From the IMG/VR virus record IMGVR_UViG_2675903278_000002: a stretch of 64,000 nt of DNA; one strand, 5' to 3'. Position numbers and translations under genes: made by a program. Positions 1 through 64,000 of the stretch are shown here, in pieces (positions within the stretch are counted from its first letter, which is position 1; every line of letters begins with the position of its first letter). The stretch is from a virus (taxonomy: Duplodnaviria > Heunggongvirae > Uroviricota > Caudoviricetes). The notes under the pieces are model-generated. The model saw nothing but the letters and a program-made list of their open reading frames with translations. It searched no databases and had not been told where the DNA came from.

Positions 1-150
1 TAAAGATGGTCAGCACAGCTTACCAAAATAAGACAACTAATTATCTTCGGTGATCTCAATATTTCCCCTGAACAAAGTTGACATGACGCCATAAACCCGT
101 TCTCTGTTTGATATAATTGATACAGATTTTATAAGTAGGAACCTATTAGA

Positions 151-582
151 GTGAACACTGATATTTTTTCTAAAATCATGGCCGATCTGGAGTTCGACCG
201 CGACAACCTTGAGGAAGTATGGCGTAAACAGCCACGGCTTTTAATGGAGTATGGGTCAAAACTAGCGCAGGCAGATCGAGATGTCGCAGAGGCAAAACTT
301 AACCTTGAAGCTGTTGAAGCAAAGCTATACGACACAGAGCGTAAGAACTTGAGTATGAACGGCATTAAGTTTAACGAGTCTGTACTGGACGCTAAGGTTA
401 AAACAAACCCACAGTATCTGTCTAAACGGCAGAAGTTGGATGAAGCACGGCACATCGCAGACATATACAAACATGCTGTCGCCGCCTTTTCGCATCGCCG
501 AGACATGATCGTTCAGGCGTCAAAGATGGCCATCGTTGAATTAGAGCGATTAGGCTCTGAACGCTTTATTACTCCCCGTTGA
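151..582 (+). CDS. hypothetical protein (small helical protein directly upstream of the SSB gene; possible recombination mediator by size and position only)
   Basis: 143-aa ORF, no diagnostic motif recognised; antisense ORF 129..506 judged spurious. Confidence 0.35.
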   Translation: MNTDIFSKIMADLEFDRDNLEEVWRKQPRLLMEYGSKLAQADRDVAEAKLNLEAVEAKLYDTERKNLSMNGIKFNESVLDAKVKTNPQYLSKRQKLDEARHIADIYKHAVAAFSHRRDMIVQASKMAIVELERLGSERFITPR

Positions 583-699
583 TTTTTGATAGATAATAAG
601 TAAGTACTGATCTATCATCTAACAGCTCGAAAGAGCCACGAATGAACGAAAGCCCAACGCGCATAGCGCCATCGGCCAAATCACAACAAGGAGAAACAC

Positions 700-1728
700 A
701 TGTCTAAGACATTACTTGATTTGCTTAACAAAACTCGTGAAGACATTGCCGCCAAACGTGGCAACAACGTTGATCTGACTCGCTTAAAAGACGGCGTCAA
801 CTATATCCGCATCTTCCCGAATAAAGACGACCCAAACGGTAAGTTCTTCCAGACTTTCGGTATGCACTACGTTAAGTATCAGAACGAGGAAGGTAAAGAA
901 GCAACCAACGCTTATATTTGTGAGCAACATACTCACGGTCGCGCTTGTCAGCTATGCGAAATGGTTATGGAAGGTCGCGCTCGTCACAAGGGTAACAAAG
1001 CAATGGAAGAACGCATCGGTCAAATGCGTGCCACTCCTCGCTACCTGGTCAACGGCATTCTTTCTGCTCGTGAGGATTTCGCAGATGCTGAGAAATGCCA
1101 GTTAATCGAGCTGCCGTCTACTGTATTCGATGATATCTGCAAAGCAATCACCGAAGACATCGCTGATGATATCGGCAATCCACTGAGCAAAGAGGAAGGC
1201 TACGCATTCCTGATTAAACGTACTGGCTCTGGTCGCGATACCAAATATGACGTCTCGCCTAAGCGTAAAGTCTACAAAGGCGATATCGAAGATAAATTCT
1301 GGAACACCCAGCATGATCTGATCGCATACGCAAATCAGGCTGATGAAACTCGTCTTCTGTCGACAGTTCGCACTATGGGTCGTCTGATTGGCATCGCTGC
1401 ACCAACTGCCGCAGCATCTGCACCAGCAATTTCCTCAACCGCGAAAACATCGGCTGCGGCACTACCTGGATTTGGCTCTGTCACTGGTCATACGGAGGGT
1501 GCGACTGCTGTAGCAACCGCTCACACCCCAGCTTCTGAACCAACCAGTCTGGTTGATGAAGAAATCCTCCGTGCCGTTGAAACTGAATTTAAACCAGAAG
1601 CAAGTTCCGCTGCCGTTGCCGTATCAGTCAAAGAGTCTGAAGCAGTCGCAGCGACATCTGTAGCAGCCGCATCTGCGACGGAAGACGAAGGTCTGGATGA
1701 CCTACTGAGAGAGCTGGACTCTCTGTAA
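700..1728 (+). CDS. single-stranded DNA-binding protein, T4 gp32-like
   Basis: gp32-like N-terminal core (IRIFPNKDD, Cys/His cluster CEQHTHGRACQLC), Ala/Ser-rich linker, acidic C-terminal tail DDLLRELDSL; start preceded by AAGGAGAAACACATG. Confidence 0.8.
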   Translation: MSKTLLDLLNKTREDIAAKRGNNVDLTRLKDGVNYIRIFPNKDDPNGKFFQTFGMHYVKYQNEEGKEATNAYICEQHTHGRACQLCEMVMEGRARHKGNKAMEERIGQMRATPRYLVNGILSAREDFADAEKCQLIELPSTVFDDICKAITEDIADDIGNPLSKEEGYAFLIKRTGSGRDTKYDVSPKRKVYKGDIEDKFWNTQHDLIAYANQADETRLLSTVRTMGRLIGIAAPTAAASAPAISSTAKTSAAALPGFGSVTGHTEGATAVATAHTPASEPTSLVDEEILRAVETEFKPEASSAAVAVSVKESEAVAATSVAAASATEDEGLDDLLRELDSL

Positions 1729-1744
1729 TCCCATTACGTGACCA

Positions 1745-1775
1745 GTAAGGCGTCTACGGACGCCTTACTTTTTGG
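1745..1775 (+). terminator. Rho-independent terminator after SSB gene
   Basis: perfect 10-bp stem GTAAGGCGTC/GACGCCTTAC, 4-nt loop, followed by TTTTT. Confidence 0.7.
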
Positions 1776-1788
1776 AAGGAATGTACCG

Positions 1789-2733
1789 GTGAATTATCTC
1801 TTCGTAGATGGCAATAGCCTGGGTTATTACCACCAACAATCTGACAAATTGCACAACGGCGAAATGGAAGTACAGGCTGCTTTCGGCTTTGTTAAGAACG
1901 TCCGTCGTTATGCCTCCATCCTCCATGCCCGACCTATGATTCTTTGGGATGGATTTAGTGACAAGCGTCGCGACTTTTACCCGGACTACAAAGCAAATCG
2001 CGACGACGATCCTGATATGAAAAAGATGAAGGAAGGCTTTGCTATCCAGAAGCCATACATCCTCAAAATGATGACCGCGCTTGGAGTTACCCAACTCATT
2101 GCAAAAGATGCAGAAGCGGATGATCTGGCCGGGCTGCTGGTATCCCGCATGGCACCGCAGCCAACCGTTGAACACATCTATCTGTTAACAGGCGATAGCG
2201 ACTGGCTTCAGTTAGTTCGTGAAAACGTAAGCTGGGTAAGCCTGCGTGAAGACGCCAAAAACAAGCAGGTTAATTTTGAGCAATTTGCGGAGCTGACAGG
2301 ATTCGCCACGCCTCGCGCATTTTTGGAAGCAAAAGCATTACAAGGCGATAACTCGGACAACATTAGCGGTGTTGGTGGCATTGGTGCTGGCGGTGCGAAA
2401 GAGCTGCTGCATGAATGGGGAAGTGTCGCAACGATGGTACGCGGCATCAACGACGGCTCAATCGTGGTTAATAAAGGGCGTCATAAGACCGCCTTCAACA
2501 AACTAGCGAAGAATGCCTTCAACGAGAAAACAGGCTGTCGAATGCTCGAAGCGTTCAAGAGAAACATCACGCTAATGAACCTGATTGAGACGAAGTTTCC
2601 GCCTACCGAAATCGAAACAATCAAAGGCAATCGTGACGTGAAAGCATTCGAGCAACTGTGCTACGAGCTGAATTTCCGTTCGTTCCTTGAAGACCTTGAA
2701 GTGTTTGTTCTTCCATTCGAAAGGTATTGCTAA
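1789..2733 (+). CDS. 5'-3' exonuclease / flap endonuclease (T4 RNase H-like, FEN family)
   Basis: FEN motifs (LTGDSDWLQL; H3TH region GDNSDNISGVGGIGAGGAKELL); start set at in-frame GTG 1789 downstream of the terminator hairpin (ORF track start 1738 lies upstream of the hairpin). Confidence 0.75.
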   Translation: MNYLFVDGNSLGYYHQQSDKLHNGEMEVQAAFGFVKNVRRYASILHARPMILWDGFSDKRRDFYPDYKANRDDDPDMKKMKEGFAIQKPYILKMMTALGVTQLIAKDAEADDLAGLLVSRMAPQPTVEHIYLLTGDSDWLQLVRENVSWVSLREDAKNKQVNFEQFAELTGFATPRAFLEAKALQGDNSDNISGVGGIGAGGAKELLHEWGSVATMVRGINDGSIVVNKGRHKTAFNKLAKNAFNEKTGCRMLEAFKRNITLMNLIETKFPPTEIETIKGNRDVKAFEQLCYELNFRSFLEDLEVFVLPFERYC

Positions 2734-2999
2734 TGCTTAAATCGATTATCAATGGCGCTACAACCACCCCTGCCCAACTGGCAAAAGAGATTGTCTTTTA
2801 TCACGGTGAGTACGCTGTCATCGCACTGCCGTCAATTCTAGGCGCTGCCGGAATGAAAGCGACAGATCGCGAGTTTGGATTAGTCAGCGAGCAGGTCGTA
2901 AAAATCCTCGCTCGTGTATCCAGACTCCTTAACCACGATGCGATTGTATTCGATGAATCCGCCGCTTTAAAACGAATCAACGAAACAAAAGGAGCCTGA
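2733..2999 (+). CDS. hypothetical protein
   Basis: ATG overlaps upstream stop (TAATG coupling); 88 aa. Confidence 0.45.
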   Translation: MLKSIINGATTTPAQLAKEIVFYHGEYAVIALPSILGAAGMKATDREFGLVSEQVVKILARVSRLLNHDAIVFDESAALKRINETKGA

Positions 3000-3001
3000 T
3001 C

Positions 3002-4075
3002 ATGGCAAAAGGAAAATCCGCACTGGCACTTGCTCTGAAAAAGAAAATCGGTAGCAACGACGAAATTCAGAAAGTAACTCATTGGATTGATACAGGCTTT
3101 CCACCGTTAAACAAAGCTATTTCTGGTCGTTACGATGGCGGCTTCCCATGTGGTCGTATCGTCGAAGTATTCGGTCCTCCAAGTGCAGGGAAAACGTTCC
3201 TTGCAACAGCAGCGATGATCTCCGCTCAAAAACAAGATGGTCTGGCGGTATTCCTCGATCATGAAAACAGTTTTGACGTTGGCCTGGCTGTAGCCAATGG
3301 CCTGAACGCAGATGAGGATGACGGTCAGTGGGTATACAAGCAGCCAGATACCTTCGAAGACTCTGTAGAGTTGATCGGCACAATACTTAAATTGGTTCGT
3401 GATGAAGAGCTTATCCCCGAATCAGCACCTATCTGTATCGTGGCTGACTCTCTTGCGTCTATGGTTCCGAACTCCAAAGCCGAGAAGTTCGAAAAGATGG
3501 CTGAAGGCACTGCCAAAGACAAAGATCAGCTAAACATGAACGACAATACGGCACTGGCTCGTGCGACGAGTGCGAACTTCCCTACTCTGGCTTTGTGGGC
3601 ACGCAAATACAACGCCTGCATCATCTTCTTGAATCAGGTTCGCACAAAAATCGGTGTAATGTTTGGCGACCCTACTACGTCGCCAGGTGGAGATTCACCG
3701 AAGTTCTACGCTTCTGTACGTATCCGTCTTGGTGCATCGGTGATGAAGGATGGTAAAGAGAAGATCGGCCAGGACGTAGGCGCAGAATGCATCAAAAACA
3801 AAGTTGCACCACCGTATGGCAAATGCACCTGGAAATTCTACTTCGATCCTACTCGTGGCCTCGACGTTATCGAATCGCTCGTCGAGTACATGCTGGAAGA
3901 AGGATACCTGCCAAAGAACGCCAGCGGGCGAGTTGAAATTGGTGACAAGAAATACACCAAATCGCAGATCGTTGAGATGTATCGGGAGAAGCCACTGGCT
4001 GAAATCATTGCGGCTTTGCAGGCAATCGACGACCGAAGAGCAAAAGACAACCCCACCGAGTCAGTAGAAGAGTAA
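3002..4075 (+). CDS. RecA/UvsX-like recombinase
   Basis: Walker A GPPSAGKTF, RecA-fold core, 357 aa, acidic C-terminus. Confidence 0.85.
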   Translation: MAKGKSALALALKKKIGSNDEIQKVTHWIDTGFPPLNKAISGRYDGGFPCGRIVEVFGPPSAGKTFLATAAMISAQKQDGLAVFLDHENSFDVGLAVANGLNADEDDGQWVYKQPDTFEDSVELIGTILKLVRDEELIPESAPICIVADSLASMVPNSKAEKFEKMAEGTAKDKDQLNMNDNTALARATSANFPTLALWARKYNACIIFLNQVRTKIGVMFGDPTTSPGGDSPKFYASVRIRLGASVMKDGKEKIGQDVGAECIKNKVAPPYGKCTWKFYFDPTRGLDVIESLVEYMLEEGYLPKNASGRVEIGDKKYTKSQIVEMYREKPLAEIIAALQAIDDRRAKDNPTESVEE

Positions 4076-4080
4076 ACACA

Positions 4081-4106
4081 AGGCGTCCACAGGACGCCTT
4101 TTTTAT
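4081..4106 (+). terminator. Rho-independent terminator after recombinase gene
   Basis: AGGCGTCC-ACAG-GGACGCCT hairpin followed by TTTTTT. Confidence 0.7.
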
Positions 4107-4167
4107 CTCTTGAAAATATATAAGTACTTACTTATTATTTTCGCATAACAACCACATAGGAAAACAC

Positions 4168-4368
4168 ATGATCAAAATCTATCTATTGGCAGTAACCACA
4201 GGCCTTTCAGTGGCTCTCATCTACGGTTTACTGGTTCCGTCGCTGATTTCTACCAAGAGTGATTTAGCCGTCATGTTTGGAGTTATCGTTGGTTTTGGTG
4301 CTCCTGTAATCGGTCTTATTGCTGGTCGTAAGTTTATCAACTCATTAATCAAAGCAAAGGGGAAATAA
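4168..4368 (+). CDS. small membrane protein (2 predicted TM helices)
   Basis: 66 aa, two hydrophobic segments; coupled to downstream SPFH gene (4-nt gap). Confidence 0.5.
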   Translation: MIKIYLLAVTTGLSVALIYGLLVPSLISTKSDLAVMFGVIVGFGAPVIGLIAGRKFINSLIKAKGK

Positions 4369-4371
4369 GTA

Positions 4372-5202
4372 ATGAAGAAAGGTTTACTTGCAGTTGCTCT
4401 GGCGGCTATTTGCACAATGGGTCTTACTGGCTGCGATCGCGTGGAGCCTGGATACGTTGGCATCAAAGTAAACAAATTAGGTGAAGACAAAGGGATTGGT
4501 GAAGTGGTTGGCGTTGGTCGCCAATGGACAGGTCTTAACACCGAACTTTACGTATTCCCGACCTTCAAACAAATGAAGACCTACGACGAGCCGTTCACAT
4601 TCCAGATGAGTGACGGTACTGCTATTGGTCACAAAATTGGCGTTGCGTATCTGGTTAATCGTGACAAGGTAACGACGGTGTTCCAGACCTATCGCAAAGG
4701 CGTAGACGATATCACCGAATCAGATCTGCGTCAGAAAATTGCCGACTCTCTAAACCGTTTGGCCAGCCGTATGACCACTGACTCATTTATCGACGGTGGT
4801 AAGGCACAATTGCTGGACAACGCACTGAAAGATATTCAGAAAGAGATGTCTCCGGTTGGTATTGAGGTACTGAGCCTGTCATGGGTTGGAAAGCCTGATT
4901 ACCCAAAAACTGTCATTGAATCTATTAACGCCAAAGTAACGGCTAACCAGCGTACTCTGCAACGTCAGCAGGAAGTTGAACAACGTAAAGCTGAGGCGAA
5001 TATGCTACGTGAACAGGCTAATGGTGAAGCTGATGCTATCCGTGCTCGTGCGCAAGCAGAAGCAGACGCCATTCGTCTGCGCGGTGAAGCTCTGCGTCAA
5101 AACCCGAACGTTATGGAACTGGAAGCCATCAATAAATGGAATGGCCAGTTACCGCAGTACATGACTCAAGGGGCTAACACTCCTTTCATTACAGTGAAAT
5201 AA
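4372..5202 (+). CDS. SPFH/band-7 (stomatin/prohibitin-like) lipoprotein
   Basis: signal peptide with lipobox (LTGC), SPFH-like core, Ala/Glu/Arg/Gln-rich coiled C-terminal region. Confidence 0.55.
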   Translation: MKKGLLAVALAAICTMGLTGCDRVEPGYVGIKVNKLGEDKGIGEVVGVGRQWTGLNTELYVFPTFKQMKTYDEPFTFQMSDGTAIGHKIGVAYLVNRDKVTTVFQTYRKGVDDITESDLRQKIADSLNRLASRMTTDSFIDGGKAQLLDNALKDIQKEMSPVGIEVLSLSWVGKPDYPKTVIESINAKVTANQRTLQRQQEVEQRKAEANMLREQANGEADAIRARAQAEADAIRLRGEALRQNPNVMELEAINKWNGQLPQYMTQGANTPFITVK

Positions 5203-5218
5203 CTCCCCTAAAAAGTTC

Positions 5219-5244
5219 AGGCGTCCAGTTGGACGCCTTTTTTA
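5219..5244 (+). terminator. Rho-independent terminator
   Basis: AGGCGTCC-AGTT-GGACGCCT hairpin plus T6. Confidence 0.7.
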
Positions 5245-5293
5245 TCGCAATTATCTTATTAAGAAAACAATTTGTTTAAAAGGATAAGAAAAC

Positions 5294-5719
5294 ATGACAG
5301 CTATTAAGAAACTCTACGATGCCGCAAACGTGGCTCTGGATGTTATTGATGATGAAGTAGCAAAAGGCTTTCCTGAACCTGATTGGGCGCATCAGCTACG
5401 AAACGCTATCGCAGAAATGACCCCACCAGATCCAACCCCCGACGAGACAGACTGGCAGCGATTCATCCGTATGTACGCTCAGGAAATAGGTCCAACGCCA
5501 ACGGCAGAGCAGGCAATGCTGCTGAAATACTTCAAAGAGGCGGGAGAGGATTTACCAATTGATGACTCAGCATATTGGTTCCACTGCGCATGGCGTAAGT
5601 ATGACGTGATATTCACACAAGGCATGGGAAGCAAAGATATGGTTGTGTGGCATCTACTCCATATAGACACAGCCGTTGACAGAGTTATTGAACAGTTTTT
5701 CCCTAAACAAGAAGATTGA
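5294..5719 (+). CDS. hypothetical protein
   Basis: 141-aa ORF preceded by AAGAAAACAATTTGTTT motif. Confidence 0.5.
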   Translation: MTAIKKLYDAANVALDVIDDEVAKGFPEPDWAHQLRNAIAEMTPPDPTPDETDWQRFIRMYAQEIGPTPTAEQAMLLKYFKEAGEDLPIDDSAYWFHCAWRKYDVIFTQGMGSKDMVVWHLLHIDTAVDRVIEQFFPKQED

Positions 5720-5774
5720 TCGCCTATTCATAACTAACAAAATAAGTAAACACTAACCACAAAAGGAAAAACAC

Positions 5775-6050
5775 ATGAGAGTTTTAGTTCGAATCGTTAC
5801 CAGCACTGTCTATGACGTGTTTCCGCTTTTTATGGTCAAAGCCGATGGCCTTAACGACGAAGAAACTGACGCGCTGATCCAGCGTATTCTCGTTGAATAT
5901 ACAGGTCATGACGCTGATTCAGTGATGGTTGATGATGATGGTGTTTGTTGGCATAACGGCAACTGTTGGTACGTAGAAGAGACTCAACAAATCAGTGATG
6001 AAGATGCCGAACATCTTGAGCGTATTTTAAGCATCAGCACTTTTGAGTGA
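5775..6050 (+). CDS. hypothetical protein
   Basis: 91-aa ORF preceded by conserved leader AAAGGAAAAACACATG. Confidence 0.5.
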   Translation: MRVLVRIVTSTVYDVFPLFMVKADGLNDEETDALIQRILVEYTGHDADSVMVDDDGVCWHNGNCWYVEETQQISDEDAEHLERILSISTFE

Positions 6051-6265
6051 GTTTACAGTAAAATTTATATAAGTTAGTATCTACCTATCATGAAGATTTT
6101 TATTGAATACTTGTTACTCATCGTTTCAATAGCTTTTGTCATCGACTGCATTTTCACTGGTGTCATTCGTAAAGTCTTTTCCCCGGTGCACGACGTAGTC
6201 ATAAACGCTTTGGCTATCGTGCTCGTATTTAATTCAGCATTTGATGTAATCAAAGAGGTGGCAGC

Positions 6266-6601
6266 ATGAAGGCCATCCCATTCGCGCTGTTGTTCCTTTC
6301 TTCGATCGTTGTGGCCGACACCACTGTTTATCAGTGTGAAATGTCTGTAGCCGACGTTAAGAATGGCGCTCTTACCGACGTCATAAAAGCACCATATGGA
6401 GCGATGGTCGTAGACAGCGGCGACCAGTTCTATGTTGTGCGTGACGATCGAGTGTTGTCATCCCCATATCTCACAAATCGTAATGGCAAATTAACCGGCG
6501 TCGGAGAAGACCACTTCGTATACAACAAATACAAGGGCTTCTATGGCGTTCACGCTTCTCAGCAAAGCTACCTTTTCGATGACTGCAAGGAGGTTGGATA
6601 A
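6266..6601 (+). CDS. hypothetical exported protein
   Basis: N-terminal signal peptide (MKAIPFALLFLSSIVVA), 111 aa. Confidence 0.45.
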   Translation: MKAIPFALLFLSSIVVADTTVYQCEMSVADVKNGALTDVIKAPYGAMVVDSGDQFYVVRDDRVLSSPYLTNRNGKLTGVGEDHFVYNKYKGFYGVHASQQSYLFDDCKEVG

Positions 6602-6813
6602 TGGCATTAACACTGGCAGGTCTGGAAATCGAGAAAACAAGCGGCTACTGGCGTGCTAAGGGTTTCAAGCAGCCTGGCATTCTTGAGCGTCTGGAACGTG
6701 AAGATGGGTATATCGTCCACCAGCGGCGTGAATGGCGTATGTACGATCCAGAAACAGGAAAACTGACTACAAAAGCCGGAACACTTTGGGGTCTGTTGAA
6801 GAAAATACACTAA
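6601..6813 (+). CDS. hypothetical protein
   Basis: 70-aa ORF, start overlaps upstream stop. Confidence 0.4.
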   Translation: MALTLAGLEIEKTSGYWRAKGFKQPGILERLEREDGYIVHQRREWRMYDPETGKLTTKAGTLWGLLKKIH

Positions 6814-6820
6814 TAGCACC

Positions 6821-7303
6821 AACCACTGCGGTGAGTAGTCTGCTCACCGCATTCGTATCCAGCTCATTATCCACTGTAGTCAGTAACAAAACCTTCCTAC
6901 ATATCTGCTAACCACTGTAGCGAGTAGACAGCCTTTCATTCGCATCAAACAACCACTATGGTGAGTATTGGAGTGAGATGTCCAGCGGGTATCCACTATG
7001 GTGAGTAAGCCTTTGCTGTTTTCAGTGGATATCCACTCGCCACAGTGGATACGCTCAAAGATGAGGGCGACAACAACCACTATAGACAGTAAATTTTCCA
7101 AGATACCCAGTGACCACTAACCTCGCAGCCCTTGTTTCATCAGTGTTAGTGATCACTAACATTTAATTCAGTATTTGCATTCTACTGCCTACAGTGGTTA
7201 TCAACAGATAACGATACTCACTATAGTGGATAGCGAATTACAGATATAAGTAAGGCTCACTACAGTGGATAGTGAGCCTTACTACTAACTACAGTGGTTG
7301 GGC
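6821..7303. repeat. iteron array downstream of repA (about 10 copies of a ~19-bp repeat, both orientations; incA-like)
   Basis: repeated (A/T)ACCACT(A/G)T(A/G)G(T/C)GAGTA units at ~6821, 6869, 6910, 6951, 6991, 7026-7053 (palindromic pair), 7075, and inverted copies at ~7217, 7257, 7287. Confidence 0.75.
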
Positions 7304-8358
7304 TATTTGCGAGTCTTTGCCTTGCGCAACTCTTCGAGAAGCGCCAGTTCTTCTTTACTCAACATGACCATTTTGCCTTCTTTTTCGTCAGGCACAACGT
7401 CGATAATGTCATCTTGATTCTCATCTGGGAGGCTATATTCCGTCTCATCATTATCGATTTTTGTTGATATTTGTGCCTGGCGTAACTTTGGCCGCCTATA
7501 GTGGATGACGAAGTAGACCGAGTTTCCGCGCTTAACTTCCGTGTAATCGAGATATCCTATCTCTCGCAGCTGTTCCATAGCCTTTCTTACCGTCGCATTC
7601 TGAGTAATAGTGCGACTTGTCAGATTAAGTCTGGCGCGTAAACGGGCTAGTGATATTGGTGCCGGATCAGGCGGCAAACTTTCAATAAAAGTATAAAGCG
7701 CCTGAGCGGATTCTTTTCTTGAGAGTTCGTTTATAGCCCGGAGTTGCAGAAGAACCTTTTTGTCGAACTGGTAGAGTTCGAAAATCTTGGGATCTGCTTT
7801 CAGTTCGACCGTATCGTGCTTGACACTATATTTTGCCGTTTGCACAAGATGCGTTACGTAAAACTCATCAGAGCCTTTGCTACGGAACGAGATGGTATTT
7901 GTGGCAATACGGCTTAGCGAACTGTCCAGGCGTTTGCGTAACTTCGCTGATGACCTGGCGGTCGGAATGCCACACAGCCTTACAAACTCAACGAACGGCA
8001 ACGTGACAGTATCGCCAACGACCTTGTGTTTGGCAAACGCGTGGATTATTCCCACCCACGTTTTAAAGTCGTTATCCATATCAAGCCGAAGGCCAGAGAT
8101 CCTTATGTCTTCGTACCCTTCGGCTTTTGCCAGAGACAGCTGTTTGAGTTCAGCAGAGGCATCCATAGAGACCATTTGCCCCTTTCTTCCTCTGGATGTC
8201 GATTTCAGCGTCGGAACGAAGAGGCCCAGACGCATCAAAGCAACAGGCTGAACAGTGTTATTAGTGTTAGGAACCAACGTAACAACTTCGCCTGTCTTTT
8301 TATCTGTTTCTGAAAATGCTTCAACGATCGCTATGTTTTTATTGCCGTTTTCGCTCAT
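7303..8358 (-). CDS. repA: plasmid replication initiator RepA (P1 RepA / RepFIB family)
   Basis: 351 aa; recalled similarity to P1 RepA ([30 protein letters not shown]); flanked by iteron arrays. Confidence 0.8.
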
Positions 8359-8403
8359 TCCAAATGTCTCTTGTTATTCGACGGCTTTGGTGGCCTTTGC
8401 TGA

Positions 8404-8528
8404 TTACAGTGGATAGTAGCACTCATCACAGCGGTTATCCTACCGTCTATAGTGGTTTTTCTCCTCTCTATAGTGGTTGCTTTGCTCCCTATAGTGGATT
8501 ATTCGCTCTCTATAGTGGATATCGATCA
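8404..8528. repeat. six direct ~21-bp iterons immediately upstream of repA (origin/incC-like)
   Basis: TC(T/C)CTATAGTGG(A/T)T units at ~8404, 8425, 8445, 8466, 8487, 8508. Confidence 0.8.
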
Positions 8529-8559
8529 TGTCTGAAGGCAGATGGCACAACGGTTTGAG

Positions 8560-8690
8560 GTGGGCGGGGATCTTATTGGGTCTTTATGGGTCTCTTTGGT
8601 TCTCTTTGTGATCTGAATTACTGGATCGGGCCTGTGGATAAAAATCAGAGGATTTCAAGAACAGGTAACTCTACTCTTCTGTGGATATTT
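8560..8690. promoter_or_regulatory. origin-proximal region with perfect DnaA box and GATC sites
   Basis: TGTGGATAA at 8633-8641 (reverse complement of TTATCCACA); second near-box at ~8679; GATC at 8569, 8610, 8624; TCTCTTT repeats. Confidence 0.6.
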
Positions 8691-8800
8691 AAGGACATAA
8701 GAATCATGACTAAGAGTAGAGTTTAAAATATATCTATGTATATCAGTATGTTAATGAAGAATTAAGTCATTAAGTTATCCATAAAAGACAATGTGCTCTA

Positions 8801-8908
8801 CTCTCTACAGTGGATATATACAGCTCTCCAGAGTGGTTGTTTTACTCTTCATAGCGGTTATTCAGCTCTCTACAGAGGTTTCTTTGCTCTCCATAGTGGA
8901 TGGCAACA
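8801..8908. repeat. second array of five direct ~21-bp iterons
   Basis: units at ~8801, 8824, 8846, 8867, 8888, preceded by an AT-rich stretch (8690-8790). Confidence 0.7.
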
Positions 8909-8944
8909 CCCTTTCAGACCAGTAACCGCAACGGCTAGAGGCGA

Positions 8945-9005
8945 TCGGGGATCTCTTTGGATCTTCTATTTGATCTTACTTGGGATCTCTTATTTGGATC
9001 TATCC
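8945..9005. promoter_or_regulatory. cluster of five GGATCT/TGATCT heptamers (Dam sites) at ~11-14 bp spacing plus DnaA-box-like site
   Basis: GGATCTC, GGATCTT, TGATCTT, GGATCTC, GGATCTA within ~55 bp; TTATCCACT-like box on opposite strand at ~8993. Confidence 0.6.
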
Positions 9006-9101
9006 AGTGGATAACTGGGATAAGTAAAACAGGCAAATGCAGATTAAGGTATGCCTAATGAGTTATCGTAGCATCGGCCAATAACTACTGAAAAAACGAT
9101 T

Positions 9102-9746
9102 ATGGATCTAAAACGCACGCGCTGGGTTCGTCGTCTTGAGGACGGCTCCTACACTATCGAATCAAATTCCAACCTGAATAAGCAGAAGTTACTTTGTGAT
9201 ATCTGCGGTATAGCGGCGAAGTGCCCGATCTACGAAACCAGAATTAAACTTGATAAGGCTGGTGTGAACTTTCATTTGAATAGTTGTATCAGGTACGTTC
9301 CATTGCTCGCATTTCGTAAACCGATCATCGGATTGGATGCGCCCTACTTCAACACACTCCGTTCAGGAGTAACGTGGCGAGATCGTTTATCACCAGACAA
9401 ACTGATTTGCCTTGTATCCGCAGATACAGGAAAAATCATTCGTTTTGGGAAAGTAGACAAGGTTTACTCAGGCCCAGTTGACGAGATGTTGCGGAAACAC
9501 AGCCGGTTTAATCACCTCTGCATGGGTGGTGAGAAAATCGAGAAGGTTGAAGAAGTGATCCGCAAATCCTACGGACACTTCCTGACCAAAGATAGCCTGC
9601 TCACTGCAATCTACATCAGACATGTAAAACGTGAGTTCGACCTTGAATACCATAGCGAAGAAGAACTGAACCTTGTCGATCCACGTCCTAAAGCTGGCGT
9701 CATAAGCATAAATGCAGCGCGTAAAAAGCCCACTGACGCGCTGTAA
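9102..9746 (+). CDS. hypothetical protein (Cys-containing, next to origin)
   Basis: 214-aa ORF; followed by hairpin at ~9769-9792. Confidence 0.5.
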   Translation: MDLKRTRWVRRLEDGSYTIESNSNLNKQKLLCDICGIAAKCPIYETRIKLDKAGVNFHLNSCIRYVPLLAFRKPIIGLDAPYFNTLRSGVTWRDRLSPDKLICLVSADTGKIIRFGKVDKVYSGPVDEMLRKHSRFNHLCMGGEKIEKVEEVIRKSYGHFLTKDSLLTAIYIRHVKREFDLEYHSEEELNLVDPRPKAGVISINAARKKPTDAL

Positions 9747-10000
9747 CCCTCCAGATCGTATATTGGCGTAGATAGAATCTACGCCCCCTCAAAATAGCTC
9801 TCATAGCGTTCTACAGTGATCCAGTCTTATTTTTAGTCATACAGACAAGCAAAGTTGCGCCACGATAAATAGGTATATACTTACTTATAAATTTTGTATA
9901 TTAAGGCGCTCGTTTCATTCCTAACATACCGTTATGCATAGTTGTTTACCTCCTCATTGCTCTTAGAATTTGTATCAAAATAACCACAAAGGAAAAACAC

Positions 10001-11086
10001 ATGACTTTGCCATACGGCGTCATTTCTGACTGCCACTACCACAAATGGGATGCGTTCTCCACGACGAACGCTGAGGGGCTTAACTCCAGACTTGAAATAC
10101 AGTTGGAAGCAACGAAAGAAGCAGCCATCGCCATGAAGAAGGCCGGTTGTAAGTACATGTTGGTTGCCGGTGATACATTTCACGTCCGAGGAACTGTGTC
10201 CCCTTCTGTTTTGCATTACGTAACTGAAACGTACAAGTGGATTATCAACGAGCTTGATCTGACAGTAGTAATGCTGGCCGGTAATCACGATCTTGAAACC
10301 AACGATTCAGTATATAGCGCCAACGCAGCAGCATCGCTGAGTTCTATCGGCGTGGTAATCGTATGTGGCAAGCGCCCACACTCAATAAAAATTGGTGATG
10401 TGACTGTCCACCTGATTAGCTGGCGTAACAATCATGCGGAGCTTATCAGCGATCTGAAAGCATTACGTAAGAGCGTAGAAGGTGATAATCATGACGTTGT
10501 TATCCATACATCCATTAACAAAGCCATTCCAACAATGCCTGACGTCGGTATCGATGCGCAGGAGTTAAAGGATATCGGCTTTCGTCTCGTGCTTAGTGGG
10601 CATTACCACAACCACAAAGAGGTCATTCCTGGAGTTATCAGTGTCGGTGCACTGACTCATCAAAATTGGGGAGATGTTGGATCTCTGGCTGGCTACATGA
10701 TCGTAAACCCGGACGGCAGTTTCAGTCACTACGAAACCAGTGCGCCTAAATTCATTAACCTGGAAGATGATGTTGCTGATGACCAAATTCGCGGCAACTA
10801 CGTGCGTTTCCGCGCCGTAATTGAGAACGATGAAGAAGGCATTAAGTACCAGAACATCCTCAAAACAATGGGTGCAAAAGGTGTCGTGTGCAACTTCATC
10901 CGTAAGTCATCAATGATGGAAGGTACAGCCAGCACAACTGAAACCAGCAAAATCGATAGCCTGGGAGAGTCGGTATCTGCTTATTGCAAGATTGTCCACG
11001 ATACTGACGGCGGATTTGATCTGAGCAAATTGGATATTTTGTGTCAGGAAATCCTCACCGAAGCGGAGAGTTCGGAGGCTGTGTGA
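10001..11086 (+). CDS. SbcD/Mre11-family nuclease (T4 gp47-like)
   Basis: calcineurin-like phosphoesterase motifs (DCHYH, GDTFH, GNHD, GHYHNH); conserved leader upstream. Confidence 0.85.
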   Translation: MTLPYGVISDCHYHKWDAFSTTNAEGLNSRLEIQLEATKEAAIAMKKAGCKYMLVAGDTFHVRGTVSPSVLHYVTETYKWIINELDLTVVMLAGNHDLETNDSVYSANAAASLSSIGVVIVCGKRPHSIKIGDVTVHLISWRNNHAELISDLKALRKSVEGDNHDVVIHTSINKAIPTMPDVGIDAQELKDIGFRLVLSGHYHNHKEVIPGVISVGALTHQNWGDVGSLAGYMIVNPDGSFSHYETSAPKFINLEDDVADDQIRGNYVRFRAVIENDEEGIKYQNILKTMGAKGVVCNFIRKSSMMEGTASTTETSKIDSLGESVSAYCKIVHDTDGGFDLSKLDILCQEILTEAESSEAV

Positions 11087-11315
11087 AGCAAAGTCGTTAT
11101 GGGAGCTTTCGAGACTTTGCCATCACGATGAAAAGACTTGAACGAGGCCAGACGGTGATGTTTCACAAGCCCTACCCGCCACAAGGAAATCCCGTAGCGT
11201 TTTATCTTGGAAGGTTAACAAGAAAAGGCGTATTGAGGCGCAGATCCTTCCCGGCGCATACGGAGTTCAGATTGAAAGAAGGCCAAAAGCTAACACGCGG
11301 TATCAGAGGTGTTAT

Positions 11316-13232
11316 ATGAAGTTTTTAAAGCTCCAGGTTGAGAATTTTATGGCTATCGCCAGCGCGGAGGTCGAGTTAGATCAGCGTGGTTTAGTGCTTA
11401 TTCAGGGTGTTAATAGTGATGATAGTTCCGCATCAAGTAATGGCTCTGGAAAGTCAACTCTAATGAATAGCCTGATGTGGTGTCTTTATGGCGAAACAGC
11501 TCATGGTGTGAAGGGTGACGATGTGTTGTCTACCGACCATGAAAAGAACTGTCGTGTTGCAGTAACCATCGAGGATGAAGGCAAGAGATACGCAATCATT
11601 CGTCACCGTAAACACAAAGAGTTCAAAAATCGTCTTATCGTTCGTGGTGAAGATGGCGATATGACGAAAGGCAAAGATGCGCTGACGCAGGAGTTCGTCG
11701 AGCGTCTGATCGGTGCATCTAAAGAGGTTTTCATGGCTTCCATCTATGCGAGCCAAGAAGCTATGCCAGATTTACCTGGAATGTCCGACAAAAACCTCAA
11801 AACCATCGTAGAAGAAGCCGCTGGCGTTGACAGACTGACACGCGCCTACGCTATTGCTCGTGAGCGAGCTAATGCAGCTGCCGCACGTATGGATGTGGTT
11901 AAAACCAAATTGGAGTCGACAATCTCGACCATTGAGGCAACACAGTCAGAAATTGAGTCAGCGAAAGCCTCCTCTGAATCATGGGAGCAAGAGCGTTCTA
12001 AACGTTATGACGATGCCCTGGCTGGGCTGGCCAGTGCCGAAGTTGAGTTAACGGAAGTTGAACTTGAGATCCGCACTCTTCCCGAACAGATACGTGATAC
12101 CGAGAAGGCAATCGAAAGTGAGCGCAAAAAGTTAGCCTCAAAAGAAGAACATGACGCCAAGTTGCTCAAAGTTCGTGGTGCGATAACTGATATTCGGGCA
12201 AGCATCAAAGCTACAGAAAATAGTCAGGCTGATGCAATGAACCGCGCGCGTAATTTTAAGACCAAAGCAGAAGAGGTTGGTACTAAAGTGGGATCACCAT
12301 GCCCTACTTGTGGCAAAGCCTACTGCGAAGAAGATCTATCAACGGTGAAGGAGAGTTTCATTGAACAAGCACGTCAGGAAATTGGTCAGGCGAAGACACT
12401 TGCAGAGGCAATGGCTAAACACAAAACGAATCTTGAGAAAGCGTTAAGCATTGAGTCTGCCCTTGTTAAAACGACACCTGATGTAACGGCTATCATTGCC
12501 CGGATTGAAGAGCTTACGAAACAACTCTCATCTTTGCGTCATCGTGAGAAGGAGGTTGTTGCTATTGAGTCTCTTGTGACTCGTGCTCGTACTGAGGTCG
12601 ATCGTATATCAAAAGAGATTAATCCGTTTATTGCTCTTATCGCCAGACACGAAGATAACTTGGTATCCAGTAAGTCTACCTTCAAGTCCTTAAAAGATGA
12701 GTCGAAGGCTATTCAGGAACAAACGTTGCTATTGGAAAAAGCTCGTCAGGTCTACTCTCCTGCCGGGGTGCGTTCTCATATTTTGACGTCTGTTACGCCT
12801 TTCCTGAATACACGCACTGCCGAGTATCTCAATACGTTGTCTGACGGGAATATTACTGCTGAGTGGTCGACGATGGATGTCACTAAAAAAGGTGAGTATC
12901 GCGACAAATTCAACATTAGTGTGCAGAAGAAAGGTTCAAGTAAGTCGTTCCAGACCCTCTCTGGTGGTGAGAAGCGGAAGGTTCGCATTGCGTGTTCTTT
13001 GGCATTGCAGGATCTGGTTAGTAACCGGGCGAGTAAAAACATCGATTTGTTTATCGGCGACGAAATTGACGATGCACTCGATACAGCCGGTCTTGAACGC
13101 CTCATGGGTATTCTGGAGTCCAAAGCTCGCGAGCGAGGTACTGTGCTGATTATCTCCCATAAAGAGATGAAGTCATGGTTCCGGGAAACTATTACGCTGG
13201 AAGTTAAAGAGGGGCGCAGCTATGTCGTTTAA
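11316..13232 (+). CDS. SbcC/Rad50-family ATPase (T4 gp46-like)
   Basis: Walker A GSGKST, long coiled coil with CPTCG zinc hook, ABC signature LSGGEKRK, Walker B LFIGDEID. Confidence 0.85.
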   Translation: MKFLKLQVENFMAIASAEVELDQRGLVLIQGVNSDDSSASSNGSGKSTLMNSLMWCLYGETAHGVKGDDVLSTDHEKNCRVAVTIEDEGKRYAIIRHRKHKEFKNRLIVRGEDGDMTKGKDALTQEFVERLIGASKEVFMASIYASQEAMPDLPGMSDKNLKTIVEEAAGVDRLTRAYAIARERANAAAARMDVVKTKLESTISTIEATQSEIESAKASSESWEQERSKRYDDALAGLASAEVELTEVELEIRTLPEQIRDTEKAIESERKKLASKEEHDAKLLKVRGAITDIRASIKATENSQADAMNRARNFKTKAEEVGTKVGSPCPTCGKAYCEEDLSTVKESFIEQARQEIGQAKTLAEAMAKHKTNLEKALSIESALVKTTPDVTAIIARIEELTKQLSSLRHREKEVVAIESLVTRARTEVDRISKEINPFIALIARHEDNLVSSKSTFKSLKDESKAIQEQTLLLEKARQVYSPAGVRSHILTSVTPFLNTRTAEYLNTLSDGNITAEWSTMDVTKKGEYRDKFNISVQKKGSSKSFQTLSGGEKRKVRIACSLALQDLVSNRASKNIDLFIGDEIDDALDTAGLERLMGILESKARERGTVLIISHKEMKSWFRETITLEVKEGRSYVV

Positions 13233-13965
13233 ATTAAGCCGCTCGCAGTTTTTGCAGGTATTTGCAGTGATGCAGTCGATAAAACTGATCAATGGGCATA
13301 CTTCCAATGGTGCGGCTCCACGTATTCTGTGGGGCAGCAACAATATTGACGGAGTACAATTCGCCGCGTTGCTTGGTCTAATATCCGAGACGCCATTGAT
13401 GCAAAGTTTGAAATCACTACCACCTGGATGTATTGCGCCGATCCTGATTAATCCTTTTGTTGAGGGGGGATATCTTCCCAACGTCGGGCCTGGGTTTATT
13501 GCATCCCATGAAACTGAAGATCTTAACATTAATAGCGAAGGGTTCTTTGGGGGAATGGGTGCGCATCACTGTATGGCTTTCACGAACCTTATTCGACTTG
13601 CCAATAAGCGGGTGGATAGTTTGGCATCGCCAGGTGATGCTTTTACTGGTTTCCTTATCCAAAGGAGGGATAAAAAGTACAGTGCGGACAAACTACAGTT
13701 TGTTGGTAAGTATGGAGAAATGGTAGAAATCGAACTTCAGCTCCCTCATGTTTTAGCAAACGATAGTGCAGACAGTCGGAGGCTATTGGGCATCATGCGT
13801 CATTTCATAGCAAGTGGTGTTAAACATGCCGCAGATAAACGTGTCACGCAGGAAAATGAGTATTCAGACTTTGCAAACTATCCCCAACCAACGTTGCAAA
13901 CGGCAATAGTAGCCAATTCGTTGGAGGCGAGATTATTGGAAAACCCTATATGGGGAACATGGTAA
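13222..13965 (+). CDS. hypothetical protein
   Basis: 247-aa ORF overlapping the SbcC-like stop by 11 nt. Confidence 0.5.
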   Translation: MSFKLSRSQFLQVFAVMQSIKLINGHTSNGAAPRILWGSNNIDGVQFAALLGLISETPLMQSLKSLPPGCIAPILINPFVEGGYLPNVGPGFIASHETEDLNINSEGFFGGMGAHHCMAFTNLIRLANKRVDSLASPGDAFTGFLIQRRDKKYSADKLQFVGKYGEMVEIELQLPHVLANDSADSRRLLGIMRHFIASGVKHAADKRVTQENEYSDFANYPQPTLQTAIVANSLEARLLENPIWGTW

Positions 13966-13974
13966 GGAGACTAT

Positions 13975-14544
13975 ATGAGTAAAAAAATCAGCGTAGTTGG
14001 TGTTGATCCCTCAATGAGCAACTTTGGGCTTGCTGTGGGCACTTTAGACCTTGAGACGGACGAACTTGAGATTCACGGCCTTACTCTTGTTGAGACTAAA
14101 GCGGGGAGTAACAAAAAGACCGTTCGTGTGAACAGTGACGATCTGCGCCGCGCCAGTGAAATATGGCGTGTTGCGAAGCCAATCATTGATAAGGCAAATA
14201 TGGTTTTTTGTGAGCTACCGGTTGGGAGCCAAAACTCTCGTTCGCAGACGTCTTACGGTATTTGTATCGGTGTACTTGCGTGTGTGGATAAGCCATTGAT
14301 CCAGGTTACTCCAAACGAAATCAAGCATTTTGTCGGCAATAAACTTACTACATCGAAAGAAGAGATTATCCAGTGGGCTACGAAAAAACACCCTAAAGCA
14401 CCGTGGCTGCGTCGTAAGCAATCTGGACAGGATGTTCTCGTGAACAAAAACGAACATTTGGCTGATGCGGTGGCTGCCATCCATACCGGTATGCAAACAG
14501 ATCAGTTCCGCCAGGTGCGCGATGTTCTTAAGTCTCTCATTTGA
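13975..14544 (+). CDS. RuvC-like Holliday junction resolvase
   Basis: N-terminal VVGVDPSMSNFGLAV and C-terminal EHLADAVAAIHTG typical of RuvC-fold resolvases. Confidence 0.65.
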   Translation: MSKKISVVGVDPSMSNFGLAVGTLDLETDELEIHGLTLVETKAGSNKKTVRVNSDDLRRASEIWRVAKPIIDKANMVFCELPVGSQNSRSQTSYGICIGVLACVDKPLIQVTPNEIKHFVGNKLTTSKEEIIQWATKKHPKAPWLRRKQSGQDVLVNKNEHLADAVAAIHTGMQTDQFRQVRDVLKSLI

Positions 14545-14578
14545 TTTCATTGATAGGTAAGTGCTTATCTATTAACAT

Positions 14579-14610
14579 GGGCCACTATATTTAGTGGCCC
14601 TCTTTATTTG
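14579..14610 (+). terminator. hairpin terminator upstream of nrdA
   Basis: GGGCCACT-ATATTT-AGTGGCCC followed by T-rich run. Confidence 0.55.
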
Positions 14611-14617
14611 GTGATAC

Positions 14618-16933
14618 ATGATAAGCATCGTAAAACGTAACGGCCAAACAGAGCCGTTATCCGAAGAAAAATACAACCGCGTCGTAATGTATGGCGTAGA
14701 AGGCATTCGTGGTGTAAGCGCATCCGCTGTAGCAATGGGAGCTGCGGCCAGCATTTTTGATGGGATTACCACCAGCCAGTTGCATGAGGCTTTGGTTAAA
14801 TCTGCCGCTGATTTGATCTCACCAGAAGCACCAAATTACTCACAGGTGGCTGCCCGCCTGAACATTTTTAAAATCCGCAAAGATGCCTTCGGTCGTTACG
14901 ACTATCCGAACTTCTACCAACACATTGTCAAGAACGTTAACAAGGGCGTTTATGACAAGGATTTGCTGACACATTATTCGTTTGAAGAGATCGAAGAACT
15001 CGGCAATTACATTAAGCCGAAACGTGACGATCTTTTTGGCTATGCAGCTACGGTGCAGTTGCAAAGCAAATACCTCGTTCAAAACCGTGTTACTGGTGAG
15101 ATTCATGAGGGGCCGCAACATATCTATATGCTGGTAGGCATGTGTCTGTTCCAGAATTGGGAAGACGACTGCGCTGGCAAAACACGTATGGAGATGGTCA
15201 AAGGTTTCTATGACGTTACAAGTACGTTCAAACTGTCTCTGCCCACACCAATCATGGCCGGCGTCCGTACTCCAACCCGTCAGTTCTCCAGTTGTGTGCT
15301 GATTGAGTCTGGCGATAGTCTGAAAGGGATTAGTGCAGCTTCAGCCGCAATTATCGACTACGTTTCACGTCGTGCTGGAATTGGTATTGGTTTTGGCCGT
15401 ATCCGTGCGCTGGGCAGCGAGATCCGCAATGGTGAAGCCACCCATACCGGAGTTATTCCATTCCTGAAGCATTTCCAGACGGCTGTTAAATCTTGTTCGC
15501 AAGGTGGTGTTCGTGGTGGCGCAGCAACAGCGTTTTACCCGATCTGGCATCTTGAAGTTGAAAGTCTGCTGGTGGTGAAAAATAACCGTGGTATTGATGA
15601 AAACCGCGTTCGCCATCTTGATTACGGCGTCATGAGTAACCGTCTAATGTACCGTCGACTCGTCAGAAGCGAGAACATCACTCTGTTCAGCCCGCATGAT
15701 GTGCCTGATATGTACGAAGCCTTCTTCACAGACCAGGAGCTGTTTGAAAAGCTGTACCATAAATACGAAGCCGATGATTCAATTCGCAAGAAGTCAGTAC
15801 CTGCCATTGAGCTGTTCTCATCTCTGATGCAGGAACGAGCGTCCACGGGCCGAATTTATATTGCGAACGTCGATCATATTAACGAGCATGGCGCTTTCAT
15901 TCCTGCTCTTGCACCTGTTCGCCAGTCAAACCTGTGCATGGAGATCACTCTACCCACTCGTCCACTGGCATTTACCGACGACCCGAACGGTGAGATCGCG
16001 CTATGCACTTTATCCGCTTTTAACCTCGGAGCCATCCGTTCACTGGAGTCTCTTAAAGAGGTGGCGTTCTATGCCGTTGCTGCACTGGATTCGTTACTGG
16101 ATTATCAAGACTATCCGATGGAGGCAGCCGAAGTGCCTGCCAAAGCTCGTCGTAGCTTGGGAATTGGTGTAACCAACTTTGCTTATTACCTGGCAAAGAA
16201 TGGCGTTCGTTATTCTGATACCGCTGGCAATAAACTGGTGCATGAAACGTTCGAAGCTATCCAGTATTACCTTCTTGATGCCAGCTGCCGACTTGCTGAA
16301 GCAAAAGGTGAGTGTGACTGGTTTGAGCAGACCAAGTACGCAATTGGTCAGTTGCCGATCGACCATTACCGTTCTTCATTAGACGAAAGTGGCGAAACCA
16401 ACTTTGAGTTAAAGATGCCGTGGGAAGAACTGCGTGAACGTATTGCAAAATACGGCCTTCGCAACTCCACACTGACGGCACAAATGCCATGCGAGACTTC
16501 CAGCCAGATCACTAATTCCACCAACGGCATCGAACCGCCTCGTGGACCGGTGTCGGTGAAATCTTCTAAGGACGGCATCGTTAAGATGGTCGTGCCTGAG
16601 TTTGAAAAACTGAAGGAACAGTATGAATACCTGTGGGATATGCCGGACAACCGCGGCTATCTGACAAAGGTGGCGATCATCCAGAAGTTCTTTGACCAGG
16701 CTATTTCAGCCAATACCAACTATGACCCTTCTCGCTTTGAAGGCGATAAAGTCCCAATGATGACGCTACTGTCAGATTTGCTTCTCGCCTACAAGATGGG
16801 AGTTAAAACGCTTTACTACCACAACACCAGAGATGGGGCAGGAAAGCGTGATGACGACGAACCGCAGAATCCACTGACGCAAGCTGTAGCCGTCGAGCCA
16901 GAAGATGAGTGCGACGGAGCCTGCAAAATCTGA
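14618..16933 (+). CDS. nrdA: ribonucleotide reductase class Ia alpha subunit
   Basis: 771 aa; catalytic-site region SNLCMEI; C-terminal Cys pair CDGACKI. Confidence 0.9.
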   Translation: MISIVKRNGQTEPLSEEKYNRVVMYGVEGIRGVSASAVAMGAAASIFDGITTSQLHEALVKSAADLISPEAPNYSQVAARLNIFKIRKDAFGRYDYPNFYQHIVKNVNKGVYDKDLLTHYSFEEIEELGNYIKPKRDDLFGYAATVQLQSKYLVQNRVTGEIHEGPQHIYMLVGMCLFQNWEDDCAGKTRMEMVKGFYDVTSTFKLSLPTPIMAGVRTPTRQFSSCVLIESGDSLKGISAASAAIIDYVSRRAGIGIGFGRIRALGSEIRNGEATHTGVIPFLKHFQTAVKSCSQGGVRGGAATAFYPIWHLEVESLLVVKNNRGIDENRVRHLDYGVMSNRLMYRRLVRSENITLFSPHDVPDMYEAFFTDQELFEKLYHKYEADDSIRKKSVPAIELFSSLMQERASTGRIYIANVDHINEHGAFIPALAPVRQSNLCMEITLPTRPLAFTDDPNGEIALCTLSAFNLGAIRSLESLKEVAFYAVAALDSLLDYQDYPMEAAEVPAKARRSLGIGVTNFAYYLAKNGVRYSDTAGNKLVHETFEAIQYYLLDASCRLAEAKGECDWFEQTKYAIGQLPIDHYRSSLDESGETNFELKMPWEELRERIAKYGLRNSTLTAQMPCETSSQITNSTNGIEPPRGPVSVKSSKDGIVKMVVPEFEKLKEQYEYLWDMPDNRGYLTKVAIIQKFFDQAISANTNYDPSRFEGDKVPMMTLLSDLLLAYKMGVKTLYYHNTRDGAGKRDDDEPQNPLTQAVAVEPEDECDGACKI

Positions 16934-16938
16934 CATAT

Positions 16939-16970
16939 GGTGGGGGATATCCCCACCTTCTCTTTGATTT
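16939..16970 (+). terminator. Rho-independent terminator after nrdA
   Basis: GGTGGGGG-ATAT-CCCCCACC hairpin then T-rich run. Confidence 0.65.
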
Positions 16971-17039
16971 GTAAGCCTTGTTTAAACACATAAGATAACA
17001 ACTTGTTTAAACGCACCAAAAAAGAAAAAGGAAAAACAC

Positions 17040-18182
17040 ATGTCATATTCAACGTTCCGTTTGGGTGCTAATGATGCAACCAAAGAGCCTATGTTCCTCG
17101 GACAATCTGTCAACGTGGCACGTTACGATCAGCAAAAATACCGTGATTTTGAAAAGTTGATTGAACGTCAATTGTCTTTCTTCTGGCGGCCGGAAGAAGT
17201 TGATATTTCGAGCGATCGTATCGACTTCAACACGAAGCTGCGGGACCACGAACGTCACATTTTTCTGAGCAATCTCCGTTATCAAACGTTACTCGATTCA
17301 GTTCAGGGACGTAGTCCAAATGCAACGCTGCTGCCGCTTATCTCTATTCCTGAACTGGAAACGTGGGTTGAAACGTGGTCTTTCTCTGAGACTATCCATA
17401 GCCGCAGCTACACCCACATTATTCGTGGCATGGTGGACGATCCGAGCATTGTTTTTGACGGTATTGTTACGGATGAAGAAATCATCAACCGAGCGATCAG
17501 TATCTCTGCTGAATATGACAGGCTTTATGGGATGACCTGCGAGCGCCAGTCGTTAGGTGAGAAGGAATTTGAGCGTCTGTACGTAAATGAATATGGCTGG
17601 GAGCCATACCCTTTGCACCGTCAGCTTTTCCGCACGTTGGTGTCCATTAATGCGCTTGAGGCGATCCGTTTCTATGTAAGTTTTGCATGTACGTTTGCCT
17701 TTGGCGAACGGAAGTTGCTTGAGGGTAACACCAAAATTATGCGCTTTATTGCCCGTGATGAAGCTCTGCATTGCGAAGGAACTGAACGCATGATCCGCTT
17801 CATGCGTACCGGTCGCGAAGGTTTATTGTGGAAAGAGATTGCTGCTGATGAAGAAAACGTCATTTACGACACCATGAAATCAGTCGCCGAACAAGAAATG
17901 AACTGGGCAGACTATCTCTTCAAAGACGGTTCGATGATTGGTTTAAACGCGGATATTCTCAAAACCTATGTAAAATACCGCACCAATCTGGCTATGAATC
18001 GTCTTGGCCTGAAGGCTTTATTTCCAGAGGTTACCACCGATCCGCTGGTCTGGATGAACAAGTGGTTGTTAACCGACACACTGCAAATTGCACCACAAGA
18101 GGCAGAGCAAAGCACATATCTGGTAGGTCAGATCGATTCTACCGTGGATAAGGCTTCTCTAAGCCAGTTTGCAGACCTGTAA
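17040..18182 (+). CDS. nrdB: ribonucleotide reductase class Ia beta subunit
   Basis: 380 aa, position after nrdA, di-iron ligand-like E/H pattern. Confidence 0.85.
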
Positions 18183-18259
18183 ACCGATACAAAGCATTAT
18201 GTGGCCTGGCAACGCTGGGCCACAATGGATCACAAGAATTAAGAAGGAACAAAACTAGC

Positions 18260-19129
18260 ATGAACTTTACCAAACTGACTGACCACCTGAAACTTGCCAC
18301 CGATCGACTCATTGGATTTAAGCCAGAACCATATGAGTTGCATGAAGGCCATGGTGTAGCCACTGAAAGTATTTACAAGATGGTCGATCAGTTTCATGAA
18401 CTCTTCCAGCATCCGAGACGCGTTATGCCGACACCAGAGCTGCTTCGTCTCCGTGCAAGCCTGATTCATGAAGAAGCTGTAGTGGAAGGTATTCCAGCCG
18501 CAATGAATGGGGATATTGAGCAACTGCTGGATGCAATGGCCGACTTTTTATACGTTGGTGTTGGTACGATGGTCGCCATCAAAGGTGGTATTTCTACCGG
18601 CATGACCTATTACACGCAGGAACAGAGCATTGATCGCTTTATGCAGACAATTTTTGTGCCCGGTAACACTGTTTTCGATGATATGGCAATGCCATTTCAG
18701 GAAGCTCGTGAGGCGTCATGTATGCTCGAAGAGCTGGCAGATAAACTTGAGAACAAGACTGTTAAGGATTCTGAGCTGATTCAGGAACTGCGCCGTGTCA
18801 TGAACAAAATCTATGTGGCGTGCATGATGACCTATCGACTGGCTGATTTCCTCGGTATCAATGTAGTCGAGCTGGTTGGCGAAATTCATCGGTCTAACAT
18901 GACAAAATTATGGCCTGCTGATGTTGAGGAACGTCGCCAGGCTGTGGCCAACTGCAAATACGACTCTTCAGATCTGGGATTCCGCCATGCTGATGGCACC
19001 GATAAGATGATCGGTTTTCGAATTTCCGATGGAAAGATTCTGAAGTCTCCAACCTATAGTGATGTCGATTTATCCTCCTTTGTTGAGCAAGCTAAAGCCT
19101 CAGCAATGTACGGAATGATCAAAAAATAA
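18260..19129 (+). CDS. putative MazG-like nucleoside triphosphate pyrophosphohydrolase
   Basis: helical segment with E..E...D..E spacing (RLRASLIHEEAVVEGIPAAMNGDIEQLLDAMADFLY); context of nucleotide-metabolism genes. Confidence 0.4.
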   Translation: MNFTKLTDHLKLATDRLIGFKPEPYELHEGHGVATESIYKMVDQFHELFQHPRRVMPTPELLRLRASLIHEEAVVEGIPAAMNGDIEQLLDAMADFLYVGVGTMVAIKGGISTGMTYYTQEQSIDRFMQTIFVPGNTVFDDMAMPFQEAREASCMLEELADKLENKTVKDSELIQELRRVMNKIYVACMMTYRLADFLGINVVELVGEIHRSNMTKLWPADVEERRQAVANCKYDSSDLGFRHADGTDKMIGFRISDGKILKSPTYSDVDLSSFVEQAKASAMYGMIKK

Positions 19130-19198
19130 TTGTAGGTAGTTATCTATCTGTGTATATTGCGTTGGCGCGTTAAATTTCTGAAACAACTATTCGTTTTT

Positions 19199-19224
19199 GG
19201 TGGCCTATGGCCACCATTTTTTTA
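19199..19224 (+). terminator. hairpin terminator upstream of thyA
   Basis: GGTGGCC-TAT-GGCCACC followed by T9. Confidence 0.6.
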
Positions 19225-19273
19225 TCTGTCTGGTCTTGTTCTCTCAATAAATGTAAACTCACGCAATGAATAA

Positions 19274-20404
19274 GTGGTTACTTATCTTTGTGAGGTTTTT
19301 GTGTCACTCCTTTTGAATCGTGAGCATACGAACGGTCAGGTAACAAACGCATCGTATGCAAAAGTTATTGAGACGGTGCTTAAAAGCGGCGTGCAGGCTG
19401 ATGATCGCACAGGCACTGGTACTTTAAGCACCTGCTACGTTCCCTCTTACTACATGCTTACTGGTGGGACTGTGCCGCTTATTTCTGGAAAGGCGGTAAA
19501 TCTTAAGCCACTGCTTGTCGAACTTGAGTGGTATCTGAAAGGCACGGGCAACATCCAATTTCTCAAGGATAACGGCGTTAAGATTTGGGATGCATGGGCC
19601 GATGAGAATGGCGATTTGGGGCCGGTTTACGGTAAGCAGTGGCGTCGATGGGAAGATACCCGCATCGTGAGCCATAGTGAATATCTGAGCAAGATCGCTA
19701 CTTTCCGTGAACGCGGGTACAAAGTCGAGGGATACCTGGGTATCAGTGAAGATCGCGTAGTGCTGTCCCGTGAAATCGATCAGCTACAGCGTATTGTCGA
19801 TACACTGCGCACGAACCCTACCGATCGTCGCATCATGCTTAACGCATGGAACGTAGGCGAGCTTGAGGATATGAAACTGCCACCTTGCCACTTTGTCTTC
19901 TCTTTGTGGAGTCGTGAGCTGGATTTTGAAACCCGTTTAACGATGGCAACTGACATTGGTCTTCAACACAGTCGCCTCGGTTATGAGTCTATCTACACCA
20001 AGATGCTATACGATCTGGAGATGGACGGCAGTGTTACTGAAACTGAACTGGATGAACTTGGAATCCCCAAACGCATCCTCAACTCCTGCCTCGTACAGCG
20101 TAGCGTAGACACTTTTGTTGGTATGCCATTCAATATTGCTGGCTATGGCATTCTCACTCATTTTCTCGCGAAGATTACGGGTCACATGGCCGGTGCATTT
20201 GTGCATTTTGGCTTTGACGTGCATTTATACAATAACCACATGGAAAGTGTGTGTGAGCTAATGAAACGACAGGCTCCAGAGCATTCAGATCCGGTCGTTA
20301 TTTTCCCTCATGAATGGTCTGAGCTGGATGATTTCAAATGGGACGATATTCTGATTCTTGGCTATGACCCTCTACCGTGGATCAAGGTTCCAGTGGCGGT
20401 GTGA
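19274..20404 (+). CDS. thyA: thymidylate synthase (ThyA family, with large insertions)
   Basis: DRTGTGT, WADENGDLGPVYGKQWRRW, catalytic LPPCH, PFNIAGY (Asn retained); start may be GTG at ~19301. Confidence 0.85.
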   Translation: MVTYLCEVFVSLLLNREHTNGQVTNASYAKVIETVLKSGVQADDRTGTGTLSTCYVPSYYMLTGGTVPLISGKAVNLKPLLVELEWYLKGTGNIQFLKDNGVKIWDAWADENGDLGPVYGKQWRRWEDTRIVSHSEYLSKIATFRERGYKVEGYLGISEDRVVLSREIDQLQRIVDTLRTNPTDRRIMLNAWNVGELEDMKLPPCHFVFSLWSRELDFETRLTMATDIGLQHSRLGYESIYTKMLYDLEMDGSVTETELDELGIPKRILNSCLVQRSVDTFVGMPFNIAGYGILTHFLAKITGHMAGAFVHFGFDVHLYNNHMESVCELMKRQAPEHSDPVVIFPHEWSELDDFKWDDILILGYDPLPWIKVPVAV

Positions 20405-20405
20405 T

Positions 20406-20819
20406 ATGGCAAGAGGTATGTATGTCTTATGCGAAATTGAAGGTGTGCTGGCAAATGCCAGCCATCGTAAATCAGTATCTGACGCGGATGCAGGCCAGCT
20501 CATTGCCGGTGATGAACTCATTTTCCCCACCAGCCGTATGTTGCGTGGTTTTGCTCGCTCAGGGGCTGAAGTGGTGCTTATCAGTAGCCGCTCTGAAACT
20601 CTTGAAGCGCCAACTAAACGATGGCTGAAAGATTTTGGCGTTGATTATGACTGGCTTCATCTCGTACCGAATGGCACCAGTTATGAGAAGCATATTAAGC
20701 GCACATTAGCGGAGCATAAAGGCGATCTGCTTATCGCTGCGCTGGTGCACGATCCTCGACTCCGTGCCGCTTTAGCCGACTCTCACCATCGACCGGTCAT
20801 CTATGAGGTGAGCAAATGA
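20406..20819 (+). CDS. hypothetical protein
   Basis: 137 aa; ATG 2 nt after thyA stop; no canonical motif recognised. Confidence 0.45.
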   Translation: MARGMYVLCEIEGVLANASHRKSVSDADAGQLIAGDELIFPTSRMLRGFARSGAEVVLISSRSETLEAPTKRWLKDFGVDYDWLHLVPNGTSYEKHIKRTLAEHKGDLLIAALVHDPRLRAALADSHHRPVIYEVSK

Positions 20820-28886: not shown

Positions 28887-29501
28887 ATGTTCGGGATGTC
28901 AATTACTCAATCAGATGGAAGTTTGTGGATGAGTCCAGAATTTACTCCGCAAAATCTGATTAATAAAGGGACAATGTCTACATCTAAAGGTTCTGTTTTT
29001 CAAACATCAATCCCATCAAACAAATCATGCTTTTTCTTCATAAAAAGCAGTAATAAGGCGAACATGATGTTTATTCATGAGCATAGTAACGGATACAATG
29101 CTCTCAGATTGCATCAGGTAAATGGTAGCCCCGGAACAATAACAGTTTATGCTTTTTCTGATATGGTGTTACCACATTCTGGCTATGGCATTGCCATGTA
29201 TAACAGCGCAGGCGCAATGGTGTATCACGGTGAGATGATGCCCCTTGATGCGAAACTTATCACTATTTCTGACCCTCAATTTACAATAGATATGGGGTAT
29301 CCATGTGCGGTAATGCCTGCTATGGTTGGGGTATATAACTATAGACGAACCGATTACGACAGACCTGTCTATGTAACAATGACAGGTGCAACTGGAAACC
29401 AAGTATATAACGGTCAATGGTATTCCGGTAATGTCACATGGGATATTAAGAAGATTTATACAAACAAAATTCTGGTGATAAATACCTCCAAGTATGATTA
29501 G
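28887..29501 (+). CDS. hypothetical protein (low-GC insert)
   Basis: 204 aa from in-frame ATG 2 nt after upstream stop; Tyr/Asn/Gly-rich. Confidence 0.45.
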   Translation: MFGMSITQSDGSLWMSPEFTPQNLINKGTMSTSKGSVFQTSIPSNKSCFFFIKSSNKANMMFIHEHSNGYNALRLHQVNGSPGTITVYAFSDMVLPHSGYGIAMYNSAGAMVYHGEMMPLDAKLITISDPQFTIDMGYPCAVMPAMVGVYNYRRTDYDRPVYVTMTGATGNQVYNGQWYSGNVTWDIKKIYTNKILVINTSKYD

Positions 29502-29604
29502 CCAATGCCTTTATTTGAAGGATTGCCTGTTTATTTCTATTTAGTACCTTTTCATTTTTGAAATAATTGCACCATTAAACAAATCACTTCTTAATGGTGC
29601 AATT

Positions 29605-31290
29605 ATGAATACAGCCCTTTCCATCATCGACGATGCCAACTCAAACACTGCTATCGACTATCGGCAGGAAATGAACGTCATCCACGAAATTGTGGCCGAG
29701 TGCGAGAAAGAGATCGCCTTCATGTATCAGGTACACGACTTCGTTTATGGCGACGAACGCCACAACATGATTAATCGCCTGCTGAGACTAAACCATCGAC
29801 CAGATGAAGATCGCTCGCGTTTAAATCGAGGTTGGTTGGATAAAGTCGATCTGGAATGGGTGAAACAGAATATTTGGGCCGAGTACTGGAGGAAGGTCAC
29901 GGACATGACTAACGTTTTGCTGATCATGCCAGCTTCCCGTCGAGATGAGTGGCGCGAGCAGTTTATAGAGGGCAAACAGGAAGTCATCAAAACTGACAGA
30001 ACCGGCTACCAGATGAAGGTTAAAGAGTTCGTTGGTGTACCGGAGTTCAAAGCAGAAACGGTCATACCCACGATGCTTAATTTGCTGAATGACAGGCACA
30101 AATATCTCTCTGAGCGCGTGTATGGCTTGTTTAAGGCGCTGAGTCCTGCGCACAAGACAAATAAGACAAACGGTTTCAGCGAACGTCTGATAATCGCTGA
30201 CTGCATTTCTGATTTCTGGCGGGACAGCGTTAGTGTGAACTATCGCAAAGAGGACTATATCGACGATCTGCGTGTCTTGCTTCATTTCTTCGCGCACAAA
30301 GAATTTATTACCATCAACCGCACTGCTGAGGTGCTATCAGCTGCGTATCGGGCAAACGACTGCCAGACCGGTGACTGGATGAACGTCGATGGAAATCTAA
30401 TGCGCGTGAAGATGTTCAAGAACGGCAACGTTCACTTTGAAATACATCCTGACGTGGCCTGGAAGTTGAATGAGGTGCTGGCTTACAGTATGCCTGCTGC
30501 AATCCCCGCGCCATGTCGCACCGCGCCAAAAACACGGGCACCAAAGCAGTTCGGGTTAATCCAGAAGACGATCTCCGTGCCGGTTCGCACTGCGCTTCGT
30601 GACGGGCGATTAAGCAAAGACAAAGGCGTATGGTACTTCTCTGATTCAGCTCTCCAGAAGTCGCAGGTGGAAGAGCTTGAGCGCACACTGAGCTTCATTG
30701 GCGGCGTGCAGGAGAAAAAGCACTGGCAGTTCCCGTATGAGATCGGCCATACGCTAAATACGATTGTGGCTACCGGATTAATACCGGATACAAAATCACA
30801 CCAGTTCTACCCTACCCCACGCTTGATTGCTGAGTACGTTGCCAGAGCCACTGAATTGAAGTCTGGTGAGAAGCTGCTGGAGCCTCAAGCCGGACGTGGG
30901 GATCTTCTGGCCTATATCAACGCCGATCTGGAAGATGTTACCTGCATAGAAATCGCACCTCTCTTCGCTGATATCCTGCGCGGAAAAGGGTATACGAACA
31001 CGATTTGCTGCGACTTCATAAAGTGGTCTGAGGACAACGTAGGTTATCAGTTCGACAAAATCGTTATGAACCCGCCGTACTCGCTTGGTCGTCATAGAGA
31101 GCACACGCTGGCTGCGCTGGGGCATCTGAAAGTCGGCGGGCGTCTTGTAGCAGTATTGCCGGGCACTGCGCCAATACTGGACTGGATGACGATGGATAAT
31201 TACGTTTATGCCAGAGGGAAGTCGTTTACCAACGAGTTTGAAGACACAGGGATCACAGTCAGCGTATACGTTTTCAAACGCGTTAAATGA
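29605..31290 (+). CDS. DNA methyltransferase with long N-terminal domain of unknown function
   Basis: C-terminal ~170 aa carry SAM motif I LLEPQAGRGDL and catalytic NPPYS; N-terminal ~390 aa without recognisable motifs. Confidence 0.6.
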   Translation: MNTALSIIDDANSNTAIDYRQEMNVIHEIVAECEKEIAFMYQVHDFVYGDERHNMINRLLRLNHRPDEDRSRLNRGWLDKVDLEWVKQNIWAEYWRKVTDMTNVLLIMPASRRDEWREQFIEGKQEVIKTDRTGYQMKVKEFVGVPEFKAETVIPTMLNLLNDRHKYLSERVYGLFKALSPAHKTNKTNGFSERLIIADCISDFWRDSVSVNYRKEDYIDDLRVLLHFFAHKEFITINRTAEVLSAAYRANDCQTGDWMNVDGNLMRVKMFKNGNVHFEIHPDVAWKLNEVLAYSMPAAIPAPCRTAPKTRAPKQFGLIQKTISVPVRTALRDGRLSKDKGVWYFSDSALQKSQVEELERTLSFIGGVQEKKHWQFPYEIGHTLNTIVATGLIPDTKSHQFYPTPRLIAEYVARATELKSGEKLLEPQAGRGDLLAYINADLEDVTCIEIAPLFADILRGKGYTNTICCDFIKWSEDNVGYQFDKIVMNPPYSLGRHREHTLAALGHLKVGGRLVAVLPGTAPILDWMTMDNYVYARGKSFTNEFEDTGITVSVYVFKRVK

Positions 31291-31351
31291 TAGGTAAATA
31301 CTTACCTAATTTGTGTAAGAATGTAGTTACTAAACGATAAGAGAAAAACAC

Positions 31352-32056
31352 ATGAACAACCTCCAGTTAGAGCATTTTAACGTCACAGGCCATTCTGATT
31401 TTCCTTTCAAGTTTACATTGAAAGGTTATGCAGAGGATGCGGTAGGCCAGATCATTATTGATAAAGGCATCGTTAAGTTTGAGGGGGATTTTGATGAATC
31501 CGCGAAAACATTCATAGACTTCGTTGCCAAACGTTGGAGCGAGCAATGGAAAAACCTGGAAAAGCGCGCCAATGAGTTTGATCGGTTCATGGATGCAATG
31601 GATACAGCAAAAGAGGCTCTTGATGCCGGGACTCCGTTAGATCTGGAGTCACTTTTCAACGGCGAAGTGGCCTCTGCGATGTTCGCCACCATGTTCGCGG
31701 GTGAGTTCGTCCGCAGCGGTGCCAAAAACTACCTTGAGCTGGATTACAACGTCCCTGCAATTGGCGATTTCGTCGTTACCATCCAACGCAAAGAAGGTAA
31801 GACGCCAGGTGAACGCGTCGCAGAACTTGAGGCTGTTGTGGATCAGCGTAACGGAGAGTGTGACCGTTTGATCAACGAGCTTCATGCACTTCGGGAAGAA
31901 AGAATATGCGCGGGTAGCAATACACGTAATGCAGCGGATATCTACTTCCAGTTAGTTGAGGAATGCCAGATTCCACCAGGCGGCTCTCTTGTCGATTACG
32001 TCAGACATTTAATGACGGAAGTTAACTCCAGCCATAAAGATGGTGAGGTGCGCTGA
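31352..32056 (+). CDS. hypothetical protein
   Basis: 234-aa ORF; leader AGAGAAAAACACATG. Confidence 0.5.
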   Translation: MNNLQLEHFNVTGHSDFPFKFTLKGYAEDAVGQIIIDKGIVKFEGDFDESAKTFIDFVAKRWSEQWKNLEKRANEFDRFMDAMDTAKEALDAGTPLDLESLFNGEVASAMFATMFAGEFVRSGAKNYLELDYNVPAIGDFVVTIQRKEGKTPGERVAELEAVVDQRNGECDRLINELHALREERICAGSNTRNAADIYFQLVEECQIPPGGSLVDYVRHLMTEVNSSHKDGEVR

Positions 32057-32436
32057 TGTTTGGCATTGACGCACAGCGTATAGCCGCTTTTGCAAAAAGC
32101 CCTCTTGATAATCCCTTGTCTCGTAGTGAGCAAATGGAGCTGGCAAGGCTTTTTCTTCACATTCAAAAACAGGCAGACGTTTTCAATAACATGCCTGATC
32201 AACCTATTCTGGATGGTCACATCCAGATGGTCATTAACAGTCATGAGAAAGGCTGGGCTGCAATCGTCCCCTGCACAATTACATACAAGTTGGCGAAAGA
32301 GGTTCAAGAGTTTCGAAAAGTCAGCGTCGAATCAGAGTCTACCAAAGCCGCAATAAACACTCTTATTCGCATGGGGTTCACATGGGACGGTGGAGCTTAC
32401 TGGCAAGCGCCTCAACCCATTTTATACGGCAATTAG
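32056..32436 (+). CDS. hypothetical protein
   Basis: 126-aa ORF, start overlaps upstream stop. Confidence 0.45.
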   Translation: MFGIDAQRIAAFAKSPLDNPLSRSEQMELARLFLHIQKQADVFNNMPDQPILDGHIQMVINSHEKGWAAIVPCTITYKLAKEVQEFRKVSVESESTKAAINTLIRMGFTWDGGAYWQAPQPILYGN

Positions 32437-32574
32437 GCGCTACAAATCCTTCTGCATGAATAAATAAAGGCCATAACTTATGGCCTTAAATAAATTGTTT
32501 TCTACATTTTCTTATTTGTGAAAATAAACCAGCACTTGGTAGTGCTTATGTAACAGCAAAGAAGAGAAAAACAC

Positions 32575-33030
32575 ATGAGTAACAAAATCGAAAATCCCGT
32601 AGTTCTCATTCACAAGCGCGAGAACCACGACTCCTATGCGGTGGCGATCACCAATGGGAGTCACGATTTTTACGATGGCCTGCTAATGGCCTCAGTGTCG
32701 CCTGATGAGGCAGACAACTCTTTTGCCGTCTTCGCTATGGTTGGTTACTACATGGCTGCTGAAATTGAGAAGTTGCGGGCGCAGAGAGACGCATTAGCGG
32801 CGGAGAATGCAGCCCTGAAAGAATCTGAGCGAGCATTCGATGCGATGTGTGCCGAGGAACACGGAGATAATTGGGTTAGCGAATTAACGGAGACTCCAGC
32901 CACCGATGCTTTTCTGGCTGAAGTACGTGCGCAGGGCGTGGAGATGTTTGCTGAGTGCGCATACACACTTGAACATCATGATCACGCAGTAGCTTTTGCC
33001 GCTGAGCTTCGTACAGGAAATAAACAGTGA
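32575..33030 (+). CDS. hypothetical protein
   Basis: 151-aa ORF; leader AGAGAAAAACACATG. Confidence 0.5.
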   Translation: MSNKIENPVVLIHKRENHDSYAVAITNGSHDFYDGLLMASVSPDEADNSFAVFAMVGYYMAAEIEKLRAQRDALAAENAALKESERAFDAMCAEEHGDNWVSELTETPATDAFLAEVRAQGVEMFAECAYTLEHHDHAVAFAAELRTGNKQ

Positions 33031-33593
33031 ATGAGATTTACTACCTGACGTTACGTGAACGTTATTCACCAAAACCAGCGCCTAAATGCTCTGTTTGTGG
33101 CGAGGAAATGTCAATACAGCGCATATCTGGAGCACATGTTGTTTATGCCTGTTCCGGTGAGAGTGATGACGGATATTTTAAGATAGGGCGTACTTTTGCA
33201 GATGAACATTATGAAAAATCACGCGTAACAGTAGTTGATGATAGTGATCCCGATGTGATTGCACTGCTGGACGAACTGGATAAAAGACAGCAACACATCC
33301 GACGTCTTGAGCAGGAGAACGTAGAGATGGCCCTAACGCTTGAGAAACTGCGTGTTGAGCTGGAGACCGTTAAACAGCGGGAAAAGGATCTGTTTATGGA
33401 AAATGTTCGACTTAAGTCAGGTATAGCAGGTCTGATACACCTCGGTATTCGATATGCGAATGTCGAAGTCATGAAAATAGCTGGAGATGCCCAGCTTTCT
33501 ACTCCCTGTACTGACAGCATCATAAACAGTATTGCATCAGGCGTTTTCACCAAAGAGGGTCAGCATTATGAGAACAGTAGAAGTTCGCGCTGA
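33027..33593 (+). CDS. hypothetical protein (CxxC-containing, coiled-coil)
   Basis: 188 aa, CSVCGEE motif. Confidence 0.45.
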   Translation: MNEIYYLTLRERYSPKPAPKCSVCGEEMSIQRISGAHVVYACSGESDDGYFKIGRTFADEHYEKSRVTVVDDSDPDVIALLDELDKRQQHIRRLEQENVEMALTLEKLRVELETVKQREKDLFMENVRLKSGIAGLIHLGIRYANVEVMKIAGDAQLSTPCTDSIINSIASGVFTKEGQHYENSRSSR

Positions 33594-33753
33594 AGATGTA
33601 ACCCCAGGTGATGTGGTCATAACATCTAAAGGCAAACGATGTGCGGTTAAATCTTTCTGGATGGAAGGTGACAAAGTGACTCTGTTCGGTACGGATGGTT
33701 CCGAAACGGATTATGACTACGACGAATTGCTTGTTGTTGAGAGAGCTGCCTAA
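33568..33753 (+). CDS. hypothetical small protein
   Basis: 61 aa from ATG 33568 (ORF track start 33532). Confidence 0.35.
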   Translation: MRTVEVRAEDVTPGDVVITSKGKRCAVKSFWMEGDKVTLFGTDGSETDYDYDELLVVERAA

Positions 33754-34511
33754 TGACCACCTTAACCAAAGAACAGTTAATCTCCCATGCACGCGAAAGC
33801 GTTAGTTATCTGGAAGACTTGAAAGGACGTGTTAGTAAAGAAGGTGCGGACTGCAAAGTTGTTATTGAGATGGTTGCACGAGATCTAAAACTGGCACGAA
33901 TTGCACTGGCCTCGCTTGAGGCAAAACCAATAGGTGCATTCCACATTGCAGAACAGCAAGTTGACGGCACAAGTGACTACCTCAAGGATGGAGAATGGCC
34001 TATTGATAATGGGACAATTGAAGTATACGCCGCCCCTCCAGTGCCAGTAGTACCGGAAGAAAAACCAATGCCTAACGCTCTAAGCATGCTTGAAAGAGAG
34101 ATCACACAACTGATTGGTGATGCGCAGGAAGCCACTGTTACTGGCTATGAGTTAATCGCTGAAGCTTGGCGTTTGATGGATGGACAAGACCCTAAAACCA
34201 GCGATTGGCATAGCAAGGCTTCGAAGTATTTAAATTCCAATATTGTAGAAAAAGTTGATGATGACCGTATTGAGGCTGTTAAGGCCGTTTTGCGTAGACT
34301 GGCTGGCAACCATCCGGATTTTCCGGATAGTTCCCAACAATCGCCCAAGAAAAGCGTAAAAACCACTCTGGAAAGAGGCTATCTTGAGGCCGCATTAAAG
34401 ATTAAGCCGGGCCATACGCTAGGCGTCATTGATGCCATGTTGGTTCATGAAATGGCGAAGGCTTTATTGCCGCTGGTGGCTGATAAAATTCCGAATAAGG
34501 CCGATATCTGA
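33753..34511 (+). CDS. hypothetical protein
   Basis: 252-aa ORF. Confidence 0.5.
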   Translation: MTTLTKEQLISHARESVSYLEDLKGRVSKEGADCKVVIEMVARDLKLARIALASLEAKPIGAFHIAEQQVDGTSDYLKDGEWPIDNGTIEVYAAPPVPVVPEEKPMPNALSMLEREITQLIGDAQEATVTGYELIAEAWRLMDGQDPKTSDWHSKASKYLNSNIVEKVDDDRIEAVKAVLRRLAGNHPDFPDSSQQSPKKSVKTTLERGYLEAALKIKPGHTLGVIDAMLVHEMAKALLPLVADKIPNKADI

Positions 34512-34556
34512 TCACCATGCTAAAATCCCCTCAATTCACAGAGGGGATTTTTGTAT

Positions 34557-34823
34557 ATGTTGCATAGAGTTTTATGGAAAAGCGTTATTGTCGGCGCGAT
34601 ACTGGCTATATCTGGGTGTGCAATGGTGCAATACAACGACGGTGAAAAGGTAAGCATACAGTCAGATGGTTGGTATGGCCTGGATAGCCTGCAAAAAACC
34701 GCAGATAAAGCCTGTCAGCAATATGGGAAGTCTAAAGCAGTATATCAGCATAGCGCGAACGCTAACCCTAATCTTGCGCCCGGTTCGGGTGTTCAGAATA
34801 CCATCTGGAAATGTGAGCCTTAA
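34557..34823 (+). CDS. small lipoprotein
   Basis: signal peptide with lipobox AISGC; 88 aa. Confidence 0.45.
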
Positions 34824-34825
34824 AT

Positions 34826-35077
34826 ATGAGCGACTGGAATATTGCAGCTAAAAGTCAGGAAGAACGGGATAAGGTTAACGTTGATCTGGCTGCCAGCGGT
34901 GTGGCGTACAAAGAGCGATTGAACATACCTGTCATAGCTGAACAGGTAGCCCGCGAGCAACCAGAGAACCTGCGCACCTATTTCATGGAACGGTTACGGC
35001 ACTACCGGCAGTTAAGCCTCCAGTTGCCAAAAGGAAGCCATCCGGTGTATCAGAACGAGGATGCACCAAGAAAATAA
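34826..35077 (+). CDS. hypothetical protein
   Basis: 83-aa ORF. Confidence 0.4.
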
Positions 35078-35453
35078 CGGCAAGATGGGGAAGACATTAA
35101 ACATGCTTAACTATCACGACAACACGCGTTCTATGCAGACAATCCGCACCAATACAGCGGTGGTCGATAGCTTTCCTGTACATACTCAAGGCCGTGAAGA
35201 TACCGTGGAAGTGCGACGCATGTTGTGTCGCCGGTCACCAGGCCACCAGCACTTCATCGTAACGTTTAAAAGCGATGTAGAGCGCGCCGAGAAAATCTCT
35301 AACTCCACATCTCTGGTTAGTCCGTTGGCGGAGGTTATTGTGCGCAACAATAAGGCGCGCTTTGTCCTTGAGGAGCATCATTCTGATTTTAATGAAAAAA
35401 TTGAGTCAAGCATTTTGCAATATATGAATGGCAAGTTCACGCCACCAATGTGA
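35061..35453 (+). CDS. hypothetical protein
   Basis: 130-aa ORF; start uncertain. Confidence 0.4.
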
Positions 35454-35514
35454 TTAGCCCCCAGCGTGGCGCGCCTGCAAACCCCGCTTTCACAAACTAT
35501 GCCTTTTCAATGTA

Positions 35515-35534
35515 TACTGTATGAATAAACAGTA
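35515..35534 (+). promoter_or_regulatory. LexA (SOS) box
   Basis: TACTGTATGAATAAACAGTA matches CTGT-N8-ACAG consensus; ~20 nt upstream of the UmuD-prime-like start. Confidence 0.75.
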
Positions 35535-35552
35535 TCATTGAGGTAAAACGCT

Positions 35553-35942
35553 ATGGGCTTCCCTTCTCCTGCGGCGGATTATGCAGAGAGCCGTATTTCT
35601 CTTGATCAGCAACTAATCAGACATCCTTCAGCGACCTACTTCATGCGGGCAGCTGATAGTCATCATCGTGAGGGAATATTACAGGGTGCATTGCTGGTGG
35701 TCGATTCCTCACTTACCCCGGTTGATGGTTCTCTGCTTGTATGCGCTCTGGATGGGGAATATCGCGTAAAAAGATACCGGAAGTACCCACGTCAGCATCT
35801 GGAGGATTTAAGAACCGGTAAGAAGGAAGCATTGCCAAAGGATGACGATGGATGCACGGGCAGCAATGCCGTGTTTGGTGTGATCACTCACATTATCAAC
35901 GACGCAAGAAGTGGCGAGTTTGATGATTGTCCCGTGATGTAG
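35553..35942 (+). CDS. UmuD-prime-like protein (S24 peptidase fold, begins at the position of processed UmuD)
   Basis: N-terminus MGFPSPAADYAE corresponds to UmuD residues just after the autocleavage site; QLIRHPSATYF, ADS and VK motifs retained. Confidence 0.8.
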   Translation: MGFPSPAADYAESRISLDQQLIRHPSATYFMRAADSHHREGILQGALLVVDSSLTPVDGSLLVCALDGEYRVKRYRKYPRQHLEDLRTGKKEALPKDDDGCTGSNAVFGVITHIINDARSGEFDDCPVM

Positions 35943-35953
35943 GAGAACTGATT

Positions 35954-35979
35954 AGGCGGTGCATTGCACCGCCTTTTTA
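35954..35979. terminator. bidirectional terminator between UmuD-prime-like gene and apbC
   Basis: AGGCGGTGC-ATT-GCACCGCCT hairpin flanked by A/T runs. Confidence 0.65.
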
Positions 35980-37080
35980 TCACACTGCGCGGAATGCGAT
36001 TTCGCCAGGTATTACTTCACCTTGCCAATACATTTGGGCAGCAACGCGATCTGCGAGGTCACGATAAATAGCCGTAAATTCGCTATCTGGACGACTAATA
36101 ACGGTTGGTGTTCCGTTATCCAGATCTTCACGAAGAGAGATATGAAGTGGCATTTGGCCTAACAACTGCGTGTTGTATTTCTCGGCCAGTTTCTGTGCGC
36201 CACCGGTGCCAAAAATTGGCTCGTGATGACCGCAGTTACTGCAAATATGCACACTCATGTTTTCGACGATACCCAGTACCGGCACTTCGACTTTTTCGAA
36301 CATCACAATGCCTTTCTTCGCATCGATCAGCGCGATGTCTTGCGGCGTAGTTACCACAACCGCACCAGTTACAGGAATGTTCTGCGCCAGCGTCAACTGA
36401 ATATCACCAGTGCCCGGCGGCATATCGAGAACGAGATAGTCCAGATCAGGCCATAGAGTTTCCTGCAACATCTGCATCAGCGCCTTGCTGGCCATCGGTC
36501 CACGCCACACCATTGCATTGTCGTCGGTGACCAGATAACCAATAGAGTTGGTTGCCAGGCCATGAGACATGATAGGTGCCATGTGAGTACCGTCCGGTGA
36601 GGTTGGACGTTGGTTTTCCGCGCCCAGCATGGTTGGAATTGATGGACCATAGATATCGGCATCCAAAATACCAACTTTCGCACCTTCAGCAGCCAACGCC
36701 AGTGCCAGATTTACCGCCGTGGAGGATTTACCTACGCCGCCCTTGCCTGAGCTGACGGCGATAATGTTCTTAACGCCATTAATGCCTGGTTGGTTTTTGA
36801 CGCGCTTAAGCGTGGCAATGTTGTACGACAGCTTCCAGTCAATAGCCTTTGCGCCAGTGATACGGAGCAGATCACCACTACATTGCTCTTTCAGGTCTTC
36901 AAAAGGCTTATTCCACACGAAAGGCATGATTAGTTCGACATGCAGTGTGTCATCCATCAACGCAACATGGTGTAACGCTTTAAGCGTAGTCAGGTTGTGT
37001 TTCAGGGTTGGGTGCTGAAAATTAGCCAGCGTACCGGCTACCATTGCTCTCAGGGCATCCGGCGATTTGGACTCGCTCAT
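35980..37080 (-). CDS. apbC: Fe-S cluster carrier ATPase ApbC/Mrp
   Basis: 366 aa; near-identical to enterobacterial Mrp as recalled (SGKGGVGKS P-loop, CSNCGH motif); divergent from metG as in E. coli. Confidence 0.9.
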   Translation of the reverse strand: MSESKSPDALRAMVAGTLANFQHPTLKHNLTTLKALHHVALMDDTLHVELIMPFVWNKPFEDLKEQCSGDLLRITGAKAIDWKLSYNIATLKRVKNQPGINGVKNIIAVSSGKGGVGKSSTAVNLALALAAEGAKVGILDADIYGPSIPTMLGAENQRPTSPDGTHMAPIMSHGLATNSIGYLVTDDNAMVWRGPMASKALMQMLQETLWPDLDYLVLDMPPGTGDIQLTLAQNIPVTGAVVVTTPQDIALIDAKKGIVMFEKVEVPVLGIVENMSVHICSNCGHHEPIFGTGGAQKLAEKYNTQLLGQMPLHISLREDLDNGTPTVISRPDSEFTAIYRDLADRVAAQMYWQGEVIPGEIAFRAV

Positions 37081-37236
37081 CCCGTCTCCTTTATTTTAAT
37101 TTGCGCAATTGTCGCCTTGTAGTGTACTCCAGCTACGACATTTAATCATTTATGAGAAATGCTGTTATCACATGGCAGACATAAGGCCATTTTGTTACTA
37201 TCAAGCCCCTTTTCACTACAAAGAAGTAATGCCTAC

Positions 37237-39271
37237 TATGACCCAAGTCGCGAAGAAAATTCTGGTGACGTGCGCGCTGCCGTACGCTAACGGCTCAATC
37301 CACCTCGGCCATATGCTGGAGCACATCCAGGCTGATGTCTGGGTTCGTTACCAGCGAATGCGCGGCCACGAGGTTAATTTCATCTGTGCCGACGATGCCC
37401 ACGGTACGCCGATCATGCTGAAAGCACAGCAGCTTGGTATCACACCGGAGCAGATGATTGGCGAAATGAGTCAGGAACACCAGACTGATTTCGCAGGCTT
37501 TAACATCAGCTATGACAACTATCACTCGACGCACAGCGAAGAGAACCGTCAGTTGTCTGAGCTTATCTATACTCGCCTGAAAGAGAACGGTTTTATTAAA
37601 AACCGCACTATCTCTCAGTTGTACGACCCGGAAAAAGGCATGTTCCTGCCGGATCGTTTTGTAAAAGGCACCTGCCCGAAATGTAAAGCGCCAGATCAAT
37701 ACGGCGATAACTGTGAAGTCTGCGGCGCAACATATAGCCCGACTGAATTGATCGAGCCGAAATCGGTGGTTTCTGGCGCTACCCCGGTAATGCGTGATTC
37801 CGAACACTTCTTCTTTGATCTGCCTTCTTTCAGCGAAATGTTGCAGGCATGGACCCGCAGCGGCGCGTTGCAGGAGCAGGTGGCGAACAAAATGCAGGAA
37901 TGGTTTGAATCCGGCCTGCAACAGTGGGATATCTCCCGAGATGCGCCTTACTTCGGTTTTGAAATTCCGAACGCGCCGGGCAAATATTTCTACGTCTGGC
38001 TGGACGCGCCGATTGGCTACATGGGTTCCTTCAAGAATCTGTGCGACAAGCGCGGCGATACCACCAGCTTCGATGAATACTGGAAGAAAGACTCCACCGC
38101 CGAGCTGTACCACTTCATCGGTAAAGATATTGTTTACTTCCACAGCCTGTTCTGGCCTGCCATGCTGGAAGGCAGCAACTTCCGCAAGCCGACCAACCTG
38201 TTTGTTCACGGCTATGTGACGGTGAACGGCGCGAAGATGTCCAAGTCTCGCGGCACCTTTATTAAAGCCAGCACCTGGCTGAATCATTTTGACGCCGACA
38301 GCCTGCGTTACTACTACACTGCGAAACTCTCTTCGCGCATTGATGATATCGATCTCAACCTGGAGGATTTCGTTCAGCGCGTGAATGCCGATATCGTGAA
38401 CAAAGTGGTTAACCTGGCCTCCCGTAATGCAGGCTTTATCAACAAGCGTTTTGACGGCGTGCTGGCAAGCGAACTGGCTGACCCGCAACTGTACAAAACC
38501 TTTACTGATGCCGCTGAAGTGATTGGCGAAGCATGGGAAAGCCGCGAATTTGGTAAAGCTATCCGTGAAATCATGGCATTGGCTGACCTGGCTAACCGCT
38601 ATGTCGATGAACAGGCTCCGTGGGTGGTGGCGAAGCAGGAAGGACGCGATGCCGATCTGCAGGCGATTTGCTCTATGGGCATTAACCTGTTCCGCGTGCT
38701 GATGACGTACCTGAAGCCGGTACTGCCGAAACTGACTGAACGTGCAGAAGCATTCCTGAATACAGAACTGACCTGGGATGGTATCCAGCAACCGCTGCTG
38801 GGCCATAAAGTAAATCCGTTCAAGGCACTGTATAACCGCATCGATATGAAGCAGGTTGAAGCACTGGTGGAAGCATCCAAAGAAGAAGTGAAAGCCACAG
38901 CCGCACCGGTAACTGGCCCACTGGCTGACGACCCGATTCAGGAAACTATCACCTTTGACGACTTCGCCAAAGTTGACCTGCGCGTGGCGCTGATTGAAAA
39001 CGCAGAGTTTGTAGAAGGTTCTGACAAACTGCTTCGCCTGACGCTGGATCTCGGTGGTGAAAAGCGTAATGTCTTCTCAGGCATCCGTTCCGCTTATCCA
39101 GATCCACAGGCACTGATTGGTCGTCACACCATTATGGTGGCTAACCTGGCACCACGTAAAATGCGCTTCGGTATCTCTGAAGGCATGGTGATGGCTGCTG
39201 GCCCCGGCGGGAAAGATATCTTCCTGTTAAGCCCGGATGCTGGTGCTAAACCTGGCCACCAGGTTAAGTAA
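37237..39271 (+). CDS. metG: methionyl-tRNA synthetase
   Basis: 677 aa from [10 protein letters not shown]; HIGH-type [12 protein letters not shown] and KMSKS motifs; near-identical to E. coli MetG as recalled; large antisense ORF 37295..38806 rejected. Confidence 0.95.
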
Positions 39272-39291
39272 TTAAACAACCTCTCTTCGCA

Positions 39292-39319
39292 ATGCCCGGC
39301 AACACGCCGGGCATTTTCA
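39292..39319 (+). terminator. Rho-independent terminator after metG
   Basis: ATGCCCGGC-AACACG-CCGGGCAT then TTTCAT. Confidence 0.65.
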
Positions 39320-39432
39320 TATAGACACAATCCCTTCTGATTTACACAGTACCTAAAACAATTTGTTTTCTGCCTTTTGTTGATGGAGATAATAAACCAC
39401 ATAAGAAAACAACTTGTTTTGGAGTGGTTGAA

Positions 39433-39732
39433 ATGTTGAACATTACCCAAGCCTACCAGGTGGCATTGATCAGCTCATCTCATACATCAGAGGAAGATGC
39501 TCGCCGATTCATGATCGCAAGCAATGAGCTGGATTGGGTTTCACAAATTGAGTACGGTTGCATTGTCCACGCCGGGTTACAGGACGATGACTGGAAAGAT
39601 GAGTTGCGTCGATATGGTATATCCGAGGGCGCGATTGCGAACATTCAGAAAGTACTTGATGTAGGCTTTGACTCTGTACATTTTGATTGTGGTGCACCGG
39701 TCGTTGAAGGGCTAGAGTGCTGGCAATGGTAA
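39433..39732 (+). CDS. hypothetical protein (accessory cassette)
   Basis: ATG 39433, two motif A copies upstream (39356-39370, 39403-39420). Confidence 0.5.
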   Translation: MLNITQAYQVALISSSHTSEEDARRFMIASNELDWVSQIEYGCIVHAGLQDDDWKDELRRYGISEGAIANIQKVLDVGFDSVHFDCGAPVVEGLECWQW

Positions 39733-39768
39733 TCCGGCAATCGCTTCATACTAGACAACGGAGAATTT

Positions 39769-39954
39769 ATGCTTAAAGAAGACTCATATCTACTAAAGGC
39801 GCTTGAAATGCGTGGCGTTGAACCTACAGTGAAAAACGCTCACGATATCTACCTTCAGTTTTCACCGGAGCTGAAACGGTTCATAAATCAATACGGGGTT
39901 AATGACTCAAGTGTTAAAGCAATGATAGATGATGAATTAGACCATCTCATCTAA
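39769..39954 (+). CDS. hypothetical small protein
   Basis: 61-aa ORF with RBS. Confidence 0.4.
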   Translation: MLKEDSYLLKALEMRGVEPTVKNAHDIYLQFSPELKRFINQYGVNDSSVKAMIDDELDHLI

Positions 39955-40106
39955 TCGTTTCCTATGATAATGGTTTTCACTTTGAGATTGTTATTTTTCA
40001 TAGCTAAAGCTGATGTTTGTGGAAGGTGGATTGATAAACGGATGCGTATTTAGGTTATACAAGTGAGAAAATTGATAATATATAAACGCGATTTTTATGT
40101 GATGGA

Positions 40107-40676
40107 ATGGATGTGATGGAAACCCAGAACCAACAAACAAAACCTCTGAATAACATTTATGCGTGGATTCTAGCGTTCATGCCTTTCTTCTTTGGAGTAT
40201 CGCCGGAAGAGTATACCAATTACGCTATTATAATTGGGGGTGTAACTACCATCGGTTTGTTAGTAGCTGACAGAATGGCTCTATCGGAGTCTGGCTGTGA
40301 ACCACCTTCAATTCTATGGGGGGTATTCCTCCTGCCTGTCTATCTCTGGAAGCGCGCGACTATTACAAAAGGCAGCAGAGTGCCATTTATCATAATCGTT
40401 GCGTCGCTGGCTTGGATTATCTTCATCGGCATCCCACACAAGGACGAGGTTGCTCTTGAAGAAGCAGCCTGCCCTCTCGTGACAACTATTCTGAAAGAGA
40501 ATAACGGTTCGACTGCACCAAAATGTATGAAGGTGACAATAGAGGACAAGGTGACGGATAAGTTCTATAGAGCAACGGCTACACTAGACAATGGTAATGA
40601 CATTAACATTACTCTGGAACTTACCGGCGACAGGAACTTCTACGTCCGTGTTCCAAATGTTTATCTGAACAACTAA
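40107..40676 (+). CDS. hypothetical integral membrane protein (about 4 TM)
   Basis: 189 aa, four hydrophobic helices. Confidence 0.5.
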   Translation: MDVMETQNQQTKPLNNIYAWILAFMPFFFGVSPEEYTNYAIIIGGVTTIGLLVADRMALSESGCEPPSILWGVFLLPVYLWKRATITKGSRVPFIIIVASLAWIIFIGIPHKDEVALEEAACPLVTTILKENNGSTAPKCMKVTIEDKVTDKFYRATATLDNGNDINITLELTGDRNFYVRVPNVYLNN

Positions 40677-40795
40677 CGGTTGCAACTTATTGATAATGGC
40701 GGTCACAATTTGATTCTTTTCTATAAGAACCCGTTGATCGCCACTACTCCCCTCCCATACCAGCAATCACATCATTAAATATCAATAGGTTATGG

Positions 40796-41560
40796 TTGTT
40801 TATACAAATAAGAAAACAACTAAATAACAGATCAACGAAACGTCAACGCTTTCACCCGATTTGGTCTAAAAAATTGACGTTTTCACACATCACTTCTTAT
40901 ACCCGTAACTCTACGCAGCAGACATCGCCACAGCGTCCAATTTTCACCACAGACGACCCAACACACTACCAACAAAAACACACGCTCAAAATCGCTCCCG
41001 TTGCGTTACACAACCATATAAACAACTTATTTTCAGGCATAACAAAACAACTAAATAACACACATGCCATTTCCAAAAACAACCAACCTCTTTATGGCAG
41101 GCTACCGAAAAGACCCACCTCTTCTCCCCAGGCTACCGGACAACCAACCTAACTTTCACAGGCAATCCGAAAACATTCATACGCGCGATACCCACGACAC
41201 GCCATTACCCAAACAGCGAAGAAACACCAGAATCACTGAACCCCCAACGAAGCCTGTAACCGCAAGGCTTCTCTCAATCCCAAAAGACACGAAACAGAAC
41301 AATCACGGGAAACGCCATTACCCAACACACGAATAACTACAAAAGCCCTTCACGCACTCCAGACAAACAACTCAAACACAATAACGAAAGGAATCGCCCA
41401 CCTGCCATTACTCCATACACGGAGAAGAACAATCACCAAAACGACGAGAACACCCCATAGAAGAACCACCGCAAAACGAACGAAACCACATACACCGACA
41501 GAGAGAACAACACACCCAATTCACCAACAGAATTAGTCGCCGTATAGAACGTTCTGGAAG
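40796..41560. other. ~750-bp strongly strand-asymmetric C/A-rich, G-poor non-coding tract
   Basis: top strand dominated by A and C with few G; only low-complexity ORFs; internal ~30-bp repeats CAGGC(T/A)ACCG... at ~41097, 41130, 41159. Confidence 0.6.
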
Positions 41561-41747
41561 GAGTGAGTGTTAACGTCCATAGAGAGGTTGAGACAGATAA
41601 AACACGAATAAAACACAACATGTATAGCGAAGAAGCCAGGTATGTATAAGTGGGGAGAGAAGGAGGGGTGTCGCCTCCTTTTTCGTATTTATTCAACTCC
41701 TGATTTTACCCCCCGTAACACCCCTACGGTCAGCCTTCGGTCCATAC

Positions 41748-41890
41748 AGGGAAAAGGCTGCATCCCGCTACAGAAACGGCTGGGTTGCCTTCGGGGAACG
41801 GCTGGAGGTTTTCAGGGAAACGGTCGAGTTGCCTGTGTGGATTTCGGGAAAAGGCTCGATGCCGGTTCAGGAACGGTGGCGTACCGGTAT
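41748..41890. repeat. six direct repeats GG(G)AAA(A)CGGCT at ~21-22 bp periodicity
   Basis: units at ~41750, 41772, 41794, 41815, 41846, 41869; related array at 45775-45890. Confidence 0.65.
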
Positions 41891-42259
41891 AGCGTGAGGG
41901 AGAGTTGCGGCTGTCCACCTGTAATGTGCGGGAAGAAGAGAGGCGCTCACGTGCAGGCGAACTTACTTACCGCTGGATTCCCTCTGAATGCCCAGCTACA
42001 GCGTAATTGTGCCAGACAGTCAGCGGGTCACAATCGATTTCAGTAGGTTTTCGGGGAGAAGAAAATTCTGCCCACCAGCCCTGCGGCGCGCGTAGAGCAG
42101 AATATCGTAAATACTGGTTCCGTGTCGTTCCCGGATACTCACTACCCAGCCTGGCTTTCCCGACATAAAATCCTTTTCCGCCTTTGTCTTATTGCGATAA
42201 TAACACCAACAAGTAAACAACATGTTTAGACGTTATATAAACGAAGTGAGGATGAAGAG

Positions 42260-42478
42260 ATGATTAAGATGCCTGTGACGGTTGAGGTGTGGGGCGTGGA
42301 TTCCCTGGCTGAGTGTCTGGATGCAGTGGGGCCGGAGTTGTACCGCAAGTTGTGGTCGTTCGTCCCGGCAGAAGGGGAATCGCCCAAAGGGAAGGATATC
42401 TGGCACCTGCTGAGTGAAGATGAAAAGCGGGAGCTGGTGGACGCGGTACACAGCGAGTTCCCGGGCGACGAAGATTAA
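42260..42478 (+). CDS. hypothetical small acidic protein (cassette)
   Basis: 72 aa; motif A at 42211-42228; terminator hairpin GGCCACCAGCACGGTGGC after stop. Confidence 0.5.
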   Translation: MIKMPVTVEVWGVDSLAECLDAVGPELYRKLWSFVPAEGESPKGKDIWHLLSEDEKRELVDAVHSEFPGDED

Positions 42479-42616
42479 GAGTGAGGCCACCAGCACGGTG
42501 GCTTTTGTCGCTATTAACCTCCGGGCAGCGCAGCACCGTAACGATATACTTTGTGGCCGTTTTCTTACTGGTATTGTTTACGCAATTCAGAAAACAACAT
42601 GTTTAAGGATTGCGTT

Positions 42617-42946
42617 ATGTTTGCAAATATCGACATCAACCAAATCAAGAAAATGACTCAAAAAGAGTTTGACCAGTTTTATGAGTTAGAAGGTTGGTCT
42701 TCCACTCTGATCAATTCGCGGTGGGTGCTTGAGCTGATGACTCGTGATGACGCACCTGCTTTGATGATTTGCGACATGGGTGAAGATGCTGACTTTATGG
42801 ATATGAGCGAATTTTGTGTGGACACATACAACCGCAGCCAGAAGTACTACTTCACATGCGATAGCGAAAATGACGTGATTTCTAAGGTCTATCTTCACCT
42901 CGTCCAGCATTGGGACGTTCAGGAGTTTCTTGAAGTATTCGAGTAA
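42617..42946 (+). CDS. hypothetical protein (cassette)
   Basis: 109 aa from ATG 42617; motif A at 42588-42606; hairpin after stop. Confidence 0.5.
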   Translation: MFANIDINQIKKMTQKEFDQFYELEGWSSTLINSRWVLELMTRDDAPALMICDMGEDADFMDMSEFCVDTYNRSQKYYFTCDSENDVISKVYLHLVQHWDVQEFLEVFE

Positions 42947-43099
42947 CCCCAACCAAAGCCAGCATTGCTGGCTTAATTTCTCTATAGCCGCAGGGAAGAA
43001 CCTGCATATCGCTCATGCACCTGATCAATATGCTTTGTAGCCGTTTTCTTACTGGTATTATTTACGCCATTGAGAAAACAAGTTGTTTACGGAGTTGTG

Positions 43100-43411
43100 A
43101 TGAAAAAATCATTGGTTCTTGGTCTGGACAAAGACCAGAAGAGAAAAGAGAAGCCTGCGCTGGTTGCTCAATTAACTTTGCTGGACATCGTTGCCAATGG
43201 AACCTCTATTCGTCTGTTCCGTGAAACAGCGGTGTCTTTCGATAAAAACACCTTTACTCGTTATGTAATGAATGTTCGTCGCCAGCGTGGAAAAGGCTGG
43301 GTGGCATTTCAAAGAATGTGGCCGGAACATCAGCTCGAACTGGCTTTGATGGAAGTTAACCGCGTGGCCCAGCAAGAGATTCAGAGAGCATCAGTGATGG
43401 CAATAGCCTGA
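43100..43411 (+). CDS. hypothetical protein (cassette)
   Basis: 103 aa from ATG 43100; motif A at 43072-43090; upstream ~65 bp homologous to the 42541-42606 region. Confidence 0.5.
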   Translation: MKKSLVLGLDKDQKRKEKPALVAQLTLLDIVANGTSIRLFRETAVSFDKNTFTRYVMNVRRQRGKGWVAFQRMWPEHQLELALMEVNRVAQQEIQRASVMAIA

Positions 43412-43445
43412 TAATGTGCAAGTGGTAATTAGTCGACAGTACGAC

Positions 43446-43474
43446 AGCCCCGCCATCCTTACGGGGCTTTTTTG
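43446..43474 (+). terminator. Rho-independent terminator
   Basis: AGCCCCG-CCATCCTTA-CGGGGCT then TTTTT. Confidence 0.65.
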
Positions 43475-43537
43475 TATTGTAAGTACATACTTATGATCAT
43501 AGAATATAAAAATAACCAAAACACTACGGAGAGTGAA

Positions 43538-43933
43538 ATGACCGTTAAACGCGAAAAACTGACAGTTGATGTTTACTATGCCTCTGAAACCGCCGAAGGT
43601 AAGAATGTGGCAAAAATCACCGTTGTTACGTACAACACCGAAACTGGTGCCGAAGTCCAGGCCAGTACGATCGTGCGTAAAGGTGATGCCTCCGACGGCG
43701 AGTACGCGACTCAATACCAGTCCATTCTCGATGCAACTGACCCGCTGCTGCTGAAAATCGAGAACTACTTCCGCCAGGTTGATGAAGAGGTGTTTGAAAC
43801 CATGATGAATATGGTTAACACCGTATTCGCCTCCAACCTGAATACCAACACTACCTGGATTGGTCAGTACGGCCTGCGCATTACCTCTGGCATTCCTGCC
43901 GACACCTTAATCCCTGAAAGCGTATTCGCTTAA
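43538..43933 (+). CDS. hypothetical protein (cassette)
   Basis: 131 aa from ATG 43538; hairpin AAATGGCGCG-TAAA-CCGCGCCATTT after stop. Confidence 0.5.
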   Translation: MTVKREKLTVDVYYASETAEGKNVAKITVVTYNTETGAEVQASTIVRKGDASDGEYATQYQSILDATDPLLLKIENYFRQVDEEVFETMMNMVNTVFASNLNTNTTWIGQYGLRITSGIPADTLIPESVFA

Positions 43934-44050
43934 TCCTCTTTAAATGGCGCGTAAACCGCGCCATTTTCTTATGCCCGATAACAATTTGTTTTCTGCCTTA
44001 TCTGATTTGTGAAAATGATTTCACTGAAGCAACTTAATAAGGAAACCATC

Positions 44051-44425
44051 ATGGGACTTGATATCTATATCGAGACACAGCCTAAAAACGATCTGAATAA
44101 CGAGGCATCCAGAAAGCAGGTTGCTTACTTCCGTAAGTTCAATGCGCTCGTTGGGTGGATGGAGCGCAACGTAGGTGAAGTCGAAAATTGTGAGCTTTTA
44201 GAATTAACGATGAATGACATTTGTTTTCTGAAGGCTCATTTGATGCACATAAACGAAAGTAATTGCGAAGAGTACTTGCCTACCCGGGAAGGTTTTTTCT
44301 TCGGCAGTCAGGAGTACGATGAAGGTTACTGGCATGATGTGGGGCAGTTGAAAGAGCTTGTGGAAGATCTGATTAAGAACCACGACTTTCACAATAACAG
44401 ACTGACCTTCTGCGCCTGGTGGTAA
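44051..44425 (+). CDS. hypothetical protein (cassette)
   Basis: 124 aa from ATG 44051; motif A variant at ~43981-43993. Confidence 0.5.
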   Translation: MGLDIYIETQPKNDLNNEASRKQVAYFRKFNALVGWMERNVGEVENCELLELTMNDICFLKAHLMHINESNCEEYLPTREGFFFGSQEYDEGYWHDVGQLKELVEDLIKNHDFHNNRLTFCAWW

Positions 44426-44427
44426 AT

Positions 44428-44571
44428 ATGGGCGATTTCAAGAAACGCCTGAAGGAAAGAGCCGAGATGGTCAGAAAGCAAAACGCCTCTTCTGTCATCA
44501 GATACGCAAGGCAGTTTAGTCGCAACAACAAATCAGTTGAGGAAAAGATCCTTAGCGTAATCGGTCGATAA
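44428..44571 (+). CDS. hypothetical small basic protein (47 aa)
   Basis: not in ORF track (below 60 aa); ATG 2 nt after upstream stop; followed by conserved terminator hairpin at ~44577-44610. Confidence 0.35.
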   Translation: MGDFKKRLKERAEMVRKQNASSVIRYARQFSRNNKSVEEKILSVIGR

Positions 44572-44760
44572 TTATTAAGGCCACCAGCATTGGTGGTCTT
44601 AAATGACTTTTAATAACCGAAGGTTAGTTTGAAACCTGGCTATCAACTTCCAGAACCTTTCTTGTGTATTCAGCCTGTATTAACTTCTTTTATGCCTTAT
44701 CTACACTGCGATAATTACACCAACAAGAAAACAACATGTTTACGCAGTGAGGATATGCTC

Positions 44761-45042
44761 ATGACTGATTTCACCATTACCCCTAAAGCACAAAATGTAT
44801 TTCTTGAATCATGGCTGGACTTGCCGGAAACAGAACAGCAAGAAATGGATCATGTGGATTATGACGAGCAGGTAAGCACGCGATTCTTCCACTTTGAGGG
44901 ATGCGTTTACGACATTGCTGACTTCATGCGAGATGACCGCTTCCCTGAATGGCACGCCAGTTATCCACTAAACGCCTTTGCCATGCTGATGATCCGTGTG
45001 GATGATTCAGGGGATACCATCGACATCGGTCTGCTCCACTAA
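44761..45042 (+). CDS. hypothetical acidic protein (cassette)
   Basis: 93 aa from ATG 44761 (RBS GAGGA); motif A at 44726-44743; hairpin GGCCACCAATGCTGGTGGCC after stop. Confidence 0.5.
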   Translation: MTDFTITPKAQNVFLESWLDLPETEQQEMDHVDYDEQVSTRFFHFEGCVYDIADFMRDDRFPEWHASYPLNAFAMLMIRVDDSGDTIDIGLLH

Positions 45043-45079
45043 AGATTAAGGCCACCAATGCTGGTGGCCTTAAATGACC

Positions 45080-45180
45080 ATCCTGTTTCCCGCAGGCTAA
45101 AAACACCAACCTCTTACCTCCAGGCAACCGACAAACCCACCTGTTCCCGTCCGGCTACCGCAACTTTCCACTTTGACGCC
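45080..45180. repeat. C/A-rich tract with three ~30-bp CAGGC(T/A)A(C/A)CG repeats (short copy of the 40796-41560 tract)
   Basis: units at ~45093, 45121, 45152 resembling those at 41097-41170. Confidence 0.55.
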
Positions 45181-45246
45181 TTATTCGTACAACGATAATT
45201 AACACCAACAAGAAAACAATTTGTTATTTACGATAAGGAATTAATC

Positions 45247-45729
45247 ATGAATTTTATCGCTACTGTAAACGCACCCGCACATGGCAATATCGCTGTAACG
45301 TTCTCTGACATTGAAAAACGAGTACTTGGTGCATGGCGCGACAATGAGACGGTAGAACTGTCAGCACAAGAAAAATGCATTATTGCACGCGACATCATTG
45401 GCAATCGTCGTTACTCGCGGGTATTTGAGAAAGCGTATGTGGTAAATTCTGGGTTCGGAACGTTCGTCTTTCCGGTGCGCTCCGGGCGATTCTGCCAGTC
45501 CAAGCTGATTGAGTTCGCTACGCAGATTTCTGTCTGGATTAAAACTCAATCGTCGTTCAAATTTTCCGACGATGAAGCAGTATCGCAGGGGATGCGGATC
45601 GCCAACAATGCGATTAAATGCAAAAACATTACGTATACCGCTGGCGTTGATACATGGAAACTGTTTTGCGCTAACTTTATGCTGAATGTATACGCAAGCA
45701 ACCGCATCCACATCCTTGATGGCGTGTAA
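45247..45729 (+). CDS. hypothetical protein
   Basis: 160-aa ORF; motif A at 45210-45227; terminator hairpin ~45735-45757. Confidence 0.5.
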   Translation: MNFIATVNAPAHGNIAVTFSDIEKRVLGAWRDNETVELSAQEKCIIARDIIGNRRYSRVFEKAYVVNSGFGTFVFPVRSGRFCQSKLIEFATQISVWIKTQSSFKFSDDEAVSQGMRIANNAIKCKNITYTAGVDTWKLFCANFMLNVYASNRIHILDGV

Positions 45730-45774
45730 CTGAGAAGAGGGCCAGAAACGGCCCTTTCTCTATAGCCACCAGCT

Positions 45775-45890
45775 GCCGCAGGGAAATTTTCAGAAACGGC
45801 GAGGAACGTATTCATAAGCCGACGGGAAACGGCCAGGATTTTTTCGGGAAACGGCTGCATTCGCCTTTATGTAGAAAAAAACATCGGGAA
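45775..45890. repeat. second array of GGGAAACGGC-type direct repeats
   Basis: units at ~45778, 45791, 45822, 45845, 45884, same family as 41748-41890. Confidence 0.6.
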
Positions 45891-46346
45891 GCTGGTGGAA
45901 TCCAACCAGCGGTTGTCGGACAGGCGAGCGGGGAAAATTATGATGACTTTCGTCGCCTGAGACATCCAGATTTCTTTCGTAGCATAATCACATACGTGAT
46001 TAAGTGGTGTGATTATGTGAAAAATCACGCGCACATAATACGCGAGCGGATACGGAACAAAACAAAATGCCGATCCGCGCCGACAAATAAACGCGGATCA
46101 CATAGCAAGAATAAAAGCCAATGATTAGCCATACGTTATAGCGCAATATAACGCATTTTAAGCGCGTTAATGTGCTAAGTAATGGGTATGTACTGGTAAG
46201 GATATAAAAGCGCGTCTATGGCGTTATTTTGGCGCTTATTTTTATGTTGTTGGAGTGAGTTAAAGACAATAAAAAACGCGCCATCATTGGCGCGCTATGG
46301 TGGGAGTATTGGAAACGAAAAAAGCGCCCATAGTGGGCGCTCGATT

Positions 46347-46577
46347 TTATTTGTGTAAACTGATTTTAAATCCCATTTCTACAAACGCTTTTAACATTAA
46401 AAATATATCAGCGTCGTTGATTCCAATATCCGAACGCTCAATATCATTTAATAAATCAATTTTACGCGTTGTTTCATCGATAAACTCGACTGAGCGCCCA
46501 GCGTAACCAGCGATCCCAGCGATGCGATTAACAAAATATTCATTGCGCACGTTAACGCCAGCGATAAGAACAAACAT
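46347..46577 (-). CDS. hypothetical protein (low-GC island)
   Basis: 76 aa; strong RBS AAGGAG; AT-rich codon usage. Confidence 0.45.
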   Translation of the reverse strand: MFVLIAGVNVRNEYFVNRIAGIAGYAGRSVEFIDETTRKIDLLNDIERSDIGINDADIFLMLKAFVEMGFKISLHK

Positions 46578-46598
46578 GATAAAGCTCCTTAAAAAAAA

Positions 46599-46802
46599 TT
46601 AAATAGAATTTTGAAGTTTTCCGATTAATGCGCTTAAACGTAAGTATTCACGTTTGCGCTTGCAATCTCGCTTGCTGTTGAGCAAATCAGAAAACGTAAA
46701 ATTTAATTGGTCGCGTTGCGCGATCAAATCATCGATTAATTCCAGTTTATAAGCGCGATACTTTGCGCGATATTCCGCGCGGATCTTGTCATAGCTGACC
46801 AT
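46599..46802 (-). CDS. hypothetical small basic protein (low-GC island)
   Basis: 67 aa from ATG at 46802 with RBS AAGGAG (ORF track start 46847). Confidence 0.4.
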   Translation of the reverse strand: MVSYDKIRAEYRAKYRAYKLELIDDLIAQRDQLNFTFSDLLNSKRDCKRKREYLRLSALIGKLQNSI

Positions 46803-46850
46803 TTTTAAAGCTCCTTTAAAGCGCCCACTATGGGCGCTTGATTCCATTAA

Positions 46851-47501
46851 TTACGCTTTGAAAGCATCAGCTAAATAATTGTAGAAATCATTTTTAATGA
46901 AGCGATATTGCTGAGTACCAGCTTTCGCGCTCCCAGCTCCTTTGACTTTTTCAACAAGTCCAAGACGTTCGCAAAGATTGATCAACTGGTTGGCTTGAGT
47001 ATAGCCAGCGTCCAATTTAATTTCGCACGCTTTTTTCGCTTCATTCATTAAATCGAAAACAGCGCCATTGGTGAACGTGTCGATCTCGTCGTTAATCATA
47101 TCGATTAATGCGAATACACGAGATCCGGACATATCAGCGACGGAATAAACACACTTTCCAGCTTTAATGGATTTAACCAGATAAACCAGTTTTTCCAGAG
47201 AATAACTATTAGTCATTGCATCACGGAAAAATACTTCTGGCGCTTGTTTGCTTGCTTTGATCGCATAGTAGAAAACAGAGCACAATTTTTCGTCTTCTAC
47301 AGCGTTTACAACGTTGTTGATGAAGTAAGCAAGTTTAGTGGTTGCAGCTTGCATATTTGCTTTGTCTGCTTTGGTGTGCGTGCCATTTTTATAATGTTCG
47401 TTATATGTTTGAGTTGCCAGATCTGCTTTTTCGCGCAGTTCATCGGATACAATGGAAGCAGCTTCAATGATGGATTTTTTAGAAATGATAATGTTAGCCA
47501 T
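46851..47501 (-). CDS. hypothetical protein (low-GC island)
   Basis: 216 aa; RBS AAGGAAAAATTATCATG; possible helix-turn-helix-like C-terminal segment. Confidence 0.5.
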   Translation of the reverse strand: MANIIISKKSIIEAASIVSDELREKADLATQTYNEHYKNGTHTKADKANMQAATTKLAYFINNVVNAVEDEKLCSVFYYAIKASKQAPEVFFRDAMTNSYSLEKLVYLVKSIKAGKCVYSVADMSGSRVFALIDMINDEIDTFTNGAVFDLMNEAKKACEIKLDAGYTQANQLINLCERLGLVEKVKGAGSAKAGTQQYRFIKNDFYNYLADAFKA

Positions 47502-47784
47502 GATAATTTTTCCTTATGTAAATTTAAAATTTATTGTCGTTAGCGTCTTCGCTTTCGACGAGTTCAATTATCGATATGCGAAAAAAGATTGCAAGTGTTT
47601 TTTTTAAATTTTTTGCAGGGATGAAAGTCCTAGAAATAAAAGCGAGATCGTCGAAGGTGTTCCCTAAATAAATAATTGATTGCGGCTTTAGACCTTATAT
47701 ATATTTAGGTTATTTGATTTGTAGATATAAAGAAGTGATGTGAAAAATAATAACCGGACTTAGCCGGTTATTAACCTTATAGAT

Positions 47785-48093
47785 TTATTGAACAGACTCT
47801 ACAGCCTTACGATTGGTGTCAAATAGCGCATCAACGAACTGTGCCGATGACTCGCTAGATTCGCAATCCAACATTGCCCGTTCTTCATTTGCCACTTTCT
47901 TACACAGTTCCACATTCTCACCTATCGCTTTTCCTGCTTTTACGGCTGCCGAAAATTGATACATGCAAACTGATACATTCTGAGACGTTGAGCACACGTC
48001 ATTCATCAGCGACTGAATGACAGGCTTATAGTCCATTGCATTTGCCGCAACTGAGCAAAGTAAAAATAATGGTGGTAACAATATCGATTTCAT
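47785..48093 (-). CDS. hypothetical exported Cys-containing protein
   Basis: signal peptide MKSILLPPLFLLCSVAANA; 102 aa. Confidence 0.5.
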   Translation of the reverse strand: MKSILLPPLFLLCSVAANAMDYKPVIQSLMNDVCSTSQNVSVCMYQFSAAVKAGKAIGENVELCKKVANEERAMLDCESSESSAQFVDALFDTNRKAVESVQ

Positions 48094-48096
48094 AAC

Positions 48097-48621
48097 TCAA
48101 AAAGGCAAAATTCGTTCAACCCAATCGAACAAAACAACTATTTTTCTACCGTTCTCGACACGTAGTGTAACCTGACAAGCATCTGCGCCTGCTGACACCC
48201 CCTCAATTTCACGGCCATCCGCCATGTACACCCTTATAGATTTGTTTGCTTTGTAGGCTTGGTTGCAAATTGCAAAAAAATCGCGGCGTGATGGCCGATT
48301 ATCGACATAATCAGGGTGAACTGTTAGTCGACCTTTGAAATCGTGAGCGATACTGTCAACCACACCTGATTCAATTGTACTAATGCGTTCAAGTGGGAGC
48401 CTTATACGATTTTCTTTGTCAAAAGGGGCTGGGCAAAGGTCAACTTTGTTACGAGATGGCATGAGGCCATAAACGTACATGCAAAACGCCTGGCCATCTT
48501 CGAGAGTGACCCTTACAGGAATTTGTTCTCTGCGCCAGAACATCAGTAGTTTTTCAACGTTAGTGTAATCTCGCGGCCAGAGTTCAGCTTGGATACCGTA
48601 GGTAATATCTTTGGTTGTCAT
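48097..48621 (-). CDS. hypothetical protein
   Basis: 174 aa from internal Met chosen to avoid overlap with upstream lipoprotein gene; start uncertain. Confidence 0.4.
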   Translation of the reverse strand: MTTKDITYGIQAELWPRDYTNVEKLLMFWRREQIPVRVTLEDGQAFCMYVYGLMPSRNKVDLCPAPFDKENRIRLPLERISTIESGVVDSIAHDFKGRLTVHPDYVDNRPSRRDFFAICNQAYKANKSIRVYMADGREIEGVSAGADACQVTLRVENGRKIVVLFDWVERILPF

Positions 48622-48625
48622 ATCA

Positions 48626-49048
48626 TCACAGAGTTGTTGGCAGAATGTCGATGTCACCAGAATTGCTGGTAAACACCCTGAACGCTTTTGTGTCTCCATT
48701 CTTCAGAGTCGTTTCTCGCTCTTGACGAGCGGGGTTTAGAGCACATAAACCTGCACCTTCAAGAGATGCACCCACAATTAATTCTCCGGCATTTAAATGG
48801 AAAGTCGCTTTTTCGCCTGTAGCCAGTTTTGCGACAGTTTCGCCGTTGATGAAAATGGAAGCATCACATCCAGCTCCTACAAAACCTGTGTCTCTCATTA
48901 CCACCAACGTAGCTGGCGCTGCGCTTTGATACTTGAACACTTTGGCCTGCGGTGCTGGTTTGGCGTCATGGATTGATATTGGGTGTGATTGGCACGCGGC
49001 AAGCATCAACACTGGTAACGTTAGTAGAGGGAGAAGCGAGTATTTCAT
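48626..49048 (-). CDS. hypothetical lipoprotein
   Basis: signal peptide with lipobox (LMLAAC) from Met at 49048; 140 aa. Confidence 0.5.
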   Translation of the reverse strand: MKYSLLPLLTLPVLMLAACQSHPISIHDAKPAPQAKVFKYQSAAPATLVVMRDTGFVGAGCDASIFINGETVAKLATGEKATFHLNAGELIVGASLEGAGLCALNPARQERETTLKNGDTKAFRVFTSNSGDIDILPTTL

Positions 49049-49116
49049 GATAGTTTTAGAACAGAAAGTGAACAGTATGGGAGACTTCATCTTTGTCTCC
49101 CTAATTGATAGCGTGA

Positions 49117-49395
49117 TTATTTTAATCTGCTTAATAGCGTTTCGAGATCTTCCTTTGTCATATTAGAGTTCTCATAGATACGCATGATTTTCTCACGAGT
49201 CTTAGCGGAAGCCCCGACAGAAGATATAACCTTGTCAAAGTCGGCCATTGTCAATTGTTCCAGAATGGTATTTATGACTTCAGCCTTAGACATTTTGATA
49301 TTTTTTTCTTTTAGTTTCACTTGAAACTTTCCAAGTTTGTCATTGGCCTTATCAGACAATGCTACCTGACAGTAAGTTGTTTTCTTTTCACTCAT
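49117..49395 (-). CDS. hypothetical protein
   Basis: 92-aa ORF directly downstream of the helicase gene on the minus strand. Confidence 0.45.
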   Translation of the reverse strand: MSEKKTTYCQVALSDKANDKLGKFQVKLKEKNIKMSKAEVINTILEQLTMADFDKVISSVGASAKTREKIMRIYENSNMTKEDLETLLSRLK

Positions 49396-49397
49396 AA

Positions 49398-50957
49398 CTA
49401 ATCTCGTTTCAGAACTCCAAAATCGAATGCTCCATCAATAGGCAATACACCTTCTGCAAAGCCAGGTGTGGTGTCGATGATGTGTTTTCGCTCATAAGAG
49501 TGAGACAACAGGTATTTGTTGCTAATGTCAATGAAATCAGTGATAAAACACACGTTTGCCTGATTTTTTTTGGCTCGTAAGCCACGACCGACACGCTGCC
49601 TCATTTCAACTTCTGCTTTTCCACCACCAGCCAGAATGACCGCACCAACGCTTGGCACATCAACACCGACATCCAGAATAGTCGAGCCTATTAAAACATC
49701 TATTTCGCCAGACGCTAAACTGTTCAGCTTTGCTTGCCTTGTCGCCTGGTTCGATTCCCCATAGATGAAGTCAACTTTAAGACCTGACTCCTTCATCATC
49801 TCCATCAGGATTTGCCCGTGGCGTTTAAGACGAACCAGAGTCATGCAATTGAGAGAATGTTGCTTATAGAGCAATGCTTCGCGCACAATGGCCTCGTTAC
49901 GTCCCAAATTATACACGATCCCCAACTGATAAGCCTTTTGGTAGGCTGTGCTCATACCTACTCTAAAATTAAGGTGTTTGTTGGCAAGTTCCGCCTTGAT
50001 TCTGACCTCGTCTGGCTTGTAAGCAACTTTATGATAAAGGAAGTACGGTTTTGCCAGAATGCCTCGATCAATCAGGTACTTTTCTGTGACTTTAATTTCA
50101 ATTCGACCGGCCACAGCCATCAGACGCATGTTGGCTTCTGTAGAATCCTTCATGAACGGCGTGGCCGTAAGCGCCAGACGATAGTCTGCGTTCACACATA
50201 ATCTGGCAATGTCATAGAAATTAGAGCCTGAAGACTCATGCGCTTCTTCCAGAATAAGCAGAGACACACTTGAAAGGAAGCGTTTCACCAACTCCCGACG
50301 TTTGAGGTGGTAGCTTTTCTTATCTGGTGTTGCATCGCGTGGTGGTTCTTCGAGGAAACTTGCAAGAGTTTGAACTGTAGCGACGTTGATATGTCGTGAT
50401 ACCTGGAACTCACCCGAGCCAATGACTCCAACCTTTTGGTCTTTTAACCACGGTTCGCCATTTTCGGCGCGGTAGTCGATGGATCTCTGGAAGTTTTCGG
50501 CCATTTGAAACATCAGAACAGAGCGGGTTGTTAAAAATAATGTCATTCGACCGATACGTGCAGCTGCTTTGCAGGCAACGTTAGATTTCCCGCCACCAGT
50601 AGCGATCTGCGCAATCATCATTCCCTCTCGAACCAGTGTTTCCACAGTCTGATCCTGATACGCATAATCAGGATTGTATGGGAATGGGTTAACCGCCGGA
50701 TTTGGTTTACCAAGCGCCGGGGCTTTGTCTTTGCGGATATGAACACATTTGATGCCCGCCTTGTTCAAGTTCGCCGCTACAGGCTTGGCAAAGCCAGCAG
50801 GGAACGAGTTTTTACTCCAGTTGAACATCGTGCTTGTGCCCTTCCAGTCGCCAGTCTCGACTTCGTAGCTCAACATTTGCTGCACCAGTTGCTTTACCTT
50901 GTCATCTGCGCCAGAAATAAGCGCATTTACTGCGTTAGATACAATCCGAACAGTCAT
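49398..50957 (-). CDS. superfamily 2 DNA helicase (UvsW-like by context)
   Basis: Walker A ATGGGKS, DEAH-type box LILEEAH, helicase C motif QRVGRGLR; 519 aa. Confidence 0.7.
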   Translation of the reverse strand: MTVRIVSNAVNALISGADDKVKQLVQQMLSYEVETGDWKGTSTMFNWSKNSFPAGFAKPVAANLNKAGIKCVHIRKDKAPALGKPNPAVNPFPYNPDYAYQDQTVETLVREGMMIAQIATGGGKSNVACKAAARIGRMTLFLTTRSVLMFQMAENFQRSIDYRAENGEPWLKDQKVGVIGSGEFQVSRHINVATVQTLASFLEEPPRDATPDKKSYHLKRRELVKRFLSSVSLLILEEAHESSGSNFYDIARLCVNADYRLALTATPFMKDSTEANMRLMAVAGRIEIKVTEKYLIDRGILAKPYFLYHKVAYKPDEVRIKAELANKHLNFRVGMSTAYQKAYQLGIVYNLGRNEAIVREALLYKQHSLNCMTLVRLKRHGQILMEMMKESGLKVDFIYGESNQATRQAKLNSLASGEIDVLIGSTILDVGVDVPSVGAVILAGGGKAEVEMRQRVGRGLRAKKNQANVCFITDFIDISNKYLLSHSYERKHIIDTTPGFAEGVLPIDGAFDFGVLKRD

Positions 50958-51039
50958 AAACCTCTTTCCTTAGTGCCTTTTGTATGTTATTTGGCTATTA
51001 TAATAAGTAAGTGATTACTTAGTGGATTGTAGCAATAAA

Positions 51040-51720
51040 ATGGATGTAAAAATCACGATTTTGCAGGTTGATGTTGCCAACCTTCGCCCGAATACCTGGA
51101 ACACCAATTCGGTTGGTGCGCAGAATTTTGAAAAACTGAAAGGTTCTATCGAAAAATTGGGCTTTTTTAAGCCAATTTTGGCTCGTGAACTTGAAGATGG
51201 ATTTTTTGAAATCCTCGGCGGTGAACATCGCTGGCGTGCTGCTATTGAGCAAGGAATTTCAACGGTTCCGGTGCTTTCTGTGGGCAAAATTAGCGATGTC
51301 GTAGCTAAACAGATGTCACTGGTGGACAACGAGCGATACGGTGAAGACGACCAAATCGCATTGCAACGCTTCATTGAAGAAATTCAGTCAGAACTTGACT
51401 ATCAACTGTCTGAAATCGCCCCGTATGACGACGAAATCTCGATGGTTTTAGCAAAAGAGGCGGCAATCGACCTTGAAGCACTGGAGGCGTTGTCTCGTGG
51501 TAGTGATGAGCCTGTCGATACCGACAAACGAGAGAAAACCGAACGTGTGGGTGCGGAACATCAGACCATGCGCTTCAAAGTAACTTTCGATGCGTCAGAT
51601 CGTGTTGCAGAAACCATAAAAAACATCATCAAAGAGCAGGCTATTAACACCGGTAATGAAATGGAGAACGCTGGTGAGGCTCTGGTGTGGCTGGTCGACT
51701 ACTACAAGGAGCGTATGTAA
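51040..51720 (+). CDS. ParB/Srx N-terminal-domain protein 1
   Basis: ParB-box-like ILGGEHRWRAA; acidic C-terminus; ORF track start 51022 overlaps a palindromic motif, ATG 51040 preferred. Confidence 0.65.
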   Translation: MDVKITILQVDVANLRPNTWNTNSVGAQNFEKLKGSIEKLGFFKPILARELEDGFFEILGGEHRWRAAIEQGISTVPVLSVGKISDVVAKQMSLVDNERYGEDDQIALQRFIEEIQSELDYQLSEIAPYDDEISMVLAKEAAIDLEALEALSRGSDEPVDTDKREKTERVGAEHQTMRFKVTFDASDRVAETIKNIIKEQAINTGNEMENAGEALVWLVDYYKERM

Positions 51721-52388
51721 TGACCAAAAAGTTTGAAATCGTATATCGCGACCCGGCAGATCTTATTCCCTATGAGATGAATGCCAAAAAGCATGATGAA
51801 CAGCAGATCAGAGATTTGGCCGCAGCCATTAAAAAGCGCGGATTTGACCAGCCAATTACGGTCGATAAGAACGACGTAATTATTACTGGCCACGGCCGCC
51901 GTGAGGCTGCAATTTTTGCTGGACTTGAGCGCGTACCGGTTATTGTTCGTGATGATCTGAGTGATGACGAGGTTCGTGCGAAGCGCCTTGAAGATAACCG
52001 ACTTGCCAGCATTGATTACGATGCAATTAAGCTACAGAAAGAGCTTGAGTCGCTTGTTCTGGACGATATTGAGGTTTTCGGCTTTGAAGAGCGTGAGTTG
52101 AATGTTCTCGTTGGCAGTATGACAGAAGAAATGGACACCGACTCGCTAGTTATCGATCTTGGCGAAGAAACTAAACGACAGAAGGATGAACACACCGAGA
52201 TCAGTCGTGAAGTTGCAGCGGAAGAAGTACGTGTTGTCGACGTATTGGGCTTTAAAACGCTCCCTGCTGGCTCTGCCATTGTTGTTGGTGATTTGCTTGC
52301 CCATATGGAAGAAATGACGGGAGAAAGCGGGGTAGACGCATTTGTGGCATATGCGGAGAAGATCTCTTCCGGGGAGATGGCTGCATGA
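51720..52388 (+). CDS. ParB/Srx N-terminal-domain protein 2
   Basis: ITGHGRREAA motif; ATG overlaps upstream stop (TAATG). Confidence 0.65.
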   Translation: MTKKFEIVYRDPADLIPYEMNAKKHDEQQIRDLAAAIKKRGFDQPITVDKNDVIITGHGRREAAIFAGLERVPVIVRDDLSDDEVRAKRLEDNRLASIDYDAIKLQKELESLVLDDIEVFGFEERELNVLVGSMTEEMDTDSLVIDLGEETKRQKDEHTEISREVAAEEVRVVDVLGFKTLPAGSAIVVGDLLAHMEEMTGESGVDAFVAYAEKISSGEMAA

Positions 52389-53050
52389 GCAAATACATCA
52401 TCAACGTATCGTTTCAGACACGCGTAAATAAAACCACGCGCACGTTGGAAATCGCTGAGTCGTTCGGGCTTGGCCTGGACGAAAAAGAGTGGACGCTTTA
52501 CGACAATCTGGAGCTGGAAGTGAAGCAGGGCGATGTGGTGTACATCACCGGCCAATCCGGTTCCGGCAAATCCGTTGTGCTGCGCGAGTTGCAACGACAG
52601 ATGAAGGATGAAGGGCTGTCTGTAGCCTCCATCGATGATTTTACCTTCGATAATGAGGTTAACGTCATCGATCAGTTGGGCAAAACGACCAGTGATGCGC
52701 TTGGGTTGTTATCTATGGCTGGTCTGAACGATGCATATCTGTTTGTTCGCAAGCCTTCTGAAATGTCAGACGGCCAGAAATATCGTCTCAAGATTGCCAA
52801 ACTGATTGAGTCAGGCGCTAAAGTATGGGCTGCTGACGAGTTCGGCGCTGTTCTCGACCGTGTAACCGCTCAGGTTGTGGCGTCTAACCTCCAGCGTGCC
52901 GCTCGAAAGGTTGGTGCGACGGTAATGGTGGCGACGACTCACGAAGACCTGAAGAACGCGCTGCGCCCTGATATGCAGATCACCAAGCACTACAAAGAAC
53001 GCGTGAAGGTGGAATATCACAATGGTAGTCATGATGAGGTCCATTCATGA
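52385..53050 (+). CDS. standalone ABC-type ATPase
   Basis: Walker A GQSGSGKS, ABC signature-like LSDGQKYRL, Walker B VWAADEFG, H-loop ATTHE; 221 aa, no transmembrane partner nearby. Confidence 0.55.
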   Translation: MSKYIINVSFQTRVNKTTRTLEIAESFGLGLDEKEWTLYDNLELEVKQGDVVYITGQSGSGKSVVLRELQRQMKDEGLSVASIDDFTFDNEVNVIDQLGKTTSDALGLLSMAGLNDAYLFVRKPSEMSDGQKYRLKIAKLIESGAKVWAADEFGAVLDRVTAQVVASNLQRAARKVGATVMVATTHEDLKNALRPDMQITKHYKERVKVEYHNGSHDEVHS

Positions 53051-53937
53051 CGGACATCATCATTAAACGCTACCGCCCTGAAGAGTTTCCGCGTCATCTG
53101 GACTTTCTGGAGCGAATGACTGTTACAAAGGGAACTGTAGAGGACTGGCACGCTCTTAAGTCGCTTCACTACAAAACAGACGGCAAACCTTTCGCGCCAA
53201 CTTACTATCGCTGCGAACTTGATGACCGTCTGGTGGGCGTCGTGGTTATGGCTTACCCGAAACTACTGTTGGCACCTCGCCACCGCATGTTTCCTAAGTT
53301 GAAACCAACCACTAATACCACCGTGGCTAACCAGTACTGGGGTCGGTACGTGAATAACAACTTTGCGGTGATCAGTCGCTCAGTTGTGGATACTCAGTAT
53401 CGTGGCGTAGGCGTCTCTTATAGAATGATTAACCTGGTTAGCAGGATGCATGACCGGCCAATCATTGAGATCCAGTCCTCGATGAGCAAATACAATCCCT
53501 TCGCCATGAAAGCAGGGTTTAAGTTCATCCGCCCTGAGCGACCGAAGAGCTATGAAAGTGCACTGCGTGTGTTCCAGCGCCATTTCCGCTCCGACCCGGG
53601 TGATAACGAGGCGATCGTCAAAGAGTTGTTCGCTATGAGCGAGTCTCGTCGTCGCCGTGCGCTGCGCGATTTGGTGGCGGACTACCATAAGAACAGTTCC
53701 CTGGCAAAAGCTGGGCGGAATCGTGGCACGACGATTCAGGACATTGCCGACAGTCTGGTGGACGAGGCCAGCATTGTGAAGCTGCTCAAGGACATTCACA
53801 ACCTGAGCTTTACGTCTCCGTTGTATGGTGTGTACCGAAACCCTGACTTTGGCCGTCGACTGCCTGACACGCTGCCACTGCTGGCATTCGACAAACAACC
53901 TTTGGATAAACCGTTAGAAATTGCTTTACCGGCATAA
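53047..53937 (+). CDS. hypothetical protein with GNAT acetyltransferase-like core
   Basis: GNAT motif-A-like QYRGVGVSYRMI; 296 aa. Confidence 0.35.
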   Translation: MTDIIIKRYRPEEFPRHLDFLERMTVTKGTVEDWHALKSLHYKTDGKPFAPTYYRCELDDRLVGVVVMAYPKLLLAPRHRMFPKLKPTTNTTVANQYWGRYVNNNFAVISRSVVDTQYRGVGVSYRMINLVSRMHDRPIIEIQSSMSKYNPFAMKAGFKFIRPERPKSYESALRVFQRHFRSDPGDNEAIVKELFAMSESRRRRALRDLVADYHKNSSLAKAGRNRGTTIQDIADSLVDEASIVKLLKDIHNLSFTSPLYGVYRNPDFGRRLPDTLPLLAFDKQPLDKPLEIALPA

Positions 53938-53946
53938 GGATTTGCC

Positions 53947-54213
53947 ATGACGTTAACCGACAAACAAAAGGACATCATCAAAACGCTCAATCTCGGTTAT
54001 GAGCGAGGTCATCTACTTGACCTGGACGAATTGCTTGAAGTTTTGCCGTACAAGACAACCAAGCAAAGTATCCAGTTCTCAATTCGCGCTCTGATAAAAA
54101 AGGGGCTGGTGGAGAAAGGGCATACGCGCCAACGCAGTGACAATCGCTATCACCGCCGGACTCTTGGGTTAACCACTTTAGGTCGAGCCAAAGCGAAGTT
54201 ACTGGTGATGTAA
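53947..54213 (+). CDS. small putative winged-helix DNA-binding protein
   Basis: 88 aa, basic, helix-turn-helix-like central segment. Confidence 0.35.
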   Translation: MTLTDKQKDIIKTLNLGYERGHLLDLDELLEVLPYKTTKQSIQFSIRALIKKGLVEKGHTRQRSDNRYHRRTLGLTTLGRAKAKLLVM

Positions 54214-54228
54214 TCGGTCTGGGAGCTT

Positions 54229-54300
54229 ATTTAAAGACCTGCATCTGTATATATAAATAATAAGTAACTTATTAAATATATACGGAAGCAGGCTTCGTAA
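54229..54300. promoter_or_regulatory. GC-clamped hairpin element with TATAAATA core (copy of the 24751-24809 element)
   Basis: CTGTATATATAAATAATAAGTAACTTATTAAATATATACGGAAGCAGGC; followed by two motif A copies (54328-54344, 54353-54370) upstream of TerS. Confidence 0.45.
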
Positions 54301-54408
54301 GACATGCCAGACCTAATTAAACACCCCAGAAAACAAGTTGGTTAGCAGATGCAGTAAACAAGTTGTTTTAGAGCGCATGGACGCGCTCTGTGTGTTTTAG
54401 AGGGATCT

Positions 54409-55041
54409 ATGACGGTCGAAAAAGACGAGGTAAAAACTCGCCTGACACCAGCGGAGTGGGCCGAAGCTGAAGCCAAATGGACGTCAGGCGAATATACACT
54501 CTCAAAGCTGGAGGAAGAGTACGGCATTCGTCGTGAAACACTCTCCAGACATTTCAAAAAGCGAGGATTAGAGAAAGGCGCGGACTCTGTTGGGAAGATG
54601 GTTCGTGAGTCTCTTAAATCTGACGCAGAGCTTCGCGCTAAAGCCCGTGCGGAAAAGATAGAAGAACGTCGTACACGTTATGACGGCTGGGCGTATGCGT
54701 TGGGGCAGATGGTGATGGTCGAAGTCACTACGGCCAAACGTGAGGGTAAGCCTTTAGGGGCGATTGAGGATTCTCTCAAGAGCTTACAGAGAGCCAGTAA
54801 TACCCTTGCAAAATGCTTTGAAGTTTCGTCCAAAGCATTGGGCATGGATCATGCGGAAAATGACGAGGAAGAAATTCCGAACCTGGTATTTGGTGAGCTT
54901 ACGCCTTCCCAGGTGGCGAAATTACGTCAGGAAGACGACGAGCCTGAAATCATCGATGACGAATTGCTTGAGACGTTGGAAGAAGAAGCTCTAAGCGAAT
55001 TTGATGCGACAGATGATGGAAGTGAAGGGGAGGACGAATAA
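54409..55041 (+). CDS. terminase small subunit (putative)
   Basis: 210 aa, N-terminal HTH-like region, acidic C-terminal tail, directly upstream of TerL. Confidence 0.55.
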   Translation: MTVEKDEVKTRLTPAEWAEAEAKWTSGEYTLSKLEEEYGIRRETLSRHFKKRGLEKGADSVGKMVRESLKSDAELRAKARAEKIEERRTRYDGWAYALGQMVMVEVTTAKREGKPLGAIEDSLKSLQRASNTLAKCFEVSSKALGMDHAENDEEEIPNLVFGELTPSQVAKLRQEDDEPEIIDDELLETLEEEALSEFDATDDGSEGEDE

Positions 55042-56297
55042 TGGCAATCCCGTCCTCGCTCAGTCTTGTGCAACTGCATTCTGGACAGATGAAAGTCTTC
55101 CAGTCTCCGCATCGATTTAAAGTTGTTTGTGCTGGTCGACGCTGGGGAAAATCCCGGTTGTCGATCTCCACTATTATTCGTGCGGCGGCAAAGGAAAAAA
55201 AGCAAAGAGTCTGGTATGTCGCTCCTACTTACCAGATGGCTCGCCAGATTTTGTGGGACGATCTACAGGAAGTTCTGCCTCGTAAGTGGGTTAGGAAAAA
55301 GAACGACACCACGATGACAATCGTGTTGAAGAACGGTTCGGAGATCGCCCTCAAAGGTGCTGATAAGCCTGACACTCTGCGCGGCGTAGCGTTGCATTTT
55401 GTAGTGCTTGATGAATTTCAGGATATGAAGGCTGACACCTGGTACAAGGTGTTACGACCTACTCTTTCATCGACACGCGGCGGTGCACTGATCATTGGTA
55501 CGCCAAAAGGCTTCTCGGAATTTCACAAACTGTGGACTATAGGCCAGAACGTAGAGCTGCAAACAAAGGGACAGTGGAAGAGCTGGCAGTTTGTAACTGC
55601 CGATTCTCCGTTTGTACCTACGGCGGAAATTGAAGCTGCTAAGAACGATATGGACCCGAAATCGTTCGCTCAGGAGTACCTGGCGAGCTTTGAGAACATG
55701 TCCGGGCGCGTTTACTACCCGTTCGATCGTAACGTGCATGTAAAACCGCTTCAGTTCAACCCTCGGTTGCCTATATGGGTAGGGCAGGACTTCAACATTG
55801 ACCCGATGTCTTCAGTAATTTTGCAACCTCAGCCAAATGGTGAGCTATGGGCAATTGATGAATTGGTGCTCTTTTCCTCTAACACGGCAGAGGTTTGTGA
55901 TGAGCTTGAGAGACGCTTCTGGCGCTGGAAATCACAGATAACGGTATTTCCAGATCCGGCAGGTGCTTATCGCCAACATGCTCGCGGGGAGTCTGACGTC
56001 GACATATTCAAAGAGAAGGGATTCTTACGTGTCGATTATTCGAAAAAGCACCCGCCAATTGCGGATCGTGTTAATGCTGTTAACCGAATGCTGATGACCG
56101 CATCTGGAGATATCCGGCTGTATATCGATCCGAAGTGCAAGCATTTGATTGATTCACTGGAAAAAGTCATCTACAAGCCTGGAACACGAGATATGGATAA
56201 GACAGGTGGCATTGAGCATAGTGCAGACGCATTGGGCTATCCAGTACATCGTAGGTATCCAGTCAAAAACCGTGTTATTCTTGGTGGTTCTCGATAG
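55041..56297 (+). CDS. terminase large subunit
   Basis: Walker A VVCAGRRWGKS, Walker B-like VVLDEFQD, C-terminal nuclease-type region; 418 aa. Confidence 0.8.
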   Translation: MAIPSSLSLVQLHSGQMKVFQSPHRFKVVCAGRRWGKSRLSISTIIRAAAKEKKQRVWYVAPTYQMARQILWDDLQEVLPRKWVRKKNDTTMTIVLKNGSEIALKGADKPDTLRGVALHFVVLDEFQDMKADTWYKVLRPTLSSTRGGALIIGTPKGFSEFHKLWTIGQNVELQTKGQWKSWQFVTADSPFVPTAEIEAAKNDMDPKSFAQEYLASFENMSGRVYYPFDRNVHVKPLQFNPRLPIWVGQDFNIDPMSSVILQPQPNGELWAIDELVLFSSNTAEVCDELERRFWRWKSQITVFPDPAGAYRQHARGESDVDIFKEKGFLRVDYSKKHPPIADRVNAVNRMLMTASGDIRLYIDPKCKHLIDSLEKVIYKPGTRDMDKTGGIEHSADALGYPVHRRYPVKNRVILGGSR

Positions 56298-56323
56298 GTA
56301 AGTAATTATCTAAGGTTATTCAA

Positions 56324-57898
56324 ATGGAATTGAACGACAAACAAATTAAGGATCTGGTGGCGCGACGCCACCCGGAATACGAAAAGAAAAAAGAACATTG
56401 GGACTTCCTCGCCAGCACTTACGCTGGCGGGCGTGGTTGGTTTACAGACAATATCTTTCGTTACTTTAAAGAGGGAGATCAGGAGTTTAAGGAGCGAGTT
56501 GAACGTGCTTATCGCTTCAACCACACTCGTGAGGTGGTAAACCTCATCAACAAATATCTCTTTAAAGAAGACATTCATAGAAATATCGAAGAGGCACCAG
56601 AGCAGATCCGCAATTTCTGGAAACGTGCGACTCGCCAGAATGCCTCTATTGACTCATTTATGGCCGCTATTGATTTGCAGTCGTCTATTTACGGTCGCAT
56701 ATGGGTTGTTGTCGATAGCACGATGAGTGGTGATGTTGAGTCAGTAGCTGACGAGAAAAAGAAAGATGCTCGCGCCTACGCCTACTGGATTTCACCTCAG
56801 CAAATGCTGGATGTGGCATGGGACGACGACGGGAATATGTTGTGGGCGTTAATTGTGGAAGTCGCTCGTGATGACGCAGATCCTTTTACTTCTACAGGTC
56901 AGGAATACCAACGTTATCGTCTGTGGACACAAAACGAGTGGTATCTGTTCCGTGAGGAAGTGAAGAAGGGCGCTGGTGGAGCAGGTCGCCGTCAGGCAAA
57001 AGTTATTTTAGAGGATAGCGGTGAGCATAATCTCGGCGTAGTTCCTGTGTTTCCTGTTGATTGTATTGGAGAAAGTGAATCACCGTATTTCAGCCCATCG
57101 TTGATCGATGATATCGCTTATCTTGATCGTGCGGTTGCAAACTATCTGTCAAACCTTGATGCCATTATTCAGGATCAGACATTTAGCCAGTTGGCTATAC
57201 CGGTACAGTCGCTTTTACCTGGTGATGAAAACCACACTAAAGTGCTTGAAATGGGCACAAAGCGAGTATTCACCTACGATTCTGAAGGTGGAAACCAGCC
57301 GTTTTATCTGTCACCAGACCCGAAACAAGCTCAGATGATCATCACTACGATTAAGACGGTGATTAACGAAATCTACCATTCAGTTGGTGTAGCTGGTGAG
57401 CGAACGAAGCAGGACAACGCACAGGGAATCGATAATTCATCTGGTGCCGCAAAAATGTATGACTTCCAGCGTGTAAATAGCTTGCTTGTCACAAAAGCAG
57501 AGCGTCTGGAAAGGGCTGAACGCCAAATCATGCTACTGGTTGCGAAATGGATGGGGGTAGATCTGGACGAAGACCACTCTTTAATTGCGTATCCAGAAAG
57601 TTTCGATATTCGTGGCCTTACTGATGAATTTTCTGTTGCCGAGAAACTGTCATTACTTCAGGCACCGGACTCTGTACGTCGTCACCAGATGGAAATGCTT
57701 ATTGAGAAGATTTTCCCGAACATTACTGAGGCGATGAAAAAGGAATTTGATAAAGATCTCTTGAATTTTCCTCCAAAAAATGATCTAAATACCCTTGAAA
57801 ATAAGTCAGTACTTACTTATGATCGTGGTGCAGCCCAAGAAAGCGGGCAAGATCAACCCCGAGGGAATGGGGACTCATCTACTCAAGAGAACGAGTGA
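56324..57898 (+). CDS. portal protein (putative)
   Basis: 524 aa, position between TerL and scaffold/capsid genes. Confidence 0.6.
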   Translation: MELNDKQIKDLVARRHPEYEKKKEHWDFLASTYAGGRGWFTDNIFRYFKEGDQEFKERVERAYRFNHTREVVNLINKYLFKEDIHRNIEEAPEQIRNFWKRATRQNASIDSFMAAIDLQSSIYGRIWVVVDSTMSGDVESVADEKKKDARAYAYWISPQQMLDVAWDDDGNMLWALIVEVARDDADPFTSTGQEYQRYRLWTQNEWYLFREEVKKGAGGAGRRQAKVILEDSGEHNLGVVPVFPVDCIGESESPYFSPSLIDDIAYLDRAVANYLSNLDAIIQDQTFSQLAIPVQSLLPGDENHTKVLEMGTKRVFTYDSEGGNQPFYLSPDPKQAQMIITTIKTVINEIYHSVGVAGERTKQDNAQGIDNSSGAAKMYDFQRVNSLLVTKAERLERAERQIMLLVAKWMGVDLDEDHSLIAYPESFDIRGLTDEFSVAEKLSLLQAPDSVRRHQMEMLIEKIFPNITEAMKKEFDKDLLNFPPKNDLNTLENKSVLTYDRGAAQESGQDQPRGNGDSSTQENE

Positions 57899-57919
57899 TA
57901 AGTAACAAAAGGAATTTTT

Positions 57920-58807
57920 ATGAATCTGTGGCAAATGCTTTTGGCCCGTCGTGGTCTGATGGATGTCGCTGAAGCGCATGAGCGTGGAGGCGCTGGCGGT
58001 GTAGCTGCTGATAATGAGCAGAGTACACAAGATCCTGACAAACAGGGTGAACAAAAAGAGCAGCCGAAGGGCGATGACGAATACGCTGGCATGACTCAGG
58101 AAGAGTTACTGGCCGAACTTCGTAAAACCAAGAAAGCTGGTGCTGAACTGCTGAAGGAGAACATGAAGCGCAAAGAGAAAGAGCGCACATTGGCCGATCA
58201 GCTTGCTCAGTACGGTGATATCGATCCGGCTCGTGCTCGCCAGCTTTTAGAAGCTGAACAGGCCGCAGAAAACGCACGTCGTGAGGCGGAGCAAGCTGAA
58301 CTGGAGCGTCGTGGTGAGTTCGATGCTGTTAAAAAACAGATGATCGAAGCACACCAGGCAGAGCTGGCACAGCGTGACGAACGTTATGCAGCACTGGAAA
58401 GTGAAAACGCATCACTGAAATCTCAATTAGTCGAGATGACCGTGGGCGCTTCCTTCAGTAACTCTCTCTTCCTACGTGACAAAGTTCTGATGACCCCGGC
58501 AAAAGCCCGCGTGATCTACGGTTCTCATTTTGAAGTGGGTGAAGACGGTAGCGTAGTGGGTTATGACAAACCGGCAGGTCACAAAGAACGAGCTGTTCTG
58601 GTTGACGGTGAAGGTAAGCCGTTGCCGTTTGAATCCGCGATTGAACGCATTGTGCGGGCAGATCCGGAAGCTGACGCATTGATGCGTAGCGAAGCCAAGC
58701 AGGGTGTAGGCTCACATTCCAAATCGACCTACACAATATCCCAACCGAAGAACAAGTCGACTATGGATAAGTTGGCCTCCGGTCTGGGGAAAATTGGACT
58801 TAAGTAA
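57920..58807 (+). CDS. scaffolding protein (putative)
   Basis: 295 aa, central Ala/Glu/Arg/Gln-rich coiled coil, directly upstream of capsid gene. Confidence 0.55.
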   Translation: MNLWQMLLARRGLMDVAEAHERGGAGGVAADNEQSTQDPDKQGEQKEQPKGDDEYAGMTQEELLAELRKTKKAGAELLKENMKRKEKERTLADQLAQYGDIDPARARQLLEAEQAAENARREAEQAELERRGEFDAVKKQMIEAHQAELAQRDERYAALESENASLKSQLVEMTVGASFSNSLFLRDKVLMTPAKARVIYGSHFEVGEDGSVVGYDKPAGHKERAVLVDGEGKPLPFESAIERIVRADPEADALMRSEAKQGVGSHSKSTYTISQPKNKSTMDKLASGLGKIGLK

Positions 58808-58832
58808 CATCTAAATCAAAGGGAATTGATAG

Positions 58833-59708
58833 ATGCCATTACTGCGTGAAGAAGCTGAAAAGCTGTCTAACAACGAACTTGAACAGGGTGTGATCGAAAC
58901 TATCATCGATCGCGATGACCTGTTTGCCATCCTGCCTTTTATGAAAATTAATTCAAAGGCATATCTGTACAACCGTGAAAAAACGCTGAGTGAAGCTACC
59001 TTCATCGACGTTAACGACACCATCCCTGAAGGTGCAGCAACCTTCGAAGAATGCGTTGCGAAACTGCGTATTCTGGCTGGTGACGTAGACGTTGATAAAT
59101 TCCTGGCGACCACTATGGCCGACACCAACAACCAGTTGGCTATTCAGGTTCGTCAGAAAGTTAAAGGTCTGGCTCGTGCGTTCCGTCGCAACCTGATTTT
59201 GGGTGACTCCAGCTCCAACAACAAGGCGTTTGACGGCATTCCACGCCTGATGCACGCAGATCAGAAGATCGATATCGCCGGTGCATCTATGACTTTCTCT
59301 ATGTTCGACGAACTGGTCGATGCGGTGAAAGATCTTGGTGCTGACTGCATCATGATGCGTTCAGAGCACCTGCGTGCTTACCGTGCGCTGCTGCGTACAG
59401 TAAACGTAGGTCCGTCTGAAATCATGATGGAGAACTTCGGTCGTCCGATGCTGTGTCATAACGGCGTTCCGTTCATCATCAACGACTTCATCCCGACCGA
59501 TTCTGGCAAAGCAAGCATCTACTGCCTGCATCTGTCAGAAGAGAACGGCGTTACTGGTCTGTATGGCGGCGACAACGCAGGTATCGTTGTTGAAAACATT
59601 GGTACTGTACAGAACAAAGACGCAGTACGTACCCGTGTGAAGTGGTACTGCTCTCTGGCGAATAAGCACGATAAGGCTATCGCTGCACTGACCAATGTAA
59701 AAATTTAA
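58833..59708 (+). CDS. major capsid protein (putative)
   Basis: 291 aa, position after scaffold; followed by strong terminator hairpin at ~59741-59770. Confidence 0.6.
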   Translation: MPLLREEAEKLSNNELEQGVIETIIDRDDLFAILPFMKINSKAYLYNREKTLSEATFIDVNDTIPEGAATFEECVAKLRILAGDVDVDKFLATTMADTNNQLAIQVRQKVKGLARAFRRNLILGDSSSNNKAFDGIPRLMHADQKIDIAGASMTFSMFDELVDAVKDLGADCIMMRSEHLRAYRALLRTVNVGPSEIMMENFGRPMLCHNGVPFIINDFIPTDSGKASIYCLHLSEENGVTGLYGGDNAGIVVENIGTVQNKDAVRTRVKWYCSLANKHDKAIAALTNVKI

Positions 59709-59781
59709 TCAGTGTAGTAGATAAGTAGTTATCTATGTTAAAGGGTGGGCTATACGCCCACCCTTTTTGTAGGAGCGAGAA

Positions 59782-60702
59782 ATGCCAGAACAAAAGATGA
59801 AGATTACGGAAGAGGCATTTTCGGATTTTACGGGGCATATGTGCCGTGCCGGATTTACCAATTCTATCTCCGATCAACCTTTAACTGAGCGGCAACAAAG
59901 TCAGCTATCTGCTTGTTTGCAGGCGGTTCCCCTCTCCCAATCCGTAAACATAACCCCGGCTTCACCGTCAGTTTTGGTTGGGAAAACTGTTCAACTTAGT
60001 GCAGGTATTAGTATGGGTAAGAGTGCCAGTTCATTCACCTGGAAGTCAGCCAATGACCAAATTGCAACCGTTAACGGCACTGGATTAGTAACTGGCGTAG
60101 CACCAGGCAAAGTAAAAATTACTGCAACTGATCAGGAAACCCAGCTTTCCGCTTCAGTGGAAGTCACCGTAAATCCGGTAGCCGTTCAATCCGTAACGGT
60201 AACGCCAGAATCAACGTCTGTTGAGAAAGGGAAATCAGTCAGTCTGAAAGCGAATGTTCAGCCGTCAAATGCGACGAATAAGGCTGTTACCTGGTCTTCC
60301 AAAAATGAAGATAAGGCAACGGTAGACCAGAGCGGGAACGTTACTGGTGTAGAAGTTGGCACTGCGACGATTGAGATCGTTTCCCAAGATGGCAGCAAAA
60401 AGGCAACTGCAACGGTGGAAGTAACTGCGCCTGTTGTGGCTGTTACCGGCGTCGAAATCGACCCAAATAGCACAACCGTTGAGGCAAACAAAACTGTTCA
60501 GCTGACCGCAAATGTCGAGCCGGCAGGAGCAACAAATAAAACCGTTACTTGGGAATCCAAAAATACCGAGTTTGCAACGGTGGATAGCGAAACCGGTGTT
60601 GTAACTGGCGTTGCGGCTGGTACTGCCACAATCGAGGTTACTACCCAAGATGGTAGCCACAAAGCGACAGCGACCGTAGAAGTCACTGCTGCACAGGAAT
60701 AA
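59782..60702 (+). CDS. Ig-like (Big_2-type) repeat protein, possible capsid decoration protein
   Basis: three tandem ~85-aa Ig-like repeats (VTVTPESTSVEKGKSVSL, ATVDQSGNVTGV, TATIEV). Confidence 0.5.
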   Translation: MPEQKMKITEEAFSDFTGHMCRAGFTNSISDQPLTERQQSQLSACLQAVPLSQSVNITPASPSVLVGKTVQLSAGISMGKSASSFTWKSANDQIATVNGTGLVTGVAPGKVKITATDQETQLSASVEVTVNPVAVQSVTVTPESTSVEKGKSVSLKANVQPSNATNKAVTWSSKNEDKATVDQSGNVTGVEVGTATIEIVSQDGSKKATATVEVTAPVVAVTGVEIDPNSTTVEANKTVQLTANVEPAGATNKTVTWESKNTEFATVDSETGVVTGVAAGTATIEVTTQDGSHKATATVEVTAAQE

Positions 60703-60746
60703 TCAATATTGGGCGGCGAAAGCCGCCCATGTAGAGAGAATGCGTT

Positions 60747-61181
60747 ATGAAACCAGCAAAAATTGTTTTATTAGAACCGCAATTTTCCGGTTATTCGGGA
60801 ATGTTGTGCGGCGTTCAGTTCGAGAACGGGGTGTCCGTAGCGGAGTTGCCTTTTATCGATCAGCAAAGGATTTGTGCCTCAATGCGAGCATCAACAGTCG
60901 AGGGCAAAAATGTTTCTCCGTCTGCCGCATACAGTGATCGTGGCGAGTTGACCGCAGACCTGATTACCGAGCCAGCAGCACCTGACATTGTGCCAATGAA
61001 ACGTGGGACACCAGATGAACCGGCCAAACAGATCCAGACTTTCACACGAGAAGAGTTGGAGTCAATTGCAGACAATGAAGGCATTGCCGGTCTACGTGTG
61101 ATTGGTAATCAGGTTGGTGTCAAAGCGAAAGGAATTGTCGAGATGATTGAAGGCATCCTGAAAGCACAAGGCGGTGAGTAA
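60747..61181 (+). CDS. hypothetical structural-module protein
   Basis: 144-aa ORF in head-tail joining region. Confidence 0.45.
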   Translation: MKPAKIVLLEPQFSGYSGMLCGVQFENGVSVAELPFIDQQRICASMRASTVEGKNVSPSAAYSDRGELTADLITEPAAPDIVPMKRGTPDEPAKQIQTFTREELESIADNEGIAGLRVIGNQVGVKAKGIVEMIEGILKAQGGE

Positions 61182-62014
61182 TGGCGCAGATCGACTCGTA
61201 TCGTAGCGGTGAAGCTGTTTCCCTTTCATTTGCCTTCAACGTGCTGGATATCGAATCTGCTACCTACACAGTAAAGGACAGCACCGGGGCTATTCTCGTT
61301 GATGGCGAGCCGCTAGAAATTACCAGCGGTCAAATGTCGATTCCGGTTGTCGTGTCGGCTGAATATAACCAGCTCTCTGAGAAAGAACGCGATCTGCGGT
61401 ACGTCATTGTGAAGGCTGTTGCATCGGGTCTGACGCATGAAGAGCGGCAAATGTATGTTCTGCTGAATAGTTTTGAACTGTCGATACCAGAACAGTCGTT
61501 TGCAACTGTCGCTGATGCTCAAATGCAAGCGATCGATATGCTGAATGGGGACACTTTGCTGTCGGATGGTGAAGGCTTAATGCGCAAGCGTCTCATTGAG
61601 GCTACCAGACGAATTAAAACTTTACCGTTCTCAATCCGCAAAATTCTACGTATCGACTTTGACCGATACGATCGCCCTCAAAATATGCTGAATGTGTATG
61701 ACATTCCGTGGGGAGCAGATGGAGCGTACCGGCATGATTTAGTCGATTGGGAAAAGATGACGCAGGAGAAGTTTGAAGAGTTCCCTGACTACTTCAAAGA
61801 AGCGTTGATGCTTGCCGTTGTCAACGAAGCGTGTGAGATCGCAAATGGCAATGATGTTGCCGCAGCACGAGAGGATGGCATTTTGTCAGAGTCAATCGGT
61901 GAAACAACCAACATGTACCGTACCGGTAAAGCTGCAAACGTGCATGTGGCTCGCAGTACCTGGCGCTTGCTGGTCAGTTACATCAACAACCGTATGATTG
62001 TTCGCCGTGCGTAA
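61181..62014 (+). CDS. hypothetical structural-module protein
   Basis: 277-aa ORF, start overlaps upstream stop. Confidence 0.5.
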   Translation: MAQIDSYRSGEAVSLSFAFNVLDIESATYTVKDSTGAILVDGEPLEITSGQMSIPVVVSAEYNQLSEKERDLRYVIVKAVASGLTHEERQMYVLLNSFELSIPEQSFATVADAQMQAIDMLNGDTLLSDGEGLMRKRLIEATRRIKTLPFSIRKILRIDFDRYDRPQNMLNVYDIPWGADGAYRHDLVDWEKMTQEKFEEFPDYFKEALMLAVVNEACEIANGNDVAAAREDGILSESIGETTNMYRTGKAANVHVARSTWRLLVSYINNRMIVRRA

Positions 62015-62438
62015 CGCCAGTCGCATTATTTACTTTTGGTCGAAAGGGTTTTTGGCCAGTAATGAGAGCGACCGACAACAACAGAGAGAGAGCATGAATA
62101 TTTCGTGGCAAACAGAAATTGCGATCTACCGCTTTGGCGCAAAGAACGTTTACGGCGAGGCGCAATTACAATTCGTCAGGAAGACGAATGTCGGCGTGGT
62201 TAAGTTCGAACAGAGTAATGAGAAATCGTCAGTTCGTGCTGATAGCTCTGGTAGTCGTGGTAAGGCGAGTCTGGAGCTGTTTGATGCTGTGTTAGTTGTC
62301 CCTTTAGAAGCGGCTGTACAACTTGATGATGTGCTGATCCTTGAAGGTCAAAAATTAAAGGTGTCCAGTGTTCATCGCCGCTGGGGGCTACGAGGAAGAC
62401 CTGGGCATCTTGAAGTAGGGGCGAATATATGGGTCTGA
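61998..62438 (+). CDS. hypothetical structural-module protein (head-tail connector candidate)
   Basis: 146-aa ORF. Confidence 0.4.
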   Translation: MFAVRNASRIIYFWSKGFLASNESDRQQQRESMNISWQTEIAIYRFGAKNVYGEAQLQFVRKTNVGVVKFEQSNEKSSVRADSSGSRGKASLELFDAVLVVPLEAAVQLDDVLILEGQKLKVSSVHRRWGLRGRPGHLEVGANIWV

Positions 62439-62902
62439 AATACGATGCGCATCAGTTCAAACGTGCGGGGAATCGACTCAACAACAGCCAGAAAGCATTT
62501 AAGCGATATCTTATCCGGGACATGGAAAAGCTGGCGCGTTTGGTTGAGCGTCTCAGCCGTGCAATGGCCCCGCTGGAAACCGGATCTCTGGAGACAGCCA
62601 TCTTTGCCAGGGTGATTAAAGAAGGTTATTCAGGGCTGCGTATTGAGCTTTCTGTGTCTGGAGCAAAACCACGTCAGGGGCATCCGGGCGTAGAAGTAGG
62701 TGACTATGCTAAGTACATGGAGCTGGGTAAATACCGACTCGGTTATCTTTCTCGAATGAAGAACGTGACAAACCCACCAATTGCCGGTGTTAAACCCCGT
62801 GTTGGGCCACACTTTCTGGAAAGAGCGGTGGAAATTAGCGAGAAGCAGTTCTCAGAAGCGATTCTTGAGGCTGCCAGAAAAGCCGGATTTACGAGAGGTT
62901 AA
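62429..62902 (+). CDS. hypothetical structural-module protein
   Basis: 157-aa ORF. Confidence 0.45.
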   Translation: MGLKYDAHQFKRAGNRLNNSQKAFKRYLIRDMEKLARLVERLSRAMAPLETGSLETAIFARVIKEGYSGLRIELSVSGAKPRQGHPGVEVGDYAKYMELGKYRLGYLSRMKNVTNPPIAGVKPRVGPHFLERAVEISEKQFSEAILEAARKAGFTRG

Positions 62903-62903
62903 T

Positions 62904-63287
62904 GTGTTTATTGAAGCGTTTGCAAGTTTGATGCAGAAGGCAAAGATTGGCACGGTCGGGACTGACATTTTCTGTCACTACTTGCCTGCCAATGTGAAAT
63001 CTGGCGTCCTGCTTATTAACCCAAATACCGGCATCAGCATCGATCATGAGCTACAGGGCTTTTATCACGAATCATTCACAATCATTGTGCGTGGTTCGTC
63101 AATTACTACGACGGTTGAGAAAGCCCATAAAATCATTGAGATGTTTCCAGTAGAGGAAACGGAATCTGGTGGTGTTTATTTTCGACTTGTACGACCGATG
63201 GCGATGCCAATCATTTATCCCAAAAATGATGGGGCATTAATAGAAGCAGGCATTCCTGTTGAATTTGCTGGCTATTTATTGAATTAA
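62904..63287 (+). CDS. hypothetical structural-module protein (tail completion candidate)
   Basis: 127 aa from GTG 62904 (RBS GAGAGG), 1 nt after upstream stop. Confidence 0.4.
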   Translation: MFIEAFASLMQKAKIGTVGTDIFCHYLPANVKSGVLLINPNTGISIDHELQGFYHESFTIIVRGSSITTTVEKAHKIIEMFPVEETESGGVYFRLVRPMAMPIIYPKNDGALIEAGIPVEFAGYLLN

Positions 63288-63361
63288 CTCAATTGGTAAG
63301 TATATACTTACTATTAGCGCAATGAATGCGTAGAATTAACGGAAAAAGGAGTTTTCCATCA

Positions 63362-64000
63362 ATGTCTAATACCCATGTAAAAAACATCAAACTTGGTGCC
63401 TGTAAGGTGTCGTTTGGTGGTGTGGATTTGGGTTACACCAAAGGTGGTGTTCAGGTTGAAGTAGCCACTGAAACGCTGAAAGTCACCGTCGATCAGTTGG
63501 GGCAGACCGTAATTTCCGAATTAGTTCAGGGGCGCAACATTACCATCACCGCGCCTCTGGCTGAGTCTGTACTCCAAAACATGGTTGACCTGATGCCTGG
63601 TTCTACTCTGAGCGAAGATGACAACTCTGTCACGATCACATCTGCACAGGGCGTTAACCTGATTGATGTGGCGAAGGAGCTGGTTCTGACTCCGCAGGAC
63701 ACCACCGACTATGTGTTGACCATCCCGAAAGCGGCAACCGCGGGCAACTTCACTATGACCTACCAGTCTGATGATGTTCGTGTGTTCTCTGTTCAGTTCA
63801 GCGCATACCCGGATGATGAAGGCGTTCTGGGCAAAATGAGCGGTCCTAAACCGGTAAAAACTGTGTCGATCTCACCGGAATCTCCAACCGTAAAAGCTGG
63901 AGAAACTGTGCAACTGACAGCCGAAATCACTCCAGCTGATGCCGCAGACAAAACCGGTGTTTGGGAATCCGAAGACCAGGAAAAGGCCACGGTAGATCAA
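63362..64000 (+). CDS. major tail protein with C-terminal Ig-like domain (3' end beyond window)
   Basis: RBS AAAAAGGAG; N-terminus typical of siphovirus tube proteins (KLGACKVSFGGVDLGYTKGGVQVEV); Big_2-like repeat starting ~aa 165; no stop within window. Confidence 0.65.
   Translation, partial: MSNTHVKNIKLGACKVSFGGVDLGYTKGGVQVEVATETLKVTVDQLGQTVISELVQGRNITITAPLAESVLQNMVDLMPGSTLSEDDNSVTITSAQGVNLIDVAKELVLTPQDTTDYVLTIPKAATAGNFTMTYQSDDVRVFSVQFSAYPDDEGVLGKMSGPKPVKTVSISPESPTVKAGETVQLTAEITPADAADKTGVWESEDQEKATVDQ

Follow-up and report, generated by a model that had tools for sequence, protein, structure and literature searches.

An uncharacterised operon of SSU5-type phage-plasmids with optional small genes between copies of a predicted terminator hairpin

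In mobile elements, anti-defence acr-aca operons place a conserved helix-turn-helix (HTH) gene beside variable, tiny orphan open reading frames (ORFs) and are unexpressed in the quiescent state. In T4-type phages, PeSL cassettes are small non-essential ORFs of unknown function bracketed by repeated motifs that carry a terminator stem-loop and a strong early promoter, with dozens of copies across hyperplastic regions, and it is in these motifs that the joints of insertions, deletions and replacements between close relatives fall (PMC2839356, PMC4122927). Lambdoid prophages carry morons, which are small, low-GC extra genes that are bounded by regulatory signals, a terminator among them, and vary between conserved genes, classically with a promoter of their own and expressed from the repressed prophage. 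Here, we compare with these systems a locus in a 64-kb stretch of viral DNA (64,000 nucleotides; hereafter, the window) that is, by its sequence, an SSU5/pHCM2-type phage-plasmid, since its matches in this region include the phages SSU5, Cyrano, PhiR41_1 and CMS-2020a together with 712 records of plasmids about 110 kb in size. Clinical E. coli, Klebsiella, Salmonella and Enterobacter commonly carry phage-plasmids of this type. The region is a conserved, uncharacterised and self-contained minus-strand operon, for whose genes we found no functional study in SSU5-like elements in the literature. Our favoured reading, held with modest confidence, is that a core gene for a putative DNA-binding protein is followed by two optional small genes lying between copies of the core gene's own terminator hairpin.

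A conserved core gene and its control region

Three minus-strand ORFs of 216, 67 and 76 amino acids (aa), previously described from the letters alone as an AT-rich island with strong AAGGAG-type ribosome-binding sites, were found at 46851-47501 (p216, a core orphan protein), 46599-46802 (p67, an optional small basic protein) and 46347-46577 (p76, an optional small acidic protein). All three read as real genes, with Ka/Ks values against diverged alleles of 0.04-0.05 (p216), about 0.05 (p67) and about 0.23 (p76). The low GC content was borne out (38.6% in the three-gene block and 30.4% in the upstream spacer; mean of the window, 46.3 ± 2.8%), and the block ranks within the lowest 1.3% of the window's 1155-bp windows. 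The ribosome-binding sites are as strong as described for p67 and p76, which have the identical Shine-Dalgarno (SD) box AAGGAGCTTTA (minus strand; 46806-46816 and 46580-46590, respectively), but p216 has the weaker TAAGGAA. Although the genes and their low GC content are real, the island is not one unit: p216 is core, and p67 and p76 are accessory.

Found in 82 of the 82 loci, p216 qualifies as a deeply conserved core gene, and the order of two ParB genes, a UvsW-like helicase, p216, a spacer of about 600 bp and convergent genes is kept down to 31% identity (the helicase being identified from relatives' annotation only, namely the Cyrano record and Pfam DEAD/ResIII/Helicase_C). The predicted structure of p216 combines an N-terminal helical bundle (residues 8-114) with a C-terminal winged helix (residues 129-213) in a winged HTH fold, and on this model p216 is a probable DNA-binding protein. 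It belongs to no curated HTH family, with no match in Pfam or NCBIfam, and searching the PDB with a profile gave no hit; among 1.84 billion representatives a profile matched 23 clusters only, all of the same family, and there was no full-length structural match in the PDB and none of significance in BFVD. Among winged-helix proteins, p216 lies outside the ArsR/SmtB, MarR, PadR and TubR sequence families, and its helical N-terminal domain of 110 residues is unrelated to those proteins.

A consensus scan placed a putative sigma-70-type promoter on the minus strand at 47567-47594 (-35 TTGCAA, 16-nt spacer, -10 GATAAT), which we infer to be that of the p216 operon; both hexamer regions are conserved over 70 distinct upstream sequences. 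Also on the minus strand, the conserved blocks TTTTATTTCTAGGAC (47626-47640) and TTTATTTAGGGAACACCTTCGA (47650-47670) and two conserved AAATMTATAAGGKT boxes (47693-47702 and 47775-47784) lie upstream of p216, and a third AAATMTATAAGGKT box (48232-48241) lies inside the fljA-like gene; the upstream control blocks (47626-47784) are at least 95% conserved in the upstream alignment. The motif ATMTATAAGG occurs three times in the window, always on the same strand (0.23 expected), and in 84 of the 87 loci, including relatives at 31-33% protein identity, it lies exclusively upstream of p216 on the sense strand. A regulon search returned no further copies of TTATTTAGGGAAC. By eye, the TTTATTTAGGGAACAC box had a likeness to SP6/K11 promoters, which we dropped because the matching positions are not those conserved in distant relatives. 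Within the same region, a predicted terminator hairpin of the upstream fljA-like/p102 unit (minus strand, 47748-47773; -12.6 kcal/mol, z = -4.35), followed by UUUUU and conserved among relatives' upstream sequences, would separate that unit from the p216 operon. Together, p216 and its conserved upstream boxes offer a concrete, testable candidate for a regulatory unit that is off in lysogeny.

Hairpin copies and a slot for small genes

The sequence-only reading had bracketed the two small genes with a 19-bp hairpin, and exact copies are present as AGCGCCCATAGTGGGCGCT at 46323-46341 and AGCGCCCACTATGGGCGCT at 46820-46838, the only two places where the motif occurs in 64 kb (0.12 expected). The copies have an identical 8-bp stem and flanking bases (AATCnAGCGCCCA), and their flanks in direct orientation match over 31 nt (81%). 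The terminal copy is a predicted intrinsic terminator, a minus-strand stem-loop with a U-tract (GAGCGCCCACUAUGGGCGCUU-UUUUCGUUUC; 46312-46342; -15.5 kcal/mol, z = -4.3) whose stem is directly followed by UUUUUUCGUUU, and among relatives the last hairpin copy, with its U-tract, holds this position in essentially all architectures. A second, tandem terminator hairpin (AGCGCGCCAAUGAUGGCGCGUU-UUUUAUUG; minus strand, 46265-46296) is conserved, the two together reaching -30.6 kcal/mol (z = -4.7), and a hairpin of the second type is the sole terminator after p216 in the distant relative L085. Both, at 46312-46342 and 46265-46296, have the stem-loop and U-tract at a unit's 3' end that define an intrinsic terminator. 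The internal copy (minus strand, 46820-46838), which is intercistronic and continues into UUUAAAGGAGC with no U-tract, falls outside that definition because its stem is followed by UUUAAAGGAG. In L053, a relative with no small genes, the hairpin that matches the internal copy carries a U-tract and ends the operon. On these sequence comparisons, both 19-bp hairpins are copies of p216's own intrinsic terminator; the earlier suggestion that they are simply terminators was essentially right for the terminal copy, with its U-tract and tandem second hairpin, but did not hold for the internal copy.

The flanks are rich in palindromes, as also described before: AATCACATACGTGATT (45986-46001), TGTGATTATGTG (46008-46019), CACATAAT (46033-46040) and CGCGCCATCATTGGCGCG (46277-46294) are all present, along with two more minus-strand terminator-like hairpins (46028-46044 and 46071-46100), and terminator-like hairpins are enriched over shuffles (12 in 45000-49500 versus 4.4 ± 2.2, nine of them within 46028-46342). 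The palindromes at 45986-46040 sit in the stretch of spacer that is least conserved among relatives, and those at 45986-46100 may be lineage-specific. As candidate operators, AATCAC-N4-GTGATT and GTGATTATGTGAAAAAT were rejected, as they recur nowhere else in the window and are not conserved. Rfam gave sub-threshold chance matches only and none of significance, one of them to Hrs1 at 46268-46334, whose 28 bits (gathering score, 56) come from the two hairpins.

Among relatives, the minimal state of the slot after p216 is a hairpin and U-tract (L053), and the other states, with H for hairpin, are H-p67-H, H-p76-H, H-p67-p76-H and H-p75-H-p76-H; three hairpin copies are found when two cassettes are present in L022 and L026. 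The joints at which genes were gained, lost or swapped fall at the hairpin stem and at the AAGGAGCTTTA SD box, whose copies before p67 and p76 are the upstream and downstream joints, respectively, of the p67 cassette. The p67 missing from Cyrano maps exactly between two SD-box copies, the indel boundary in SSU5 lies exactly at the hairpin, and indel joints coincide with hairpins in dozens of loci, so the cassette-like modularity implied by the earlier term mini-cassette is supported. When loci are clustered at 99.5% or more p216 nucleotide identity, each cluster has a uniform architecture; at 97%, clusters are mixed. With no more than two hairpin copies in 64 kb, the arrangement amounts to one local slot and not to shuffling across the genome.

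With regard to the small genes themselves, p67 starts at an internal ATG of an 82-aa ORF; PHROG 6145 matches it over residues 1-67 of 67, and its homologues are 67 aa long. On sequence inspection p67 looks helical, with no hydrophobic membrane-spanning stretch, and its propagated annotation as a metal-ion transporter is here corrected as a misannotation. Present in about 49 of the 82 loci, p67 appears to be an old companion of p216: even L084, the SSU5-like element that has diverged most, carries a 43%-identical homologue in this slot. The alleles of p76 are mosaic against constant p67 and p216, some relatives have p75, a roughly 50%-identical paralogue of p76, and the structure model of p76 was too poor to be informative. 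The consensus scan found no promoter-like site between the hairpin and the starts of the p67 and p76 ORFs.

Competing readings of the locus

The small genes had been called compatible with a toxin-antitoxin (TA) or abortive-infection pair; a type II pair here would stabilise the plasmid state or protect the host. p67 and p76 are indeed adjacent small genes on a plasmid-like element, both have strong ribosome-binding sites, and p67 is basic (pI 9.7) whereas p76 is acidic (pI 5.2); p67 also has a very weak match to the PADLOC model PDC-M47B (E = 0.027). However, the two occur independently, which largely refutes this reading: all four combinations are found among the 82 loci (both genes in 21, p67 alone in about 28, p76 alone in about 23 and neither in 8), p76 alleles are mosaic relative to p67, and no toxin, antitoxin or defence model in Pfam, NCBIfam or PADLOC matched either protein past threshold. 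In an E. coli LF82 lysogen grown overnight in LB, two Cyrano genes, its homologues of p216 and p76 (Cyrano being without p67), were at or near the detection floor, with values of 4.99 for CYRAN_112 (the floor itself) and 5.9 for CYRAN_113; the median of the element was 9.8 and neighbouring genes had values of 18-114, whereas Cyrano's genuine TA genes, KacT, RelE and HicAB, were 9-60 times background (PMC9928086, Table 1 and S1 Table). In this relative, lysogeny leaves the operon transcriptionally silent, as seen in one lysogen of an element without p67; obligate co-inheritance, family homology and (from Cyrano) carrier-state expression, by which type II TA systems are recognised, are all absent, and we regard a TA pair as very improbable. 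We give next to no credence to an invertible or excisable mini-cassette at 46323-46838, moved by site-specific recombination at inverted 19-bp repeats, although in this window the loops on the two identical 8-bp stems are reverse complements of each other and cassette content differs among relatives. Relative orientation has no meaning for two repeats that are palindromes themselves: the stem is a perfect palindrome, and the 'inverted orientation' reported earlier, while true of the reverse-complementary 3-nt loop (TAG versus CTA), rests on that loop alone, with flanks that also match in direct orientation. In most relatives one loop is shared by the two hairpins (CTA/CTA in 39 loci), and reverse-complement loop pairs occur in both hairpins (CTA/TAG, 122/18; TTA/TAA; TTG/CAA; ATTGTT/AACAAT, 23/8; AATGAT/ATCATT, 9/8), with flips at either hairpin and at the unrelated second hairpin. 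What looks like an inversion is no more than a flip of the 3-nt loop, the kind of mutation to be expected in a perfect palindrome. Neither p67 nor p76 lies on the strand opposite to p216 in any of 72 loci, near-identical backbones keep stable architectures, and a scan of neighbouring genes (p160, p102, the fljA-like gene, a 92-aa ORF, both ParB genes and the ABC ATPase) revealed no recombinase domain; the two orientations, asymmetric inverted repeats and adjacent recombinase of Hin/Gin/Cin-type systems are absent here. These results remove a tempting misreading of the locus as a TA pair or an invertible switch.

Two further readings are improbable in our judgement, without being as remote. Were the hairpins ordinary terminators only, with the small ORFs ordinary neighbours and the repeat similarity convergent, the canonical terminator features of the terminal hairpin and its tandem partner would follow directly; the identical stem and flanks, absent elsewhere in 64 kb, the multiplication of hairpin copies with cassettes and the coincidence of indel joints with hairpins argue instead for duplication and recombination, not convergence. 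An equally doubtful case can be made for p216 as an origin- or centromere-binding protein (a lytic initiator or a TubR/AspA-like adaptor), with the AT-rich spacer and its two to three direct AAATMTATAAGGKT boxes as an iteron or centromere array and the small genes as passengers. Consistent with this, p216 is directly preceded by direct repeats and a spacer of 30% GC, which are conserved in relatives with as little as 31% identity; the gene is invariably linked to those for the UvsW-like helicase and ParB/ParB/ABC-ATPase; and a second conserved repeat array (CGGGAAACGGC; 45791-45856) occupies the far end of the downstream spacer. Yet Cyrano is kept at about 5.5 plasmid copies in the lysogen in which its p216 homologue is silent (PMC9928086), so p216 cannot be the plasmid-mode initiator or partition protein; moreover, winged helices are far more often transcription factors, and two to three boxes, 46-150 bp apart and upstream of a promoter, fit autoregulation equally well.

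A proposed mechanism and its relation to known systems

In our preferred reading of a core gene with optional genes between terminator copies, transcription would start at the sigma-70-type promoter (47594-47567), downstream of the direct-repeat AAATMTATAAGGKT boxes, and p216's original intrinsic terminator would have turned into a slot for further genes. Small ORFs, every one equipped with a AAGGAGCTTTA ribosome-binding site, would have been placed after the stem, leaving an internal stem-loop without a U-tract that should let RNA polymerase read through, and the second stem-loop copy with its U-tract, together with the tandem hairpin, would end the transcript before it reaches the array of convergent genes. 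Two short homologies, the 19-bp stem and the 11-bp SD box, could serve for gain, loss, duplication and swap of the p67, p76 and p75 cassettes, presumably exchanged by rare recombination between related elements. p216 would regulate by binding DNA, probably at the boxes upstream of its own gene, and p67 (old, basic) and p76 (younger, mosaic) would be dispensable accessory factors, perhaps of the host-takeover or anti-defence type; no link of either protein to known families of these types was found. Since the operon is switched off while the element persists as a plasmid in lysogeny, infection or induction is when its products most likely work. A bolder version, which we put forward tentatively and consider rather unlikely, is a dedicated 'terminator-slot' expression platform of the SSU5 super-family. 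In it, the deeply conserved winged-helix p216 would control the promoter of its operon by way of the AAATMTATAAGGKT boxes and so confine to infection or induction the output of an exchangeable set of tiny orphan proteins (p67, p76, p75 and, in a distant relative, a 29-aa hydrophobic peptide), which would counter host defences or take over host functions; new payloads would arrive by recombination at the split hairpin and SD box.

None of this overturns current understanding; rather, the locus is a small, clean case of terminator hairpins and ribosome-binding sites as joints of cassette exchange. Its layout is similar to that of acr-aca operons, and the p216 operon is likewise silent in the Cyrano lysogen; the gene order is opposite, with the regulator first in the p216 operon, and p216 is, to our knowledge, larger than known Aca proteins. 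With intrinsic terminators, the terminal hairpin copy shares a GC-rich 8-9-bp stem, a 3-nt loop and a U-tract at the unit's 3' end, and the internal copy resembles intercistronic stem-loops that modulate read-through or mRNA stability; unlike ordinary intrinsic terminators, one terminator here seems to have given rise to two copies, with inserted ORFs coming between stem and U-tract. Integron attC sites span 57-141 bp with R''/L''-L'/R' cores, whereas the repeat here, a perfect hairpin of 19 bp, lacks a GTTRRRY core; Rfam gave no match above threshold, and no IntI integrase was found among the neighbouring genes. Small size, low GC, terminator boundaries and variability between conserved genes are shared with morons, but p67 and p76 have no promoter of their own, and the operon is silent in the LF82 lysogen, under the moron cut-off of PMC9928086. 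As in PeSL cassettes, repeats with a terminator stem-loop bracket small ORFs and contain the joints at which close relatives differ. In contrast to the promoter-bearing PeSL motif, the repeat here is a stem-loop plus SD box, and the ORFs appear to ride on the upstream gene's transcript; there are two copies in the 64 kb (three in some relatives), in one slot, and the host element is a temperate phage-plasmid. If the bolder version is true, the terminator-slot platform would parallel both PeSL shuffling and acr-aca loci in promoter-less form.

Three genes in an AT-rich phage-plasmid region

All three minus-strand ORFs reported by the sequence-only reading were found, at 46851-47501 (p216, 216 aa, with a predicted helical N-terminal domain and C-terminal winged helix), 46599-46802 (p67, 67 aa) and 46347-46577 (p76, 76 aa); they match PHROGs 1513, 6145 and 1585, respectively, end to end and are under purifying selection (Ka/Ks of 0.04-0.05, ~0.05 and ~0.23). 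The described AT-rich island was borne out (38.6% GC for the block and 30.4% for the upstream spacer; window mean 46.3 +/- 2.8%), with the three-gene block ranking among the lowest 1.3% of windows of its length, as were the strong ribosome-binding sites of the two small genes, an identical box (AAGGAGCTTTA) lying upstream of both p67 and p76. The surrounding 1.9-kb region matched 712 plasmid records (mostly ~110 kb long and classed as 'non-mobilizable', with Escherichia, Klebsiella, Enterobacter, Yersinia and Salmonella as hosts) and also the phages SSU5, Cyrano, PhiR41_1 and CMS-2020a, matches that together place the window within an SSU5/pHCM2-type phage-plasmid. In annotated relatives, the genes here are all 'hypothetical' except SSU5_119 (the p67 homologue), named 'MIT family metal ion transporter'.

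By inspection of its sequence, p67, which is basic (pI 9.7), looks helical and without a hydrophobic stretch able to span a membrane. The reading of this 67-aa protein as an MIT family metal ion transporter/CorA is therefore very probably mistaken, and the label has been carried on into PHROGs, where PHROG 6145 falls under 'moron, auxiliary metabolic gene and host takeover'. The p67 family was found solely in SSU5-like elements, the most divergent of which (p216 53% identical) has a 43%-identical homologue in the same slot between two hairpins; p67 thus appears to have accompanied p216 for a long time and to have been lost repeatedly. In relatives at 31-54% identity, the gene order is ABC-ATPase, ParB, ParB, UvsW-like helicase, 0-3 variable small genes and p216, beyond which lie 600-750 bp of non-coding DNA and a convergent small-gene array. 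One locus on a 5.2-Mb E. coli chromosome record (L083; CP125919.1, 387706-397936) has a p76-like gene (64% identity), a fljA-like gene and ~1 kb of uncalled sequence at the expected place of p216; it looks like an SSU5-like element that has integrated and decayed.

Optional cassettes and hairpins behind p216

The comparison covered 82 related loci, three from annotated phages and 79 from IMG/VR contigs, with genes located by tblastn. p216 was always present; on one side of it is a FljA-like repressor gene and on the other a convergent gene of 160 aa (p160). Besides the window, 21 loci had both p67 and p76, whereas p67 alone occurred in ~28, p76 alone in ~23 and neither in 8. A p76 paralogue, p75 (~50% identity), substitutes for p76 or stands in tandem with it. 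In the minimal state, the p216 stop is followed by AGCGCCCA-CTA-TGGGCGCT, UUUUUUCGUUUC and a second hairpin; in larger states, units of an AAGGAGC-type Shine-Dalgarno (SD) box, a small ORF and a stop are added 3' of the stem, without exception in the junctions read, with the U-tract and second hairpin always after the last stem copy and three hairpin copies where two p76-type cassettes are present (L022 and L026). The joint between p67 and p76 is itself an SD box; the gap in Cyrano, which lacks p67, maps exactly between the two SD boxes, and that in SSU5, which lacks p76, extends from the hairpin as far as the stop codon of p67. This junction pattern indicates that the two hairpins are duplicates of the p216 terminator, with their 'bracket' around the small genes a by-product of cassette insertion, and that p67 and p76 are cassettes plugged in independently of each other after p216, a core gene whose product probably binds DNA. 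In L086, a distant relative (p216 31% identical), a 29-aa hydrophobic ORF (MKSLFTKVFQFILIGVLVVPLVWWWMLAF, read by eye) lies between two terminator hairpins (6640-6830), and the slot appears there to have been reused for unrelated cargo.

The two 19-bp hairpins, at 46323-46341 (terminal, after p76) and 46820-46838 (internal, after p216), are exact and are the sole copies in 64 kb (0.12 expected), but their proposed inverted orientation reduces to the 3-nt loop, the stem being a perfect palindrome whose orientation the loop alone sets. Among relatives, 39 loci carried the loop pair CTA/CTA, nine TAG/CTA and eight CTA/TAG; less common loops were likewise paired with reverse complements (TTA/TAA, TTG/CAA and TCA/TGA), as were those of the unrelated second hairpin (ATTGTT/AACAAT 23/8 and AATGAT/ATCATT 9/8). 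In the counterparts of 46323-46341, 46820-46838 and 46275-46296 (L001-L084), every loop variant was seen in both orientations. These pairs are the signature of recurrent loop flipping within palindromes rather than of segment inversion, and make the hairpin loops of SSU5-like loci a clean natural case of palindrome loop inversion. An invertible mini-cassette, as proposed from the window, is not supported, given the prevalence of CTA/CTA, the stability of architectures within close clusters and the small genes themselves, p67 and p76 being on the opposite strand in none of 72 loci. Within clusters defined by p216 nucleotide identity of 99.5% or more, architecture did not vary, and mixtures appeared only at ~97%; rearrangement is therefore a rare event on the evolutionary scale, with no switch. 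The proposal that the hairpins are simply terminators holds in part: the terminal copy (-15.5 kcal/mol, z -4.3; -30.6 kcal/mol, z -4.7, when folded with the second hairpin) is a duplicated terminator followed by a U-tract (UUUUUUCGUUU), but the internal copy is followed by UUUAAAGGAGC, with no U-tract, and cassettes lie between the two; at the internal copy we infer read-through.

Conserved flanks and neighbouring genes

In an upstream alignment of 70 distinct sequences, a predicted minus-strand promoter (47594-47567; -35 TTGCAA, -10 GATAAT), blocks TTTATTTAGGGAACACCTTCGA and TTTTATTTCTAGGAC and box ATATATAAGG were conserved. Box AAATMTATAAGGKT has three copies in the window (0.23 expected), all on the p216 (minus) strand, at 47693-47702, 47775-47784 and 48232-48241, the last inside the fljA-like coding sequence. 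Of 87 loci, 84 had the core ATMTATAAGG upstream of p216 and nowhere else, among them relatives with p216 only 31-33% identical, which have three copies 46-68 bp apart. Because these non-coding boxes are kept even at such divergence, they probably form a protein-binding array, for which the adjacent, co-conserved winged-helix p216 is the obvious candidate binder, an origin or centromere role being the main alternative.

Downstream, conservation of the spacer centres on the p160 terminator, on an array of CGGGAAACGGC repeats, on the stretch 46150-46250 and on the two hairpins. There are more terminator-like hairpins (12) than in shuffled sequence (4.4 +/- 2.2), nine of them inside 46028-46342; the other palindromes named earlier are present, but those at 45986-46040 fall where the spacer is least conserved in relatives. 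The direct-repeat array (45791-45856, plus strand), which lies in the downstream spacer at the end away from the operon, is strongly conserved in SSU5-like loci and recurs in L085 (7035-7167) and L086 (7196-7270), its relative position being unchanged in a relative at 33% identity. It is a candidate protein-binding array, such as an iteron or centromere. The window holds five hits (0.78 expected), with near-copies at 41306, 41792 and 41845. The stretch at 40750-41650, in the region previously called a cassette array, also holds near-copies and is extremely asymmetric between its strands (GC skew as low as -0.51, AT skew as high as +0.62). The block at 46150-46250 (GTAATGGGTATGTACTGG ... TTGGCGCTTATTTTTA) includes a plus-strand terminator-like hairpin (46212-46236) and could be a small RNA or regulatory site.

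On the other side of p216, the minus-strand fljA-like gene (48097-48699) encodes a full-length homologue of the phase-1 flagellin repressor FljA (PF03614, E 2.5e-84), with a weak Hfq-like hit at the C-terminus (E 0.001), and is kept in nearly all SSU5-like loci and absent from the most distant relatives. p102 (47785-48093, minus strand; 102 aa, PHROG 9536), whose N-terminus (MKSILLPPLFLLCSVAANA) by inspection resembles a signal peptide, is inserted precisely between the fljA-like stop and the fljA-like terminator hairpin (47748-47773), with its start 3 nt past that stop. About 24 of the 82 relatives carry p102, a third optional cassette, which SSU5, Cyrano and PhiR41_1 lack.

Expression in a lysogen and known analogues

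Expression was assessed from the transcriptome of E. coli LF82 carrying Cyrano (p216 98% identical, p76 present, p67 absent), a single relative under few conditions. In the overnight LB lysogen, p216 (CYRAN_113) stood at 5.9 and p76 (CYRAN_112) at 4.99, the floor, with an element median of 9.8 and neighbours at 18 (fljA-like), 46 (UvsW), 114 (CYRAN_117) and 25 (p160) (PMC9928086). By log2(5+FPKM), p216 was at 2.3-2.8 in LB and reached ~5.5-5.7 only after 6 h in macrophages, where fljA-like expression also rises; Cyrano toxin-antitoxin genes were 9-60 times background (PMC9928086). By these comparisons, the operon is off in the plasmid state, at least in this relative and these conditions, which speaks against functions in toxin-antitoxin systems, abortive infection or lysogenic conversion and favours action at infection or induction. 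The toxin-antitoxin or abortive-infection pair once suggested for the small genes is not supported, p67 and p76 also occurring independently among relatives.

The hairpins and small genes are thus a duplicated terminator and independent cassettes behind p216, in an operon silent in lysogeny; the functions of p216, p67 and p76 are those we infer. A 'terminator slot' that is gated by a regulator and holds payloads for anti-defence or host takeover is a speculative extension that we consider unlikely. Cassette movement has its nearest known analogue in the PeSL-mediated modular shuffling of T4-type phages (PMC2839356), although, unlike PeSLs, the motif here carries no promoter and has no dispersed copies.

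Follow-up and report, generated by a model that had tools for sequence, protein, structure and literature searches.

What is the function of the small genes that follow the helicase gene in an SSU5/pHCM2-type phage-plasmid? The question is raised by a 64,000-nucleotide stretch of DNA (hereafter the window), which is a phage-plasmid of this type from E. coli. It shares 99.7% identity with plasmid CP059946.1 and 98.9% with phage Cyrano over the first 25 kb. Behind a helicase gene on the minus strand, four small ORFs are arranged in a string closed by a hairpin. An earlier note on this DNA described them as an exported-protein cluster in a replication operon, and proposed that their products are targeted to the envelope for lysogenic conversion rather than replication. 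The features of the region are as follows.

49398–50957, minus strand: DEAD/DEAH (ResIII/UvsW-type) helicase; Pfam ResIII, DEAD and Helicase_C
49117–49395, minus strand: 92-aa protein of the lineage core; phrog_1466, E 5e-46
48626–49048, minus strand: putative 140-aa lipoprotein precursor with a lipobox; phrog_890, E 6e-52
48097–48621, minus strand: 174-aa FljA-family protein (repressor of phase-1 flagellin); PF03614, phrog_1444
47785–48093, minus strand: 102-aa protein, predicted to be secreted or periplasmic, with a signal peptide; phrog_9536
47748–47773, minus strand: intrinsic-terminator-like hairpin with a 10-bp stem, a 6-nt loop and a U-run

The four small ORFs are all found where the earlier note had placed them, and they are real genes that are conserved in relatives. 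Each of the four small proteins matches a PHROG family (E 5e-46 to 2e-100). Purifying selection acts on all genes of the string, with dN/dS of 0.06–0.11 where dS is unsaturated; the ratio is given for some pairs only, because dS is saturated in most inter-lineage comparisons, where dN is far below dS. In the literature searched, the coverage of which is incomplete, no papers on the four small genes were found. The gaps from the helicase to the 102-aa gene are 2, 68, 4 and 3 nt, and the string has one conserved terminator. The genes may be co-transcribed with the helicase, and the label of a replication operon for these tightly packed genes is an assumption.

The hairpin that ends the string was also correctly recognized. 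The sequence AACCGGCTAAGTCCGGTT at 47769–47752 lies inside an extended 10-bp stem (47773–47748), which is followed by UUUUU, 11 nt past the last stop codon. None of 200 shuffled sequences folds as well as the hairpin (−12.6 kcal/mol, z = −4.35). It is kept at the same junction in seven related elements, with differences of at most one stem base and one loop base, and is directly 3′ of whichever gene is last in these elements. A generic terminator scan of the 5-kb stretch gave no enrichment (5 sites vs 4.8 expected).

The helicase gene is the first of the co-oriented string and is conserved in the backbone. Its product shows 90–99% amino acid identity to relatives, and the counterpart in phage Cyrano is annotated as UvsW helicase. 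The 92-aa ORF begins 2 nt past the helicase stop codon and follows the helicase in every relative examined, including a 116-aa version (35% identity) in the element L019. The family of the 92-aa protein is small (21 cluster representatives among 1.8 billion proteins), and no Pfam or PDB relative was found. A ribbon-helix-helix (RHH) assignment suggested by eye was rejected, as no RHH appears among the Pfam hits (E ≤ 0.5) of 15 family members and the family profile gave only noise (E ≥ 0.14) against PDB sequences.

The invariable position of the 92-aa gene favors a reading in which accessory factors of the helicase (a loader, an adaptor or a nucleic-acid-binding cofactor) are supplied for replication or recombination. 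This would apply to the whole cluster or, at a minimum, to the 92-aa protein and possibly the FljA-like protein. However, Pfam, NCBIfam and PHROGs gave no match of the four small proteins to known replication accessory factors, and no such homology appears in PDB. Proteins that are exported cannot serve replication, and the documented role of the FljA family is translational repression (PMC2652032). We consider this reading unlikely. PADLOC defence systems also gave no match for three of the small proteins, and only noise (E ~0.006–0.008) for the 92-aa protein.

Two of the four small proteins carry conserved export signals. A lipobox was assigned where a charged N-region and a hydrophobic region precede [LVI][ASTVI][GAS]C within the first ~35 residues and the Cys residue is conserved. 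The 140-aa protein has this pattern of bacterial lipoproteins processed by the Lgt/LspA/Lnt pathway. It starts with MK, residues 8–17 are hydrophobic (Kyte–Doolittle mean 2.46), and LAAC occupies positions 16–19 within LMLAAC, the lipobox pointed out in the earlier note. Cys19 is invariant in 12–13 aligned sequences, some of which are fragmentary, and the lipobox varies as LSAC, ITAC and LTGC. The MK(Y/H) start is also conserved in the family. An upstream ATG at 49090, with AGGGAG before the start, would give an alternative form of 154 aa.

The signal peptide and Cys residues noticed in the 102-aa protein are likewise borne out by its homologs. The protein starts with MK, followed by hydrophobic residues 4–13 (Kyte–Doolittle mean 2.56). 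The signal peptide MKSILLPPLFLLCSVAANA is followed by MDYKP, with AxA-type cleavage predicted between ANA and M. Judging from the sequence pattern, this is a tripartite Sec-type signal for signal peptidase I, with small residues at −3 and −1. In homologs of 65–72% identity the residues differ and the signal pattern is kept (VSA, ASA or ANA before MDYKP), and a Klebsiella homolog of only 30% identity also has a signal peptide. The mature part contains four Cys residues, of which C34, C43 and C64 are invariant in homologs.

The maximum 19-residue Kyte–Doolittle means of the 140-aa and 102-aa proteins are 1.62 and 1.50, respectively. In contrast, neither an N-terminal nor an internal hydrophobic segment is present in the 92-aa and 174-aa proteins (maximum 19-residue means of 0.67 and 0.63, respectively), and both are cytoplasmic by sequence features. 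The description as an exported-protein cluster thus holds for two of the four proteins.

The earlier note missed the most informative gene, that of the 174-aa FljA homolog. Residues 5–171 of this protein match positions 1–170 of the 170-position Pfam profile PF03614 (Flag1_repress) with 282.4 bits vs a cut-off of 24 (E 1.5e-84), and the E value against phrog_1444 is 1.9e-100. The protein resembles FljA of Salmonella enterica in family match and in length (~175 aa). The gene is borne by a mobile element, as is fljA of the S. Typhi linear plasmid pBSSB1, and E. coli fljA-like genes, also of PF03614, are among its closest known relatives. The protein is 39% identical over 171 aa, i.e., the full length (E 5e-41), to an Atlantibacter FljA (L014, 5004–5534), the ORF of which is directly downstream of a 498-aa flagellin gene (L014, 3417–4913). 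This homology covers the N-terminal DITYG..AEVWPRDY motif. FljA proteins block translation of fliC mRNA, and plasmid-borne fljA turned motile E. coli non-motile (PMC2652032). By analogy with FljA, the 174-aa protein would also bind an mRNA leader and block its translation (PMC2652032).

The predicted fold of the 174-aa protein should be noted. The structure model (pLDDT 82.4) consists of two α-β5 units, with the N-terminal helix and the subsequent strongly bent five-stranded antiparallel sheet that characterize an Sm/Hfq-like fold. Among PDB structures it matches Hfq, LSm and WYL domains best. The model therefore predicts a tandem Sm/Hfq-like fold. Hfq and Sm/LSm proteins have one domain per chain in a hexameric ring, whereas the 174-aa protein would have two Sm-like domains fused in one chain and shares only 13–21% sequence identity with Hfq and Sm/LSm proteins. 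The Pfam Hfq profile scores below threshold (19.6 bits vs a cut-off of 27), the family profile did not find Hfq among PDB sequences, and a BFVD search with the model gave only weak single-domain Sm-like matches. The two halves show no detectable sequence similarity to each other. No paper that describes FljA as Sm-like, or that reports fljA-like genes in SSU5-type phage-plasmids, was found in the literature, which was covered incompletely.

The earlier note assigned all four proteins to the envelope, as lysogenic-conversion effectors acting in exclusion, as periplasmic inhibitors or as surface modifiers. The two proteins with conserved export signals, whose genes also behave like morons as described below, agree with this assignment. 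It is refuted for the 92-aa and 174-aa proteins by their sequence features, since neither has a signal peptide or a membrane segment. The 174-aa protein is moreover a cytoplasmic protein of the FljA/Sm-like type, and both genes belong to the lineage core rather than to the cargo. We regard the assignment of all four proteins to the envelope as very improbable. The note would have given up its proposal for proteins that are cytoplasmic or homologous to replication factors; by sequence features the former applies to two of the four proteins, and the latter to none. What stands of the proposal is that the two exported-protein genes are accessory, swapped-in genes rather than replication genes, and what falls is the inclusion of the 174-aa protein, an FljA-family cytoplasmic regulator. 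Any lysogenic conversion by the 174-aa protein would proceed via RNA binding in the cytoplasm, not at the envelope.

The 174-aa gene is an orphan. Canonical fljA directly follows fljB, an alternative flagellin gene with which it is co-expressed, whereas the 174-aa ORF begins 4 nt past the lipoprotein stop codon and is located behind the helicase between two envelope genes, those of the lipoprotein and the periplasmic protein. The 64-kb window contains no flagellin gene detectable by tblastn (best E 0.053), and matches to fliC-leader-like sequence in the window are at chance level. The FljA homolog thus has no partner flagellin gene in the window. The fljA-like gene is found in 831 PLSDB plasmids. 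The complete three-gene cassette is present in 89 of 5,426 complete E. coli genomes, and is plasmid-borne in every case.

Comparison among relatives divides the string into two parts. The helicase, 92-aa and fljA-like genes form the core of the lineage, whereas the exported-protein genes occupy swap-prone positions. The 92-aa and fljA-like genes enclose a slot that holds a different exported protein or lipoprotein in each arrangement examined. The slot is occupied by the phrog_890 lipoprotein in the window, SSU5, pHCM2 and pFra, in K. pneumoniae TH1 by a phrog_890 lipoprotein of 29% identity encoded on the opposite strand, by a 266-aa lipoprotein (LTGC followed by D) in Cyrano, and by a 118-aa signal-peptide protein in K. 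pneumoniae NH25.

The second swap-prone position is that of the 102-aa gene, which begins 3 nt past the 174-aa stop codon. It is a precise 311-nt indel (window 48098–47788), bounded by the stop codon of the fljA-like gene and the shared terminator. The gene is missing, with contiguous flank coordinates, in Cyrano, SSU5, K. pneumoniae NH25 and Y. pestis pFra. It occurs in 259 plasmid records and in only two phage records. Its product has no relative in Pfam, NCBIfam or PDB. Phage morons are extra genes between conserved neighbors, such as lom and bor of lambda and gp15 of HK97. The 102-aa gene resembles them in that its presence or absence has exact boundaries, with conserved flanks on either side, and the slot contents, which are replaced among near-identical genomes, also encode envelope products. 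It may differ from morons in having no clear promoter of its own, the promoter-like sites in the region being weak (9 of 12 consensus positions matched). The terminator is not its own either, since it is also present where the insert is absent and is common to the core fljA-like gene.

In E. coli, a lipoprotein without Asp at position +2 is exported by the Lol system. The +2 residue in the family of the 140-aa protein is Gln, Ser or Phe and never Asp, and it is Gln in the window protein. Sorting to the outer membrane is therefore predicted from this rule. The mature protein (~121 aa) is predicted to be all-β with two conserved Cys residues. An AF2 model from a 13-sequence alignment reached a pLDDT of 47.8, which is too poor for a fold search. 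The protein does not qualify for DUF2846 (PF11008), as it scores 18.1 bits vs a gathering threshold of 34.3 and three homologs tested score 12–20 bits. The sole informative paper that mentions DUF2846 contains nothing on its function. An Rz1-like spanin was also considered and rejected, because the protein is too large and β-rich, no overlapping or adjacent i-spanin gene is present, and its homologs are in tail modules rather than lysis modules.

The lipoprotein occurs in 421 plasmid records and 60 phage records. Its homologs lie between tail genes of the gpK and gpI types, immediately ahead of the gpJ-like fiber gene, in mEp390, P. aeruginosa vB_Pae_CF183a and a 54-kb Klebsiella phage-plasmid. 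The family thus recurs as an insert adjoining tail-fiber genes in unrelated temperate phages (lambdoid and Pseudomonas). Llp of T5 and Cor of phi80, HK022 and N15 are exclusion lipoproteins of siphophages, both temperate and virulent, that mask receptors, and their genes adjoin those for receptor binding. Like them, the 140-aa protein is small, phage-encoded and a predicted lipoprotein of the outer membrane, and its homologs in mEp390, Pseudomonas phages and the N15-size Klebsiella phage-plasmid share the position beside tail-tip or fiber genes. However, the gene in the window is located behind the helicase and not in a tail module, and the mature part is larger than Llp and Cor. No similarity of the 140-aa protein to Llp, Cor or any known exclusion protein was found in Pfam, NCBIfam, PHROGs or PADLOC, where the only families matched were phrog_890 ('lipoprotein') and, below threshold, DUF2846.

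The export signals, the swap pattern, the precise indel and the homologs adjoining tail-fiber genes together make lysogenic conversion or superinfection exclusion a reasonable proposal for the 140-aa and 102-aa proteins. After Sec-dependent export, the 140-aa protein would receive a lipid at Cys19, and Gln at +2 would direct it via Lol to the outer membrane. There it would most likely mask or alter a surface receptor and thereby cause Llp/Cor-type superinfection exclusion. Secretion would bring the 102-aa protein to the periplasm, where its four Cys residues could form two disulfides. An envelope-protective or inhibitory moron is our best guess for it.

We thus read the 3′ end of the helicase-led string as a mosaic accessory cassette around a conserved regulator, with envelope morons on both sides of an orphan repressor that would bind RNA. 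We give this reading as a whole about an even chance. In the cytoplasm, where the 92-aa protein would act as a core partner, the 174-aa protein would, by homology, bind an mRNA leader and block its translation. In a flagellated E. coli host the fliC leader would be the most likely target. Repression of fliC would leave the lysogen without flagellin, and hence without motility and without H antigen or TLR5 ligand. Such a lysogen would also resist flagellotropic phages.

The target of the repressor requires further consideration. Most hosts of the lineage are Escherichia, Salmonella, Enterobacter, Citrobacter and Cronobacter, which are flagellated, whereas Klebsiella is a classically non-flagellate host. 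The fljA-like gene is intact in 341 Klebsiella and 62 Yersinia records, and in Y. pestis pMT1/pFra. Because the gene is intact in non-flagellate Klebsiella and in Y. pestis, flagellin is not the sole selected target, and the conservation in Klebsiella means that the target may not be flagellin. Unlike canonical fljA, the gene is kept in Klebsiella phage-plasmids with swapping of alleles. The fljA-like alleles are exchanged between near-identical backbones (69.6% nucleotide identity vs 98% for the backbone, and 77.7% vs 96%), and the gene is the most divergent one within otherwise 96–99% identical backbones. The Cyrano allele, for example, has 78% amino acid identity to that of the window. An element-specific target agrees better with this allele swapping than a conserved host leader does.

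The FljA-like protein may thus be an internal regulator, i.e., an Sm-like translational repressor of the phage-plasmid's own mRNAs that is allele-specific and unrelated to host flagella. Examples of such targets are the slot genes, the helicase string, and a lysis-lysogeny or copy-number switch. Besides the Klebsiella and Yersinia records and the missing flagellin partner, two observations agree with this possibility. The fljA-like gene belongs to the core and keeps its synteny with the helicase and 92-aa genes, even in a relative in which its identity is only 35%. It is also replaced together with the adjoining slot as a block between 96–98% identical backbones, resembling phage immunity regions. 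However, no candidate target RNA was identified. The homology to flagellin-linked FljA, which extends over the full length and takes in the DITYG..AEVWPRDY motif, favors a common type of target, and the predominance of flagellated hosts in the lineage also speaks against a purely internal role, as does the silencing of E. coli motility by plasmid-borne fljA (PMC2652032). We therefore put forward an internal target only tentatively.

A wider view is that the FljA family is primarily an invention of phage-plasmids. Its members would be tandem Sm/Hfq-like repressors with allele-specific targets inside the element, forming an RNA-level immunity or cargo-control module that travels with the exported-protein slot and is exchanged with it as a block, and Salmonella FljA would be an exapted copy. 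This would explain why ~830 phage-plasmids, among them those of non-flagellate Klebsiella, have the gene in their core, why a flagellin partner is missing, and why the gene shows the highest divergence in the backbone. We consider this origin rather doubtful. The cassette around a conserved regulator remains the reading that we prefer.

The region is an accessory one of an ordinary kind in a known element, and several database records already name some of its genes, as the 'putative lipoprotein' and 'putative repressor of phase 1 flagellin' of SSU5. Phage-plasmids of the SSU5/pHCM2/pMT1 type are common in clinical Enterobacteriaceae. If the orphan FljA homolog silences host flagellin, carriage of such an element would alter motility, H-antigen typing, TLR5 recognition and sensitivity to flagellotropic phages, and would amount to a readily testable lysogenic conversion. 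Control of the element's own RNAs would, in contrast, make the FljA-like protein a novel type of phage regulator constructed from Sm domains. The slot in which lipoproteins and secreted proteins are swapped is, in addition, a compact region in which to search for new superinfection-exclusion factors.

The segment 47600-51000 is 99.7% identical to the E. coli plasmid CP059946.1 p2 and is matched by 465 PLSDB plasmids, nearly all of them non-mobilizable and about 100-115 kb long, from Escherichia, Enterobacter, Yersinia, Salmonella and Citrobacter. Its phage matches are Escherichia phage CMS-2020a (98.7%), Salmonella phage SSU5 (79%) and phage Cyrano, the last being 98.9% identical to positions 1-25000 of the window. 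At the sequence level, these matches thus place the window among the SSU5/pHCM2/pMT1-type phage-plasmids, with E. coli as host. Everything that the earlier note had placed here is borne out by the ORF list and the sequence, all of it on the minus strand.

Layout of the gene string
49398-50957, minus strand: helicase, first in the string
49117-49395, minus strand: 92-aa ORF, starting 2 nt past the helicase stop
48626-49048, minus strand: lipoprotein ORF (140 aa), after a 68-nt gap
48097-48621, minus strand: 174-aa ORF (fljA-like), after a 4-nt gap
47785-48093, minus strand: 102-aa ORF, after a 3-nt gap
47773-47748, minus strand: hairpin, beginning 11 nt past the last stop codon

All four proteins encoded behind the helicase match PHROG families (E 5e-46 to 2e-100), and dN/dS is 0.06-0.11 where dS is measurable, dN otherwise being small relative to saturated dS. 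As judged from sequence, the four genes are real. PADLOC gave nothing meaningful for any of them. The best PADLOC matches of the helicase are PbeA (E 5e-23). The helicase gene is divergent from a run of plus-strand genes for two ParB_N-domain proteins, an ABC-type ATPase and a 296-aa protein, and this conserved module (49398-53937) may be something other than simple partition or replication.

The Pfam profile PF03614 (Flag1_repress, repressor of phase-1 flagellin) is matched over its full extent by the 174-aa protein, at 282 bits (cut-off 24; E 1.5e-84), and residues 120-162 give a sub-threshold Hfq match. In a degenerate-pattern scan of GTDB genomes, chromosomal relatives are found in Atlantibacter and Franconibacter. 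In Atlantibacter the gene for a 498-aa flagellin immediately precedes the relative, as in the canonical fljB-fljA layout, and full-length identity between the relative's product and the window protein is 39% (E 5e-41). By sequence, then, the 174-aa protein is a FljA homolog, which the earlier note had missed. Unlike canonical FljA it has no partner flagellin gene; neither a flagellin gene nor a sequence like the E. coli fliC leader was found in the window, making it an orphan. The SSU5 record in GenBank already carries the labels "putative repressor of phase 1 flagellin", for its ortholog of the 174-aa protein, and "putative lipoprotein"; many RefSeq records have only "transcriptional regulator" or "hypothetical protein" for fljA-like genes.

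The FljA family has no solved structure related by sequence. The AF2 model of the 174-aa protein (23-sequence alignment, pLDDT 82.4) consists of two successive helix-plus-five-strand units, suggesting a family of RNA-binding proteins with Sm/Hfq-like domains in tandem. The N-terminal motif DITYG..AEVWPRDY is disordered in the model yet highly conserved. FljA-type proteins prevent translation of fliC mRNA, and a fljA-carrying plasmid turned motile E. coli non-motile (PMC2652032). The modeled fold would fit this post-transcriptional action. No paper describing FljA as Sm-like was found in the searchable library.

Export was judged by a simple sequence-feature script (Kyte-Doolittle hydropathy) and homolog alignments. 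The N-terminus of the lipoprotein combines MK, a hydrophobic stretch (mean 2.46) and, at residues 16-19, LAAC. All 13 aligned sequences share the lipobox Cys, none has Asp at +2, and the mature part has two more conserved Cys. Its start codon is ambiguous between 140- and 154-aa forms. An in-frame upstream ATG at 49090 with a strong AGGGAG Shine-Dalgarno sequence, where the largest database cluster (P0001, 324 members) starts, adds 14 residues (49049-49090, minus strand) that are not conserved in aligned relatives. The MK(Y/H) start is conserved, and the ATG at 49048, conserved across genera, has no obvious ribosome-binding site in the window; the 140-aa form was adopted. DUF2846 membership was rejected as sub-threshold, and the AF2 model was too poor for use.

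The 102-aa protein likewise begins with MK and a hydrophobic stretch (mean 2.56), ending in A-N-A followed by MDYKP. In homologs at 65-72% identity the signal-peptide residues differ while the pattern and the AxA site persist, and C34, C43 and C64 are invariant. Some databases begin the protein at Met20 (phrog_9536, its family, has 83 residues), but the longer form is favored since the signal-like N-terminus is conserved. The family is confined to SSU5-type phage-plasmids in database searches, with no annotated relative in Pfam, NCBIfam or PDB.

The 92- and 174-aa proteins contain no hydrophobic segment (maximum 19-residue means, 0.67 and 0.63) and are predicted to be cytoplasmic. The "exported-protein cluster" of the earlier note therefore holds for the lipoprotein and the 102-aa protein and not for these two. 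The lysogenic conversion proposed for the cluster is likewise reasonable for the exported pair and fails as stated for the others. The 92-aa protein belongs to a small family, with 21 representatives in a set of 1.8 billion proteins and no Pfam or PDB relative; searches of both gave no support to a ribbon-helix-helix fold suggested by eye. A 1,438-aa metagenomic protein (P0142) has 12 repeats similar to residues 36-84 of the 92-aa protein, a segment which may thus be an independent repeat or interaction module.

The terminator scan gave a hairpin with a 10-bp stem (core AACCGGCUAAGUCCGGUU) and a U-run. Its folding energy is -12.6 kcal/mol (z = -4.35), a value that 200 shuffles never reached. 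The generic scan shows no enrichment in the region (5 sites against 4.8 expected), so the case rests on strength, position and conservation. The hairpin recurs in seven related elements with no more than one base changed in the stem and one in the loop, directly 3' of whichever gene is last.

The order helicase, 92-aa gene, a slot of differing content, fljA-like gene, optional small secreted protein, terminator and 216-aa gene is conserved in six relatives (SSU5, K. pneumoniae TH1 and NH25, Y. pestis pFra, S. Typhi pHCM2 and a distant Klebsiella element whose FljA is only 35% identical). In CP059946.1, the plasmid nearest to the window, the 216-aa gene ortholog (about 2258-2882) is unannotated, aligns as two overlapping pieces and may be disrupted. 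A small ORF past the 216-aa gene (46599-46847, minus strand) matches phrog_6145, "MIT family metal ion transporter", a name also borne by SSU5_119. This label looks like an annotation error, since the product (67-82 aa; homologs begin at Met16) is hydrophilic and charged without a membrane segment.

Slot contents
Window, SSU5, pHCM2, pFra: phrog_890 lipoprotein
TH1: phrog_890 lipoprotein, 29% identical, opposite strand
Cyrano: 199-aa protein and 266-aa lipoprotein (LTGC then Asp), opposite strand
NH25: three genes, the one adjoining the fljA-like gene with a signal peptide

Every non-empty slot examined encodes at least one exported protein. By blastn the 102-aa gene behaves as an indel with exact boundaries (48098-47788), its junctions being seen at the sequence level; coordinates are contiguous across its site in Cyrano, SSU5, NH25 and pFra. 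Just past the fljA-like gene, pHCM2 (NZ_CP029901.1, about 4517-4825) has an intact homolog with a signal peptide (MKAILLSSILLASSTAASAMDYKP...), unannotated in RefSeq, and many Klebsiella and Salmonella records have no annotated feature beneath the tblastn match. TH1 encodes a 99-aa secreted homolog (30% identical) at the same place. The fljA-like gene occurs in 831 plasmid records by tblastn (Klebsiella 341, Escherichia 229, Enterobacter 92, Yersinia 62, Salmonella 60), with at least 80% of the query covered in 822; the lipoprotein occurs in 421, and 259 have the 102-aa protein. With identity set at 95% or more, the three cassette genes are in 97, 87 and 98 PLSDB records, similar counts suggesting that they move together as one block. 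Of 5,426 complete E. coli genomes, 89 have the whole cassette, always plasmid-borne.

By tblastn, 60 phage records carry a member of the lipoprotein family, among them lambdoid mEp390, temperate siphophages of P. aeruginosa, and Vibrio anguillarum and Ralstonia phages. In mEp390, P. aeruginosa vB_Pae_CF183a and a 54-kb Klebsiella phage-plasmid, the gene is flanked by a gpK-like and a gpI-like tail gene, shortly ahead of the gpJ-like fiber gene; on a Xanthomonas plasmid it adjoins a restriction-modification system and IS elements. This distribution is typical moron behavior. A place next to receptor-recognition genes is reminiscent of the exclusion lipoproteins Llp and Cor, though Pfam, NCBIfam and PHROG scans gave no sequence similarity to them.

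The best-supported reading is a mosaic accessory cassette, in which a conserved, putatively cytoplasmic and Sm-like translational repressor of the FljA family is flanked by exchangeable envelope proteins. In an E. coli host, the simplest mechanism would be repression of fliC translation by the fljA-like product to give a non-flagellate lysogen, to which the lipoprotein would add receptor masking. That the 174-aa protein is an RNA-binding repressor is a confident prediction. The chief difficulty for fliC as its target is that phage-plasmids of Klebsiella, which is a non-flagellate host, conserve the fljA-like gene equally well. In backbones that are otherwise near-identical, this gene is also the one that diverges most. 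It is 77.7% identical in nucleotides between the window and Cyrano, against 96.4% for the backbone upstream and 90-92% downstream, and 69.6% (73% in amino acids) between TH1 and NH25, against 98.5% and 97.4% for their backbone. Together with the upstream slot (48097-49116) it forms an allele-replacement hot spot, which looks like a phage immunity region. Conservation in Klebsiella and this divergence suit a target inside the phage-plasmid at least as well; host flagellin as the target therefore has about an even chance, and an internal regulator is kept as a strong rival.

The kinds of genes involved, the FljA family and phage lipoprotein morons, are known. Searches of the accessible library gave no paper on what these genes do in phage-plasmids.

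Follow-up and report, generated by a model that had tools for sequence, protein, structure and literature searches.

Two adjacent genes in an SSU5-type phage-plasmid, coding for an ABC ATPase and a GNAT-fold protein, were identified by homology as the two halves of a conserved ~480-aa ABC–GNAT enzyme ("COG2401/MK0520"-type) that is split in this genome. The recognition of these genes as the split form of ABC–GNAT fusion proteins is the new result of this analysis. Together with two ParB-fold proteins and a small DNA-binding protein they form an uncharacterised ParB–ABC–GNAT machine that recurs beside the genes for DNA packaging in viruses of both bacteria and archaea. The reading favoured here, with a probability of about 40%, is that the module encodes a ParB-activated, ATP-driven acyltransferase that would act on phage DNA before packaging.

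The window (the whole stretch of 64,000 nucleotides analysed) is an E. coli SSU5-type phage-plasmid and is 99% identical to phage Cyrano. The module is located at 51040-54213, and all five of its ORFs were confirmed on the plus strand. As stated in a preliminary description of the locus, it lies upstream of the terminase genes, and the TerS-like, TerL, and portal context agrees with the RefSeq annotation of pAVS0223-B. The features of the region are as follows.

49398..50957, minus strand: UvsW/DEAD-box-like SF2 helicase (Pfam ResIII, DEAD, and Helicase_C; phrog_16)
50958..51039, no strand: divergent intergenic region, promoter-like motif ATAATAAGTAA at 51000-51010, upstream of ParB1
51040..51720, plus strand: ParB1 (Pfam ParB_N, 3.3e-13; phrog_723, 2e-79)
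51720..52388, plus strand: ParB2 (Pfam ParB_N, 1.5e-08; phrog_930, 1.2e-112)
52385..53050, plus strand: soluble ABC-type ATPase, nucleotide-binding domain only, matching the N-terminal half of the ABC–GNAT fusions (Pfam ABC_tran, 5.8e-13)
53047..53937, plus strand: GNAT-fold acyltransferase-like protein, matching the C-terminal half of the ABC–GNAT fusions
53947..54213, plus strand: small basic protein of 88 aa, wHTH-like (phrog_900, 1.9e-45)
54214..54408, no strand: AT-rich intergenic region between module and terminase operon, with repeats, a hairpin, and ATAATAAGTAA
54409-55041, plus strand: TerS-like DNA-binding protein (phrog_867, 2.2e-100)
55041-56297, plus strand: TerL, terminase large subunit (Terminase_6N/6C)
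56324-57898, plus strand: portal (phrog_2)

The helicase gene is divergent to the module, and the same arrangement at loci L005 and L006 and in the phages nickie and RHEph10 marks it as a conserved neighbour, whose functional membership in the module is putative. Translational coupling, proposed previously, is consistent with the overlaps seen at the successive junctions: ParB1 and ParB2 share TAATG (1-nt overlap at 51720), and ATGA overlaps join ParB2 to the ATPase gene (52385-52388) and the ATPase gene to the GNAT gene (53047-53050). A 9-nt gap containing AAGGA separates the GNAT and wHTH genes, and the TerS and TerL genes overlap as TAATG. The start of ParB1, formerly placed at GTG 51022, was moved to the ATG at 51040 used in GenBank and RefSeq, the GTG being an alternative start. 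The predicted pI values were 4.55 for ParB1, 4.53 for ParB2, 9.8 for the GNAT protein, and 10.2 for the wHTH protein.

The ATPase contains a Walker A motif (GQSGSGKS), a signature motif (MSDGQKYRL, previously misread as LSDGQKYRL), a Walker B motif (VWAADE), and an H-loop (TTH). It scored 50.1 bits against Pfam ABC_tran (cut-off 25) and its PDB matches were nucleotide-binding domains; by these motifs and matches it is a true ABC nucleotide-binding domain. Because no module protein has a hydrophobic 19-aa Kyte-Doolittle window above 1.5 (none above 1.6 when the flanking gene products tested were included), a membrane partner was considered absent, in agreement with the earlier view of a standalone ATPase. 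The genes annotated around the module are those of the helicase and the terminase, with no permease. [quoted passage not shown]

The split-enzyme assignment is based on one archaeal fusion protein (P0184) to which both products are related: the ATPase is 41% identical to its residues 19-229 (E 7e-51), and the GNAT protein is 29% identical to the same protein (E 2e-19). Profile searches recovered the fused ABC–GNAT proteins, the two domains being fused in hundreds of homologues, and ABC_tran was N-terminal to the profile-matched GNAT-like region in all 10 of the 10 long homologues tested with Pfam. Relative to the COG2401/MK0520-type fusions, both halves are homologous and the domain order is identical, but two overlapping genes are used here, accompanied by two ParBs and the wHTH protein. 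Larger fusions were also found, in which a ParB domain (P0196, P0222, P0227, and P0228, with a DGEQR ParB motif in P0227) or DNA polymerase B (P0206 and P0182) is joined to ABC–GNAT, and P0165 carries an intein within the ABC domain. The GNAT protein has the superfamily fold and the R/Q-x-x-G-x-G/A CoA-pyrophosphate loop, together with a conserved C-terminal extension. Its likeness to other GNATs is at the fold level only, with Mom scoring no better than protein, tRNA, or small-molecule acetyltransferases, and the acyl acceptor was therefore left unspecified. The COG2401/MK0520-type name follows usage in the Cyrano and IMG annotations, and the Cyrano record labels the GNAT gene 'ABC-type ATPase fused to a predicted acetyltransferase domain'. 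To our knowledge the family has no known function, and the literature searched yielded neither a paper on it nor a description of a ParB–ABC–GNAT module. The preliminary description had overlooked that a single split enzyme is encoded by the ATPase and GNAT genes.

The tandem ParB pair, with motifs GGEHRWRAA and GHGRREAA, was confirmed, both proteins exceeding the gathering score of Pfam PF02195 (ParB_N; 49.9 bits for ParB1 and 35.0 bits for ParB2 against a cut-off of 26.3). Both carry this domain together with the GxxR phosphate-binding and downstream (D/E)N..R motifs (GGEHR and DNER in ParB1, GHGRR and DNR in ParB2) that place them in the ParB/Srx (ParB-CTPase fold) superfamily, and G60, G61, R64, D96, N97, and R99 of ParB1 were invariant among 40 homologues. 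In ParB1 an acidic flexible linker connects the ParB/Srx N-terminal domain to a small helical domain at the C terminus. Its PDB matches were Spo0J/ParB/Noc, and its Foldseek match was CDP/CTP-bound ParB (1.9e-08). In the AF2 model, residues 1-100 had pLDDT values above 90, residues 140-172 values below 50, and the C-terminal domain values of ~90; residues 105-172 were of low confidence or disordered, with no confident HTH. The model is consistent with an NTP-binding N-domain and no confident DNA-binding domain, and the low-confidence helices at residues 105-152 could be a degenerate DNA-binding region. ParB2 is a more divergent ParB/Srx-fold protein, 33% identical to ParB1 over 116 aa, with the GHGRR motif and a very acidic C-terminal half (pI 4.09; C-terminal halves of the two proteins, pI 4.1-4.3). 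Its next-best matches were the ParB domains of ParB-methyltransferase fusions (phrog_498, 5.3e-32; PADLOC MTase_II, 2.7e-17). The 'DNA methyltransferase' label on its orthologues in nickie and RHEph10 was rejected as a transfer error, the module containing no methyltransferase domain. The nucleotide specificity of ParB folds is not predictable from sequence (PMC12704722).

An atypical partition module for the plasmid prophage state, in which ParB1 and ParB2 would bind the centromere and the ABC ATPase would be the motor, had been suggested, and is very unlikely and largely refuted. Two ParB_N proteins do lie beside an ATPase on a low-copy phage-plasmid, many homologues are called 'ParB/RepB/Spo0J family partition protein' in RefSeq, and, as in ParABS, the ParB1 N-domain is close to canonical ParB/Noc, with GGEHRWRAA paralleling GERRxRAA. 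Unlike ParABS, however, the operon has no ParA partner, its ATPase being an ABC domain; the LG(K/R)GL ParA-contact motif is absent from both ParBs, as is a basic C-terminal domain; and no Pfam HTH was found in either protein. The earlier statement that this is not a canonical ParA/ParB pair was accordingly upheld. A 99.8%-identical plasmid encodes its own ParA-family ATPase (MipZ/AAA_31/CbiA) with a small partner gene, away from the module. The same module is carried by plaque-isolated phages (nickie, RHEph10, and Stenotrophomonas and Xanthomonas phages) and by a 3.27-Mb chromosomal contig, where it lies beside flagellar genes, and its relatives are archaeal and Planctomycetota virus genes adjoining TerL. 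Partition is disfavoured because of the plaque-phage and 3.27-Mb-contig occurrences, the separate ParA locus, and the acidic ParBs without a confident DNA-binding domain.

Archaeal and Planctomycetota (pro)viruses are rich in fused ABC–GNAT proteins. TerL was directly upstream of the fused gene in 56/80 IMG/VR loci (44 overlapping or within 10 nt) and in 20/31 GTDB archaeal loci, the locus sets being the 80 best matches and phylogenetically non-independent. Of 34 bacterial loci, 19 had a ParB_N gene no more than 1 kb away, and ParB-fold proteins are regular partners of the ABC–GNAT enzyme in bacteria. At archaeal loci an adjacent ParB is usually lacking (0/36 and 0/80), so ParB is not a universal requirement. 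Because the HMMs for TerL and ParB were refined over several rounds on these very loci, their post-iteration E-values are inflated; the calls are supported by first-round phmmer searches with the window's own proteins (1e-9 to 1e-14) and by Pfam spot checks. Other neighbours of the ABC–GNAT gene are DnaE and RecJ-like genes, a Prim-Pol/RecA replication module, and Amidoligase_2. The ParB–ABC–GNAT unit is thus genomically tied to viral DNA-handling genes, TerL above all.

This neighbourhood also bears on a terminase accessory or packaging-initiation complex, in which ParB–ABC–GNAT would bind TerL/TerS or DNA near the packaging start. Such a complex might mark viral DNA, strip proteins from it, or control the terminase, for instance through acetylation of terminase, portal, or nucleoid proteins, and no base modification would be involved. 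It is a possible explanation, on the unlikely side. The frequent TerL overlap is in its favour, as are the recurrence of the order ABC-GNAT-ParB-TerL in Planctomycetota, the retention of module–TerS–TerL–portal order across E. coli, Rhizobium, and Pseudomonas phages, and ATAATAAGTAA, which is common to the module and the terminase operon. In addition, the ABC–GNAT gene is directly followed by the contig end in 23 of 80 viral contigs, and the SSU5 and Cyrano records end 62 bp past the wHTH gene. Against it, among 894 phage records with a related TerL the module is present in only 31-33, which indicates that it is accessory rather than essential, and it is missing where TerL is 41% (Vibrio 1.082.O) or 35% identical; a separate TerS-like gene exists; the ParBs are acidic and have no confident DNA-binding domain; and other lineages have the PolB fusion or replication modules far from any terminase. 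Homology of ParB1 or ParB2 to TerS was not found, their PHROG matches all being ParB, nuclease, or MTase families. A link to packaging is supported by TerL synteny in bacterial and archaeal viruses, whereas recognition of a packaging site by the ParBs is weakened because neither has a confident DNA-binding domain and because the module is missing from phages with TerL identities of up to 41%.

Under the favoured acyltransferase reading, the five genes would form one nucleoprotein enzyme machine of the phage DNA-maturation stage, and no plasmid partition system. ParB1 and ParB2 would serve as an NTP-gated adaptor through which the enzyme is activated, or placed, on double-stranded DNA, a role proposed because they resemble the ParB activators of phage thymine dioxygenases in layout. 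ATP-driven ABC dimerisation would be the mechanical step bringing the basic GNAT domains to the substrate, and these would use an acyl-CoA-type donor to acylate phage DNA, resulting in a post-replicative base modification shortly before packaging; a protein bound to phage DNA is a less likely acceptor than the DNA itself. The small basic winged-helix protein may tether the complex to DNA or regulate the adjacent terminase operon. The gene overlaps, split-enzyme homology, fusions, neighbourhood, protein pI values, ParB1 model, and published precedents (PMC13229309; PMC8989533) all favour this reading, as do the accessory distribution among phages with a related TerL and the observation that the nearest outside relatives of ParB2 are the ParB domains of DNA methyltransferase fusions. 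We know of no DNA modification in SSU5-type phages, and this, the fold-level GNAT similarity, and the usual lack of an adjacent ParB at archaeal loci count against it; the tight archaeal TerL–ABC–GNAT coupling equally fits a direct terminase partner.

Several known systems were compared with the module. Post-replicative thymine dioxygenases are activated on dsDNA by phage ParB homologues that have no DNA-binding domain (PMC13229309). In these 5mYOX–ParB pairs, as here, the ParB has an NTP-binding N-domain and a C-domain with no obvious DNA-binding domain, and its gene lies beside that of an enzyme; there, the ParB is needed for action on dsDNA (PMC13229309). The modelled layout of ParB1 matches that of such activators. 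The putative partner here is ABC-ATPase/GNAT, whereas theirs is an Fe/2-oxoglutarate dioxygenase, and the module has two ParB paralogues. Phage ParB–DNA methyltransferase fusions (phrog_498; PADLOC MTase_II PDLC03229) share with ParB2 their N-terminal ParB domain, and the ParB–ABC–GNAT triple fusions likewise place the ParB domain before the enzyme, but the module has no methyltransferase domain. The GNAT enzyme PaMx11 gp48 acetylates a base within DNA, and amidoligase genes co-occur with hypermodification clusters (PMC8989533). The module GNAT has no sequence-level kinship with Mu Mom (8bv8), gp48 (PMC8989533), or TmcA/NAT10, and its ATPase is ABC-type, not helicase-type.

A host-takeover or anti-defence protein (or RNA) acetyltransferase, with ParB as NTP-sensing regulator and a nucleoid protein, defence protein, or aminoacyl-tRNA as candidate target, is unlikely. 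The patchy occurrence among TerL relatives fits an accessory, arms-race function, and phage conflict proteins often contain ParB-fold domains (PMC5512222; PMC12704722). However, the module belongs to the conserved core genes of an entire siphovirus lineage and of archaeal viruses in the hundreds, whose hosts differ so widely that a host-specific target is disfavoured; its fusions and neighbours are DNA enzymes (PolB, TerL, DnaE, and RecJ), and no PADLOC or anti-defence family match was found.

Prophage-encoded defence or superinfection exclusion, with a ParB sensor, an ABC ATPase transducer, and an effector, has only a slim chance of being correct. The architecture parallels Menshen, in which NsnA (ParB-fold), NsnB (ABC ATPase), and NsnC (effector) are encoded in one operon (PMC12065111), and the ATPase gave weak PADLOC matches to the mad3/mad8 ATPases (1.8e-13 and 1.2e-08). 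Menshen, however, is a host defence composed of a ParB-DUF262 NsnA with a DNA-binding domain (ParBDB), an OLD-type AAA_15–DUF3696 NsnB, and an NsnC with inPIN and nuclease, whereas the module is a virus core gene set. PADLOC returned no Nsn or Ssp match, the Pfam domains were ParB_N and ABC_tran with no nuclease effector, and neither the ParBs (not DUF262) nor the ATPase (not OLD/AAA_15) is of the Menshen type. For Dnd/Ssp/Dpd partners the only PADLOC match was a marginal DndF (ATPase, 0.0022), with no such genes annotated nearby. The module sits in the structural/late region of plaque-isolated phages beside TerL and not in a variable island. The earlier remark that no recognised defence system is present is in keeping with the PADLOC result, which gave no known-system match. 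On the nuclease/NTPase defence or anti-defence role suggested earlier, the evidence points neither way.

Of the two last proteins named previously as GNAT-like and winged-helix-like, the first was borne out at the fold level, and the second is probably a MarR/Lrs14-like winged helix, judging from weak matches (PADLOC CARF-wHTH, 4.5e-05; Sta1/Lrs14, 0.0025-0.004; MarR ST1710, 0.087, with the typical recognition-helix/wing pattern). This small protein was conserved only in the bacterial 100-120-kb siphovirus lineage, with orthologues at the same position in L005, L006, nickie, and RHEph10. As for a cognate parS or centromere repeat, no repeat array other than the promoter-like motifs was found inside or beside the module, and loose repeats at 41749-41876 and 45793/45826 of the window have no evident link to it. 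The motif ATAATAAGTAA occurs in four exact copies (593, 4128, 51000, and 54257); with one mismatch there are six sites against 0.88 expected, and 0 of 100 shuffles reached six. The copy at 54257 is enclosed by an inverted repeat (54238-54254 / 54276-54292), followed by direct repeats CAGnAAACAAGTTG at 54327 and 54352 and by a GC-rich hairpin (54369-54390) just 5' of the TerS-like start. Locus L073, which is 90% related, retains the outer stem CCTGC(A/T)TC...GGAAGCAGG.

All five open reading frames named in the preliminary description were found in the module, and the proposed translational coupling was confirmed by the junctions, which read TAATG, ATGA, and ATGA, followed by a 9-nt spacer containing AAGGA; the TAATG overlap also joins the TerS-like and TerL genes. 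The tandem ParB proteins and the ABC ATPase were supported by domain search, in which Pfam assigned ParB_N to both ParBs and ABC_tran to the ATPase, and the latter has the full set of ABC motifs and nothing hydrophobic alongside, in agreement with the standalone enzyme described. That description held as a whole, apart from one signature-motif residue and the probable start codon of ParB1; the fifth protein, called winged-helix-like, is small and basic, with weak wHTH signals. Each of the five proteins has its own phage family in PHROGs (723, 930, 293, 886, and 900). No Pfam match was obtained for the GNAT-like, wHTH, or TerS-like proteins, and scans of the module with PADLOC and NCBIfam returned no specific system and no equivalog.

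The 3.2-kb region shares 99.1% identity with Escherichia phage Cyrano, 85% with Salmonella phage SSU5, and 99.8% with IncFIB-typed plasmids of E. coli and E. albertii, and it matches 772 PLSDB plasmids of Klebsiella, Escherichia, Enterobacter, Yersinia, and Salmonella; the window was accordingly assigned to an SSU5-type phage-plasmid. RefSeq names the first three genes 'ParB N-terminal domain-containing', 'ParB/Srx family', and 'ATP-binding cassette domain-containing', and the GNAT and wHTH genes 'hypothetical'; a hypothetical protein, the terminase large subunit, and the portal follow. Misleading database names include 'DNA methyltransferase' for the ParB2 orthologues of phage nickie (L247:4322-5014) and RHEph10 (L248:3677-4339), 'ABC transporter ATP-binding subunit' for the GNAT protein (window 53047-53937), and 'chromosome partitioning protein ParB' for ParB1 homologues, and the family as a whole is labelled 'ABC transporter' or 'partition protein'. 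A related phage-plasmid carries two host-like genes, apbC (iron-sulfur carrier) and metG (methionyl-tRNA ligase), at L002:4972-8263, which would correspond approximately to window 36.0-39.3 kb.

A profile of the GNAT-like family was searched against 1.8 billion representative proteins and gave 899 matches; the family also occurs on more than 546 IMG/VR stretches. Beyond close relatives of 290-310 aa, most matches are 450-500 aa long, their GNAT-like part spans roughly residues 200-480, and ABC_tran was found N-terminal in 10 of 10 long homologues tested by Pfam. In one of these representative proteins, P0184 (Nitrososphaerota), residues 19-229 align with the window's ATPase (41% identity, E 7e-51) and residues 222-385 with its GNAT protein (29% identity, E 2e-19), and the domain order of the fusion is that of the two overlapping genes. 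As judged from these alignments, the ATPase and the GNAT protein are one enzyme, a split form of the ABC–GNAT fusion, which is named 'ABC-type ATPase fused to a predicted acetyltransferase domain' in IMG and in the Cyrano record. A family-B DNA polymerase precedes ABC–GNAT in P0206 and P0182. Single members carry an intein with a LAGLIDADG domain within the ABC domain (P0165) or a TFIIB repeat C-terminal to ABC–GNAT (P0154, Nitrososphaerota). The GNAT–TerL and ParB–GNAT 'fusions' P0004, P0027, P0031, and P0049 were set aside because their 97-99% identity to E. coli sequences suggests deletion or assembly variants. In the 880-aa fusions (P0192 type), the first 400 aa resemble, by eye, a P-loop NTPase and a PD-(D/E)xK nuclease, and were not relied on since Pfam gave only sub-threshold matches (KAP, Pox_A32 at 0.007).

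An IMG/VR scan with the SSU5-type alignment retrieved near-identical loci only, and the diversity census used the fused-family alignment instead. Among the 80 best-scoring IMG/VR loci, which are phylogenetically non-independent, TerL lies within 5 kb in 64 and directly precedes the fused gene, in the same orientation, in 56, overlapping it or at most 10 nt away in 44 of the latter; among similarly chosen loci of GTDB archaeal genomes (Bathyarchaeia, Nitrososphaeria, Thermoproteota), it is immediately upstream in 20 of 31. Pfam confirmed Terminase_6N/6C for the neighbouring TerL, and several loci have a YqbQ-like tail-related protein upstream. The HMMs for TerL and ParB were refined in rounds on the very data to which they were applied; first-round phmmer searches started from proteins of the window itself (1e-9 to 1e-14) and Pfam agree with them. 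Such adjacency is what a direct terminase cofactor would show, a reading we regard as rather unlikely: the module is present in only 31-33 of the 894 phage records whose TerL is related, phages whose TerL is 41% and 35% identical are without it, and it is thus accessory to this terminase family.

Arrangements of ABC–GNAT with genes other than TerL likewise point to DNA. The polymerase fusions P0206 and P0182 are among them; the gene stands between RecJ-like and DnaE genes at one position and near a Prim-Pol helicase, RecA, and an SMC-like ATPase at one locus, and in L180:3645-4517 and L240:11537-12400 (both IMG/VR loci of isolate genomes) an Amidoligase_2 gene (PF12224; E 2.8e-49 and 8.8e-60) lies directly downstream of the fused gene, followed by TerL and the portal. 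A divergent ParA-like gene was seen upstream in L240. A GNAT-superfamily enzyme might instead acetylate protein or RNA for host takeover or anti-defence, which we consider unlikely beside these DNA-related neighbours. One archaeal TerL next to ABC–GNAT (L089:6601-7935) scores above the Pfam cut-off for the NAT10/TmcA helicase domain (27.5 vs 22.7 bits). The match is probably due to the similarity of P-loops in general and was left out of the evidence, but it curiously recalls the RNA acetyltransferases that combine an ATPase with a GNAT.

Homologue searches with ParB1 were flooded by Klebsiella variants (at least 86% identity) and were repeated with the Ectothiorhodospira orthologue. A ParB-like N-domain precedes ABC–GNAT in four representative proteins (P0196, P0222, P0227, which has a DGEQR motif, and P0228), and 19 of 34 bacterial loci, mostly Planctomycetota, have a ParB_N gene no more than 1 kb from the ABC–GNAT genes, in the order ABC-GNAT-ParB-TerL or ParB-ABC-GNAT; Pfam confirmed ParB_N in three spot checks of these neighbours. 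Fusion and neighbourhood together indicate that ParB belongs to the same machine as ABC–GNAT.

The role in plasmid partition proposed in the preliminary description was not sustained, since phages isolated from plaques and a 3.27-Mb contig carry the module, a separate ParA locus exists, and the ParBs are acidic, with neither a ParA-contact motif nor a confident HTH. The plaque-isolated phages, all with genomes of 105-122 kb, are Pseudomonas phage nickie and its relatives, Rhizobium phage RHEph10 and its relatives, Stenotrophomonas phages ANB28 and BUCTxx99, and Xanthomonas phage JGB6. An Ectothiorhodospira contig has the full module with a divergent helicase and the TerS-like, TerL, and portal genes, and the 3.27-Mb contig has it with the same flanking genes, 3 kb from motA/motB/fliM. 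The 99.8% identical plasmid pAVS0223-B encodes RepA and, about 30 kb from the module and outside the window, a 222-aa ParA-family ATPase (MipZ, AAA_31, CbiA) followed by a 117-aa gene with no Pfam match; this pair (L004:30915-31942) is likely the true, type Ib-like partition locus of the phage-plasmid family. Both ParBs have a pI of 4.5 (4.1-4.3 in their C-terminal halves), no ParA-contact motif was found in either, and the ParB1 model has a confident ParB N-domain (Foldseek 1.9e-08 vs CDP-bound ParB), an acidic disordered linker, and a small, confident helical C-terminal domain, with no confident HTH. An atypical plasmid partition system is therefore the least credible of the readings, despite the ParB folds and the plasmid carriers.

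The operon did not pass the tests that define ParABS, ABC transporters, Menshen (NsnABC), Dnd/Ssp/Dpd, and TerS, the last being a homology that the preliminary description named as refuting its reading of the ParB-like proteins; its proteins belong to the ParB/Srx, ABC-ATPase, and GNAT superfamilies and to the fused ABC–GNAT family. A ParB–ATPase–effector logic is shared with Menshen, and ParB–enzyme logic with 5mYOX–ParB and ParB–methyltransferases. A defence system is very improbable. No description of the module was found in the literature searched, and existing ABC-ATPase classification may already cover the ABC clade.

Most likely, the module is an ATP-powered acyltransferase that has ParB as its partner and viral DNA or nucleoprotein as its target. 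Late acyl-modification of DNA before packaging is favoured, at a probability of about 40%, on the basis of the ParB1 layout, the ParB2 relatives, the precedents for DNA-modifying GNATs, the basic GNAT protein, and the accessory status for the terminase family. In its modelled layout, ParB1 matches the ParB homologues for which activation of phage thymine dioxygenases on dsDNA has been demonstrated by experiment (PMC13229309), and the closest outside relatives of ParB2 are the ParB domains of DNA methyltransferase fusions. Both halves of the GNAT protein are basic, and Mom is among its top structural matches; the GNAT enzyme PaMx11 gp48 acetylates a base within polymeric DNA, and amidoligase genes are present in hypermodification clusters (PMC8989533). 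ParB would activate the ABC–GNAT enzyme, ATP-driven dimerisation would deliver the GNAT, and DNA would be the acyl acceptor. We know of no modification of SSU5-type phage DNA.

The virus gene module is real, widespread, and misannotated, and of wider interest than a phage-plasmid curiosity; strong comparative evidence argues for one multi-part enzyme tied to DNA maturation. More tentatively, ParB–ABC–GNAT may be an ancient, previously unrecognised machine common to tailed viruses of Bacteria and Archaea, in which ATP, with a ParB NTP switch in bacteria, drives acylation of DNA during maturation for packaging. Such a machine would be the first of its class among DNA modification enzymes and would give both ABC ATPases and the ParB-CTPase fold a novel role; a DNA-modifying module would bring new enzymology of phage DNA modification and could account for restriction evasion by SSU5-type phage-plasmids, and one that assists terminase would be a new packaging cofactor common to bacterial and archaeal viruses. 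Either way, its genes should not be scored as partition genes in phage-plasmid classification, and the carriers include clinically common Klebsiella and E. coli phage-plasmids and Yersinia plasmids. ParB-fold proteins are increasingly seen as general NTP switches outside chromosome segregation, and the module would give them a partner of a new type, an ABC ATPase linked to a GNAT acyltransferase, for which natural fusion proteins are evidence.

The repeat 'arrays' reported at 41750 and 45780 proved to be loose direct repeats, with no array detected by Tandem Repeats Finder, and nothing ties them to the module.

Loose direct repeats in gene-poor stretches of the window
41749-41876: GGGAAAAGGCT...GGAACGG, three copies, in a gene-poor stretch
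45793-45838: GAAACGGCGAGGA, two copies, in a gene-poor stretch

The linear records of Cyrano (OV696614.1) and SSU5 (JQ965645.1/NC_018843.1) stop 62 bp past the wHTH gene, within a palindromic intergenic region (about window 54275), and 23 of the 80 IMG/VR contigs stop right after the ABC–GNAT gene; these ends may mark a genome terminus or mere deposit convention. An inverted repeat, CCTGCATCTGTATATAT / ATATATACGGAAGCAGG (54238-54292), flanks an AT-rich motif between the wHTH and TerS-like genes; its outer stem is conserved in a 90%-related locus (L073), a T-run follows the consensus of the relatives, and its candidate roles are those of terminator, operator, or a portion of the packaging start. 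The 11-mer ATAATAAGTAA occurs in exactly four copies, at 593-603 (+), 4128-4138 (-), 51000-51010 (+), and 54257-54267 (+), all intergenic and promoter-like in position, and at 6 sites when one mismatch is allowed (0.88 expected). One copy lies ahead of ParB1 and another ahead of the TerS-like gene, an indication that both are served by one class of phage promoter or operator.
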